64,000 bases of DNA from Oikopleura dioica (Eukaryota > Animalia > Chordata). Both the position numbers and the translations under genes were made by a program. Position 1 is the stretch's first letter. Each line of letters opens with the position of its first letter. The DNA lies in NCBI GenBank assembly GCA_907165135.1, contig OU015567.1:5766001-5830000 (forward strand). The letters are read 5' to 3'. Under the pieces are notes generated by a model. That model did not search any database and had not been told where the DNA came from. It saw only the letters and a program-made list of their open reading frames with translations. Shown piece after piece: positions 1 through 64,000 of this stretch.

Positions 1-36
1 GGGCCAACTAGCTACTCTCAAAGTACGCTTTTTCAG

Positions 37-347
37 TCATTCTTCTTTCTATCGAGTTCTAGTGCGAAACGGGGCAAAGATCAAGTTCACCCGAGGAAAA
101 GACATCCTCACTGGTTTCGTCTGCTGGGTCGGGGAAACGCCAAAAGGCTCGAAAATCATGCGAATCGGGGCTGAAACTGAAGAGCCTCTTGCTAACCCAG
201 GTTGGTAAGAGATTGGGAATCAGCGATTCTTACTGTTCAGACGACTGTGGAGACTTGTGGGAAGGAGACAAGACGAAGCAGGTGCTTCTTGCTCTGGACA
301 AAATCATCGTCGCCTGGGACTGGGAAACCATCTTGCCCAAGTTGTAG
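37..347 (+). CDS. 3' end (last two exons) of an unidentified gene entering from the left edge
   Basis: Acceptor TTTCAG at 36; exon 37-200 (HSSFYRVLVRNGAKIKFTRGKD...), 40-nt GT-AG intron 201-240, exon 241-347 ending ...WETILPKL*; AATAAA at ~388. Confidence 0.7.
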
Positions 348-426
348 TTTTTGTGTTAAACCCTTCTAGTTGCATATAAACACGCGATAATAAACACAGC
401 ATTTTTGCATTTATTCTCCGCTCTTA

Positions 427-1120
427 TCACAAATGCGAAGGGCCGGCTTCATTTGACGAGTCCAACTGGCCGACCTGCTCGTTTTCAAAAGCTTCGTTGT
501 TGTTATTTTTTGCAGGTGCGGGCGGCTCCTGGTACAACTCTTCCCGCTCTGAATTTTTCTCATTAAAAATCGCTTCGGTACTTTGTGAAGAAAAGGGTTG
601 ATTTCCGCTGGGCTGTGTTCCAAATACAATTTCACTTTTTGATAAATTTTTCGGAAAATCCGATGCGGCGGCGGATCAATGCAGCGAATTTGGAATTCCA
701 CTTTCCGCGGCGCGCTACTTCCGATTCAAACCGCCGCTCTTGGCATCGTCGAATCCGCCAAGAAGGGAGTTTTTGATGTTTTACCTTTGCTCCTGATCTT
801 GTACTTTCTGTTCATGTAAGCAACCCAGGCGACGCCGAGGACCCAGACAATCGCTCCTTTTGAAACAAAATTGCATTATTTTTGTTGAGTTTTCAAACCG
901 ATTATGGTCAGCGAGAGGTTGAGTTTCATGAACGGCTCGTAGCCCGGCGAGTTTCTCTTCAAATCTTGAGTTCTGGTTACTCAACTTTTCATTTTAATGA
1001 TTTTCTGCTTAAAAATGCAACCGGGCCCATGAGCTTTTCTTGAGAATTGCGAAAACGTAAAAGGTTGTCGACAAAGTTGTTTTTGGCGAGAATGAGCTTG
1101 TCGTTTCCAAATCTAACCAT
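427..1120 (-). CDS. Probable small single-pass membrane protein; exon structure uncertain
   Basis: Splicing exons ~929-899, ~857-786 and ~714-427 gives MKLNLSLTIIGAIVWVLGVAWVAYMNRKYKIRSK (TM segment plus basic stop-transfer) and a polar tail ending ...NEAGPSHL*. A possible upstream ATG exon lies at 1120. Confidence 0.45.
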
Positions 1121-1410
1121 CTTTTCTCTTTTTCGAAAAATGAATGATTTCTATTCTGGATTCCGGATTTCTGTCAGTTTAAAAAGCGACTGTGCAAACT
1201 CGTAAAATTGAAAAAGCAGCTCTTGCAATTTCAGGAAAAAAGAAAATCGTCAATTTGAAATTGAGCTTTTTCTCCGAAAAAGAGAAATATTTATTAATTT
1301 AAACCGTCGTTTTTAAAAATAAACAAACAGAAATAAAATAGCAATTTAACGAGGTAGAGTGAGTTTTCGGTGGTGGCGTTTCAAAGTGTTTGTACAAAGG
1401 TTTTTCGAGT

Positions 1411-4296
1411 TTAAAAATATACAGCGTTGTTGTCTTCGGAATGAACTCGGGAATTGAGGGGCGCGCGGACGGGCGAGGCTGCCGCGGAACTCAGGTCGGC
1501 TTGAAAACCGGTTGCGCCGGAGAAGGGACGGCTGGCCCTTCTTGTGGACGTGTGGCGCAGCGGAATGGAGTTCTGAAAAGGAGCATTTAGAAATTGATTG
1601 AGGACTGAATGATTATTGAAGGTTCAGTAAACTGAATCAGTGCTGTACCTGAGAGTGATCAGAAACATTGGTGGAGTGGGTGACTTCAGTCCTGTTCGAA
1701 TTGGCAGGTGCGGCTTCTACTTTATCGGAGCCGAGCGAGCTGGCAGACGTCGTCTTCAAATCGGAATGGCCGAACAGCAGTGGAATTTGCTCTCTCGCCA
1801 CTTTTTCGGATTCAAAGATTTCTCGTGGGTACTCTGCCATCGCTGAAATTCAATTTTAGAAAATAGTCTTTTTCGGAAAATAAAGTTTTTTGGTTGATTT
1901 TAGTTGAAAAACGTACCTTCGTGTTTTCCCTCGGATTTCATCAGTCTCAGTTGTTGTTGAGCGATTTCGAAGGCGGCTGCGTTTGGCTTGATTTTCTGCG
2001 GACTCTGGTGGAAGTTTCGGTCGAGCTCGGAGTAGAGTTGAAATTCTCGTTCCAGCGCGTGTTTGTCCGCGACGACGGCGGCTGTTACTTCCTCGCTATC
2101 GGAGCGGAAGTTAAAGACACAAGCCGTCACCAGAATCAGTAAAAAGCCAACACAGACTAATATTCCCCAAAGCGCAAAGTCGGGCCCTTCCTCTTCGTTT
2201 TCGCTGAATTGGCGGGGCATGCTGATTCGCGGCGGAGTTTGGAGATTCGAGTTCTCGACTTTCTGGACGAAGGAAATTCGAATGGCGAAGCCGCAACTGA
2301 CCAGAGCTGGGTTTCTGTTGTAGACAATGCTCGCGTTCCTCGCTTGGTGGTGGGCGAAGCGACCGAGGCCGTTGATTTTCAAGTCGTCGGAACTTTCGTG
2401 GTTTACGAAAAACAACTCTTCCTGGACTTCGTCGTCGAGGTGGACGACTTCCATGACGAGGGACTCGCAGTCGGCGCATTGAAAGTCCCATTGAAGCTTG
2501 TTTTCTGGCTTTTCTTGGCAACGCCAGGGCGCGGGCGAGTAGACGAAGCCGCCTTCTGGGCCGATTTTGGAACAGCCGCATTCGCAGTTTTCTTCTTCTT
2601 GCTTTCGAGACATGTCCCACGGGCTCGGACACAGTTGTCGGTCTTTGACGGCAAAGTCAATTAGCCCCGTGCCGGTCTGGGAGTCAGAAGAGCACTGCGC
2701 TCCTAGACCCAGAGGAGTAGGATTGGAGCAGGAGCGGGTAGAGAAGGACCACTCGGTACTCGACTGCTGCATGATGAAGTCGTTTGGATCGGTGATCGAG
2801 CACGGCGAGTAACACTGCTTGGGCGGCGACCACTTCGCCCAGTCGCCGTTGATGCTCGGGACCGGCCGCTGAGGTAGGGAAAAGCAGCGAGAAGCGCGGA
2901 CCTGGTCCAAGTGGTCGAGATATTCCAAGCAGGCGCCGTGGACGGAAGCAGAGCGGATCCAGGAGCAAGGAATCGAAGTCGAGATTTCATCCGCGCGGAT
3001 TGAGAGCATCTTTGGACTCTGAAGCTGCTTGCCGCTCGAGTGTTTTGGGACGAACTGAAAAGATATAATTTAGAAAAAACAGACTCTATCGCGTGAGAAG
3101 CGAAGCCGGCTCGATCAAATATTTTGATAAATGTAAATTTAAATTCAGCGTTAATTCAATTACTTTCCAGGAGCGGCGAAACTTGGCAGGCTCTTTTTGT
3201 TTTAAAACAAAATTGCAAAATGTATATTTTAGCATGTCACGTGATCTATTATTGCTGAGATGCGTTATCTAGGAAACGGGGAGGCTATCTGATCTTTCGA
3301 GAAATAATAAGCTAAATTGAATCAATAGCGAAAAGTAGTAGATTCAATAGATCCAATATTTTTACAAGTTATCGCTTGTTTCGCCACACGTCTTATCAAA
3401 AACTGCGTCTTACCCTTATCCGATGGTTGTTGGCACAGGGCGGCGATCTGTAGTTGACTGCAAACTCGTCGCCCCGATCGCATTTGCTCAAGATTCCGGT
3501 ATCGCGCTCGACGGCGGGAATTTCCAGCTCGTAGATGTCGTTCTCGTTGACCGTCAAGACATCTGAGTAGACGACGTTGCCGAGCGCGCGGTCACGCTCG
3601 TCCAAAATGTCCGTCCGGATGCGATAACGTCCAGGAACGTCCATTTTGCCACAGGAAACGGTGATCGTCTCGGTTGGAAAGGCATAGATTTCCCGGGCAT
3701 TTGCCACTTCGCTCCAGCTCTCCACGCTTTCTGATGATCGTTCCAGAGCGACGGAGAGGGTGAACTTCTTGTTGGAACAGAGCTCGCGCAGTCTGTAGGA
3801 TCCGAAGGCCATTACGTCGCCAGTCAAAGCGGGCACTTCCGACTGAGTGAAGTTGATCGCGTACGAAGGGTAGGAGGAGATCACTTTCTTTTCTTCGTAC
3901 ATTACTGGGCCGCCGCTGTAGTCGTACAGACGCACACTGTATTCGCCTGAAAGTCAAGACGTTAATTAAGCTTTTTCTTTAAAACAATAATTTCACTAAG
4001 ATTCGAGTTGATTGATTTACCTGGCTGAATGAAGTTCTCGCAGCCAAAGTTCATGGTGACGCTGTGCTCGGAATTGGTCTGCACGAACTTGTGCGATTTG
4101 ACGGGCGAGTTGTCAAGAAAGAGTCGCAGTTCGGGACGTTTGAGTTGAGCGTTGGCGATGCTGATTTTGACACTGGCGTCGTTGGAAAGTAGATTGGAAG
4201 GCCAGGAGACGTCTCCTTCGATCTGCGCCGAGCCGAGGCAGAAAATACTCAGCAGAAGAGCTGAAATGAGAATAATTAACTGCGAGTTCGTTTCAT
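1411..4296 (-). CDS. THSD1: THSD1-like type I membrane protein (signal peptide, THSD1-type N-terminal domains, TSP1 repeat, extra extracellular domain, TM, cytoplasmic tail)
   Basis: Exons ~4260-4021, ~3948-3414, ~3054-1917, ~1845-1646, ~1576-1411 join in frame. MNFGCENFIQPGEY and VNYRSPPCANNHRI resemble THSD1 N-terminal domains; TSP1 motif WAKWSP..CYSPC...RSCSNPTP; TM FALWGILVCVGFLLILVTACVF. The start codon at 4296 is speculative. Confidence 0.7.
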
Positions 4297-6441
4297 TAAC
4301 AAGTGGCGCCTTCGAAAAAGTGGCTTGGAAGTGAGTAAATCAAAACTTGAACCCGGGCGCGCAGCTCTGTTTACGCTACAGCAAGCTCACTACAAAAATA
4401 TTATCTACAAGTGGGAAAATATTTAACCAAGAACGCACAAGCTGTCACACATTGTTTCCCCCACAAGCTGCAAACGTAGATGAACACGGGGCTAAGAAGA
4501 CGAGCCGGAACCGCTGGAAAAAGGCGGAAAGATTGAAAAGCAAAACTGGTTGGAGACTTTGAAATTTTAGATTTTCGTTCACGCGCTGAGGAATATTTGC
4601 GCAAGGGAGGTTTAGGCTGCCTTTCTTTTGATGTTTGGTCTGTTTATTCTAGAGCTGGAAATTTCCGTGTTACGTAAAGATAAGACACCCCAAAAACTAC
4701 CAATCTAAGTATACCCAATCTAGCTCATTATTCACCGCGATAAAAGAGTCCCAAAAAGTGTCTTGGTTCAAACCGCGATTAATTTTTCACAGCACCACTC
4801 ATTTAAAATATTTTAAAAACAAGCCCTTCTCATCAATAATGACGAGTTGTCTACGTTTAGGCTGAACATGCATTCATTATTCAAGCAACAAATCTGATGA
4901 TGTATTCGCTCCAGTGGCCGCTTTAGCTTTTAGCTTTTGGGGGCTAAAATCGCTAATAAGCCGAGAATTAGAAACAGTTCATTACTTTTCACGCTTTTGA
5001 GTTTTTCGTTTTAGAAAATGCTGTTCAAGCTGTTTTTATAAAAAGAACAATCGTTTTTCGTATGGGAACTTTCATTTAGCTTTCGTCGGTTGTCAGAACC
5101 TAACCCTAACTTGTCACCTTAACCTCAGCGCAGGTGTGGAAGGTCCACTCACAGTCTCAAGTCAGTGGCCATTTTAGCGCAGTTCAGGTGACCAAGCATG
5201 AAGTGATTTTGAATTTCACGTCTCCCCAGCTAATAAACCCTCATTTAGTCAGCTGCACCTGTTTTTCGTTTTTTCTCGCCTGGCAGCAAAATCAAAACAG
5301 AAAAAGGGCGAATTAATCCAATCCACCGGAAATTAACCAAAAATAATGAGCACAATTTGAAAACAAGCAAAAATGCAAATTCTAGCTCTCTTTTTCGAAA
5401 TCCAAAAAAAGCAGATTCAGAAGAATTTTGAATTCCCATGCTTTGCTCAGCGCTTTGCCCTTGTTCGGCATTTCCGGAAGACGGACGAATAAATTCCACA
5501 TTTGCTAATGCTTCCTATTTTTTTGAATTGATTTCTCTGGGAAAATTTTCAAAAGGCATTTTTCATTTTCGCGGAGAAAAATGGCGATAATTGAATTACA
5601 AGAGCCTGTCGACCGCGAAATACCGCTCGATTCGTTCTGGCGGCTGGATTAGGCGACTAACACTAAACGTACACGGGTTGAATTTTACAGTCGCAGTTCA
5701 ATGAGTTCTGAAAAGGTTTTAAATTGATTCAAAGACAAGATCGCTTGAAAAAATAGACGAAGACGACTAATTACTCCCTTTTTAGACAATTTACTGCGCC
5801 CCTGGAGCATAAAACCGTCTTCTTTGATTTACAGTTTTTTCTGCTCTGTAAGGTCACCACATCTGCGACAGTAAAAACAGAAATTCGGCCTGGAACTTCC
5901 CTTGATATTCAAAATTGACGCAAGGGCGGATTCGAAACGAGCTGATAGAACAGTGCCATTTGCTTGAAATTTTCAGAAAAGCGCTGCTTCAAAGGTCAAA
6001 GCATTCGATTTACAGCGCCTCGAATTTCGGGTGATTCTTAAAGCGGCGATTTATTGGAAGCAATAAAATCGTAATTCCGAGCAGAATTTAGCCCGACTCA
6101 GTGTCTCATCGCCTGTCCGATGAAGGAGTTATTTATAGTGGTTAATTTTTCGAACTGAATTGGAAATAAGCGCCGCCAAGTGTCCGTAAAAATTAAAACT
6201 GTCCACTTTCGCGTCCGTCAATCTGTGTTTCTGTCGTTTTCCCATCGAGCATTTTCAAATTTGCAAGATCAAAGCGCAAAAACTAGCGGCGAAAAACTGA
6301 GAAGCTGTCGTAATTAATCCCGCTTGAGCGGTGATTTATGAGCTGCTCGTTTTCATGCCAAATTTGAGGAGTCGCAGCGAAATGAGAGGACAACTGTTTA
6401 CTTCAACTTTGTTTTAACTTTGTGTGCCCAACTGTCAAACT

Positions 6442-7261
6442 AGGTACCCGCTGAAGTCAAAAGGGCAATTTTCAACCCCTGTTATATGGCACTTCCAGTG
6501 TGCCCATATGGCGTATGATAGTCGGAACTTACTTTTTAGCCAAGAAAAAAATTTTTTTTTTCAAAAAAATTTTGCACGTGACCATATTTTCCTTGAAAAT
6601 TGATGTTTTTCGGCTGTCATTTGTGAGCCTAAAAGAGCCTAAAAATGATTCACATACTGGACGAAAGAGCAGAAAAAATGCTTTCAGAATCTGTGCTCCA
6701 TGGTATTGCAGGGTACTGCAGAGACATTCTAGAGACATTTGAATGTCGGAAATTCCGATTTTCGGCCGAGCACGGGTGTTCGAATCCCGATGATGACACT
6801 TTTTTTTCGAAGCGTTTTTGATTGCCATCTTAGAATAATAATTAACACATGCTTCTTAAACCATCTTGAGGTCGCAAGAGAGCTTAAGAACCTCAAGCCC
6901 ATTTTTAATTGAAAGCCAGGGACGACAGGTTTTAAAAATCAAATAATGTTTCGAGAAAATCTTACTTTTTCGACTTTCGATGACCTCAAATGACCCAAAG
7001 ATGAACTTTTTTCGAGCTTCTGACCTCGTAATAAAATTTTTGAGGGTTGAAATAGTATTTTCACATGGATTAAAACCGAAAATATTGCTATTAGAAAACC
7101 CCACTTTTTCAAATTTTGATGACCTCTGGTGACCCCAAGATGAACTTTTTTCGAACTTTAGACCTTGGAATCGAAGTTCTGGGTACTAATTTACTATTGT
7201 CCCAAAGTTTCATCCAAAAAGGGATACGTAATCGACCACTTATTTTTTTCAGCGGGTACCT
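6442..7261. mobile_element. Non-autonomous Mutator-like DNA transposon, 820 bp
   Basis: Perfect 14-bp TIRs AGGTACCCGCTGAA / TTCAGCGGGTACCT; flanking direct repeat ACTGTCAAACT at 6431-6441 and 7262-7272; internal ~47-bp direct repeat at 6979 and 7118; no transposase ORF. Confidence 0.85.
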
Positions 7262-10200
7262 ACTGTCAAACTCCGTTTCGGGCACCGCCGCAGGGACTAC
7301 AGTCTTTTGACAAGCAGAACTGGGATTCTGAGGGCGGTTTATGCGAAAAAAGCAGAAAAGATTGAATTCGAAGCTCTGGGAGCAAAAATCAAAAACGAAG
7401 AAACTTTGATAAATGAGACAGAAAAACAATTCGGCGATTAGATTTCCCGGAACTTTGGTTTTTTGGAAATTAGCTCAAGTGGGCGCAAAATTGACAAAGG
7501 GTGAGGATATTGGCTTACTCCAAAAAACGAAAAAGAAGAAAAAGAGCGTGCTGAATTTTCGATTAATTCAGTAGAATTAGAAACAAGAGCGCTTTTGTTG
7601 ACCTTTGGAAGCTGGGCGATGTGTGAATGTGAAATTTAGCCTTGCTAGTTTACCAAAAGTCAACTGGGCTCCGCTCAGGCTCTTGGCTCTGCGCCTAGCT
7701 AATAATTATTCCAAAAACGCGCTGCCCAGTTTTTCCACTTTTTCTTAATTGAGGCGATTTTGCGATTTTAAATTCAATGTAAATCGGCGCTTTTTTGATC
7801 TTCAATTTTTAAAATCTTGAAATCGACAAATCTCGCTGTTGATTCAGCTTTTCATTCAAACCGAGCTAGTTTCTATTGAAGTCTGAGCAGAAGTCTGACA
7901 AGGCTTTAAATTTAATGCTCTCAAAAAGAAGGAAAGCGAGTTCAAAGATCGAGGAGCGTAACATTCCTTTCTTTTTCGAACTTCGGACTCTTCAATTAAA
8001 ACTCAAGAAAGTGTCAGCAACTGAAAAAGAAGCTCGATAAGAATGTTGTTCATCTTGCTTCTATCGCTCTTCAGAATTTGCTTTGCGCGCCTCTATTGTA
8101 GCGACCGAGTTCCGTCTTTCCAAGATTCAAAAAACAACAGCGGCAATACTGTAATTACGTTAAGAACGCTCAGTGACATATTTCTGACGTAGATAAGTAG
8201 TTCTACGTGGATGAGTTGTTTTAGTTACGCGACAATCAAAAAAATAGTCAAAACAAAGCGAAAATGCGAAAAGCTAAGTAGGCCTCTTGAGGAAATCCGA
8301 CCGGAAAGGCAGCAAACGCAAATGTTCGATACAGTCAGTTTCCAGTTTTCAAGCGTTTTCGAAGTCTTAAAATTCGTATTTCTAATTTTGTTATGCATCA
8401 ACTTCGAATTTCGGCTAATCGATCAAACTTTTCAAACTTTTGAATTTCGCTCCTTTTGATAGTCGCTTTCTTTCTCGATTTTATTTTACGATGAATTTTT
8501 ACGGCCCGGAATTAAAAAAAAAGAAGGATGATCTTTTTCGCGCGAAAAAGAAAAGCGGTGAATAATTTATCACACGCGTGTTCCGAAACTGAACGATGAG
8601 CTGATGTTTGAAAAGATGGCGAAAATCTCACTCAAGTGACATCTATTACCGCCGGGGCCGCTTCTGTCGACAAGGAGCGCTTACTGCCACGTGATTTACA
8701 GCCAGGCCGGAAATAGTGGCTTCTTATGGAAATTCGACGTGGGAATTCATTTTTCTGTCTTCACTTTGCATTTCCACTTTTCGAGCAATTTTGAAGAAAA
8801 GCCAATTTTTGAAAAATAATTTTTTCCTCGAAAATGATCATTTTTGAAACCGAGACTAACACTCTTAAACTTTTCAAAAAACTCAAAAGCACTTGTTTCA
8901 GCTCGGAAGCGATCAAAGGAGCACGAGTACGCTCTTGTCGCCAAAAAGAAAGGTGTCAAGTTTAACCTTGAAAAATTGAGGCAAAGCGCAATGAATTGTG
9001 GCTTCGCCATTGTTCGAAAAAAAGCACCTGGCGTCAGTTGTAAATCTCGCGCAGCAGGGGGCTGCTCCACTTTCGACGCAGCGGGTGGTCGATTGATAAG
9101 AGCCCCTTTCTTTTTATATTTTCTGGCATTTCCCACTGAAAGTGCAAAATCGACTTCAATCGACTTCTTCCAAAAGCCGGATTAATTCGCTTTTAGAAAA
9201 AAAACGCGTAAATTTTTCGGAAACCGTGATAAGCCACCAAAAAATAGCGATAAGAGCAAAACCATAGCAACCGAAAGAAGCTTCCTCTGGAATTTTATAA
9301 TCGAACATTCGATATTATCGAGTCGATAAGCCATCAAATCCGGAATTTTAAAGAAGAAAAAGCACAATTTTTAAAACACTTTCTCCCTCTTTTTCAGCCT
9401 GAAAACTAGAATTTGATCAGTAAGAAACTTCTAAAGCTCCAAATTAGAGTAGCCCGACATCGTAAAGTGCTGATAAGCGTCTTTACTACCCATTGATTGC
9501 CGAAAAGTAGCGTTGCGCCGCGGGCCAAAATGGAATTTCAACCCTTTTTTTGTCAGAAGAAATCTTACCTTTCATTGTTTGCCGCTTTATTTTCTTTTGA
9601 ATCTCTTCTTCTTAAAATCTCTTGCTCGTGTTCATTATTTTAAAGGATTGCGATGAATATTTTTTCAATTTGAATTTTACAGCGCAAAAATTGCTGAAAG
9701 TTTGCCGTAATGTGAAGTGTATCAACAGAGCGGGCGCGCTCCTCGTCGCACCGGAGAACGCCTCGCTGGCGACACCTGGCCAGCGCCGCGCTGGTGGAGC
9801 GCCTTGACCTGCGCGCAATGCGAAAACGCGCTAACTTCGCCGCTCGAAAGTTTTAACCCATCTCCGTCTGCTTGTCAAACTTTTGGCATTAAAACATGGA
9901 CCATACTTTGAACATATCAATTATAAAAGCACTGTTTTGTTAATAATTTAATTATTAACAAAATTTGTCGTCAAAAGCCCGAAATAATTGGTGCCACTCC
10001 CTTAAATCTTTTCCGCGCTACATGGACCGGCGTGATGGACTTATCGGCATCCGCGAAAACCGCAAGAAAGGCAGCCGAGCGTGGTGGAACCTTTCGGACA
10101 ATCTGACGTTGCCCAAACAAGATTTCTGAATCGCTTGGTATTTTTGAAACGGAAAAGGGATGATTCTCTTTTTCGAGAGTTTCTGGATTAGACAGCTTCA

Positions 10201-13200
10201 ATTTGACCTTCGTTTGAGATCTCGCCACGGCGAAAAACATGAATATTCAATGGCAAAGTCTGTGTCTGTCATTTTCAATCCCAAATCGTCAAATTTCATG
10301 TATCGGCGGTCGATGTAAAATCTGCGCAGATTGTAGTTTTTGCGGTCGGACGAAGCCAGCGTGGCGAAATTTCAACCGGCCGGTTCACTTCAAAATTTCG
10401 CTGCGGAACGAATTCAGAAACCATTTCTTAGATTCACTCTTACAGCAAAAATCTCGATCGCCAGTGCGCCAGAAATAAAACAAAGTGGAGTTAGTTATGC
10501 TAATCCTTGAATTTCTCGCCAAATTTGCATAACTTTCCAAGTACTTTTTTCATCGAGAAAAAAGCTCTTGCTGGGTTCTCACGCGACTTTGACCATGAAT
10601 CTTTCAAATGACGAAGGAGCAGATTTGAGAAACAGAAAACAAGTAGTTAGATAATCTGTGGAGGCATTAAACCCTCGGTGAATCAAAAGATCTTGATTCT
10701 GCAGGTGCGATTTCTAGCCGTAGATTCGCGCAGCTTAGAAACGAAGAGAGAGAAGTATCTGCCCTAAGCCGCTGCGGTTGATATCAGCGCGGCATCAAAA
10801 AGAACGCAGGAACTGGCCGACTCCCGGAGCCAACCAAGAGGTCACATGATTAACGAGATCTTCGAGCAGGAGCACCTGCAGATTCGTCAATTTCAATGTT
10901 TTGTAGTGCTAAATATTGTTTTAGCATTCTTCATTAAGAGGCTAATTGCCGGTCGCGCTCTCGATTCTTTTTCGGTTAAATCGATAGGAATTAAAAACTA
11001 CTTCCGGCGGGAGAACTGTAATCCGCCTCCGCCCACTGTGCCAGCGAGGCCCCAGGTGAACCTGCTGAAGGATAATCGCTCGCTGGGTCAATCCCTCCGC
11101 AGGGAATCTTGAGGACAGCTTTAGTGAAGTTATGTTTTGAGCTAATACCAATTTTTGGTATTCGAATACCAAAAAATTTTGGTACACGAATCGAGCGTCC
11201 CCGGAAAAAAGAGCAATCAATCTTTCAAAAATATGTTATTCGTATTTGTAGAAGCAGTGCTTCGCGAAATCGCTTTTAAAAATTGACAAAAAAACATCGC
11301 TCAACGAAAACTAAAAGCAAATTTATTATCATCAACGGTTTGCCAAGCTCTTGGCCTTTATCAACGCGGTTTTAGCTGCTTCAAAAGAAACTTCTGATAA
11401 GCTTTAACGAGCTCTTGAATGGAGCAACCGCCATATAAAAAAATCGGCAAAAGCTCGAAAAATATGTAGCCACTTTTAAAACGTGCCTTTTCACACTTAG
11501 AGTATTCGTACTTCCAAGCATCTGTGTAGTCCCTTTGAGGGGCCGCTCCCGGGAGCGTGTTTTGTCCACAAAAGCCGCGGTTGAAAATGTTCTCAAGCTC
11601 TCAGCCCGTTTTTTTTGCAGAATTCCAAACGCGCGGAAATGCACAATCCAAAGAAACAGCAATACCAATTGGTACTCCAAGAGAATTGACCAAACAAACG
11701 GCAAATTCGGCAGATTCTGGCGTTTTCATTCCTCAAATTCCAGCTTATTTGAAAAAGTATCATCCTCATTGCTGAAGCAAATTTCAGCTTCGAAAAAGAG
11801 CATAAAATCGTCGCCTAATTTCCCTTTTGACAGGAGCCAATTTAGCGCAAGCACCAGCCTCATTAGTTCGAAAAAGCCACAGCTCGCCTGCTGTGGGAAT
11901 TTTTATTGAAGGAAATTTGGGTCATGCGATTTTGCGTAACTTGCTAACCTCAAAATATGCAGCGCACGTGACCTCAACTTTTTCCGAAAATATTTACTCT
12001 TGTTCAAAAAAAGGCTCCCAGCAATTTGTTTTTACTGCAAATAAGCAGGTTTAAGGGTGCATATTGATAACTCCATCGTTGAAAATTTCACAAATCAAAA
12101 AGAAGAGTTAGATTTCAGACTCCTTTCATCCCTTTTTCGCACATGAGTCGAAGTCCCTTCTGCCCTACTTCGCCTTCTGGCCGGTTATTTTCGCAAGTTA
12201 TATGAAAGAAGTTAGCCGGGCCAATATTTATCTTGTCAAAAAGTGTATCTTTTGGATTAGGCCGATTTCACCCTTTTCCCGCGTCTCAGATCTCTTTCTC
12301 CTCCTTGCAGCTGCAGAACGGGACAAGGTCAAGGCCAACTTACGCGCTGGAAAGTGCAATGTTTGTTTTGCTCGTTTTTCAAGTGATAGGAAATCCATTT
12401 TCCCATCAGATTTTGGAGATTTGGATTACTCGTTTTTTTCTGTTTCAAAGTGGGCGGAGATGCACGGGAGGGGTTATTAAACGATTTACCGTTTTTTGAT
12501 CGATAGTCTTACTGTAGTAGAAATTCAGTAAGGCTTAGTAAGACCTTATGAGGTGATAATTGAAGGTGAGAACGAAGCGTTTTTTGAATAAAACTTTGCT
12601 TGCAAAAGCAATCCGAGATCTCAGAAACAAACATTGTTATTTGCGTTTATATGCTTGCCTCTCAGCGTGTGCCCAAACTTCATAATTTATTTGTCAGCCG
12701 TTCTGGTAGCCGGACAGGTTTGACGATTTCATTAAGGACCATAAAGATTTGCTTTGGGTCCCTGCCAGACTTTCCTTTCTGCTGATCAATATTACGGCGA
12801 ATGTATAAAATACAAATTGAAGGAGTCCCGAAAGTGGAGAATCAATTTTTCAGATGGCAATCGATCGAAGTTGTCCAAAAATTAGGGTAAGCGATTTCCG
12901 ACTAATTGAACTCAAAAGTGCAAAAGCCGACCGAAAAGGGGTTCCCACCATCAGTGATGGTCCATCAGCGAACTGAATTTTTGATTGAGCAGATTTTGAA
13001 GAGCTTCAATTCTCCTATAAAAAATAAGGGCGTCACCAAGCTAAATCTTCCCGAAAAAAAAAAGAATATTCCAAACGCTCAAATAAGCCCTTTTTTTCTA
13101 AAGTGAAGGGCCAAACACAACTTCACCTTTCACCGAGTCTTTTTTTGGCCACTTGACCGAGGACTTTGCCGAGTAGGAGGCAAACAAATCGCCGTTGTTT

Positions 13201-14911
13201 GCCGAGAAATCATCTCTTGATGGCTGACGAGGCATGCACGCGGAGCCAATTAACCAACTTCGCCAAATCGAAAAATAAAGAACGAAAAAAGCTAATTGCT
13301 TGCTTTTTCTTGAACGAGTGCCACAAAAACGCCTTTGTCGGTTTGTCATTCAGAGTTCCTAGACTGGAACTATTTCCATTTTCCGAATTTGATTCAGTTG
13401 AAATTCAGCCTTTTCGTTTTCGTGAAAACAAGGGAGGAGACGAAGATGCTGTCTCGAACTACTTTGTTGGGCTTTGTAAGGACCGCGAAAGCTGATAATA
13501 ACAGTCGCCAGTGTTTCGGCTGGGGTTGGGGAGAGCAAACAGATTACAGGATTTATGTCCGACAGCAGAAGTGAGCTTGAATCGCGGCCAACTGCGACAA
13601 TGTAAACGCCACTGCTCATCAAAGTAAACATAAACCCTCCGCTCGTTTTATCGTTTTTCTTGTTGAAAAGCGCGTGCAGGCTTGAGTGGGAGACACTTTT
13701 AGCGCTATCGTTTTTACGGAGCGAGAGTGATCCGGATTAGAAGTTAGATATTATTGGAGCAGACAGCTGAAATTTATTGACTGACTTTGAGAACTGAAGG
13801 TTTGTTAGTTGCTTGTTTAAAGTTAGCTAATAGCAATAATGTAGATTAGCAATAGCTTTTGTCGAAGCTTGATTACGAAATCGCAACTTATCCATCTCCC
13901 CCATCTTTCCAGCTCGAAAAGCCGCTTGATCCGGCGGCCTTGATCCATATTTTATTTCCTGAATTTCATCTTCCCCCTCCGCCGCTCGTTTATCCACAAT
14001 TAAGGTCAAGCACATGTCAAGCAACTCCCTTTTTCTCTTCCGAAATTTCATTTTTCGAAGAAGTTTATAATCGAAATGTCCGGCATTTCAAATTTGGTAA
14101 ACATTAACTAGCGGGCGGCGCTTTGAAGCGGCGGAAATATTTCCGAATTTGGGAACTTTTACGCAGCCTTCTTTGGCAAATATGGAGCTAACATCCGGTC
14201 AGGAAGAGTCCCGCTCTTTTGATCCCCGAAAAAGTGCAGATTTCTGGCTTTCGCTTTGCTTGTTAATTTTTGATTGATTGGATGTTTCTGGGAAGGAAAC
14301 TTAATAAGCCGTAAAAACAAGTGAAGAATGCGATCCCCACCATCGATGTACCATAATTTGACATCTTCAAGTAGAGTTACTGACGTTTTTGATCCCTCAT
14401 CGCTCAAAAATCCGTTTTTCGGCGAAAACAAGCGGCAGAGGCTTAGCCTCGTGAGACCCATTTAGCCGATAATTTTTCTCAAAATTGTTGAATCAAACTT
14501 TGATTGATGAAAATGAAAAAGATGGTCGAAAATTTGGAGAAAAAAGGGCTTCTGGGCAAAAAGAAAAAAAGAAAAGTGTCTCCAGTGGGATGATCCTTAC
14601 TTCCGTTTTCTAAAAAAGCTCTTAATTTTAAATTGGATCTATTTCTTCCGCCCTTCTTCGACGCCCAGCCCGGAAAGTCGGCTTGTGGTTGTTTTAAAAC
14701 AGCTCATTAGCTCGAGTGCTAAAATTTTAAATACACTTGAATCCCTGTCACACTTCGATGCCGCTTATTTACCAAATTACACATTTCAATAAAACGATTT
14801 TGGGCAAGATCATATTGAAAGAATTTTAATAGATTCTTGCTTCTAGCGTTCCTTCGATTTTTTTTTCATGCAGTTTCGATCAATTTATTCTGGAGATTTT
14901 TCGAGCACAGT

Positions 14912-15389
14912 TCAACCCCCTTTCGCTTTCTTCTTTCCCGACAGGACGAGTTGATGCTCAGCTGCTCTGACTTGTCTAGTGACCAAGGCCAACTCTCGTT
15001 CCAGCTGCATTTTCGTCGCCATAAATCTGTTAATTTCGCTCAGACTCATGTTCTCATCCATAATGTAATTCTTTTCCGAGTTTTCAAGTTGCAAAAAACA
15101 TCCATTTCTACTTATAAAAAAGACTGATTCCTGAAGGACTTCATCCAAGATAAAAAATGCGAACAAACTGAGTTGGAAGACGGCTCCTGTTCAATCTCTT
15201 CATCGACTACGCCAGGTCTTGAGCCGATAAAAGAAGAGAAATGTGTCTTCCTTGTTGTTGGCAGTCTTCTTTGAATTTCGAGCGCAGCAGTTTCTCACTT
15301 CTGCTTTTTGAGCATTTGTCGGGTAGAACCAATTTTTGGAACTGTTTTATAGAAAGGGTTTTGATTGACCGGTAGGCCAAATACAGCAA
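14912..15389 (-). CDS. Paralog or fragment of the small coiled-coil gene at 19888-20776; 5' part diverged or degenerate
   Basis: 14900-15150 is a near-identical direct repeat of 19877-20122 and encodes MDENMSLSEINRFMATKMQLERELALVTRQVRAAEHQLVLSGKKKAKGG*. Confidence 0.5.
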
Positions 15390-15660
15390 TTTTATTGGTT
15401 AACCAAAAATTCACTTCCAAAAATTGGCTTTGATTTTTAAAGAATTGTATTTCACTTCGATTTTTCAAATCGAAGTTTATGATCATAAAGATTTATAAGA
15501 TAATTTCTCATTTTGGCAGAGCAGATGTAGTTTACGCTGGAAACATGTTTTTAGTGAAAATAACCCGGCGCGCGAGAGCGCAACTATGCGAGCCTAAATG
15601 CCGCTAGAATCGTGAGAAATGAGAAACGATTAAAAAACATTTTTAATAAAGTAATTAAAG

Positions 15661-17020
15661 ATGAGTCATCAGAGTTTCGTTTCGCTAAAATCAATTCTGA
15701 TCTTTTTGGCATTAAATGTCTTGATTTTAATAAACATTCGAAGACTGCAAAAGAGCAGCTTTTCCAGCGACTTTGAGATCTCAGATGGAAGTGAAAAGGC
15801 AGAAGCTTGGAAAAGAGAAAATCCGAAACAGATTTATTTTTGCAAAACTCATAAAACGGGAGGATCGACGCTCCAGAGCATCATTTTCAGGAAAAGTTGA
15901 ATTTTAAATTTTGACGATTTATTGAGCCCGTTTCAATCTCATCAAAAGATACGCAATGAAAAAGAATCTGACAATCGGCCTTTCAACTGGAGAAGATCCA
16001 GTAATGCTTTGTGGTGGAAGAGACGGATTCCACAGGGGCTGTACTGATCCTCCCGACGGACAATACGACGTTCTCGCTAGTCATAACAACTGGGAATGGC
16101 TTTTAAAATATTAAGAATTATTTATTTTCAAAATTCAGAAAATATAATAATATTAATTTTAAGCCAAAAAAAGAGTCCCTACGTAGACAAAGTGCTCCCG
16201 ATCGCGTCGAAAGTAACCGTGATTCGCCACCCGCTGAACCAAGTGGTCTCGCACTTTCACTATTTCTTCCACCAGTGGCACAGAATGGGAGTCAAGGAAA
16301 GAACCGTTGAGCAGTTCGAGCGAGCGCTGCTCAAAATCAGAGGAAACAAAATCTTCCCCGAATCTCAGGGCGAATCTATGAAGGTAATTCTTGGTTTCTC
16401 AGCTGAGCTCGTGATGAACTCTAGAATTTCATCAGTCAAAACACGTTCGACCTGGGCCTCTCGCGGATCCAGCCGCCAAAGTCGACGATCGAAGAGGCCG
16501 CCGACTGGGCGACGGACTACTACGATCTGATCCTGCTGACTGAGCGCTTCGAGGAGTCCATCATTCTCCTCAAAGACATGTGGAATTTGGAACTGGAAGA
16601 CGTCGTGGCGCTCAAAGCTAAGGACAACGCCGCGGCGAAAACTTTCGGAGTCGCCGATTTGCCCAAAAATCTAACGGTAAAATTCGCTTTCTGCTTGAAA
16701 AAATTAATTTTCAGGATTTCATTTTGGAGAAAAATCATCTCGATTTGGTCCTTTACGAAGCCGCCAACGCCGAATTGGACAGAAAAATCGAGCTCTTCGG
16801 AAAAGAGAAAATGGAGGCGGAAGTTGAAGCTCTTAAAAATGCGAAAAAAGAAGCTGAAGAACGCTGTGGCAAGCCAGACTTGGGAAGTACTCAAAGCAAG
16901 GCACCATCTGTGGATCATCGCAGAGAGTTGACCGTGGATGACGAGCTTTGCCAGCTGCTGAGATTCAACGGTCTCGAGTTTACCGAATATCTCAAAGCGA
17001 AGAGGAAGCAAAATAATTGA
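15661..17020 (+). CDS. Galactose-3-O-sulfotransferase (GAL3ST) family protein, copy 1
   Basis: N-terminal TM anchor; PAPS motif FCKTHKTGGST; VIRHP; DLILLTERFEESIILLK. Introns 15891-15948 (GA-AG), 16094-16173 (GA-AG), ~16384-16424 and ~16677-16713 (GT-AG). Confidence 0.9.
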
Positions 17021-17304
17021 TCAAAAATTGTGTTTTTAAACAAATATTGAAAATAAAATTAGCCTTTTGAAATTACTCCTTTCTTCTCAAAAATTATTCA
17101 TCGAAAATATGAGAGACCATGGCACAAGTTGCCGAGCCCAGCGCTGCCGAGTTTTGAGTGCTTGCTTTTTGGCTGGAGTGCGAGAGTCGTTGTTATGCCA
17201 GAAAACGGCTCGTGGAATGTTCAACCAAAAACTGAGGTCCCCGCGTGGAAAAAAACGAAAAAAATAGAAATTGGAAAGAGAATTAAAAGAGAAATTCAGC
17301 GGAA

Positions 17305-17708
17305 ATGAAGCTTTTCTGGCTTTCTTTCAATGGTCAGTGATGGAAAGCGATAATTTTTAACGAGGAAATATGATTCTAGAGCCCACTACCGCGCCAAGTC
17401 TTTCGGAGAAAAAAATCGCTGGTGAAGATGTCTTCAATTGTCTGCAAAAGAGAATGGATGCTGTTTGCAGCGAAGTTTCGGAAGGAGTCTACCCTTTTGC
17501 CCGAAAGAGCGACGCCTTTGCCGATTGGTATTGCTACGCTGGCTTTGACGACGACTTGGAGATTTCAAACGAGTGCATTTTATGGGCGGGTCGGCCTAAG
17601 GCTCCTTGCACCCCATTTATGCTGGATGGCTATGACACTGTGGATTTCTGGACGGATTCCTGCCTCTCAAACAAAATCGAGGAAGAACTGTTAATTTCTG
17701 ATTCTTGA
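17305..17708 (+). CDS. Small cysteine-containing, probably secreted protein of unknown function
   Basis: ORF 17370-17708 with 6 Cys (DWYCYAGF...ECILWAGRPKAPCTP); short hydrophobic first exon MKLFWLSFN at 17305 followed by a GT donor. Confidence 0.55.
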
Positions 17709-17734
17709 CATTTTCGCTGCAATAAACTACTCTT

Positions 17735-17771
17735 CTTGGCTCGGCAGTGTACAAAACCTGAGTCAGGGTCT
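17735..17771. mobile_element. Degenerate left TIR of the CTGGGCTCGG MITE family
   Basis: CTTGGCTCGGCAGTGTACAAAACCTGAGTCAGGGTCT matches the TIR of the 19243 element; no clear partner TIR or TSD. Confidence 0.65.
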
Positions 17772-17956
17772 TCGCAAAGTTATTATTCAATCTAATAAAA
17801 TAGGCACTTGTCAGCCGCTGCGCCGGTCCATTTTTACCGGGTGTTTTGAGCCCCAACACAAACGCTCTCGATGTAAAACACCAAATTGTTTTAGGATTAA
17901 CTGAGCCCAGGGCAAAGATATTCCGGCGGAATTATTTCTCGAAACATAAACGTAAA

Positions 17957-19726
17957 ATGGAGAGAAAAGAATTTTTGCACCGGGATTTTATTTTCGTATT
18001 TTTAAGCTTTTTACTTGTTTTTTCCTTCTTCGCACAGAACATTTTGATTTCGAAGAGTCGTTTATTCAAGAGAAAACGAAGTTTACTTATGAAGACTTGC
18101 AGCTTACCGCTGATTTGGGCTTCTGGAATCAATCCTGCAAGGTTTCTTACTCAGCGCGGGGGTTAAAATATGTTTGAAATATATATTTAGCCACAAGAGG
18201 GCGCAATCTTCCATAAAAAGCATAAAACTGGATCAACGACATTCAAAAATCTGATCGACAGATACTTCAACCTGAGAAACATGTTTTCTCTGGTCGAAGA
18301 GCCGCACATGATCTACTCGACGGGCTGTTATCCGGCCAAATTCAACAAAAAGTGCTGGAAACACGACCAAAGAAGAGAAAAAGTCCTCGGCATCGATTAT
18401 CATTTTACTTGGAACCCGGACTATTTACCGACCATTCTCGACGAAAATAGAGATTCAGGAAAGATCCAAATCTTTAATTTAAATTTACTTGCTTATTTTT
18501 CTCAGCTTTAATTCTCAAGTGGATCTTTCGCAGTGAAAATATTCACATCAGTACGCGACCCTCTCGCTACTTTCCGCTCCGCCTTCAATTACTTCTACTC
18601 TTCGATTTCGAAAAGAGTCAGCGACGGATGCAACGTCATTTGCTGGGAAGCGCCCTTCGAATCCATCGTTCGCCGCTCAAATTCGACTTTCGAAAACGAG
18701 AAGCCGGACATCAACGAGTTCTTGAGCATTCTGCCGGAGAACTACGACGCGGCAGATGGCTGGAACTTCCGAGTGCGCAATCTTCAATCCTACGAAATGG
18801 GCTTGGACATGGACAAAATGGACGACTTTCTCTTCGTCAAGCAGTATTTTGAGAAGCTCGACACTCAGTATGATTTAGTCTTGATACAGGGGATGAAATC
18901 AGTTGCCATCAGAAATTTTTAACTATTTTATTTATTAATTAATTGTTTATTATTTATCATTATTTTTTCCCTAGCTGAGTTCTAACTTCGTTTCTGATTT
19001 CATTCGAAGATCATCGAATATTTCTTCGAAGGAATCGTCCTTCTCAAGCATCTCCTCTGCTGCGAATACACAGACCTGTACATCGAAAACGCGAATTCTC
19101 TGAAATACACGCACGCCCCTCTCGAGCCAAGCAATCAGCAGATTTTCGAAGACTTTTTCGAAGTCGATATTTTGATGTACAACTATTTCAATGCCTCGTT
19201 TTTCAGAAAAATCGAAGCGTTCGGAAAGGAGAAAATGCAAGTCTGGGCTCGGCAACCTGCGTAGAAAACCTGAGTCAGGGTCTCAATCATCGAAAATGAA
19301 AAGCCGCGTAGTTTTTGAGCATTCAGACCCTGACTCAGGTTTTCTACTCAGGTTGCCGAGCCCAGATGCAAGTAGAAATCGAAAAAGCGAAGTTGACATT
19401 CGAAGAGTGCAAAAGCAAAAAGATCGAGTGCAATGATTCGCGCCTCCCTCCAGGTAGAAACTAGCGAAATCCCTGATTTAAACAAGTGAAAATCAGCAAC
19501 TCCGTCAAAGTCGATTCAAACACCGAAACTCAAGCTGAGCGAGTTTCTTGAAATCATGGAGGAGGGCCACGGCTCCTGTGAAGGGAAGCTGAATCATTAT
19601 CACCAAGCAAAAATGCTTTACGAAACTGGATCTTGGGCCATGGACGCTCAGACGAACGGATTCTGCAGAAAAATAAGAGACAGAATTCTGAGCATGGAGC
19701 TCGACACAAAAGTTCCAATCAAATGA
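17957..19726 (+). CDS. GAL3ST family protein, copy 2 (apparent -1 frameshift in a T run at 18018-18023; MITE-derived intron at 19241-19365)
   Basis: TM anchor FIFVFLSFLLVF; FHKKHKTGSTTF; SVRDP; RNLQSYEMG; EYFFEGIVLLKHLLC; RKIEAFGKEKMQ parallels RKIELFGKEKME in copy 1; last exon ends ...VPIK* at 19726. Confidence 0.8.
19243..19365. mobile_element. 123-bp MITE with 8-bp TSD (hAT-like) inside an exon; candidate introner
   Basis: 41-bp TIRs with one mismatch (19243-19283, 19325-19365); TSD ATGCAAGT at 19235-19242 and 19366-19373. Confidence 0.95.
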
Positions 19727-19887
19727 GCAGTAGTCTTCACTGTTTTCATTTGCTGTATTTACTGCTTGATTTACGGCGTTGTTCAAACTTTTTAATTCAT
19801 TTTTTTTCTTTGTAAAATAAACTATCGGATACTGTTTGAAGAATATGGTTTAGGGAGCAGTTTATTCAGCGTTTGTTCGAGCACAGT

Positions 19888-20776
19888 TCAACCCCCTTTC
19901 GCTTTCTTCTTTCCCGACAGGACGAGTTGATGCTCAGCCGCTCTGACTTGTCTAGTGACCAAGGCCAACTCTCGTTCGAGCTGCATTTTCGTCGCCATAA
20001 ATCTGTTAATTTCGCTCAGACTCATGTTCTCATCCATGATGTCATTCTTAAGCGAGTTTTCAAGTTGCAAAAAAAGATCCAATTTTACTTAAAAAACTGA
20101 TTCCTGAAGGACTTCATCCAAAATCCAATCTGGACATTCATTCTTCTCCTTGTTGTTCGCAGTCTTCGGCGGCTTTGGATTTTGAGCGCGGGGCGAAGGC
20201 ATTCCAGTGATTTTTTCGTTCAGCCGGGTTTCCCTTGCTTCTCGTTTTTCTCCGTAAATTGACTGAAATCGACAAATTAAGAGGCGGAGATTCCTAACTC
20301 TTGAGATCTTTGATTACCTTGAAAAGAAAAGGTTTTTCTTCCGCAAATATTTCCTTGGCAATTGCCGTCTCCATCTTCTTCTCGACATTGAAAGCCGGCG
20401 GGTTCGAAAAATGAAAATTTATCAAGTCGACGAAGTGCTTGAACTGCTGTGGCGCGTCTTGAGGAGGAAGCTTTATCTTCGAGTGGCAGGCTTCGGAGAG
20501 GTAGAAGGCGACCGCGAAGTCGAAGAAGATGGAAGTGACGTCGGAAGCGACCTCCTTCAGGAATTCGGAGAGGACTTCTCTGTTCCACCAGACGAACTCG
20601 CGCTCGACTTTGATCTGCTCCGCCGAGCTCATGCGAACGATCACAGTCGGCATGTCTTCCAGGCAGTGTTTCTTCATGCTCTCCAGTTGCAAGTCGCTGC
20701 GGTGGAGGAGGAGCATCTGCGCGAATCGAACTTCCCGGTGACCTGGATACCCGCTTTTGAAGAGGAAGCTCATCAT
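19888..20776 (-). CDS. Unknown protein with a C-terminal coiled coil, 3 exons
   Basis: ORF 20776 to ~20316 (...KPFLFK), GT-AG intron, exon SIYGEKREARETRLNEK...DWILDEVLQ, GA-AG intron 20047-20103 (contains an in-frame stop), last exon NDIMDENMSLSEINRF...KAKGG*. Confidence 0.65.
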
Positions 20777-21292
20777 CGTGAAATCTTTTCCAGGGCGAAT
20801 AAAAATATAGCGAGATTAGTTTTGATAGCTCTTTTGAACCCTTCCTTCTTTGTAATTTTCAAGAAAAAGTAGACTTTTGGCGCGCGAAAACCCTCAAATG
20901 CGTACATTCTAAAATTCGAACACCGCTAAAACCAGAATTTCTCTGAATTCATGAAAAAATCTCTTGGTTGAATTTATTCTGAATAAACCCGTGTCCGTCC
21001 CACGCTGATTTTGAATGACCTCTAGAGATTTATCGTGATTCTAGAATCTAGAACTTCACGAATCCGTGAATCCGCTGAAGAAGAGTAAGGCAGCTCAGTT
21101 TCCACGGAAAAGCCTAAATACAGTAAGCTCTACTGTATAAACTTGAGTCTTATCTTCTTTTCGTCTTATTTATGTCTCGCTTTTTTCGCTAATAAACTTA
21201 TTGTCGTGCTGTCGAACTCTAACACTCTTATTTTTCCCCTTTTCAAACCCTTTTCTCAGCAAAAATCATTTTTCGATGAAAAAGTTGAAATA

Positions 21293-21818
21293 ATGGGCTC
21301 TTGTCTTTCCGGGAAGAGAAAAACCAGAACGCGAGTAATTTACATTCCAAGGTAGAAAACGACCGAAATCGCGCTCTTTCACACTTTCAAGAGGCAAAGT
21401 GACGAAGTACTGCGCTCAATCTCGACGAATGAACCAGCGAAGAACGGCTACGTGCGAGCAGATCATGCAGCAAGAAGGACTCACGCTTCGATGTCTTTCA
21501 GAATACTCGCTTTCTTACAGTGATGGCTGGAGTTGGGTGGCGCTTCATGATCTCCTGAGTCCGGACAGATTCGACGACCTTCCGGACAGAAGATCTTGTT
21601 TTTCAGACGAAAAGTACAGCGACCCCGATTACGACTACATCGACGATGGATATCGCATGGGTGCGGGTCTTTTCTTTGCCAAAAATTCAGAAAAGCAAAG
21701 AGATCTCGCTAAAGACTCGTATTTACGCGACGAAGCGATCATCGAAAACGACGAAAACGATCCCTTCGACGATGGCGCTCACGATGTAATCCACGAAATT
21801 TCCTACGAGTACTGCTAA
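21293..21818 (+). CDS. Small acidic protein with an N-terminal MGSCLS lipidation-type motif
   Basis: Exon 1 MGSCLSGKRKTRTRVIYIPR; ~40-nt GT-AG intron; exon 2 in frame with ORF 21399-21818. Confidence 0.7.
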
Positions 21819-22113
21819 AGCGGGTTCGAAATTACATAAGCAAATGAGAAGTGTACATTTGTTTCTCTTGAACTTCGAAAACAAGGACTTATCACGCCCA
21901 TGCGTCGACAATTGCGTACTACGCTCTCCATTAAAATTCCTTTCAACAACTTCTTTGCTAATTAATTATCTTTTTTTAAAGAAAAATTGAAGCGAAGCCA
22001 ATTTAATTAAAAAACTGATAAAATTTATTATCAAAATTGAAAACAGACAGAACGAAAAAAGACAAACAGAAAGACAGAAACAGAATCTCAGAAAACATTA
22101 TCTTCTTTTAAGT

Positions 22114-22491
22114 TTATAATTTTTCGATTTTAATTTCTGTTCCTCTTTCGCTCGGCTCGTCGACCAGCGCGGAAATGAAAAGAGTGTCGCCGTCGATTCT
22201 GGCTTTGAGGGAGCCTTCTATCGCGTCGTAAGGCATGGATATGCTGGACTGCCACTCTCTGGCCCAGTAGTTGCCGGAGATGGTGATTTGGCCGTCTTGT
22301 TCGGAGATTTTCAAGCTCTCTAGCTCCTCCTGCTGGAGCGGGATCGTCGCCACCCACCTGTTCGACTGGTAGCCAGCTTCGATGCGCCGGCCCGGATTTG
22401 TCGGGATGAACTTGGGAGTCGAGTCCTTCGCCACTGCGAGCGAGCGGGTGAAGGTCTTGGCGATGCGGGAAGCTGTGGCGCTGGCGGACAT
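22114..22491 (-). CDS. Small heat-shock protein (HSP20/alpha-crystallin domain), intronless
   Basis: LESLKISEQDGQITISG...SISMPYDAIEGSLKARIDGDTLFISA...RGTEIKIE fits the alpha-crystallin pattern; TATA-like CATAAATAC about 65 bp upstream on the minus strand. Confidence 0.75.
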   Translation of the reverse strand: MSASATASRIAKTFTRSLAVAKDSTPKFIPTNPGRRIEAGYQSNRWVATIPLQQEELESLKISEQDGQITISGNYWAREWQSSISMPYDAIEGSLKARIDGDTLFISALVDEPSERGTEIKIEKL

Positions 22492-22629
22492 GATGTGTTA
22501 TTGCGTGGAGGAATTCTTTTAGGAAGAATGGGGCGATATGCGCAGCGCGGCGGTATTTATGCGCTCGGCAGGGGAGCGTAGGTGGACGCCAGGAGGCGAT
22601 AACGAGGGGAATTCCCCAAGTGACGAAAG

Positions 22630-22853
22630 ATGGGAAGATTCTCTCGCTTTTTCGTCATTTCTAGCGCGTTGTTCATCAGTTGTTCAGCCCTGCAAGCTCT
22701 GATCACCCTCCCCAGGCCTGTCTACCTTCACAATTCAATAATAACGATGAAAACTTGATAACACCGTTGTTCAATGATGAAAGTTTAAAACGAGCTGTTC
22801 AGACGGCGATCATCCCTTTTCGGCGTGATCTTTTTCGGCCGGGCGAAATTTAG
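22630..22853 (+). pseudogene. Frameshifted copy of the 75-aa secreted peptide gene at 27458
   Basis: Lacks one G after CTCCCC at 22713/22714 relative to copy B; restoring it reopens the frame to the same ...FRPGEI* end. Confidence 0.7.
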
Positions 22854-23908
22854 ACACAACTTGAAATTCCACGAACTTTTCACTTCAGAACATTCCAGCT
22901 GCATAAGAAGCTGAATAACAAAGAAAGGGAGGCGGCCAACTCCCCCTTTTTAGAAGCGAGACTCGTTGCCTAGGACGTGACAACTTGCAACTAGCAAAAA
23001 AAGGATGAAAAATGCGTTTGAAACGTCTCCCAGACGATCGAACTCACAATCAAAGTCATTTTTTTCATCAAAAAAAGAAGGAGAAATTTAAATTTCTGAT
23101 TCAGTAGACCAATTTATCCAACTTTTATAATCTCCAAAAAATTAATCAGGAAACATATGAAGACACTGAAAAAAATTGATTCTAATTAAAAATTTTTGAC
23201 TAACCGTATTTGCGTCGAAAACTCAGGCCGGTGTCACAACCTTACGCTCATAAAAAAGAAGAAAATAAAAAAGGTCGTTAATTCTGAGAATAAAAAGATT
23301 TCATCAGACTTGTTAAAAACGCTTCTACTCAGCGAACTTAATTGAAAAGAGAAAATGGAAAACGAAAACTTCGAACTTGAAAATCTTTTAATCACTGACC
23401 ATCCATCTCAACTAGAAAACGTAATAGATAAACTGATAGAAATGCTTCAAATCATTGCTTATCCATCTCAACTGGAAAGGGAGAAAGTTGAGTGTTGGCT
23501 GGAAGAATTTCTTCCGAAATTGAAGAGGACGACTTCGAGGACGCAGAAATGCCGACTTTTGGAATCGGTTGAGCGACTTGATTTTGAAGATGATAGCAAT
23601 GCTTATCGGTGGGAATTCGTAAAATTTGATAACGAAGGCCGAGGAACGACTTTCGACCGAAAGAATAAAAAACTTGAGGAGTTTGAGCAGACAGACTTCC
23701 AAAAACAAATTCTTCAAAATGAACTGTCTCTTCTTGATGAGAGAATCGGACGATGGGAGATCAAGGAAGAGTCTGGTGATTGGCAATCAGATGACGATTT
23801 GGAAAAGAAGGTGTTGTCGAGAGGGGGAGAAGCAATCGTGCTTGCTGAAAATTTTGAAGGTTTTGAGGCAGTTGTGCGAGTGCAGGTCTTTGATCCGTTT
23901 GTTTTTAC

Positions 23909-24179
23909 GGGTGGCGGGCGGCTACGTTCGAAATCGGTTTTTGGGCCAATTTTTCGAACGGCGTTCGAAATTTCCAAAAAATCTTTACCAAAATATGAGC
24001 TGAAACCATTGAAATCGTGTAAGTAAAGGAAGTTGGCATCATTATGGGAGAGTTTTCTTACAAATCAGGCGCGGAGCGCATATAAGCTCATTTTTATAAG
24101 CAGTTTCAGAAACTTTTCGAACGGCGTTCGAAAAATCTCGAACGGCGTTCGAAATTTCGAACGTAGCCGCCCTACACCC
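23909..24179. mobile_element. 271-bp MITE with 8-bp TSD in a kinase exon
   Basis: TIRs GGGTGGCGGGCGGCTACGTTCGAAAT / ATTTCGAACGTAGCCGCCCTACACCC; TSD GTTTTTAC at 23901-23908 and 24180-24187; absent from copy B at ~29480; internal CGAACGGCGTTCG repeats. Confidence 0.9.
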
Positions 24180-25549
24180 GTTTTTACGAGGGAATTTGAA
24201 GAGGCTGGATTTGTTTGCGAAATACATCTTTCGAGAGGTAGAAAAAGGGTTTGAAATTTATTTTAAAGGTTTTTTTAGATTTTAAACCGGCAGAAAGAGA
24301 ATCGAAAAAAGAAGAATCATCGGAGGGCGAGAATCAAATGCCATTCCATAAAAACGTGATCCACAACTTTGTGAATATTGAGTTGTTTCACGGGAAAGAC
24401 GAGAAAAGAAAAGACTGCTTGGGGTGGATTACGATCATGGAGAGAGGAGAGGCGAATTTGAGGACTTTGTTGAAGGAAGAAAAAATTGGTCTGGAAGAGA
24501 GAAGGGAAATTGCGAGTGGAATTTCGGATGGAGTTAATCATTTGTGGGGTCGTGGAATCATTCATTCCGATCTGAAATTAGAAAACGTCTTGCTTGTTGG
24601 TGGAACTCCGAAAATTATCGACTTCGGGCTCGTTAGGGAGACAACCGGACGAAAAGGCTACCGAAAAATGGGGTACGCCAGAAGGGGAGCAAAATACAAA
24701 AATCCTAGAGCTCTTGGTAAGTTTTTTTAAATTTTCAATTTTATACAAAGTTTGAAGCTGCTGGGACGCCAGGATTTACTTTACATGCTCAAATCGCGAA
24801 TGGAGCTGGTTATTTTGCTTTGAATCTTTATTTTTTTCTTTTCTGCGACTGGCAAACTGCGTGGACACTTCTTTACCAACCGATAGATGATAGTGAAAGA
24901 AACGAAATTGATGAAATTGTTGAAGTAAGAGCTTGATTTTTCTATTTTGTAATTTTTTTTAGGAGTGTGGAGCAACCTCAATCAAAAATTTGAATGTGCT
25001 CGATGAGAATTATTTGTCATCACTTTACAATCTCCCCTACGAAGTCACGAAAATAATTTCGCTGAAAAACGCGTCAACCGTATTTTGCCTGGACGACCCA
25101 AATTTGACCCAATCCTACAAGATGTCCAAAACGCAACAAAGTGCATTAACCAAGACATCAAGAATTTAACCAAAAACGTGTTCAACCAAAAAACTAGTCA
25201 ACTTTGCGTCCCGATTTCAGTCACTACTCTTCTCCGACACGCCATCAAGAAGGACCTTCCTGCTTTCGAGGATAAAGTCGGTTCTTTTACCTTTGAAAAA
25301 ATTCTTGCAACTTTGACGATGATCGTCTTTCCGCGAAGTTTGGCCGGACTAAATTTGAATCCGAACAACAAAGAAAAAGAAAAGCAAGAAAATGAGATCG
25401 AGATTCTTTTGGACCGACTTTGCAAAGAAACTTATCTCATGGAAAGTGGATGGCAAATCATCAGGGGAGTACGCAAAGAACACGAAGACGAATCTTGGTC
25501 AAAAGAATATCCAGTTAAATCAAGCTGTCACTTTCATACAGGTATTTAA

Positions 25550-25975
25550 CTCATTGCCAATGAGTCATTGGGCGCGAGCCTGGCCCTGTGCGTTGGCAAC
25601 CGCGTGGCGTTTTAAAACGCCACGTAGTTTTTCTCGATTTTGAAGCATTTCTTAATTGATTTCTTTTACTTTTAAAAAACTGATTGATAGAAAATCGTTT
25701 GGGCTATCCATTGATGCTAATTTTATCTTTTATCTCCGTCGGAAATAACTGTAAATAGCCACTGAAGATTGACCAAAAATCGTAGGCCACTTTTCAAATT
25801 TCCTGTCATCCAAAAAGTGGCCTTAAGTTAGGGTTTCACTGTAAGTTAAGGCCTTAAGTTAGGTATTCGTGTTGCCTGCAATCCAGCGGGTGAGCAGAAT
25901 CCGTCGAGAAATTTTAAGAGAAATGCCTCGCCAAAGTCCTCATGGCGTTTAAAAACGCCACGTGCGCCCAAAGGG
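25550..25975. mobile_element. piggyBac-like non-autonomous element (TTAA TSD) inside an intron
   Basis: TTAA at 25546-25549 and 25976-25979; right end ...CGCCCAAAGGG; subterminal inverted TGGCGTTTTAAAACGCCA motifs; absent from the homologous 40-nt intron 30855-30894; left TIR rearranged. Confidence 0.75.
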
Positions 25976-26987
25976 TTAATCATAAAGAAAACAGATCTAA
26001 CCCAAATTCAGTGACTCTCAACGAAAATTTCACTTTCATCCGTCCAGCAACAGTCACCGGCGCGTATTTAACCTCTGACGGCGATCTCCTCTTCCACCAA
26101 ATGACGCTCGACCGGGTCGAAAACGGCGACTACGTTCTCCAAAACTCAGATTTCAAAAATCACTCTCCTGGTACAATTTTTCAAAATTTATCAAACTCAA
26201 ACAAGCCACGTTCAGTTCTCCGCATTCCACGAAAAAGACCATACTACGCTTCTCCCGAATACATCTTCAATCTGGTCAACTCAACCGAGTGCAACGTTTA
26301 CGAAGACAACGAAATTAAACTCACACTCGTTAACGAGTACTTACAAAACATGGACGAAAACACCTGGTATCTTCATCCGGAGGCATACACAATCAAGCTT
26401 ATTCCAACGAAAAACCATATAAAAGAAACTGCTCTGATTCAAAAAACTTTTAATATCGACGAAGAAATTAACAGACCGAAAATTTTCATCGATGAGCTTC
26501 TCGCGGTTAGCAATATTTTTTGAAAAAGAAACAACTTTTCAATCATTCAAAAAGAACAATTTATATTTAGATAAATTTTTCTTTTTAGATGGGGTTTGAG
26601 AGGCAAGCGATTTTTGATGCCGTTACTACTTGTTATGGGAATTTTGAGAAAGCGAAGGAGTTTCTGCGAAAAACTGAGGGAGAACAACGCATCCATCTTG
26701 CACATAACACGACTTCAAGCACCGTTTTCGAAGAGGACGGAATAAACTACGAATTGGTGAACGAAAAGTTCGGAAACTTGGAGGAGAATGCGTGATATCT
26801 CCTTCCTATTGCTTACACCATCCAGTTCATCCCAGAATATACAACTTTATGAAAAACAAGAGCATTTTAAAATCAAGGAAAACGATTCTTCTGTCTTCCT
26901 TGATTTCAATTCTTTATTTTCAAAAATTGAGATATATTAAAAAAAAATAAAAACAGTGTTAATTGGGCAGAAAATGAATGCTTGAAA

Positions 26988-27434
26988 TTATTGTTCTTGA
27001 GAGACATTGATGAGCTCCAAAATTTGGGACGATTTGGTGGATAGCTCTGCTTCGTTGTTGTTTTGCGCGTACTCGTAGATTACGTCATCTAAAAGATTTA
27101 TTGAATAATGATTGTGAAGTCCGAGCTTACTCGATTTCTTGCGGCGAAGAGTCCAATCCGTCTCGTTGATCATGTTATTAACCGCGTAAAGGCAGCGGAT
27201 CTGCACCTCTTTTCCTCCTTGTTTTTCCTCGAGAAGCCGTTCAGTCCATTCCAGCGTAGTTTCCGATTTCTGGAGCAGCTCTTGGCCGAGGTTTTGTTCG
27301 CTCAAGCTGACGACCACTTTCATCAAACTCGCGCCGAAGAATTCGTCTCCATCTGTCAAACTCGATCGGGAAGCTGTGTCGAAGAGGGAGAGGTAAGCAG
27401 ACTCTTGCTCGGGACAGTAGTATCATCGGAAACA
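26988..27434 (-). pseudogene. 5'-truncated duplicate of the last exons of the ARMC10-like gene
   Basis: Nearly identical to 31435-31874 but cut at the duplication junction 27434/27435. Confidence 0.85.
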
Positions 27435-27457
27435 GGGAATTCCCCAAGTGACGAAAG

Positions 27458-27685
27458 ATGGGAATATTCTCTCGCTTTTTCGTCATTTCTAGCGTGTTAT
27501 TCATCAGTTGTACAGCCCTGCAAGCTCTGATCTTCCTCCCCGAGGCCTGTCAACGATCAAAATTCAATAATACTAACGTTGAAAACTTGACAACACCGCC
27601 ATTCAATGATGAAAGTATAAAAGGAGCTGTTCAGACGGCGATCATCCCTTTTCGGCGTGATCCTTTTCGGCCGGGCGAAATTTAG
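27458..27685 (+). CDS. 75-aa putative secreted peptide
   Basis: Signal-peptide-like MGIFSRFFVISSVLFISCTALQA; single-exon ORF; AATAA downstream; homologous frameshifted copy at 22630. Confidence 0.55.
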   Translation: MGIFSRFFVISSVLFISCTALQALIFLPEACQRSKFNNTNVENLTTPPFNDESIKGAVQTAIIPFRRDPFRPGEI

Positions 27686-28079
27686 ACACAACTTGAAATT
27701 CCAAGAACTTTTCACTTCAGAACATTCCAGCCGCATAAAAAGCTGAATAACAAAGAAAGGGAGACGGCCAACTCCCCCTTTTTAGAAGCGAGACACGTTG
27801 CCTCTGACGTGACAACTTGCAACTTGCAAAAAAGGATGAAAAATACGTTTGAAACGTCTCCCAGACGATCGAACTCACAATCAAAGTCATTTTTTTTTCA
27901 TCAAAAAAAGAATGAGAAATTTAAATTTCTGAATCAGTAGACCAATTTATCCAACTTTTATAATCACCAAAAATTTAATCAGGGAACTTATGAAGACACT
28001 GAAAAAAAATTGATTTTAATAAAATATTTTTGATTTGCCGTATTTGCGTCGAAAACTCAGGCCGGTGTCACAACCTTAA

Positions 28080-28823
28080 GGGATCCCCCCCTGTTTTTTC
28101 AAGTCTTTATCACGGGTCTCTTTATGGCATATTTAGATTCCCCGTGTTCTAAGGATCATTTTGATGTATCATACTACCCCTTTAGGAACATCTTTACCCG
28201 AAATTCTGGCCCTCGAAAGTCGTAAAAATGCATATAAGTTGTACTTAGCGTGAAAATCGCAATTTTTTCCACTTTTCAATGTCATCGAAAATAGACAAAT
28301 AAGGGGTCTATCGATAGCTAAGAATGCAACGAATAAGAATATGATGACCGCACTAGAATTTCTGGCCATAAATTGGCGGTAGAGAGCAAATTAAAGCCAG
28401 AAGAGGGCCAAAATAGCATCAAAAAAATCTTCTTAAGAAAATTTTTTTCTTACTTGGCCCAGGGCTGCTGAATTCGGAGCATTTGCGTTTACCCGCGATT
28501 TTTTGACGGAAGTCTTGGCCAAAAATGTTCTCTGTACTAGAGATTGTAGATTAGGCTCCATTCTATCTGAATCTTTTTTCATATCGAGTCTATCTAAGCC
28601 CAATTTGGCTGAATTTCGATTCAAAAATGGCCTAAAATGGCGATTTTTCGAAAAATTCGAACTTTGGCCCCTCCTAGTGGTAGGTTTGCCTTGAGCAAAA
28701 AACTTCTCTGTACTAGAGAATAGCGGATAGCACCTGGGCTATCCGTAGAGCTATTATACGCTCCAATTCATCAGCCCAATTCGGCTGAATTTCCAGTTGA
28801 AAATGGCCAAAACGGGGGATCCC
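28080..28823. mobile_element. 744-bp non-autonomous element with TTAA TSD and GG-starting termini (Kolobok-like)
   Basis: TIR GGGATCCCCC / GGGGGATCCC; TTAA at 28076-28079 and 28824-28827; empty site in unit A (~23238 CAACCTTACGCTC); internal ~120-bp direct repeat at ~28520 and ~28697. Confidence 0.85.
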
Positions 28824-28931
28824 TTAAGCTCGTAAAAAGAAGATAAAAAGGGTCGTTAATTCTGAGAATAAAAAGATTTCACCAGACTTGTTAAAAACGC
28901 TTCTACTCAGCGAACTTAATTAAAAGAGAAA

Positions 28932-31290
28932 ATGGAAAACGAAAATTTCGAACTTGAAAATCTTTTAATCACTGACCATCCATCTCAACTAGAAAACGTA
29001 ATAGATAAACTGATAGAAATGCTTCAAATCATTGCTTATCCATCTCAACTGGAAAGGGAGAAAGTTGAGTGTTGGCTGGAAGAATTTCTTCCGAAATTGA
29101 AGAGGACGACTTCGAGGACGCAGAAATGCCGACTTTTGGAATCCGTTGAGCGACTTGATTTTGAAAATGAAAGATATGCTGGTTCGTGGGAATTCGTAAA
29201 ATTTGATAAAGAAGGCTGTGGAACGATTTACAACAGAAAGAATAGAAAACTAGAGGAGTTTGAGCAGACAGAATTCCAAAAACTAATTCTTCAAAATGAT
29301 CCGTCTTTAACCGAAAAGACAATCGGACGATGGGAAATCAAGGAAGAGTCTGGTGATTGGCGATTAGATGACGATTTGGAAGAGAAGGTGCTTTCGCGAG
29401 GAGGGGAAGCAATTTTGATTGCTGGAAACTTCGAAGGTCTTGAGGCAGTTGTGCGAGTGCAGGTTTTTGATCCGTTTCTTTTTACGGAGGAATTTGAAGA
29501 GGAGAGATTTTCTTGCGAGGTACATCTTTCGAAAGGTAGAAACGAGTTTGAAATATTTTTTAAAGTTTTTTTTTTGAGAATTTGAACCAGCAAAAGAAAA
29601 ATCGGAGAACGAAGAATCATCCGAGTGCGAGAATGAAATGCCAGTCCATGAGAACATTATCTACAACTTTGTGAATATTGAGCTGTTTCACGCAAAAGAC
29701 GAGAAAAGAAAGGACTGCTTGGGCTGGATTACGATTATGGAAAAAGGAGAGGCGAACTTGAGGACTTTGTTGAAGGAAGAAAAAATTGATCTTGAAGAGA
29801 GAAGGAAGATTGCGAATGGAATTTTCGATGGGAATGAATATTTGAGAAGTCGGGGAGTTTTTCATTACGATCAGAAATTAGAAAACTTTGTGCTTGTTGG
29901 TGGAATTCCGAAAATAATTGACTTCGGGCTCGTTTGTGAAGAAAGCGGAAGAGAAGGCTACCGGAAAATGGGGTACGCCAGAAGAGGAGCAAAATACAAA
30001 CATGAAAGAGCTCTAGGTAAGTATTTAGAAAATTCCAATTCTTTACAAAATCTTGAAGCCGCTGGGACGCCAGGATTCACTTTTCATGCTCAGATCGCGA
30101 GTGGAGCTGGTTATTTTGCTTCTAATCTGTATTATTTTCTTTTCTGCGACTGGCAAACCGCGTGGACACTTTTGTACCAACCACTCGATGATGGTCAAAG
30201 AGAAGAAATTGATAAAATTGTTCAAGTAAGAACTTGATTTGTCGATTTTGTAATTTTTGTTTTTTTAGGATTGTGGAGCGACTTCAATCAAAAATTTGAA
30301 TGTGCTCGATGAGAATTATTTTTCATCACTTTTCTATCTCCCCTACGAAGTCACGAAAATAATCTCGCTGGAAAACGCGTCAACCGTATTTTGCCTTGAT
30401 GATCCAAACTTGACTCAATCCTGCAAAATGTCAAGTTTAAAACAAAACGCGTCAAAGTGCGTCAATCAAGACATGAAAAATTTGACGAAAAAAGTATTCG
30501 ACCAAAAAACGAGTCAACTTTGCGCCCCGATTTCGGTCACCACTCTTCTCCGTTACGCCATCAAAAGTGATCTCGCTTTCGAATACGAAGACAGTCTTTG
30601 TACCTTTGAAAAAATTCTGGCAACTTTGACGATGATCGTCTTTCCGCGAAGTTTGGCCGGCCTCAATTTGAATCCCAACAAAAAGGAAAAAGAAAAACAA
30701 GAAAATGAAATCGAGATTCTTTTGGAGCGGCTTTGCAAAGAAACTTATCTCATGAAAAGTGGGTGGGAAATCATCAGGGGAGTGCACAAAAGCTTCGAAG
30801 ACGAATTTTATGCAAAAATATCTCCAGTCAAATCTAGCTGTCACTTCCATACAGGCATTTAATCATAAAGAAAACAAATCATAACCCGAATTCAGTGACT
30901 CTAAACGAAAACTTCACCTTTACCCGTCCAGCAACAGTCACCGGCGCGTATTTAACGTCTGACGGCGATCTCTTCTTCCACCAAATGACGCTCGATCGAG
31001 TCGAAAACGGCGAGTACGTTCTCCAAAACAGCGATTACAAAGACCACTCTCCTGGTAAAATATTTCTCTCAAACTCAAACAAGCCTCGTTTAGTTCTCCG
31101 CATTCCACTAAAAAGTCCATACTACGCTTCTCCCGAGTACATCTTCAGTCTGGTCAACCAAAGCGAGTGCAACGTTTACGAAGACGACGAAATCAAACTC
31201 ACACTCGTCAACAAATTTTCACAAAACATGGACGAAAACACCTGGTATCTTCTTCCTACTGCTTACACCATCCAGCTCATTCCTGAATAA
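28932..31290 (+). CDS. Kinase-like domain fused to a papain-like cysteine peptidase domain, copy B (open frame)
   Basis: Five exons in frame (introns ~29537-29579, 30017-30058, 30226-30269, GC-AG 30855-30894). Kinase motifs HYDQKLEN, KIIDFG, GTPG; peptidase motifs VFDQKTSQLC (Cys codon 30521), H at 30979, YVLQNS (Asn codon 31027). Confidence 0.85.
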
Positions 31291-31434
31291 ACAACTTTGT
31301 GAAACACAAGAGCATTTTAAAGTCAAGGAAAACGATTCTTCGGTCTTCCTTGATTTCAATATTAATTTTCAAAAATAGAGATATATTAAAAAAATAGAAA
31401 ACAGAGATAAATGGGCAGAAAATGATGTTTGAAA

Positions 31435-32776
31435 TTATTGTTCTTGAGAAAAGTTGATGAGCTCCAAAATCTGGGAAGATTTGGTGGAAAGCTCTCGCTC
31501 TGCTTCGTTGTTGTTTTGCGCGTACTCGTAGATTACGTCCTCTGAAAGAGTCGCTGAAACATGAAAAAGAACGTGGCGCTTACTTGATTTCTTGCGGCGA
31601 AGATTCCAATCAGTCTCGTTGATCATGTTGTTGACCGCGTAGAGGCAGCGGATCTGCACCTCTTTTCCTCCTTGTTTTTCCTCGAGAAGCCGTTCAGTCC
31701 ATCCAAGCGTCGTTTCCGATTTCTGGAGCAGCTCTTGGCCGAGGTTTTGTTCGCTCAAGCTGACGACCACTTTCATCAAACTGGCGCCGAAGAATTCGTC
31801 TCCATCTGTCAAACTCGATCGGGAAGCTGTGTCGAAGAGGGAGAGGTAAGCAGACTCTTGCTCGGGACAGTAGTTTCGCGAGAAATTGGCGATACAGTCG
31901 GTCACGATTTCGAGTGTTCCGCTTGACTTGGACGACTGGATCAGCTGGCTGTTTGCAGCTTGGATCAAGACGGGCACGAACTCGATTCCCTGAGAAACAA
32001 TCTTTAGACCTTTTGTTCGGGGAGAAAACTTACAGAGTTTTTGCCCTTTTCGCTCAAAGAGATTTTCTCAATAATCTGGCAAGCAACGAGAATGACTCTT
32101 TCGCTGGCGTGGGTGATGCACTGCAGGACCAAACCGATTTTATTGTGGTCCGCGATTTCGAGCTAAAGAAAACTTGAATTTTGAAGCTTCGAAATTGACT
32201 TACCAGCTGTTCTTCGATTCGGGCGCGGAAGAGGATTTCCTCAAGACACGAGATGATTTCCTGGAATTTCTCGGCGATCAAAACTTGTTCCAGCAAATTG
32301 AAGAGTCCGTCCAAAGATGATTTTTCCACGACGTCGTCTTTACAGTCCAAAGTCGATGGCGCTGCCAAGTCGCAAAAATCGAGGTCCTCTTCGACGCTTT
32401 TTGTGGAACTGCTCGTGGCGGAATCAAAGCTATCTTCGTCGTAGGAGTCTTGATCATCTGGGACGACTTCAGTGTCGATTTCGCTCGTTGGGTAGGTTCT
32501 GGTGACGCTTGTTCTCCGGATCGTATTTTCTTCTGGACAGAATTTGAACTCTTCTTTCTGATTTGGCTCAGTCTTGTCCAGCGTTTCTAAGAGCTCTGAA
32601 TATTCATTTAGCGAGTAATTTCGACCACTGAACTTACCTTTGCTCATTTTCTTTCTCAGTTCCTTGTCCCTTTTCTTTCTTTGGTGTTCATCAAAGAAGA
32701 GCTTGGCGACGAGGCCGGCCACTCCAATCGTGGCAAGCGAGAAGAAAACAGTGATGACTTTGCGGATTGAGGGCAT
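31435..32776 (-). CDS. ARMC10: ARMC10/ARMCX-like protein (N-terminal TM, acidic linker, armadillo-like repeats), paralog 1
   Basis: MPSIRKVITVFFSLATIGVAGLVAKLFF TM segment; LMKVVVSLSEQNLGQELL and QIRCLYAVNNMINE resemble the recalled ARMC10 C-terminal region. Confidence 0.6.
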
Positions 32777-33135
32777 TTTCGTACTGATATGTTCCGAAGA
32801 GTACAAACAGAAAAGAGGCTTACCGTTGAAGAAGCTTGGGAATAAGGACTTTTGTGCTCGAAGTCCGTACCTATTCTGCCAAATCTGCGAAAACTGATAA
32901 ATCAAAACTGAAGTTCTAGAGAAGGTCTCGACGAGAAGAATATGAGCTTGCTTTGAATTCAAATACATGCATTTTGCAACTGATTTACAACTGCTCTTAA
33001 CTACTTTTGGACCTTGAAAACAGGAGTTTTCTTCCTTGATTTCAATATTTGCTTTTGTAAAATAAAAAATATTATATTTTCAAAATAATACAGTGTTGAA
33101 AACTTGAAGTAGAGGCAGTGAAGAACTGAGGAAAT

Positions 33136-34286
33136 CTAGCTTTCATGAGGCTGTTTTTGGTCTTCTAGCTTGAAGAGAATGTCAGACGATCGTTTCACTA
33201 CTTCTTCGTCCACGTGGAGCGAATTTGAATACTCCAAAATCACATCGACTAAAAATTTTCAAAGTCATCGATTTGGTCTTCAACTTACGGGATTCTTGGC
33301 TTTTCAATTGAAAATCAGTCTCGCTGAGCATGTTGTTAATCGCAATCAAGCATCTAATCTGACTGTCCTTTCCTCCTTGTTTCCACTTGAGCATTCTTTC
33401 CACCCTTTTCATCGTGTCATCGAGCTCCGGTTTGATTAAAACCTTCTGACCGAGATCGCGTTCGCTCAAATTCACCACCACTTTCATCAATGACTCGCCA
33501 AAGAACTCGTGATCATCCAGCAAATTTGATTTCGAAACCGCGTTGAAAAAGGAAGTGTAAGAGGCTTCAGTATGAGGACTGTAGTTCGCCGAGAAATTCG
33601 CCAAGCATTCGGTTAGTCGCTTCAATTTTTCGTTTGATTCGAGGGAATTGACCAGGATGTCATTTGCGATGTCGACGACTTTCGGAACAATAAAGGATGC
33701 CTAGGTAGTCATTGAAGACAAGGAAGAAAACAGACTCGCTTACGGATTCTTGGCCGGCTTTGCAGCTGGCGATGTTCTTCAAAATGGCGATCGCCAGCGA
33801 GCTAACAAGTTGATTCACATGCGTGATGCAGTTTAAAATGATTTCAACTCTTCTTGGCTTCACAATCTCCGTCTAAGAAACCCGTCAAAACATCGCTAAG
33901 TCAATATAAACCTACCAGTTGTTCTTTGATCCCAGTCAAGTGGAGAACATGACGGAGGAGCTGAGTTACTGTGTCGATTTTGTTGAATTTGAGATATTGT
34001 TGGATCATGTTGAAAACGTTGTTGATGCTTGAGCGGATTTCATCTTCTTCATCTTGCTCGTCTGAATACTCGCTTTCTTCTTTCTCCTCTTCTTCATCCT
34101 GTAATTTGACTGGTTCTTCTTCGACCGAGACCACTTCTGAAGAAAATAATGAGTTTCCAATTAGATGGAAAAAGCCTGACCAACACTGTATTTATCCCAG
34201 AGCCAATGCCAATTCCAAGCCATAACGAAAGCTATCGCCCCGACGAAGCCGGAAACAAACAAGTTCAATTTCGACAAAGTCGCCAT
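33136..34286 (-). CDS. ARMC10: ARMC10/ARMCX-like protein, paralog 2
   Basis: MATLSKLNLFVSGFVGAIAFVMAWNWHW TM segment; FFGESLMKVVVNLSERDLGQ and KQGGKDSQIRCLIAINNML are clearly homologous to paralog 1; shares the last intron position. Confidence 0.6.
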
Positions 34287-34389
34287 CTGAAATCACGAAT
34301 TCTTCATTTTCATTCGCTTTCGTAGTTGTCATAATTGGCACTTTGTACAAATAAATTAAAATAAAATATAATTTCTGCAAAAAGCTCTG

Positions 34390-35388
34390 TCAGCTTCTAT
34401 CCAAATCATCGACTCGTTCCAAATCGAGCTCAAAATCGTCACTGAGCTCTTCGATCTTTCTCTGATAACTTTCCAGCTTCATCTCTCGTTTCTTATCTTT
34501 TTCGACGCCCAAAAGCCCCTCGGAGAAGATCTTTTCCAAGTTGACGCAGGCTTTGATTTCGTTTCCATGCAAACATGATCTGAAGCAGTCAAATTAAAAA
34601 TAATCAAATTCTAGCGTTTAACTTTTCCGCGAGGTTGAGTCCAAATTGAACGTCTTTTTCGACTCCGAAAAGGCCGTCAAAAGACATGATCGCGTAACTA
34701 TTGCAGGCTTCCCAGCTGCCCAACTTGCAGCCCCGAATGACCAGGCTTTTCACATTCATTTCGTCTAAACAATTGTTCTTTCAAACACCCCTTTCAATCC
34801 CACCTAAAAGACTTTTGACCACTGGCGTCATTTTCTTCTGCCCCTCCGACGCAAGACTCAAATCTCTTCTCAAAATTTCCGACAAGGCAAAACAGGATTT
34901 CGCTGAAAAAGAAAGCATCAACTCTTCCGCTCTAGAAACGCTAGAAAACTACCAGTAGCATGGCGATCGACAGGCGTTTCAGCATTTTCCGCCAAACAAG
35001 CCGTTTTGAAATCATTTACTGCTTCCGGAAAGTTGTGAGCAATTTTCGTTTTTTCGAAGCCGTTTGCTTTTAAAATCCCCGATTCCCAGCAACAGGAGGC
35101 GTTTTTCAAGCGCTCGCAGCAGTCTGTGATTGTTCGCGCAGCCGCCGCCAGATCTTGCTTCCGTTCTCGGTAAAAATCGGCCAGAGTCATACATGCTTGC
35201 GGCCGTTGCTTTTGGTAGCAGTGCGACTAAGCAAAGGACTAGTAAGCAGAGAGTATAATCAAATCTGGTACCTTTGTGCCTTCAAGCATAGATCGCTTCA
35301 AATCTTGAACCGCCTCTCCCGCATCAACTCGAACTTCGGTTTCAATTTCTTGCTTCTTCGCCCCTTTTCCCAGAATAAACTCTTCCAT
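34390..35388 (-). CDS. COA7: COA7-like Sel1-repeat protein, paralog 2
   Basis: QACMTLADFYRERKQDLAAAARTITDCCERLKNASCCWESG and SCLHGNEIKACVNLEKIFSEG match the Cys-paired Sel1 repeats of COA7. Confidence 0.6.
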
Positions 35389-35437
35389 TCTAAAAGGAAA
35401 GAATTCAAAAAAGATGAATACGAAGGAGAGTTGAATT

Positions 35438-36757
35438 TTAAGAAATGAGTTGTCCAGCTTTGGGCATATTTTTCATGGCGACTTCTTCCATCCCAGGAGA
35501 GGTCATTAAATACGCTTTTCGTTCGTAATCGAAAGTTTTTCCAATATCTTTTTCTGAAAGCAAAATTTTAGTCCGAGCATTTTTGGCTTATGAAATGACG
35601 CATTCTGGGCCTGGCCACCTGCGTAAAAACCGACTCAGGGTCCTATGCGGCTTTATAATCGAAGACCCTGACTCAGGTTTCCACACAGGTGTCTTAGTAA
35701 GAAAAGGATCAATCAGGAATTTCAGACTTACTAATTCCAAGCGATTCAGCTCCTCTTTTATAAATCTTTGCCAAATTATCGCACGAAACTTTCTGCCCCA
35801 GTCCGGGTCCACTTCCAGTACAAGCTCTGTCCATCAATCTAATCCCTTCTTTCGGGTCAAACGGGATCCCAAACGCTTCGCCAACCCTTTTATTGAGCAT
35901 CGCCGCGCCGAGAAAGTTGCAGCTCTGGAATTGATGGCTGCACGCTCGTTCGCAGTTTTCCTTGATATTCTGAACCAGCTTTTTTGTGAACGATTTCTCC
36001 AAGTATCGCGGTGGAAATTCTCGCAGAAGTCGGCCAGTGGCGCCGGTTGGAATTGTTCGCCGGATTTTTTGGTTGATCGCGTCGGAGATGGAGAGACAGG
36101 CTTCGGATTTGAAGTCGTGTTGCTGCTTGGAGCTAGAATTTCATTGAAAAAAAACGCCTTTTTCCGTCTTTTACCGAGGATATTCGCCAGCAAAGCAAGA
36201 TTTCTCAAACAGTGTCCAATACTCCGCCACGTCGAGGTCTTTCAAGTCGTTTTTCTTCAACCCTTCGTCGTGAATCATCATTTTCGAAAGATTAAAGCAA
36301 CAACCGGGGGAGCCGTATTTATCGCAGCACGACTTGTACTCGTCTTTTCCGTCCTGGTATCGTTGGCGAAAAGTGATCAGGAAATCGGCGCGTTTTTGGC
36401 AAGCTTCGTAGTCTTTTTCTCTTCAAAAGGGATCAGAAAAGAGAAGCAAAGTAGAGCTTGAAAAAGCGCTCATGTTAAAATTTCAGTTTCCCTTTCCGTA
36501 GCAAAAGTAAGTGTACTGCTGCTCGAGATTGTCGAAAAACTCCTTCCTGGTGCTCTTCGAATTCATCCAGTCCATCGAGGGGTCATTCATTCGCTTGTCC
36601 TGCTGAAAGCCTGTTCCACCGGAGCCACCAACGATGCTTGTCCTAAAGAGGGCCCTCACTCTCAATCCTCTTGATTTCATTACCTGGTCCAGGATTCTTG
36701 AGTGTATTCTTTCCATCTTCCTCCAACTGGAGATTTGTCGCCATCTTCAGACGACAT
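35438..36757 (-). CDS. COA7: COA7-like Sel1-repeat protein, paralog 1
   Basis: KEFFDNLEQQYTYFCYGK..DYEACQKRADFL...SCCDKYGSPGCCFNLS, MDRAC...VSCDNLAKIYKRG; last intron ~35555-35730. Confidence 0.7.
35605..35690. mobile_element. Degenerate intronic copy of the CTGGGCTCGG MITE family
   Basis: CTGGGCCTGGCCACCTGCGTAAAAACCGACTCAGGGTCC...AGACCCTGACTCAGGTTTCCACACAGGT inside the last COA7-like intron. Confidence 0.75.
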
Positions 36758-37067
36758 TCCCGACCTTTCAAGATGTCTAAAGACCATAAGATATTTTAGT
36801 ATTTAAAAATATGGGGTTCAAATAAGCAGTTCATGGGTATCACCGGCCAATGAGGACCTTATTTGCTACTCTCGACCTCCGGGAATGTGGACTACCCTTA
36901 TCACCAAGATCGCTGAGGCCGGAAAAAGAAGCAAGTTTGAAGGAAAAAACTTCACTACTTCGTTCACATCGTGCAAAAGCACGAAATTTCAATCAATGAA
37001 TATCATCAAAGTCTGGACACTTCCTATAAACTAGAATCATAAATTACTGACAGTTCTCTTTAATTAG

Positions 37068-37880
37068 TAGGCTTATTAGATGAAAATTCGGACCATTTTT
37101 ATAAGTTAGTTTAGGGGTTATATGACACAGTTTTGGAAAGCCCAGAAGCTGAGCTTTCATTTGGGCACCATATCAAGGGGTCTGGTTTATGCCCGCAAGG
37201 CAATTCATGAGACCGGAAGTTCCGAAATCGGCACTTGATCTCTTCAATCGAATTTTTCAGTACCGGTAGTCACTCGAAATGTCTCCAGAGTAGGCGCGTT
37301 AGAAAGCCCAGTGTCTGAGCTTTCCAAAACGCTAATAAAATCTAGCTGCCCTGCTACCCAGTGGCCGCTAGGGGCGCTAGAATAGTGAATTTTAAGGATT
37401 TCTAGGAAGAAAACGGGATAATCTTGGTCTCAACCGGTTGGTTTTGTCACTGTTAAACGTCACTTCTGAGATGTTTACGTCTTTATTAACGAATTCAAAC
37501 CTTTAATTTCGACCAAATAAGCAAGTTGTAGTGCAAGAAATCCCATTTACGGTGCAAAATTTGAGTTTCTAGCGCCCCTAGCGGCCACTAGGTAGCAGGG
37601 CAGCTAGATTTTATTAGCGTTTTGGAAAGCTCAGACACTGGGCTTTCTAACGCGCCTACTCTGGAGACATTTCGAGTGACTACCGGTACTGAAAACTCGA
37701 TTGAAGAGATCAAGTGCCGATTTCGGAACTTCCGGTCTCATGAATTGCCTTGCGGGCATAAACCAGACCCCTTGATATGGTGCCCAAATGAAAGCTCAGC
37801 TTCTGGGCTTTCTAAAACTGTGTCATACGACCCCTTAACTAAGTTAGAAAAATGGGCCAAATTTTCATCTTATAAGCCTA
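37068..37880. mobile_element. Foldback / Mutator-like element with ~315-bp TIRs
   Basis: Arms 37068-37382 and 37567-37880 are reverse complements with scattered mismatches; 184-bp spacer; flanking direct repeat TTAATTAG(T) at 37060 and 37881. Confidence 0.9.
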
Positions 37881-37991
37881 TTAATTAGTCTAGTATTTCG
37901 AATGAAAAATAGTGTAATGCCCTGAGGCCGCGAGCGAGAAAGGGATGATTTAGCTGGAACTTCTCACATCTTCGAATCTCAAGAATCTGAG

Positions 37992-40258
37992 ATGAAGACT
38001 TTGCCGCTTATTTTCCCGTTTATACTTGCCCAAATGAATAAGACTGAGAACGAAATAGAAGAGATTTCAGAAGAAGAGGAAGTAACTGAAGCTGGAGTTG
38101 CTAAAAATAATGACACAAGTTCAGAAGAAAATGAAGAAGCCGAAAAGTTCGAAGAAGTCTCGGAAAACTCTACTCAAATTTTGAATCTTCTCGATCCCAA
38201 TTCAACAGAAATCGAAGCACTAGAGCTTGAATCCAATGAAACAGAAATAGAGATAACAGAAGAACCAACAACAACCACTACAACTGTTGTTACAACGACT
38301 ACAACCACCACTACGACCACAACAACGATTAAATTCGGAGAATGCGTTGAAAAATTGGACGAGGAGGGCAATGATATTTGTCTAACAGAAGTCAAAGGTA
38401 TTTTTATTTTTCAAAATAAGAATTCAGAAACAATTCATAACAAATGTTCCGCTATGGAAAATCATAACAGTAGACATACGGAACGCTTATTACACGATCT
38501 CAATTCTAGCTTTCATTTTGGGAAGATTGAGGAAAACCATCTTTCCTTGAGCTTATAAAACGATGGCCAAAGCGCCATCTACGGCAAATAGTACCCTAAA
38601 ATCTCTTGCTGGTCCACCAGGACAAATATTTATTTAGGTCGCAACGGTGAATTCGTGGTTGTCAGCTGCGAGTACAAAGAACTAACCCAAATCCCCTGCG
38701 GAATCTCCCAAAACGTCACCCGCCTAAACCTCGAAAGCAACCGAATCACAGAAATCTTCGCGGGTCAGTTAGAAAACCTCCCGAAAATCGGCGAAATTCA
38801 ATTCGGAAATCAAGCTCTGAGCCGCATCGGCAAAGAAACCTTCAAAAGGATTCCATCGCTGACGAAATTGTCGTTTCAGAGCACTCACGTTGGCGAACTG
38901 AGGCCAGACACATTCCTCGGCTTGGAAAATCTTGTTTCGATAGATTTTCGCTCCTCAAAATTGCAAAAATCCACGATGGTGCGTTTTCGAGCCTATTTAA
39001 TCTGGAGCAAATCGCACTGACCGCGAATGGGATTTCCGAACTGCCGGAAATTATGTTCGAAGATTCGGCAAAATTGAAGATTCTTCTGATGGATTCAAAT
39101 CGAATCGAATCCCTGCAAAATTCAACCTTTTCCGGTTTATTCGAACTTGAGCGGCTTGAATTGCAATCGAACAGTCTCAAATTCCTCCCCGAATTCGGCT
39201 TCCAAGATCTAAAAAGACTCACGAAACTGAAACTCTCGGATAACAAGCTGCAGCAAATTTCGGAAAATGACCTCGCTGGGCTTGAAAATCTGGAAGATTT
39301 GACGATGAACAATAATGAGATCAATTTTGTGCATGAAAACGCGTTTGCTGAGCTCAAGAAATTGAAGTTTTTGGAAATGAACAACAATCAAATTCAAGTT
39401 ATTGAACCGAATTGGTTTTTGAATATTTTTCCGAGGACAACGCAAAGTGCGCAATTTGGATTAAAGTAAGCAAATTTCTTACAACTGGCACTTTCGATAA
39501 CAAATTCTCAATCCTCGCCATCTGCTCTCTCATTGGTCAAGTTCGAAATAACCCAATCAGAGAACAGATGGCGGAGGATGGAAATATTCGTTATCGAAAA
39601 AGTTTTCAGTAAAGATGATTTTTTATTAAATTGTTTAGTGATAATGTTTGGAGCTGTGGCTGCAACTCAACTCGATTCCGCCTGTGGTACGAAATCGACG
39701 AAAACAAAGATCTCTTCACAACGCTAACCAAACTCGAGCACCTTAACTGTTCGTCCCCAGAATACATGACAAACTTCACGATAAACGGGCTAGACTTGAG
39801 TTGGTTTCCAAAGAGCGAAGACGCCCCTTGCCAGGGACCAGAAGCGACAGAATGGGGAAACCAGAATTTAGCGATAAAGCGAAAATCAACAGCTACACTT
39901 CAATGCGGAATCGACGATGGAAACCCGCCGCCGAAGTATCTCTGGACGAAACCGGACAACTCGACCGTCTGGACGAACTCGTCCATTTTGACCATCGAAG
40001 ATCTAAGCGGTAAGCAAGTCTTTGATTTCAAGATAAAAACTGTCGGCCTTAGACTCTGACCGAGGAGACTACGAATGCAAAGGGCTGAACATCGCCGGTG
40101 AACGAACGCAAATGCACAATGTGCGAGTCACATGGGAAGACGCGATCACGGACGAGCTCGGAAACTACATCGGAATTCGGAGCAGAAACTCCAGCGCTTC
40201 CGAATCTGTCCTTTGCGGATTTCTCCTCTACCTCCTCTTCCTTCTTTTCTCTCACTAA
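37992..40258 (+). CDS. LRR-Ig cell-surface protein with Thr-rich stalk and probable GPI signal (apparent -1 frameshift at 38965-38969)
   Basis: Signal peptide; acidic region; poly-Thr; VVSCEYKELTQIP; about 10 LRRs; LRRCT NVWSCGCN...LNCSSPE; Ig ATLQC...YLWTKP...DRGDYEC; hydrophobic C-terminus VLCGFLLYLLFLLFSH*. Confidence 0.85.
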
Positions 40259-40428
40259 CCCACTTTCAGCTGTACAGAATACTTCAAATAAGCTATTGTT
40301 CAACAGTTTTATAAAAAAATATTTATTTACTAAAAATATCAAAAATAGCAGTACAAAAATAAATGATGTTTTAACCGAGAAAAAACGAGCTTTTTCGAGA
40401 GTTGAAGAAGGTTGAACTTTTTTGGAAT

Positions 40429-42943
40429 TTACGAAGTTTCTTGCTCTGCTGACTTCTTTCTTTCAATAGCAGGAATTACTGTTTGAGTCTGACCATTAGC
40501 AGGCTGGAAGACAGACATTCTACTGAAGGAAGAAGACACGTGACCCATCAGCGACTGCCTCTTGGCCTGTTCCGTCGCGGGGAGGTCTCCGGATGAATAC
40601 AGTTTCTCGATGAAGTTGGTCACTTGCTGGAGTCCCTTGTTGAGCTGCGACTCGATTCGCAAAACGCGGGCCACGTGATCCTTGGCGCTCTTTTCCAAGA
40701 CTTGATATTCGCAGGAATGATAGGCGTCCCTGCACTCGTGGTAGCGCCTCGTTTTCGAATGGAACTCGTTTTCCATGGTTATCAACTGGCCAACACACAT
40801 TTTCGAATCGTCGAGGATATTCCGCAGTTCGAAGAAGCCGCTCATCGAGTTCTTGACCGCCATTTCTTTCGCCTGAATCACTTTGTAGCTCTGCGCCAGC
40901 TCGGCATTGCTCATCACCAGGTCGCGCAAAAGGTCGGTCAGCTTTTCCTTCGTTCCCTGGCGATATTCGAGCATCTTGGCGAACTCGACTTCGCGGCGTT
41001 CTTTGTGCGACTTAGCTTCGGCTAAGCGCACTTCCATTTCGTCGAGCGACGCTTTTGAAGGCCGAAGTGCGATTCCACTACTTTGAAGTCTTCTTTCAGC
41101 GACTCGATGTTCTGAAAATGAATGAATAAGGCCATCACTCTATTAACTTTTCTTACCGCTAGAACCTTCTCGCGTTTCTTTTTCAAGTCGATTTGTTCCT
41201 CCTTCAGCTCGGCGACCCGCTGAATCAGCTCTTCCTCGTGCTTCTTCAGTTTTTCAAGCTTCGTGTCGAGATCGATGCAGACCTTTTCCTCCTCGTTGTA
41301 TTGAATTGGAATTTTAGCGAGCTCGGCGGTGAGGCCTTCGATGATTTCTTTGAATTCCGCTGCTTTGTCGACCACTTCTGCCGCCGTTTCTTCGTACAGT
41401 GCTACTGTATGAAGGCGTTGCTCCTGAAATCGATTTTAGAAAAATGAATATGTGAAGCTGCGTTTTACTTCAATGTCGCCGTATTCTTTTGTTTTCTGAG
41501 TTATGTCTTCGCGTAATGATTTTTGATAAGCTTCTGAGTCTGTTTTTGTCTGTTGTAATATATCGGTAAGTCGGATGAATTCTTCTGTATCAGTTCTGAA
41601 AAAGGGAAGGTCAGAGATCAGTTTCAAATTTGTTCTCTTCTATGTCTTCAAAGCCAATATTTCCCCATTTTTTGTCTTTCTTACCTTATTTTCGCTTCAG
41701 TTTCAGCTTTGTTTCTGTTTGCTTCTTCTATGGCGCTTCTGGTCTGATCAATCATCGTGACAAGATTATCTTCTGCACCGATGGCTGCTCTTTCTTTTCT
41801 CTCAATTTGCGTTGCCAGTTCGTTATTATTAGCTGTCAGCGTTTTCGCCTTCGACGCCAATGTTTTGTGTTCCTTTTCCGCGTCTCTCGTGTTTTTACGA
41901 ATTCGCTCGACGTCTTTTTCCATTTTGCTTTTTTGCTTCTCCATCGTCTTCAGCTTCATGCGCACTCCCTCGTTGTGCATTTTGACGACGTCGCGGTCTT
42001 GCTCCAGCCGCGCGATTTCGGAAACGAGAAAGTCGTGGTTTCCAGTGAGCTCGAGAATTTCCGCGTCTGCTTCTTGTTTTCGTCGATCCATGGCGTTTTC
42101 GATCGCTTCTCGCTCAAAATCCAAATTGTACGTTTCTTGGTCGAGTTTTCTGATCCGGACGCGGCACTCCTCGATTTTCCCTTGTTCAACCTTTTCCTTT
42201 GCCTGAAGGATTTCTTCTTCCTTCTTGAGCTGCTCGATTTCGCTGTCTTGATTCGCGATCTTCCCTTTTAAAATGTCGATTTTTGAGGTTAAGTCCCGAT
42301 GAGCAGCTTCCTTTCGTTTTTGCTCGGCGCGGAGGACTTCGAGGTCGTTTTCAGCCACTTCCAAGTTTGCCCGGTTGATTCGGAGCTCGTCCTTGAGCGG
42401 CTTGCTTTTCCGGTCGAACTCGAGCTCCGCTGCTTGGAGTTTCTCGCGAGCGCGGGCGAGATTCACGTCAGTTTCGACTTGATAGGCTTTGATGTCTTGA
42501 ATGAAGGATTCTTCGATGCGCAGCTTTTCCTCGACCAGAGGCATGTGTTTTTGGTTGAACTCGATGTCCGCCTTGATTCGCGAATTGATCGTCTTTGCGT
42601 AGTCGAGGTTGTTCTGCGCGCGTCGGAGCTCGCCCTTTTCCATTCGAAGGTGCCACTCGAGCTCGGCGATGTCCATTGCGAGGATATCGTGCTCGCGCTG
42701 GACTGCGACGGGGAGATTCTTCCATCGCTGAACCGCGAGCTCGTGGATTTCTTGGTTGATCTACGAAAAATTATTTTTAAATTATCAATGAAGCAGTCAA
42801 TATACCTGTGTCGTCGCCATTCTAGCTTCAAGCCTCGCCTTTTGCGCTTGTTGTCGATCATTTTTCAGCGAAGCAATAATCCTCTGCGCCGCTTCTCTCG
42901 TATCTTTGTCCAGCAAGTCGAGGAAATCGTCTATGTCTTCCAT
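40429..42943 (-). CDS. CCDC178: CCDC178-like long coiled-coil protein
   Basis: LPVAVQREHDILAMDIAELEWHL...INSRIKADIEFNQKHMPLVEEK matches the recalled CCDC178 N-terminal region; continuous heptad-rich exons. Confidence 0.65.
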
Positions 42944-43088
42944 CCCGATTCGACCCGATTTCTTGTTCTGAAAGAGCGATTTTTCAACAGTGAGCTTCAA
43001 AAACTGAGATACAAAGGTTTTGGATAAGATACAGAAAAAAAGAGATAATTGTGCTAGAATATGGGTACAGATTTAAAGAAAATAAAAT

Positions 43089-44276
43089 CTAGAGAATGAC
43101 GCAGCAGGAGGAGGAGGAATGCTCACTGTCATCAGGGAAGAATTGCGTGATGGAGATGTTCTGATCTCCTCTCGGCGTGCTCGTGTTGTACGATATTCGG
43201 ATGATCTCGTTGTTGTATTTCGCCTGGAAGTCAATTTCAAGCTGAGTCTTGCCGAAGCAAGCATACCTTGCTGATGATGAAAAAGCGAGGACGAACCCGC
43301 TTGTTTTCTCCAGCAATGTGAACGAACCATTCCTTTATCTGTGAGGGGCAAAGCGAGCCGATCGGAGGCGACCAGAAGTACTCGTCCGTGCGGTCCTTTT
43401 CGTGGTGAACCATCCATCGTTTTGTCTCGCTAGAACAACTGTGATTGGATTAGTTAATAGATCTATCACCTGTCGATCTGTAAATATCTGTATTTGCCTT
43501 TTTCGGCCTTGGACTTGTAATAAGGGTGGCTGTTTCTGAATCCGACAAGTGTGTATTCTCCGTGCAAATGTGGATACCGCGAAGCTCCGCCGACGACGAT
43601 CTCCTTCACCGGGGGTAGGTACTTGATCTCCAGCAATTCGAAAGTTCCCGACTTGCCACGAGTCGCGCATTTCAGACACTTGAAGCGTTCTTTTTTGAAT
43701 TCAGGACAGTGCGTTGTGAAAAGCAGAACTGGATCTTCGAACTGGTCTTTGTATGAAATCTAAAAATACTCTCAAACAATCGCCACGCGAATTAGTTTAC
43801 CTCTAACTTGATCGTCTCCTTCCTCATCGTGATTCGCAAGATAAAGCTCTTAGACATCATGGGCGAGTTGATCCAGCTCTGAACAACGTCTTTTCCTTGA
43901 ATTCGAGGACGAAGGGCGATCAGATATTTTCGATATTTCTTGTCTGTTTCTGCTACCGCGATTTCCCAAAGCTCCGCCTTTTTATCCGGCCCCTCTGCCA
44001 GGCTTAACAATTGTTTAGAAAAAATTAAAAAAATAAATAAAAGCCTTCAAAAAAAGAAGAAAAAAGAACTTACCCCAAAAATATGTCTTCGGCGACGCCA
44101 GTAACTTTAACATCGATGCTCATGATTTCGGGGTACAAATTCTCGGCAAGAATCGTGTATCTGTACTTTGGGTAGGTCTTGACTTCTTGATTCGCGTATT
44201 TTCGCCACTCATCTACTGGAAAGGGCAGTCCTCGATCAACCCAAGTGATCGGAAAGTGTCTCTTTTGCTCTTTCAT
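43089..44276 (-). CDS. Unknown multi-exon protein ending in a CaaX-type motif (SSSSCCVIL*)
   Basis: In-frame exons at 44276-44073, ~44003-43799, ~43765-43555, ~43470-43268 and 43224-43089 separated by short GT-AG introns; start uncertain. Confidence 0.6.
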
Positions 44277-44502
44277 GCTTTTTAATTTGCATCGAATGAG
44301 GCGCTTTCGCTTAAATCATGGAAGACAACAACTTCGATTCTAGAGAATCTGCCACTTTTCCAGGAAATGCTTTCTCTGCCTATTCACTTGCAATTTCCTG
44401 CATTTTCAGCTACATTATGTTTAATTAAAAACAGAGTTTTATTGTGTAAGAAAATAAAAAGAAAGTGGAAAAATATTTTTAAAATGGAAAATTGAAAAAA
44501 TG

Positions 44503-47500
44503 TCAGCTCTTCAGCTTCATTTGGAGATAATCCATTCTCATCGAGACTGATTTCGTGTAGTGATCCTCTTCTCCTAGTTTTTCTTGAAGACGGGTGAGTT
44601 CTAACAATTCGGCGAGGATTTCTTGTTTCTCTTCTTCTGTCAGTTTTGGCGGTGCTGGTGTTGGAGGCGTTGGCTTTGGCTTGGGCGGCGAAGTCGGGCG
44701 GGAGGGAAGACCTGTTGTTGGCTCGTCGAATTCGGGAACGACGTATGGGTCCAGTGGGACATCCAGGTCTATGATCGAAAACAGTTAGTTTTTCGTGGAA
44801 AATGATGAAATACCGAGAGTTATTGCAGGCGTAGTATTACAGGATGTACTCGTTGTTGAAGATCCTCGACAGCTCCATGCATCGCTTTGCTCGCTTCCCC
44901 ATGATTCGTGCCCATTTTCTCCTAAAACAACTATCGTGAAACAAAAAACGCTGAAGGGACTTACTTTCTGGAAGGACTAAAAATGAAGTGATGGGTTTTC
45001 TATCTTGTCCGAATCGCCAACTTCGCTTCTCTTTGTCCATCAAAGGGTCGTCTTCTTCTGGAAAGTCAGGTGAGGACTCGGAGAACATGGGCGAAAACGG
45101 GAATGGAGAGTCTTTTTTGCGCTCTTGTTTCTGTGGCTGGAGAAGATAGAGTTTTGAAGGATCGGGAAGCTTGTTCTTGGTCTCTTCTTTTTCTTGCTTG
45201 TGAAAATTTTCTTTTTCATTCAGCGGACCGTCAAATTGTGGCGCAGAAGTTTCAGGTTTTAGACGGTAAATTGGAAAGGAAGAGTCTGAATCTCCAAAGG
45301 CGTTTGGTCCGAGAAGCTTTGGCTCCGAACTGTTCTCCAGTTCAGCTTGAATTTCTGGAGATTCTTCACGAACAGCTTCATCTCCAGTGAGGATCGAAAC
45401 AAGCTCCTCTTGCAAGAAAAGCGGAATTTTCGGCATCTGAAACAGCCGCTTTTCTAACTCTACGTCTTCGGTAATCGGCAACGCTTCGTAAACTGCTTTG
45501 GAAATGGGAATTTCTGCCCTGGAAGGAGTCAAAAAAGCTTGCAATTCTGAAAGACGAGGGCAGCATTTTGCTCGCCAGCGTTTTATAACGCGTTTTGCGA
45601 GGATGATTTCGCGCTCGGGAAGAACTGCACGAGCCTTTCGAAGCGATGCTTGCTCGATTTTGGAGTTGAGATCTTTGAGCTTGAAAATCCAGTCCCTTTC
45701 AACAGATGTTCTGTATCGAGCAAAAGCTTCGTCGTAAAACGCCTTTTTCGCGTCGCGATTGGCTTTCCAAAACCTCCAGCATTTGAAGGTTTTCCAAATA
45801 AGGCCTTCGTACCAAAATTGAAGAGCAACAGCTGTTTTCTGATTCTCTTCGATTTTTTCTTGATACTTTCTCCTCCATGATTTCAGCGAAAATGTAAGCA
45901 CTCGGAGTTCTTCGAAATTTGTAGCGATCGTCAATTGCTTTTCTCGATTAACTGCTTTCTCGTAGCTGTTTTTGAGCACTGAAAGAATTCGCTTGGTCAG
46001 ATGTTGATGCCTGAATTCTTCAGCTTCGTCACTCATTTTCGAAAACCTCAATCTTTTTCTCCCTCGCTCTTTTAGCTCAAGAAGAAGGTGTGCGAATCGA
46101 TGACGAATTGAAATTTTCGCGATGGCGTCGCGATTTTCATCAAAAATTTCATAAACTCTCTCTTTCGAAGCCCGAGCGAGCTGAAATTTCTTCCTCCAAC
46201 TTGCTAAACTGCCCCTGATCAATTTTCCCTCTCGGATATTTTTCGCGAAAGCAGAATTCTCCCTTTCTTTCTGCTTCTTCTTTTTTGTCACGGTCTTGAA
46301 AGCATTCCATCGACTCAAGCTTTCCGCAAGCTTTTTCTGATCTAATCTCCTTTTGAATTCGATTGCTGCTGCTTTCTTCGCCCGCGATTTGAGAACTTCT
46401 CCAAGCCAAATATCAACCAACTTCTTTTTCATTTCCCCTTCTCGCTTTCTCTGGAAACGGGCGATTTGAGCTTCGAAGAACCAGGAAGAAATGATAGAAC
46501 TGGCCATTTTTGATTTGTAAACATTTCTCGCCCAGATGATCCGCTGCTCTTCTAGCTTTTTTTCTTGATTGAAAGCAAATAGAGCAGAAAAAGCTTGTCT
46601 CTTGAGTTTTGATTCGTAAAATTCCTCCGCTGCGAGGATTCGTTCGTTTTCAGCGAGTTTTTCTTGAAAACGAATTTGCCAAGTTCGAATGACGAATTTT
46701 GTCAATTGAGCATTTTGAAATGAATCAGCTTCTTCGGCTTTTTCTCGCAAGTCTTTGCTTCTGATGCTCCCATTCCAGATCCCATACGAAATTTTGGCCA
46801 GAAGAACATTTGTTCGATAAGTGTACGCTTTTCGCAAAAGCTCGTTGTATTGCATCTTGTGGGAAAAGCGTTCTTGCCAGATCGTGACGAACTTCCCTTT
46901 CAAGTTCAAATTTCGGAAGCCAAGGGCCGTCCCTTCCATCGCCTTGATTTGCTTCTGGCCGAGAATGAAGCTTTGCCAACCGCCCCAGAATTTGAGAATG
47001 AGTTTGGCTTCGTAGAATTTATCAGCGATCGCCAAAGCGGGGAGAATCGCAACGTCTTCTTTTTCTGAAAGTTTGTTTTGCCACTTTTCTAGCGTCAATT
47101 CCAAAGTTTTGTCTTTTCTGAAAAGTTGGGCTTTCAGACAAAGCCGGGTCTTTTTCCGCCAGATTTGAAGACTCGATTCGAGAAGGGCATCATTTTGAAG
47201 CTCTTGAAGAAAATTCAACGATCGACGAAGATTGGTCTTTTTGACCCAGGTCGAAAGAAATTCCCGAAGAACGAGTCGCTTCTCCAAATTATTATTTATC
47301 GCGATGGAGAAAATATAATTTCGGTCTTGCTCTCTGTGTCTTTCTTTTCGCCAAGACTTCAGGTTCTTTTTCACCAGATTTGAATTGATCATTTCATCGA
47401 GTTGAGCTGCTTTCCACCGGAGAATCATTTCTTTTTGAGCTTGAACTTGCCATGAATGGAGGATTTTTTTCTTTCTGGTGGTTTTTAGACGACTTTGGAT

Positions 47501-48356
47501 TGCTTGAACTTTGTTTTTGTCGGAAATGCTTTCGTCGAGCTTGAGCTTCCATTTCAGAAGAGAATATTTGACGCAGTACAGGTCACGTGCTTCTCGCCCG
47601 GTCTTTTAGGGGATGATTATGTGCAAGGGTAACTTCCTTTTATCTCGTCAAAATCACCCGATCCTGAATAAGCAGCAATTTATGCCTCCATTCGAGAACA
47701 GCTGCTCGGACGCAAGAAAGTTCCATGTATTTGTTCGCTTGATACTGTAGTTCTTTTGTTTGTCGACTTTTGAATGCTCCGATGACGATTTGGCCGATCA
47801 CTGTTTTTCGAATATTGTGATGGTGAAACTCTTGGGCCCGTTCTTCCAAGATCTTGAGGTACTTCTGGTAGGCGAGGTAGTCTTCCCAGCGTTCGATGGC
47901 TTGTTTTTGAAGTTGTTTCTGATTGAAGACTTTGGCTTTGAGCTCGAGCTTCCATTCCTTGTTGTTTTCCCACCAGATTGTTTTGTACGCAACGAATGCC
48001 TAAAGATTGTATTATTCATTGAGGATGAGCAATTAAATCGAGACATAATTCGGCCTTGACTCTGTATTTATCACTAGGACTAATTTTTGAAAAACTCAAT
48101 AAAACTGTAACCCGCTTCTCGCAAAAAAGGCTATTGAAAAACGGACCTTTTTCATCAATGATTTTTTTCGAAACTCATCAGCTTTTTCCGGGGTGACGAC
48201 GCGTAGCAAGCTTCCTCCCCAAACTCTCGTTTTCCAGTGAAGAAAAAACTTCCTGGCCAAATGCCGCTTTCGAATCTCCTTCAGCCTGCCTCCTCGATTC
48301 CAAGTGTAGAGCGGATCATACTTTCTCGTCCAGAATTTCGACTTTTTCTTTTTCAT
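44503..48356 (-). CDS. SFI1: SFI1 centrin-binding centrosomal protein
   Basis: LARKFFLHWKTRVWGG..VTPEKADEFRKKSLMKK resembles human SFI1; many Trp-anchored ~23-33-aa repeats in the 863-aa ORF 44837-47428; Pro-rich last exon. Confidence 0.85.
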
Positions 48357-48420
48357 TCTACGTGACTTATTTTCAACTCAGCGTAAAAAATAATGAAGTC
48401 ATCGGCAGTATTAAATTAAA

Positions 48421-50003
48421 TTAAAATAATTTGAACTTGTTTCTCTTCGCCATTGACGGATTTAAACTATTAATTTCTGCTTGTTTTGCTTGAAGCTCGC
48501 TCTCTTTGAACTCATTTTCTAAAACAAAAATGCTCATTCTTTTCGTCTGAAAAGAGGGTTGAATCGAACCTGCTTGAATTTCTCGGAAGATATCAGGAAG
48601 ATACTGGCCTTCTTTTCCTCTTTTTCTCAACTCGGAGATTTTTTCTCGAACGTCGTAAATATCTCTTCAAAGAACTTATTGCCGACAAGAAAAAATGACT
48701 GTACCTATCCTTGATGATATCATCCAACAGATCCGCCAGATCAAAAAGAGTCATATCATGTCCACTTTCTCGCGCTTCCTTCGCCGAGGCCACTAGAATG
48801 ACGTTGTCTTTGTGCTTTTCCAAAAAGGCGACGTCAGAAATGTCGATGTGAATCGTCTAAAACCGGGCTGACCTTGAAAAAGAACTGGAAAACATACCGT
48901 CTTAGGATCTCGCCCGAGAACGTCAATATCCTTTTTGTAGTTTCCATCATCATATCGGCAAGAATTTCTGTACAGTTGCCACAGCGCCATGGGAGGCTGC
49001 TCGGTTTTGAAATGACGCTGCAGTTTCTTCGCGAATCTGAAGGTCAAAGGCTCATAAATCGAATTCAACTAATAGAATTACCTGTCTATGATCGGTAAAA
49101 TATCCTGCCCGCTAGCTTCTGTGAAGAAAACAAGCTCGGAATTGGGGAATCCGACTTTGGACATGAAATATTCAGCTCCTGGGCGCGGTTTGAAAGCCCA
49201 GCCGCGGACAGGGTCGAAGTTGGATTCAAAGAGAAGGCCGAGAATTTCCATCGAAATTGTGAATCGAGTCTAAAGGCTTCAAATAGGCGCGAGAAGAGTT
49301 GGTCAATCACCTGAGGGTATGGCGGCTCGAGCGGAGGAGGCAGGGCGATTTTCCACTCCGGCTCAGTCGAAGACAAATAATAATCAAGCCCCAGTTTCAA
49401 GCCAAACCAACTTTCCATGTTCATACTTTCCGCCATGACCGTTTCTAGCGCCTGTTTCCACCTCCATCCAGATGGGAACATGTCGCCAATGGCTTCGTAC
49501 CACTGTTTTGCGCGCTGCGCCTTGTCCCACTCTTCCAGCTCTTTTTGAGTCATTCGCTTTTGCTTCTCTACTGTCATTCGTTCCGGATCGTCGGGCAGTT
49601 GGGAGCAGATTGAAATTAGGTACGCGATGAAGACGCAGCCGAAAATACCACCAAGAATTACCTAAAAGACCATTTTTACAAAAAGCGTGTACGGAAATGA
49701 AAAATGACTCTTAGTAATGAATAAATATCTTCACAAAATTCTGTTAAAAGAATCAGAAAATAGAGCACTCGACTTACTGAAACTGCGCCCTATAAACTAG
49801 CTAGAATCATGCTTGAAATTAGCTTGAATACTCACTTTTTGGATGCTCCCTCCTTCTGGTTCTGTTGCTTCTTCGGAGCTTCGCCTGACGATGTTAATTC
49901 TTTGGACGTTGTGAACTGGACTGGCCAGTTGCCTTTGAAGTCCTGGGCGGAGAGGCTGGATCAGTGATCGCGTCAAGAGTCCGCGAGTCAACAGCCGATT
50001 CAT
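48421..50003 (-). CDS. TIMM50: Mitochondrial import translocase subunit TIM50
   Basis: Presequence MNRLLTRGLLTRS; TM VILGGIFGCVFIAYLI; LPPPLEPPYPQ; GWAFKPRPGAEYF; LYRNSCRYDDGNYKKDIDVLGRDP. Confidence 0.9.
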
Positions 50004-50158
50004 TTTTTACCAAGCTAGAATCAAGAATTTTGAAGAAGGGAAAGAGTTCAGTGAATCAAAGAAGAGGGTTTATCTGTTTGTTGAAGATCGGAATACGAAT
50101 AAGTTGAACGGGGAGAGAAAGAAAGAGAATTCAAGAGTCAAGTTGAAGCAGAAATGAT

Positions 50159-52768
50159 TCAAGATCGCAGATCGACCATTTCGATAGGCGAGTTTAGGTA
50201 TTCAACATTTGGAGCAGCTTCGAATAGCGGTGGGTTTTTGTTGTGGGGGTGGAAGCCTTTTTCTTTGCAGTTGCCTAAAGAATATTTTTAGCGCTAGAAT
50301 TTTGCTTTGAACTACCTATTACAGTCAGGCCCGTTTCTGTCAGCCGAAAAGCTCCGATTTCTTTGTAGTTTGGCTACGAATTCAGTGAATAGAGAGAGCT
50401 AGGCAAACAGTAGCTTACAGAAACGACTAGTGCCAAAGCTTCGGGCAAAAGACTCTGGTACAAGTACTGGTTGTGCATGTCAACAGAAGACAGGAATGCT
50501 TGATAGTCTGGATGTGTGTGAATCCAGCCGAGCATGATTAATTCAGGATGTTGCGCTAAAAAGTTATTTAGCCTTGAATATCGCGAAATATCTCTTACAT
50601 TGGAACTCCCAAATCTGCTCCTCATTCGTCGTCGTGCAAGAATCGTGCGTTCCCTTTTGCTTCGGCAGAAGACAAGTGGTAATTTGAAATCTTCCTTGAA
50701 GACTTTTCGCAAAGAGCATTCCAATCGTTTCGATATTTTGTGAAGAATTGACGAACGCGTATTTCAGGAATTCGGGGCCAAGGAGAGCAGGAACTGTTAC
50801 TTTCTGATGAATTGATCGAGCATTGGCGGAAGGAGCGATGATTTTCAATCCAGGAACTAAAATTAAACCGTTAAACCTAACCCTGTCGAATGGAATGAAC
50901 TACAGTAGTTCGAACTTCGAAGTTCCAATCATATCTAAAATCAATCGACCTTATCGTCGCTCGGCATCATGCACCTGATCAAGCCGGTCAACCTGAATTT
51001 CTGGGTCGCCACTAGCTGGCCTAGCTACTACAAAATCCAAGCGAAAAACCTTTTGCTCATCAAACAACTATCACTTCCAAAAAGAGAAAACAAAACAAAA
51101 TGAGAATCTTCAGCTTCTTATTCGCTCTAACCAGCGTCAAATCGCTCGAAACAGAAGACTTCCTTCTCATGACAGTTCTTGGCGGAAACTCGGGAATGTC
51201 TTCATCTCAGCACAACCAGCTCGGCGGGCTTCTTCCTCTCCTTCTCCTCAGCGACAGCAACGAAAATTCCGACGCGCTGATGATGATGTTGATGAATGGC
51301 GGAACCGACGACATGAACAATCTTCTCCCTTTTCTCCTCCTCGCCGACGACGATGGAGATACCGACATGCTTTCTACCTTCCTTTTACTCACGACCATCC
51401 AGGGCGACTGTAACGTCAACACGAACAGTGCCATGTCCAATCTTCTGCCGCTTTTGCTCTTCTCAGACGATGGCAGCTCACTCGGCTCCAGCTCTGATTC
51501 GCTGATGACGATGCTTATGTTCTCCAGCATGAGCGGCGGCCAAGCGTTGGACATGCAAACTCTCCTCATGCTCGACTTGTTCTCCGACGACGGCACGGCC
51601 AGCGATTTGGACGACATCCTCGTCCTCGTTTTGATGAACTCCATGACCGGCGGCCTCAACTCACAATCCGGCTTCGACAATAACTTCAACATGCTCCTTC
51701 CTTTCTTGCTTTTCTCAAATGAAACCGCTTCCTCCCATGACTCCTCGCTCCTTGTTCTTCTGATGGCGATGCAGACTTCTGCGCCGGGAACAGGCGTTGG
51801 ATCGAACATGCTTTTGCCACTGATGCTGATGGACTCTTCGGGAAGCGATAACAACGAGGACTTGTTGTTTTTCATGATGATGTTCGGCGCTGGCTCGTCT
51901 GGAGGATGCAACCGAATCAACGTCCAGCTCCCTGCTGCCATCAACAACCCACAACCAGTCGTTTACTACGCCTAACCCGCTAGTTTTTTACTGTATTTAT
52001 CTTTTTGTGAACAGTTACTGATACTGTTACTTTCCCCTATTTCCTTCATCCCCACCGTTTTTATAATATGCAATAAAGAACAAACCTATAGAATTAACAG
52101 ATGAAGATGCTGTTGATGTGGATGAGCTTCTAGGCTTGGTAGATCTGTCTGGAACTTGAGGATGTCCTTGTTCGGCCTGATAAGGCGGTGGAGGCAGATT
52201 ATGATCAGCAGCATCAACAGGTGTCGATGTTTCTTTAGGAATGAAACCTTCCGTGTCAATCGTCGAACTTTCTTGTTCCAGCGCTCTACGCTCATTTTCC
52301 AGCACCCACATTTCCTGTTTCGCGCGTTCCATTTCTGCTTCGGCGGCGAGGCGCTTTTGAGTTTCATCAAAAGCGACTTTTTCCTTGGCGAAAATGTCGA
52401 GTAATTTCGATTTTGTGACTTCGGCCAGATTGAGCGCTTCTTTTGCTTGATTTCTTCCATTACTGACTGAATACAAAAATGAGCCAGAATCAAAAAAATG
52501 AAGAAAAACCTATGCTAGAATTGGAAGCTTTGAAGGTCAAAAACTCAGGGTGCTGCTTGACGTGTTTGAGGAATAAAACGCCAATTTTGATTTGCAAAAC
52601 GTACGCTTCCACAAATCTGCGTTGATCGACGAAGAGTTTCTGGTACTTGTTCATTGTCTCCATCGTCCGAAAGTAACGAATGATGGGTGCGCTTATTTCA
52701 AATGTTTGCTCGACACTTTTACTCGCATTTTCATACAGCTCGTTGACTCGATCACTTGGCTCAAGCAT
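50159..52768 (-). CDS. STAMBP: STAM-binding protein / AMSH JAMM deubiquitinase
   Basis: N-terminal MIT-like region (IIRYFRTMETM...EAYVLQIK); JAMM domain NIETIGML..., LGWIHTHPDYQAFLSSVDMHNQ, GFHPH, MVDLRS*. Confidence 0.92.
51100..51975 (+). CDS. Intronless secreted Leu/Met/Asp-rich repeat protein nested antisense in a STAMBP intron
   Basis: 291-aa ORF with signal peptide and repeated LLP(L/F)LL(L/F)SDD motifs; high GC3 compared with flanking DNA. Confidence 0.85.
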   Translation: MRIFSFLFALTSVKSLETEDFLLMTVLGGNSGMSSSQHNQLGGLLPLLLLSDSNENSDALMMMLMNGGTDDMNNLLPFLLLADDDGDTDMLSTFLLLTTIQGDCNVNTNSAMSNLLPLLLFSDDGSSLGSSSDSLMTMLMFSSMSGGQALDMQTLLMLDLFSDDGTASDLDDILVLVLMNSMTGGLNSQSGFDNNFNMLLPFLLFSNETASSHDSSLLVLLMAMQTSAPGTGVGSNMLLPLMLMDSSGSDNNEDLLFFMMMFGAGSSGGCNRINVQLPAAINNPQPVVYYA

Positions 52769-52872
52769 ACTAAACGCGTTCTTTTCTGCTTTTTTTTATT
52801 GAAGAAGTTTTTATTGAAGATGATTGTCTGTTGAAAAAAAGAAGAAGGGAAATTTCAGTATTGCATTTATGT

Positions 52873-53960
52873 TCATAATTTCATGGAATTTTTCGGAATT
52901 GCGGCAAAATCGGACTCCCAGGAGAGTTTTTCGACGATTTGGTGGACGGTTTCGTCGCAGTCTTGCAAAAGAAGCTGGTCTTTCGATCGCTTGAAGTCGA
53001 TATCTGCTCCCAATCCCATCAGTGAACCTTTAAATTTGCTATCTTTTCCGATTTGAAAGCGTTTCTTACCGAGAAGACCTGCTTTTCCAGGTTTAGTTCT
53101 GTTGATGAATAGTCGGGGGACGCCCTTGGCAACTTCTCCGACGAGATTTGCAAAGGGTTGAACAGTTAGGGATGTTCCCAGGACGATGAGAAGGTCGCAC
53201 GCGGAGAAATCGTTTTTGATATTTCTCCAGAGCTTGTCGGGAAGGGCCTCTCCAAAGAAGACGATATCTGGACGGACAACCCCGCCGCAACTTTCACTGA
53301 AGAATTGATTGTCAAAATCAAGCTTTTCATCTTAATTTTTACCATTTAGGAACATAATCGGGATCACCTCCATCAAATTTCTGCCCAGTTTCGCGATCCC
53401 CAAACAGCTGATTTTTCAACCAATCGAGCGAATAGTCCTTTCTGCATTTTACGCAATGATTTCTGTGAAAAGTGCCATGAGCTTCGATGATTTTTTCTTC
53501 GGGAACTCCAGCGATATGTTCGAGAGCATCGATATTCTGAGTGTAGATCCGCTTCAAGATGCGTTTTTCATGAAGCAAGGTGAAGAATCGATGCGTATCC
53601 GTCGGAGTCAATTCTTCTGGAAACAGTTCGCGGACGAGGTGGTAAAACGGCGCCGGGTTTTGCTTGAAATAACTGGCTTCAGGTCAGTTTTCTTCCTGGA
53701 ATGAATTGAAAAAGATAAGATAAGAAAAGAAAGAAAGCCGTTCCTTCAAAAATAGCTTCCGGAAAAGGCAGATTGTACTTTCTCAGCTTGAAGTACAAGC
53801 CAGTAGATGGCGATCGAAAATCAGGAATGCCCGCGCTCGTCGAAATTCCAGCGCCGCACATGATGATCACATTTTGAATCGTCTCGTTTTTGATCGATTC
53901 GATCACTTCTTCCAGGACGCTTTCGCCCAAACTTTGATCACGTGAGCCAAACTGGCCCAT
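52873..53960 (-). CDS. SIRT2: Class I sirtuin, SIRT2/SIRT3-like
   Basis: [36 protein letters not shown], Zn-binding [31 protein letters not shown]; GA-AG intron 53677-53743. Confidence 0.92.
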
Positions 53961-54020
53961 TTTCGCGATATTTTTTCTAAATTATTTTCGATGAATTTTG
54001 AGAAATTGCCGTTTTTTTTT

Positions 54021-54925
54021 CTATTCTGGATTGGCAGATTCAGAGTCGAGTATCTTTGGTTTGAAAATGACCGGCGCTGTTTCGATTTCAACGGAAGGTT
54101 TTGCGACTTTTAAAGCGGGCTCTTCTTCGTTTTCCGACTCCTCGGACTCTTCAGATTCAGCCTCTTTTTCGCCGTTTTCTCCGGCTTGTTTTTTCTTCGC
54201 GGCTTTCTTTTTCGCTTTTTTGGCGGCTTCGATCGCCGCTTTTTTCGCTGCTTTCTTCTTTTTTCGCTTGTCCGCTTTCTGAAAGATTGCTCGGAAATGA
54301 AGAACGGGAGGGTTTTCAAACCTTTTTGGTGGCTTCGGCTTCGGCAGTTCTAGTTTTCTCCAACCAATCGTTGAATTCTTTTTTGTCGTCTTCGGCTTTT
54401 TGCATCGCTCTTCTGTACCCTTCTCGTTGGTTTTCTCGGCGACGGATACCGCTAGAATTCGGTTTTAGGAGGGTTGAAAAGGGGGAGATAGGAAGGAAAA
54501 GGCGGTTGACATTTACCGATAGATATGGAAGTCTCCAGAGCCCGCACCGGCGCTAGAACCCATCACATTTCGGACATATTCGTTTTGCTGCAAAAAAATA
54601 AGGATTTAGAGAAAGTTGAGATTGACGATTTGAAACTTACAGTAGCATCGGGATCGCGCAACTTCCACTCCTTTTTGGCGGGAATGCTGACCGGCTTGTC
54701 CACGTTTTCGAATAACTTGTCGAGCTTGTTTCTTTGAATGTCCGTGTAGTTGTTGATTTTGATCAGGTTTTCCGACTTGTCCGCTGCTTTGTCCGACTTT
54801 TTCCATTCATTCCGGATCACCTAAATTTTCCTTCATTTTTTAAAATTAAAAAAAGAACTTACGAAGCCAGGATTGCAAGGAAGCCCCTTCTTGCCAGGTT
54901 TTTCGAAGATATCTCGATTCGACAT
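54021..54925 (-). CDS. PRKRIP1: PRKR-interacting protein 1
   Basis: [19 protein letters not shown] and [24 protein letters not shown] match the PRKRIP1 signature; Lys-rich then acidic tail. Confidence 0.92.
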
Positions 54926-54938
54926 TTTGTTTTTCTGA

Positions 54939-55260
54939 TTATTTGTTCTTTTTAGTTTCTTTGGGATTTTCCTTCTCTTGCTCTTCTTTTTGCTTTTCTT
55001 CGGATTCTTCTTGAGCTGTTTCTTCAGTTCTTTCTGGCAGCAAGAAGCAGGCAAAGAAACAGATTATCTAAAAGGGATGAAAAAGAAGATAAGAAAGAAA
55101 TAAGAACCTGAAAAACGGCGACAAAGTAAATGCCAACGTCGACGAACTGCTCGAGAGTCGACTTTTGCGGCAAAAGCTTCAGAAGTTCTGGATTTGGTTC
55201 TTCTTCCGGGATCGAAAACAAATATTCTGGAACGTCGTTCGGATCTGGCAGATCGTCCAT
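54939..55260 (-). CDS. MANBAL: MANBAL / UPF0239 small membrane protein
   Basis: TLEQFVDVGIYFVAVFQ|IICFFACFLLP...KETKKNK* parallels MANBAL [27 protein letters not shown]...KETKKKR. Confidence 0.8.
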
Positions 55261-55333
55261 TTTCTTAATCCATCGCCATTGATTGTCTGAAATCACGATT
55301 TTGAATAAAACGAGTCTTCAGGATATGAAAGTT

Positions 55334-55558
55334 TTTATCGAAAAAGACGGATTTTCGCCGCGAAAATTGGCGAAACGAGAATTTTCTTTAGAAAAAAAAC
55401 TATTTTTCATTGTTATTCACTATTTAATCAATAATCAATGAATTATTTGATATAATTCACAAAGTATTGAAAGTTACAAAGAAAAAGTTAGTTTTTTTCT
55501 CCAGAAAATTCAAATTTTTCGCTCATTTTCGCGGCGAAAATCGAGTTTTTTCGATAAA
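55334..55558. repeat. Imperfect inverted repeat (MITE-like) upstream of the operon-like cluster
   Basis: GATTTTCGCCGCGAAAAT (55350) and ATTTTCGCGGCGAAAATC (55525) with extended imperfect arms around an AT-rich core; no clear TSD. Confidence 0.65.
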
Positions 55559-56023
55559 GGATTTAATCAATCCAATAAAGCGAATCTCCGCTGGTCGATT
55601 GAATCAGAAGTTGTTCAGAAGTCCTTGAATTTCAGCGTAAAAAAGGGTTTTCTCGCGCCTTTGGGGCAAACTCCGCGCCCTTGGTCGTTTTGGCGTCCGG
55701 GCGCCCCCGCTCGCGCTTATTGGGCCCGGAGCCAGTTCCAGCTCGAGATGAGACACTTCGAGGTAGTAGAAAACCGCCCAGCTCGCCGAAAATCCACCGA
55801 CCGTTCCAAAACCCAAAATTCGAACCATTTTTCGAAAAAAATATCTTTTAAAAAATTTTTTTCGTCGAAAAATTAATTGAGAAAATGACGATTGTTGGAA
55901 GATATTGAGTTGAAAATTGAAGTCGAAGAAAAGAGAAAGAAGATTTTGAAGAAAAAAATAGAAAAAGAAAAGTGAAAACTTGAAAATTGCGGAAATTGAA
56001 AATTCTGGCGCAGAGCCGTGCCC

Positions 56024-59000
56024 ATGGCCCAGCACGGCAGGAGTGAGGTACATTTTTAATTGACTACAGTAGCGATCATTGAATTAGCTATTATTGACTG
56101 TAATCAAAATGGAGGCTCTGTTACGTTACTGAATTTGTGACCGAATTTGGGAGAAATACGTAACCGAATTTTCATTTTATTTCATTCAAGCGGAAAATAT
56201 CTGTTTTCTAATATCTGTAGATCTTTATCTTCATGATATAGAAAAAATATAGATATTTTCCGCTTGACTGAAATAAACTGGAAATTCGGTTACGTATTCC
56301 TCGGCTCGGCGACCTATGAAGAAAACCTGAGTCAGGGTCTGAAAAGCTGAAATCCAAAGCCGCTTCGCTTTTCAAAATCTGACTCAGGCTTTTTACACAG
56401 GTTGCCGAGCCCCTCTAGACGGTTAAACTTTTGATAAGACAATTTTTTCTTCCCAAATTCGCAATTGAATTTAGTCATTTTTGACAAACATAATTTCATC
56501 TCCTAGTCAGACTTTTAAAATTTCCAAACCACGCAATTTTTAGATTTGCGGCGTCTCTCTTGGCTGGATCGAGCGTGAGAAGGAGCGGTGGGTTTGCTGC
56601 AAAGAACTCAAGGACAGAAGACTGCACAAATCGAATGTTCAGAAAAGGGCGGAGTTTTTGAATCTGCGGCTCCGGTAAGAATGTGAACCAGGTTTTAGAA
56701 TTTGGCTGAAAATGAGCGAGCTATGACTATAGCCTATGAGCGGTGTTTGAGCCGTGAGCGAGCGGAGCAATAAAGCCGCTTGCGGCTTCGAGAATATGAT
56801 AAAAAGCCACGCAAAGCGCGGCTATCGCATCGTTTTCTCGAAGCCGCAAGCGGATTATTGCTCCGCTCGCTCATCGCTCAAATACCGCTCATCGCTCGCT
56901 CATTTTCAGGCAAAAATATATCCCTGATTTGAACGCCTCTTATTCTTTATTACTTTGATAAATTATTCATCTATTTTTGAATAGGGCGGCTTCAGAAGAA
57001 GAAGTAGCTGTATTTAAGAAAATCGGATCGATCGCCTCGCACCGCTGCGGTCCACTGCTGCACGAAGATGACATTATGTTTCTGATAGAATCCTGCGAAT
57101 CCTTTCCTGTTTTTCTTGACTCTTCGTTAGAGAGCCAGAACAGCCCGGAGAAAAGAGATTTGCCGCTTCCAAAAGAAGGAAAAATCGCGAAAGCCGAAAT
57201 TGAACCCGAAAAAGTCGTCAAAAGCGAAGAAAAAATGGCTGCAAAGAAAAGAGGCAGAACGCCAAAGAAAAAGCCAAATAGCGAGGAAATCAAGAAAGCT
57301 GAAGAAATCGAAAAACTGTCCGAGAAGTGTCCGATTTCCGAAGAAAATCCGGCTCCGCGAAAAAGACCAAACAGAGCATCGAAGAAAAGCTACCATGAAT
57401 CATTGAGCGACGAATCGCTAATCGAAGAAATGAGCCGTTCCTCCTCTCCAGAAAAAGAGCCAAGTTCAGCTCAAGAAAACCAGTCCAAAACGGCGAAGAA
57501 TCGAAAGAAAGTCGGAAGACCGCCGAAGAAATCAAAAGATCCGCCAGTAAAAGAATCGAGCGCTGGAAGACCGAGTCGAACTCCGAAGAAAAACTATCAG
57601 GAAAGCGACGAATCGCTTGTAGACGAGGATCTTCTGCCAGGACTTTCCCCAGAAAAGGAGAAAACTTCAAAAGAACCGGCGAAAAAGCGAAATAGCAAGA
57701 AAACGAAAGTCGAAAGCACTTGCTTTCCTTTGGCACTTTCCTTGGAAAAGCCAAGTTCAGAATCAGAATTATCAGCATCATCTCAAGACTCCGCGAAGCC
57801 GCCTCAACATCAAGGTAAACTCCCCCTTTCCCACGAAAGAAATTAACCTGGGAACGCTTCTGTAGATTTAGACTTATCAAAACCACCATCATCATCATCA
57901 GATCAACTGCCGACGTCAGAAGCTACTACCGCGAAGCCGACAACTTCGCCGCCGAAAAGTGCCTTGTCCAAATCCGAAATTACCTCAAATCAAAATGGTA
58001 CAACTTCTCCTTCTAGGCAAGGGCTCTTTTACTCTGATCGAAATTCATCGTCAATGATTATGATGCTAATCCGTAGTTTTAAATCCACTCTTTCTCATAA
58101 AACAACAATCACATGATGAGAAAGAAACAATATTCCTACGTGGATAATGTCCTAATTAACCTAGCAGAATATCTATGTACCAATCTAAAAACTACTATAA
58201 ATAGAAAAAATCAGCCCAAAAAGCAACAGTCGAAAGCCGCGAATAAAATCGATTCGCTCTTCAATCCTCCGTCCCCCGAACTTGACCATCACCGACCTGG
58301 GCAGAATCGAGTTCTCGGAAGAAATGCTCAAAGCCGCCAAGCTGTGGAAATCGCCCAAGAAGCTCCTGCGCGAGCAGCTGGAAGTCGAGCGCCTCGCCCG
58401 CCAAGCCAAGAGAATTCTAGAGCGAGAAAAGAAACAGGCCGAAAAAGAGGCGAAGCGAATCAAGAAAGAGGAGAAAATCAACAAGGACTTGTCTCTCAAA
58501 AAATCGCCAGCACGGCCAGATCGTCTGCGACAATCGATAAAAGCGCCAGACAAATCGCTGCCTTACGAAAAGAAGGGAGAAGTGGCGAAAACTAGAATAA
58601 AGAAATCCGCTAATGGAAAAATCACAAAAGACCGATCTTTGACGAAAAAGCGCAAATCTTTCCCCGAAGCGCCAAAAAGCATGCCACCGCCTCCCGAGCC
58701 AGAACAGCCACAAGTTCTGGGCTGCGTGACGTTCAAATCGGGCGATAACATCATCCGAAGATCTCCGAGAAAGTTGCCGGAAGCGGCGAAAACCGCGGTG
58801 AACCAGCAAACTGGGGTGATTCCTTATGCTTTTGCAGCGCTGCTGGGAAATACTCATGGAGTTATTCCAGCTGGCTTGACGGAAAAACACTTTTTGAGGT
58901 AAGCTCAATTATTTGTAATTCGATTCTCATCCTTCTTCTATAAAGCTATCGGCCTGCAATGAAGCGCGCCTCGAACCACTGGCTAGAAGAAATCGATTCG

Positions 59001-59297
59001 GGCTTGGACTCGACAGACGAGCTAGCTGCCCTGCAAGTTCTGCTGAATCAAAGTCAGAAGGATGCAAAGCGAGTGCGAAAGCAGCATAAACCAGAGCGCA
59101 AAAATGCTAAATTGGAGAGCAACGAGCTTTCTGACAACAAAAACGGCTCCGAAGGCGGCTCAACTTCGGGAGACTCGGGCCGAGAAACTCCCACGACCGC
59201 CGGGGACGTTTTCAAACCTTTTTCACTTCAGGAATGGCTCGAAGAAATTACAGCGGGCAATCTCAAAGAAGGCCCTGTCGCTCCGATCTCAAAGTGA
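56024..59297 (+). CDS. SKIDA1: SKI/DACH-domain (SKIDA1-like) nuclear protein with AT-hook-like motifs
   Basis: Exons 56024-56047, 56544-56674 and 56985 onward give MAQHGRSEICGVSLGW...KSNVQKRAEFLNLRLRAASEEEVAVFKKIGSIASHRCGPLLHEDDIMFL, similar to the recalled SKIDA1 domain; KRGRTPK and KVGRPPK motifs; later exon boundaries uncertain. Confidence 0.65.
56151..56302. mobile_element. Palindromic MITE in intron 1 of the SKIDA1-like gene
   Basis: AATACGTAACCGAATTT...TCAAGCGGAAAATATCT versus AGATATTTTCCGCTTGA...AAATTCGGTTACGTATT. Confidence 0.8.
56303..56412. mobile_element. Copy of the CTGGGCTCGG MITE family in intron 1 of the SKIDA1-like gene
   Basis: GGCTCGGCGACCTATGAAGAAAACCTGAGTCAGGGTCT...CTGACTCAGGCTTTTTACACAGGTTGCCGAGCCC; spacer shares AAAGCCGC with the 19243 copy. 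Confidence 0.85.
56701..56914. mobile_element. Palindromic MITE in intron 2 of the SKIDA1-like gene
   Basis: CTGAAAATGAGCGAGC...GGAGCAATAAAGCCGCTTGCGGCTTCGAGAA versus TTCTCGAAGCCGCAAGCGGATTATTGCTCC...GCTCGCTCATTTTCAG. Confidence 0.8.
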
Positions 59298-60020
59298 GGG
59301 TATTCGGGGGTTAACTTTGGGAGTTCCCAATGAAGCTTTAATCAAATCATTTTTACTCTGTATTTTCTCGAGCCATTTATTCAGAAACTAAAGCTAGAAT
59401 CTACCAGCACGGCCGAGATCTTCAACGAGCTCGACGCGCGCAGCTATTCCTTATCCTCATTTTGCCTCGGCCGCAATTACCGGCCAGAACACTCCTAGAA
59501 ACCGTTCCATCAATCAATCGACCATCATTTTTTTTTCTCATTACCACGCCCTTCTGTTCCACTGTACTGACTTCCATGACCGTGTTCCGAAAAATTCCGC
59601 TAGTGCTGTAACTCATTTTTTAAAGATTTATATTTTAGAATTCCAAAAATTTTAATACTAAAAAATCGAGAAACTTGCAACTCCTTTTTTTGTAGAATTG
59701 TGCACTTCTATCTAATAAACATTCTTCCAGCAATTTAAAAGGCTCCTGAATTATTTTAAATAATATATAAATTTATTCAGTTGCTTGGTTATTTACAGAA
59801 TACAGAAAACATGAAGCGTGGTCTTGAATGAAGAGGGATGATTTTTGATGGTATAACTTGCTAGCGGTAGAATTCAATCTAATAGATAGTAAATGCTGAT
59901 CTCGAAATAAGCGGAAAATACAGAAGTCATTACTGTAATATTGTACAAAATTTTACAGCGAACCTTGGTTTGAAACTTTGAAATAAATAAGTTGGTTAAA
60001 GCTGAATTAGTTACTGAATA

Positions 60021-62206
60021 TTACTGATATTCGCCGAATAAGCGGGTGTATTTTGAACGGTAGGAGCTAAACTCGTAGCTGCGGATTTTGGGAAGATAGT
60101 TGAAATAGACTTGGATGGAAGAACAGTAGACCGTGTAGTACATGAGACAAGGGAGCACGGTCACTGCCCAGATGTTCGTCCCGATGTAGTAGTGCAGGTA
60201 CTTGGCGATGTAGTTAAAAACGCCGCCGGGGTAGGACTCGGTCTGAAGAACGGACTCCCAAACTGTAGCACCTTCGATGAGTGGGAAGTCGTAGGAAGTG
60301 AAATCCATCAGGACGTAGCCGGCGATGCCGATCAGCATTGGAATTGAAGCGATTTGAAGAGCGATGTATACTTGAGTAAACATTGCTAATAACGTCAACT
60401 CCCCAATTCTTTATTTACCTGAGCGAAACTTTGACGGTTCATTTTTGCGCTTTCCCCAGAGATATCTCGAATAAGGAGCGAAGAGGACCGACTTCTGAAG
60501 AATGACGTGAAATTCCGTGACGCGAATTCGCCCTCTGCGAAGGTATTCCGTCGAGCAGTGGTACAAAATCGTCAACAGCATCATCATCAAGCAGTAAATC
60601 AGGATCGAGTACTCAACTGCTTCGTGGATTTCCGAATACGAGTCGCGCTAGAACTTTTGTTTCTTTGTCTCTATCGCTGTTTTTGTACCTTTAGGACGAT
60701 TTGAGAAGACTTCTTGATGTCGTGAATCTCTTCTGAAACATTGTAAGAAACGAGATTGTACTGCTGGCAATCGCTGAAGATCGGGGGTTTGTAGCACTCT
60801 CTCTTTTCCGTGTCATTCATCGGCTGGGCGAATGCACCTACAGCTTCGTAGCCGTAAGTGTAAAGAGCGTTCATGAAGATGTCCTTGTCGTGGAAGTGCT
60901 CGTCTAGGAAGGTAAGCTTGGTTTTGGGGAGATTTTGTGTTGTTTCTACCTGCTAGCAAGCTGCGGAAAATCATCGGTATGAATAAAGAAGAAGACAAGA
61001 CAATTGCAAATGCTCTGAAGCCAAGTTCCATGAGTCGATTCACTGCTTGGTGCAGTTGCGGAACCGGCCCGGGCCGAAACGCTCTTCCTTTGACCTTTGG
61101 AAAGACGAACAGACTCCAGGTAAAGTCAACAAAGTCGCAGGCCCACATACAACTCCACAGTAAAATCCAGATTCTCGTAATAAAGAGGTAGTCCATTGGC
61201 CAATAACTGAAGAACGTCAGGATCCAGCCGACGCCGCAAAGCACCCATTCCGGAACATTCAGGCTTGTCAGCCCATTTCGCTCCATACAAACCTGCAATT
61301 TTGTTTGAAAAAAGCCGAAAAGGAGGAAAAAGTACCTGTCTGATGGATTTTGTGAGAAAAAACTTGTTGGGAAGAGGAAATTGAAGCCAATCGGCCTGAT
61401 GAGCCAGAGTCAAAAACAACGCGCTAGAATTCAAGTTAGACTTGCTTTCGGCCTTGAAAAGTACCTGCTGCCAAGGAGCATTGCATCTTCGGTCATCCAG
61501 TAAAGAGCTGAGTGTCTGGCCATGGCTTCCATTTCGATCATCAGCTTCCTTCCATAAAGCCCTTTATGACGTCGATTCTGCAGACCGTAGAATATGCATT
61601 TGGCGTGCGAGAAGAGCGTTTGAAGAGTCGAGTAAATGGGCCCAATTAAGAACAATAAGAAAGTCGTGATCGTCGGTTTTCTTTCTGTGTTGAGAAGCTG
61701 AAAGTTTCGAGTAGAAATTAAAGAAAGAAAGGCTTGATACCTGCATAGCAGATGAAGTGTAAAGAATGATGAACTCGATGACGACGAAGGCCCATCTAGA
61801 CCATTTAATGTGCTCCACTAGACCGGTGGTAATGACGGAGAATCTCACGCAGGTCCTGCAAAAGCCGATTACGTCGCCGATGAGCTGCGCCACCGAGTAG
61901 TGGATCGTCGAGTGGCTGAGGCTGCTGGATCGCTCGGCTCCATTTCGCGGCGCTGGAATCGTCTCAGAATCGTCTTTTCCGAGATGACAAAAACAAAAAA
62001 ATGATAAAAAATAAAACTCAGCAGAAAATTCCAAATGATCTTTTCTTTCAAATGAGCCTCAATAAAGCTCAAATTTATGAGAAGTTTCGTTCGTAAAAAC
62101 AAATTTACGACTAAAAATTCTAGTTTTTCTTTGACTGATAATTTTTGTCATCAATTCCTTCTGAAGTTTGATCTTCAAGAAAGCCCGAGGTCTCGTCTTC
62201 TGGCAT
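60021..62206 (-). CDS. Multi-pass membrane protein, family not recognised
   Basis: Several in-frame exons with hydrophobic helices (WAFVVIEFIILYTSSAM, WVLCGVGWILTFFSYW, FAIVLSSSLFIPMIF, IWAVTVLPCLMYYTVY); proposed first exon MPEDETSGFLEDQTSE with GA-AG intron 61974-62157. Confidence 0.7.
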
Positions 62207-64000
62207 TTTAGATTCGGACTCATTTCGGGGCAAACTACTGCTACAGGTACTCACTGTCTCGACCGTCTCAATCGTCGCAATCTCCGAAGCCATCTCTCCC
62301 CCACCCCACCGAATTTTTCTCTCTTTTTGGAGTCAATCGCGTGCGTTTTTCCCTCCCATAAAATCGCCTGCGTGCATTATTATGCAAAGCAAATTTGTGA
62401 ATCACTCATTAAATAACTCTTCTCTTTCCAACCAAAAAAAGTCTGAAGTTTTCGACCTTTTCTTGAAAGATTTTTTTTTTCTATTTTGAAAATCACTCCG
62501 CTTGGGAGCCCTTGGGGCCCCTCGAGGGGAAAATCGAAAATTTCTTTTTGCGAAAGTTTTTTTTCTCGACTTTCCGGTCGATTTGCTTTCACGCTAGTAG
62601 TGGTACTGCTGGCTGAGCAGGTGCACTACGAGATAGTAATCAGAAAAGAAGAGAAAGGGAAAGACGTAAATGTCACGTTTACGAGCAAGAACACAAGTTC
62701 AACTCAAGCCTTTCTGATTCTGATTCTGACGCTGTCTTGCGCAAATTTTACGGAAAAAAAGAGCGAAACAATCAAAGAACTCTCAAAGGAGACAGAACGT
62801 CTGTCTTTCTGCTGTGATTAAAAATGATGATCTTCTCAGTTAAAATTCTCCAACGATGATCGTGATTAATAAGCAATTTATGAACCGCATAATCATTTTT
62901 ACGGCCATTTTCTCTGACGCAGTAATTTTTCTCCCGTACTCATTCCCTACCTATTTGATTAAATCTAGTCATCCTTTTTTTCCAACAAAAAAATCTCTAT
63001 TTTCTTCAAACCTCCATTTTTCTCGCCTTGATTCTCAAGTTGAATCGCTAACCACATAATTTCCCGCCCATTATTCCATAATTTCCCCCTCTCTTACCTT
63101 GCTTTGCCTCCAGAATAGTTGGCGAAATTTTGCAAAAAATAATATTTTTCGAACTTTTTTTTTGTTCTCGTGAGTTTTGCCCTTTGCCTGATTGTTGCCC
63201 CTGATGGCCCTCTGGTCGTCGTCCCACTCGTTCACTTCGGCCCAGACTATCGATTAGGGTCAGCAGCACTGCGCCGCGCTGAGAATTTTCATCGCTCAAT
63301 TACTTCTGTATTCAATGCCCTTAGAAAAAAGCCAAAAAAGGGGGATTCGGCAATTTACAGATTTCAGAAAGCGGCGGCCTTCTGAGATAATCTGACCGCG
63401 GTACTACTTTCTCTCTTTCGCGAACGCGTGATTGGCGATAATGCTGACTTGAGAATTATGCCTGAGAGGCAGGCTAGACCGCCGCGGTATTTTACGATAT
63501 CCCTTTTTTAGAAGCGCAATCGTAAAAACGTAAATGACGCCATGTGTATTGTTTTGAGAGTACAACTCACTCGTGACCAAGTTTCTACTAGTAACTTCAG
63601 CTTACTATTCCATAATAGTCTGTTATTAATAGATGATCATAAAAATTGACACTTTCCTAAGATGAATAATTACGACAATAGAAAAGCGTCACCAGCGATG
63701 AAAAAACAGGAAATAGAAGCATCAATATTTGCTCTTCATAAGTTCTTCTCTCAGAAGATATAAAAAGAAGCTGACCCTTTTCCTGAGCGTTTTCTCCCTC
63801 TTTTCAGCATTTCTCTTTTTTCTTCTTCGTTGATTTCCTATTTTCTGTTTGAAGCTTGAAGCTTGAAGACTGAGCTGTAAAGTTTTTATGCAGCCAAGTT
63901 TGAGCAAATTTGAAATTCACGCCGGCTGCATTTTCATTTCTTTTTCTTTCTTCTTTCTTGATTGAAAATCACTGGAGAAAAAAACTTAATTCAAGGGCCC

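Follow-up and report, generated by a model that had tools for sequence, protein, structure and literature searches.

The catalytic tetrad of papain is formed by Gln19 and Cys25 together with His159 and Asn175, and peptidases of the C39 family display the same Gln-Cys and His-Asn/Asp spacing. The papain fold also hosts enzymes of the transglutaminase, deamidase, acyltransferase and amidase types, and some of its members (C39 peptidases, UfSP, ATG4 and ZUFSP) cleave after Gly-Gly-type tails. Fusion of a kinase-fold module to an effector enzyme is likewise familiar: in IRE1 and RNase L the former lies directly upstream of the latter in a cytosolic chain. The kinase and papain folds are each well known; literature searches returned no description of both in one chain, and no published account of a kinase-papain architecture or family.

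Within a 64,000-nt stretch of the Oikopleura dioica genome (hereafter the window; contig OU015567.1, positions 5,766,001 to 5,830,000 of the forward strand), an earlier note made from the letters alone had proposed a kinase-like domain fused to a papain-like protease with its catalytic set in place, an architecture that it did not know from described proteins. The present analysis confirms that both domains, and the catalytic set, reside in one chain. A single uninterrupted ORF of 436 aa covers the kinase C-lobe and the entire protease domain, annotated O. dioica proteins combine Pkinase and the protease domain in a single chain, and the same domain order is preserved in divergent Tara Oceans contigs. 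Two separate genes are ruled out by the uninterrupted ORFs and by the annotated proteins that cross both domains.

Gene structure and gene family

The gene at 28932-31290 on the forward strand (copy B) is intact and belongs to a large Oikopleura gene family. It had been read as continuous over this interval; instead, it is interrupted by four introns of 41-43 nt, and its five exons encode a product of 729 aa (Table 1). The splice sites restore one reading frame, and the resulting junctions match both the annotated proteins of O. dioica and homologs devoid of those introns. Homologs align to exon 1 over its full extent, and exon 4 used as a query matched 66 representatives at 50% identity. The encoded protein has an acidic N-terminus, the protease domain sits behind the kinase-like domain and, as previously claimed, neither a signal peptide nor a prodomain is present.

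Two of the introns deserve comment. Intron 2, located in the activation loop, went unnoticed in the ORF reading because it is in frame and open. The equivalent segment of the upstream tandem paralog (copy A) starts with GTAAGT, ends with AG and is 41 nt long, the frame being kept only if it is removed, while annotated paralogs read ...AL-x-AGTPGF at this site, without the 14 additional residues. Intron 4 possesses a non-canonical donor: no GT donor for it is found downstream of 30841, and only the GC-AG junction yields ...SSCHFHTVTLNENF..., which fits the paralog pattern C-x-F-x-x-V-x-LNENF. Consistent with this junction, the papain-fold domain of homolog P0074 is encoded within a single uninterrupted exon. 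A four-exon alternative (738 aa), in which the 42-nt in-frame intron was left as coding sequence and the final donor was set at a GT within a Cys codon rather than at the GC, did not stand up to comparison with copy A and with the paralogs and was rejected.

Table 1. Coordinates of copy B and copy A features in the window
Feature	Position	Strand	Description	Basis
Exon 1	28932..29535	+	N-terminal region (aa 1-~135) and kinase N-lobe strands beta1-beta3; SRGGEA and AVVRVQ (Arg175 codon 29454-29456)	ORF and splice-site reading
Intron 1	29536..29578	+	43 nt, GT-AG	removal restores frame between exons 1 and 2
Exon 2	29579..30016	+	acidic linker, kinase beta4-beta5, hinge, catalytic loop (HYDQKLEN 29863-29886), DFG (29920-29928), start of activation segment	Pfam Pkinase
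Intron 2	30017..30058	+	42 nt, GT-AG	comparison with copy A and paralogs
Exon 3	30059..30225	+	GTPGF, helix alphaF (FCDWQTAW), end of kinase-like domain	paralog alignment and AF2 secondary structure
Intron 3	30226..30268	+	43 nt, GT-AG	frame change between ...DKIVQ and DCGATS...
Exon 4	30269..30854	+	low-confidence linker (aa 416-~470) and papain-fold helical lobe; Gln482 (codon 30503-30505), Cys488 (codon 30521-30523), nearly invariant motifs PRSLAGLNLNP and GW	homologs, AF2 model
Intron 4	30855..30895	+	41 nt, GC-AG	junction match to paralog pattern
Exon 5	30896..31290 (stop codon included)	+	papain-fold beta lobe; His627 (codon 30979-30981), Asn643 (codon 31027-31029)	AF2 model, conservation counts
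Copy A	23355..26795 (or to about 26837)	+	tandem paralog, same domain order and UBA-like tail	tblastn, blastn
MITE-like insertion	23910..24180		271 nt, in copy A exon 1; terminal inverted repeats, 9-nt flanking duplication GTTTTTACG	
UBA-like tail of copy A	26491..26666	+	split by an 83-nt GT-AG intron (26506-26588); spliced ...IDELLA / MGFERQAIFDAVTTCYGNFEKAKEFL	

Copy A shares 84-91% DNA identity with copy B and, as assembled, is disrupted: in addition to the MITE-like insertion, a 10-nt deletion after position 25126 (relative to 30433-30442 of copy B) shifts the frame. The dN/dS values between the two copies range from 0.23 to 0.51, with 0.23-0.28 for the protease exons. For the UBA domain attributed to the end of copy A there is a sequence-level match to the Pfam profile (E 5.7e-4), but its 20.1 bits fall below the gathering score of 22.4. 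The match covers profile positions 12-37 of 37 and involves the second piece only, the first helix being encoded just before the 83-nt intron.

Clustering at 90% identity leaves more than 200 clusters in the family, many of them fragmentary, and paralogs are ~50% identical to one another. All members named to species come from O. dioica, and the others are found on marine contigs. CBY13560.1, CBY31701.1 and CBY31442.1, all from O. dioica, are true members, 47-54% identical to copy B and with the same domain order. Relatives from this species bear no label beyond 'unnamed protein product', 'Protein kinase domain-containing protein' or 'Uncharacterized protein', and many of their gene models stop short or continue into introns. 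Annotation based on ORFs or on Pfam misses such Oikopleura genes because the tiny, partly non-canonical introns hide them. Tandem duplicates and frequent broken copies occur across the family and, along with the ~50% paralog identity, are compatible with a role that evolves fast and may lie in defence. Together with the size of the family, these features suggest that the role is lineage-specific.

The kinase-like and papain-fold domains

The kinase-like domain (residues ~140-415) is real and atypical: Arg replaces the beta3 Lys, and the catalytic motifs are retained. The piece encoded by exon 2 scores 42.3 bits with Pfam Pkinase (E 8e-11; cut-off 31.7), a family profile retrieved 896 kinase matches among PDB sequences (the best being TTK, 2e-9), and a Foldseek search with the AF2 model of a paralog gave more than 500 kinase matches, the IRE1 kinase domain included. 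HxD, KxxN and DFG (HYDQKLEN, IDFG) are all present, as the earlier note had described; within the family the Asp is found in 20 of 21 sequences, and the Lys, the Asn and DFG in all 21. SRGGEA in the Gly loop and AVVRVQ were likewise read correctly. An Arg occupies the beta3 Lys position in 13/13 paralogs, a placement based on spacing and on predicted structure; it falls in strand beta3 of paralog P0124 as modelled by AF2, and the phmmer and profile alignments to PDB kinases cover the hinge-to-DFG segment, not Arg175. Between strands beta3 and beta4 the model lacks a predicted alphaC helix. With respect to membership among eukaryotic protein kinases, the domain possesses the Pfam score, the fold, HxD...N and DFG but not the beta3 Lys/alphaC Glu pair, and phosphate transfer by a kinase-like domain of this kind may be absent.

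The fold of the C-terminal domain (residues ~470-729) was modelled on a paralog 53% identical to the copy B protein (P0079:61-374). The AF2 model has a pLDDT of 78 as a whole, with values in the domain mostly exceeding 85, and consists of helices over residues 90-175 followed by strands over 188-311, a predicted two-lobe layout. When this model was compared with 48,161 PDB representatives using VIA-align, the top 50 matches were all clan CA peptidases; the best of them, Der f 1 (Z 9.6, 152 residues, 3.4 A), cathepsin B (9.4) and the C39 domain of PCAT1 (9.0), lie in the Z range of 8-10, moderately above the background of 7-8 stated for the tool. A shape search of the ESM Atlas returned Peptidase_C1 and C39 clusters. 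Foldseek against the PDB retrieved nothing at E <= 1e-3, its weaker matches being enriched for clan CA peptidases. The earlier note had staked its proposal on a papain-like fold, and the paralog model is indeed predicted to be of papain type.

At the sequence level the domain is far more elusive. No family match was obtained for it with Pfam on the copy B exons, and Peptidase_C1 gave none at E <= 1 in these exons or in 82 family sequences. Peptidase_C1_2 gave a stray match in 3 of the 82 (E 0.0036), which falls well short of the cut-off. The Pfam Peptidase_C39 profile matched neither the copy B exons nor the 82 family sequences, the similarity to C39 being at the level of the fold only, and a profile search of PDB sequences for peptidase relatives yielded a single chance match (E 0.15). 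The divergence of the domain is such that no Pfam family covers it.

The spacing of the catalytic residues was reported accurately in the earlier reading: Gln482 lies six residues before Cys488 (VFDQKTSQLCAPIS), Asn643 lies 16 residues after His627 (FHQMTLDRVENGEYVLQNS), and copy A also possesses all four (VFNQKTSQLCVPIS and FHQMTLDRVENGDYVLQNS). Conservation was counted over 201 aligned domain rows, with the rows covering each column as denominators. The tetrad is conserved throughout the family, with Gln in 171/176 rows (97%), Cys in 171/177 (97%), His in 48/52 (92%) and Asn or Asp in 41/51 (80%); the remaining ~20% of rows have Thr, Ser, Ile, Met or Gly at the Asn position, and Ser replaces the Cys in 5 paralogs. 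In the P0079 model the Cys is residue 90, the first of helix 90-105, and the Gln is predicted in a loop six residues earlier; His223 would lie inside strand 220-231 and the Asn just past the next strand, 234-238. Family conservation and papain-type positions in the predicted fold argue that the tetrad pattern is more than chance. The assignment of the C-terminal region as a highly divergent clan CA (papain-fold) cysteine peptidase domain, with Gln, Cys, His and Asn at canonical positions, is supported by the predicted structure and by the family counts.

Possible mechanism and competing readings

We consider it reasonably probable that the copy B product is built of an N-terminal region of ~135 residues, an atypical kinase-like domain and a papain-fold peptidase domain, with cis control of a likely active protease. 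The C-terminal domain would act as a thiol peptidase or isopeptidase. Catalysis would fall to the Cys488/His627 pair, with Gln482 supplying the oxyanion hole and Asn643 holding the histidine in its orientation. The kinase-like module might control the protease in cis through nucleotide binding, phosphorylation or dimerisation, by analogy with IRE1 and RNase L, in which a kinase or pseudokinase domain switches on the fused effector. The coupling between the two domains is something that we purely infer. A more elaborate and rather doubtful version would have the chain operate as a single-chain switch, whereby the kinase-fold module lacking the Lys-Glu pair senses a signal (nucleotide, phosphorylation or a pathogen product) and turns on the fused protease, as part of an expanded, fast-evolving larvacean system of innate defence or cell fate. 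The family as such offers a compact natural setting in which to ask how control of a protease by a kinase-fold module can work.

Could the peptidase domain instead be a deubiquitinase or a UBL-specific isopeptidase acting on ubiquitin-type conjugates? The idea draws on the UBA-like module at the end of copy A, on the lack of a signal peptide and prodomain in the copy B protein and on the presence of C39, UfSP, ATG4 and ZUFSP among the fold matches (Z 6.4-9.0). Nonetheless, the UBL-specific peptidases in the fold search (UfSP Z 7.6, ATG4 7.4, ZUFSP 6.4-6.6) all score below the C1 and C39 peptidases, and no Pfam match to the UCH, USP, OTU, Josephin, MINDY, ZUFSP, UfSP or ATG4 families was found in the copy B exons or the 82 family sequences. 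Moreover, a simple pattern scan of ~200 family sequences revealed the UBA-like motif in no other member, and the UBA-bearing copy is itself frameshifted, with a UBA score under the Pfam cut-off. We accordingly regard a ubiquitin-directed activity as unlikely. Some other thiol chemistry, of the transglutaminase, deamidase, acyltransferase or amidase kind, appears less likely still: the PeiR pseudomurein endoisopeptidase (Z 8.5), a CdiA-CT toxin domain (7.5) and a 'P210 CD lyase' (7.8) are among the fold matches, but true peptidases are both the best and the most numerous ones, and the Gln-6-Cys and His-16-Asn/Asp spacing is that of papain.

The most improbable reading is that both domains are inert, the protein being a scaffold composed of a pseudokinase and a pseudoprotease. 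It could accommodate the replacement of the beta3 Lys by Arg in all paralogs, the absence of a predicted alphaC helix, the paralogs in which the Gln/Cys positions hold Ser, or Phe together with Ser, and the many broken copies of the family. However, the Cys, His and Gln of the protease, along with the Asp, Lys, Asn and DFG of the kinase-like domain, are kept in 92-100% of paralogs that are only ~50% identical, a degree of retention that points to a catalytic or ligand-binding need and is hard to explain otherwise.

Comparison with known systems

The papain family (MEROPS C1) provides the best structural matches to the modelled domain, namely Der f 1, cathepsin B and xylellain (Z 9.3-9.6, 152-161 aligned residues). 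Papain has the identical Gln-6-Cys and His-16-Asn spacing, and its Cys and His are 134 residues apart, compared with 139 in copy B. The structural alignments to C1 peptidases are, however, only 8-10% identical, and the Pfam Peptidase_C1 profile finds no match in copy B. Unlike secreted C1 members, copy B has no signal peptide or I29 prodomain and carries its peptidase domain behind a kinase-like one; the family also has invariant motifs of its own, PRSLAGLNLNP and GW.

The C39 domains of PCAT1 and ComA align over 121-130 of their ~140-150 residues (Z 8.0-9.0). Like copy B, they possess a tetrad of the Gln/Cys/His/Asp type, lack a prodomain and are fused to another module; unlike copy B, they are bacterial, occupy the N-terminal side of ABC transporters and possess a helical lobe that is much shorter. 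With IRE1 and RNase L copy B shares logic only, no homology having been found beyond the kinase fold: in those proteins the effector downstream of the kinase-fold module is a KEN RNase domain, whereas in copy B it is a papain-fold peptidase domain.

Gene structure of copy B and its tandem paralog

Reading of the DNA and its ORFs reveals in copy B, the forward-strand gene encoding a kinase-like and a papain-fold domain, four long ORFs spread over three frames and separated by short introns. A four-exon model was dropped after comparison with copy A, the tandem paralog upstream, and with family members, in favor of five exons separated by introns of 43, 42, 43 and 41 nt. The 42-nt intron, located within the kinase activation loop, is hidden from ORF reading because it is in frame and open. 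Its counterpart in copy A is the same GTAAGT...AG segment, 41 nt long, whose splicing is needed to hold the copy A frame, and the 14 extra residues of the unspliced form are absent from annotated paralogs. For the last intron, the sequence requires a GC donor at 30855, the sole junction giving ...SSCHFHTVTLNENF..., which is the pattern of all paralogs; in a homologue on a metagenome contig the whole C-terminal domain lies in one exon. The product, 729 aa long, contains every peptide quoted in the earlier note at the spacings claimed there, with Gln482 six residues ahead of Cys488 and Asn643 16 residues past His627.

Features of the two copies and their surroundings (window positions)
Feature	Position	Strand	Remark
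Copy B, four long ORFs	28932-31290	+	ORF and DNA reading
Copy B exon 1	28932-29535	+	paralog-corrected model
Copy B exon 2	29579-30016	+	paralog-corrected model
Copy B exon 3	30059-30225	+	paralog-corrected model
Copy B exon 4	30269-30854	+	paralog-corrected model
Copy B exon 5	30896-31290	+	paralog-corrected model
Copy B 42-nt intron	30017-30058		
Duplicated segment, copy B	28822-31877		84-91% identity to copy A segment
Duplicated segment, copy A	23240-27424		
MITE-like element	23910-24180		271 nt, copy A exon 1
GG-AG excision	23908-24189		speculative
Insertion	25555-25975		421 nt, copy A last intron
Neighboring gene	31435-31977	-	
Segment with 3' part of neighbor, original	31169-31877		
Segment with 3' part of neighbor, duplicate	26719-27424		

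Copies A and B form a tandem duplication. All four residues of the tetrad (Gln, Cys, His and Asn) are kept in copy A. Comparison of the two copies gives dN/dS values of 0.23 and 0.28 for the protease exons and 0.51 for exon 1. Inserted in the first exon of copy A is a MITE-like element (miniature transposon); its terminal inverted repeats, ~65 nt long, are imperfect, and the 9-nt direct repeat GTTTTTACG (target duplication) flanks it on both sides. No second copy of the element was found in the window. Speculatively, its removal by a GG-AG excision would bring the reading frame back at the cost of one codon. A 10-nt deletion shifts the frame of the protease exon, and the last intron holds an insertion absent from copy B and without another copy in the window. 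With the stop codon lost, the reading extends through a UBA-like module, which an 83-nt intron interrupts (Pfam UBA, E 5.7e-4, 20.1 bits, under the cut-off of 22.4); behind this module lies a remnant copy of the gene's 3' end. As assembled, copy A cannot encode the full fusion protein; it is a young pseudogene, or the assembly is locally in error. The duplication also copied the 3' part of the neighboring minus-strand gene, and a partial second copy of this neighbor therefore lies behind copy A.

The kinase-like domain and its fusion to the protease part

The exon-2 piece matches Pfam Pkinase (42.3 bits, cut-off 31.7; E 8e-11), and the family profile matched 896 distinct kinase sequences in the PDB over the hinge-to-DFG span only, TTK being the best at 2e-9. 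An AF2 model of residues 1-452 of P0124, an O. dioica paralog, reached a pLDDT of 71 and returned 500+ Foldseek matches, with a protein kinase in every row listed. A comparison of 27 family rows shows the HxD Asp retained in 20/21 and Lys, Asn and DFG each in 21/21; the expected beta3 Lys position is occupied by Arg in 13/13. In the P0124 model this Arg falls within the third strand, past the Gly-rich turn, and no alphaC helix is predicted between the Arg strand and beta4. The Pfam match, the kept catalytic motifs and the Arg bear out the earlier description of a pseudokinase or atypical kinase.

At the level of sequence, the kinase and protease parts of copy B belong to a single protein: they are separated by an intron of just 43 nt that maintains the reading frame, both occur in the same chain in annotated O. 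dioica proteins, and a JGI contig holds an unbroken 436-aa ORF from the kinase catalytic loop through the end of the protease domain.

Family members and conservation

A search with exon 4 against 1.84 billion representatives retrieved 66 clusters, and a profile search of 90% clusters retrieved 208 proteins. All named proteins among the matches are from Oikopleura dioica (CBY accessions, labeled unnamed or uncharacterised), and the remainder were contributed by ENA and JGI assemblies of marine origin; the family is apparently restricted to Oikopleura and marine contigs. Identity between the window protein and its best family matches is 47-54%. A deeply divergent branch (27% identity) is found on Tara Oceans and other marine metagenome contigs (L001, a 3934-nt contig of ENA ERZ21837715; L002; L003); it possesses short introns, the glycine loop GVGGEG, the catalytic loop HCDIKPSN and a papain-like His box, HAV..G.D......KDS, and possibly derives from another larvacean. 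On the Tara Oceans contigs the His box reads MHAVIIYGFDENSYKIKDSQG, and a Pkinase-matching exon is kept directly upstream.

Over 201 aligned domain rows, the Gln is conserved in 171/176 (otherwise Phe in 2, Glu in 2 and His in 1), the Cys in 171/177 (otherwise Ser in 5 and Gly in 1), the His in 48/52, three of the four exceptions being models that run into introns, and Asn or Asp in 41/51 (otherwise Thr, Ser, Ile, Met or Gly). Two further motifs, PRS...NP and GW, vary even less.

Residues 1-20 of P0124 and of P0078, another O. dioica paralog, form a hydrophobic helix, MLE(F/L)SILA..ATCIAGMI, which the window gene lacks; some of the family proteins may thus be secreted or anchored in a membrane.

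The C-terminal domain and its predicted fold

Neither the window exons nor the family sequences matched a Pfam family over the C-terminal domain, and its family profile found nothing among PDB sequences. The fold was predicted on residues 61-374 of the paralog P0079 (53% identical to the window protein) from an alignment of 82 rows that included the window exons, giving a mean pLDDT of 78, mostly >85 from residue 88 onward. Foldseek returned no PDB match at E <= 1e-3; the weak matches below this threshold were enriched in C39, staphopain, AvrPphB and Josephin-type proteases. In VIA-align, an exhaustive structural search over 48,161 PDB representatives, the top 50 were clan CA cysteine peptidases only, led by Der f 1 (Z 9.6; 152 residues, 3.4 A), Der p 1 (9.5), cathepsin B (9.4), xylellain (9.3) and the PCAT1 C39 domain (9.0), values just moderately over the tool's stated background. 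The strong point of this model-based result is the uniformity of the list. Further down stood ComA, staphopain, IdeS, UfSP, ATG4, ZUFSP, streptopain, bleomycin hydrolase and coronavirus PLpro, and an ESM Atlas shape search matched Peptidase_C1 and C39 clusters as well.

We propose a cytosolic fusion protein whose C-terminal domain would be active as a thiol peptidase or isopeptidase, under the control of the kinase-like module. The earlier note had further envisaged a ubiquitin-directed protease, a specificity suggested by the UBA tail of one broken copy, copy A; ubiquitin and UBL proteases rank below C1 and C39 peptidases in the fold search, and we keep this reading as an unlikely alternative. 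No published description of the family or of a kinase-papain architecture was found in the literature searched, which does not in itself prove novelty. As for the putative thiol peptidase, in the P0079 model helix 90-105 starts with the Cys, the Gln lies in the loop ahead of this helix, the His within strand 220-231 and the Asn directly past the following strand; as modeled, this placement of the tetrad is the arrangement of papain.
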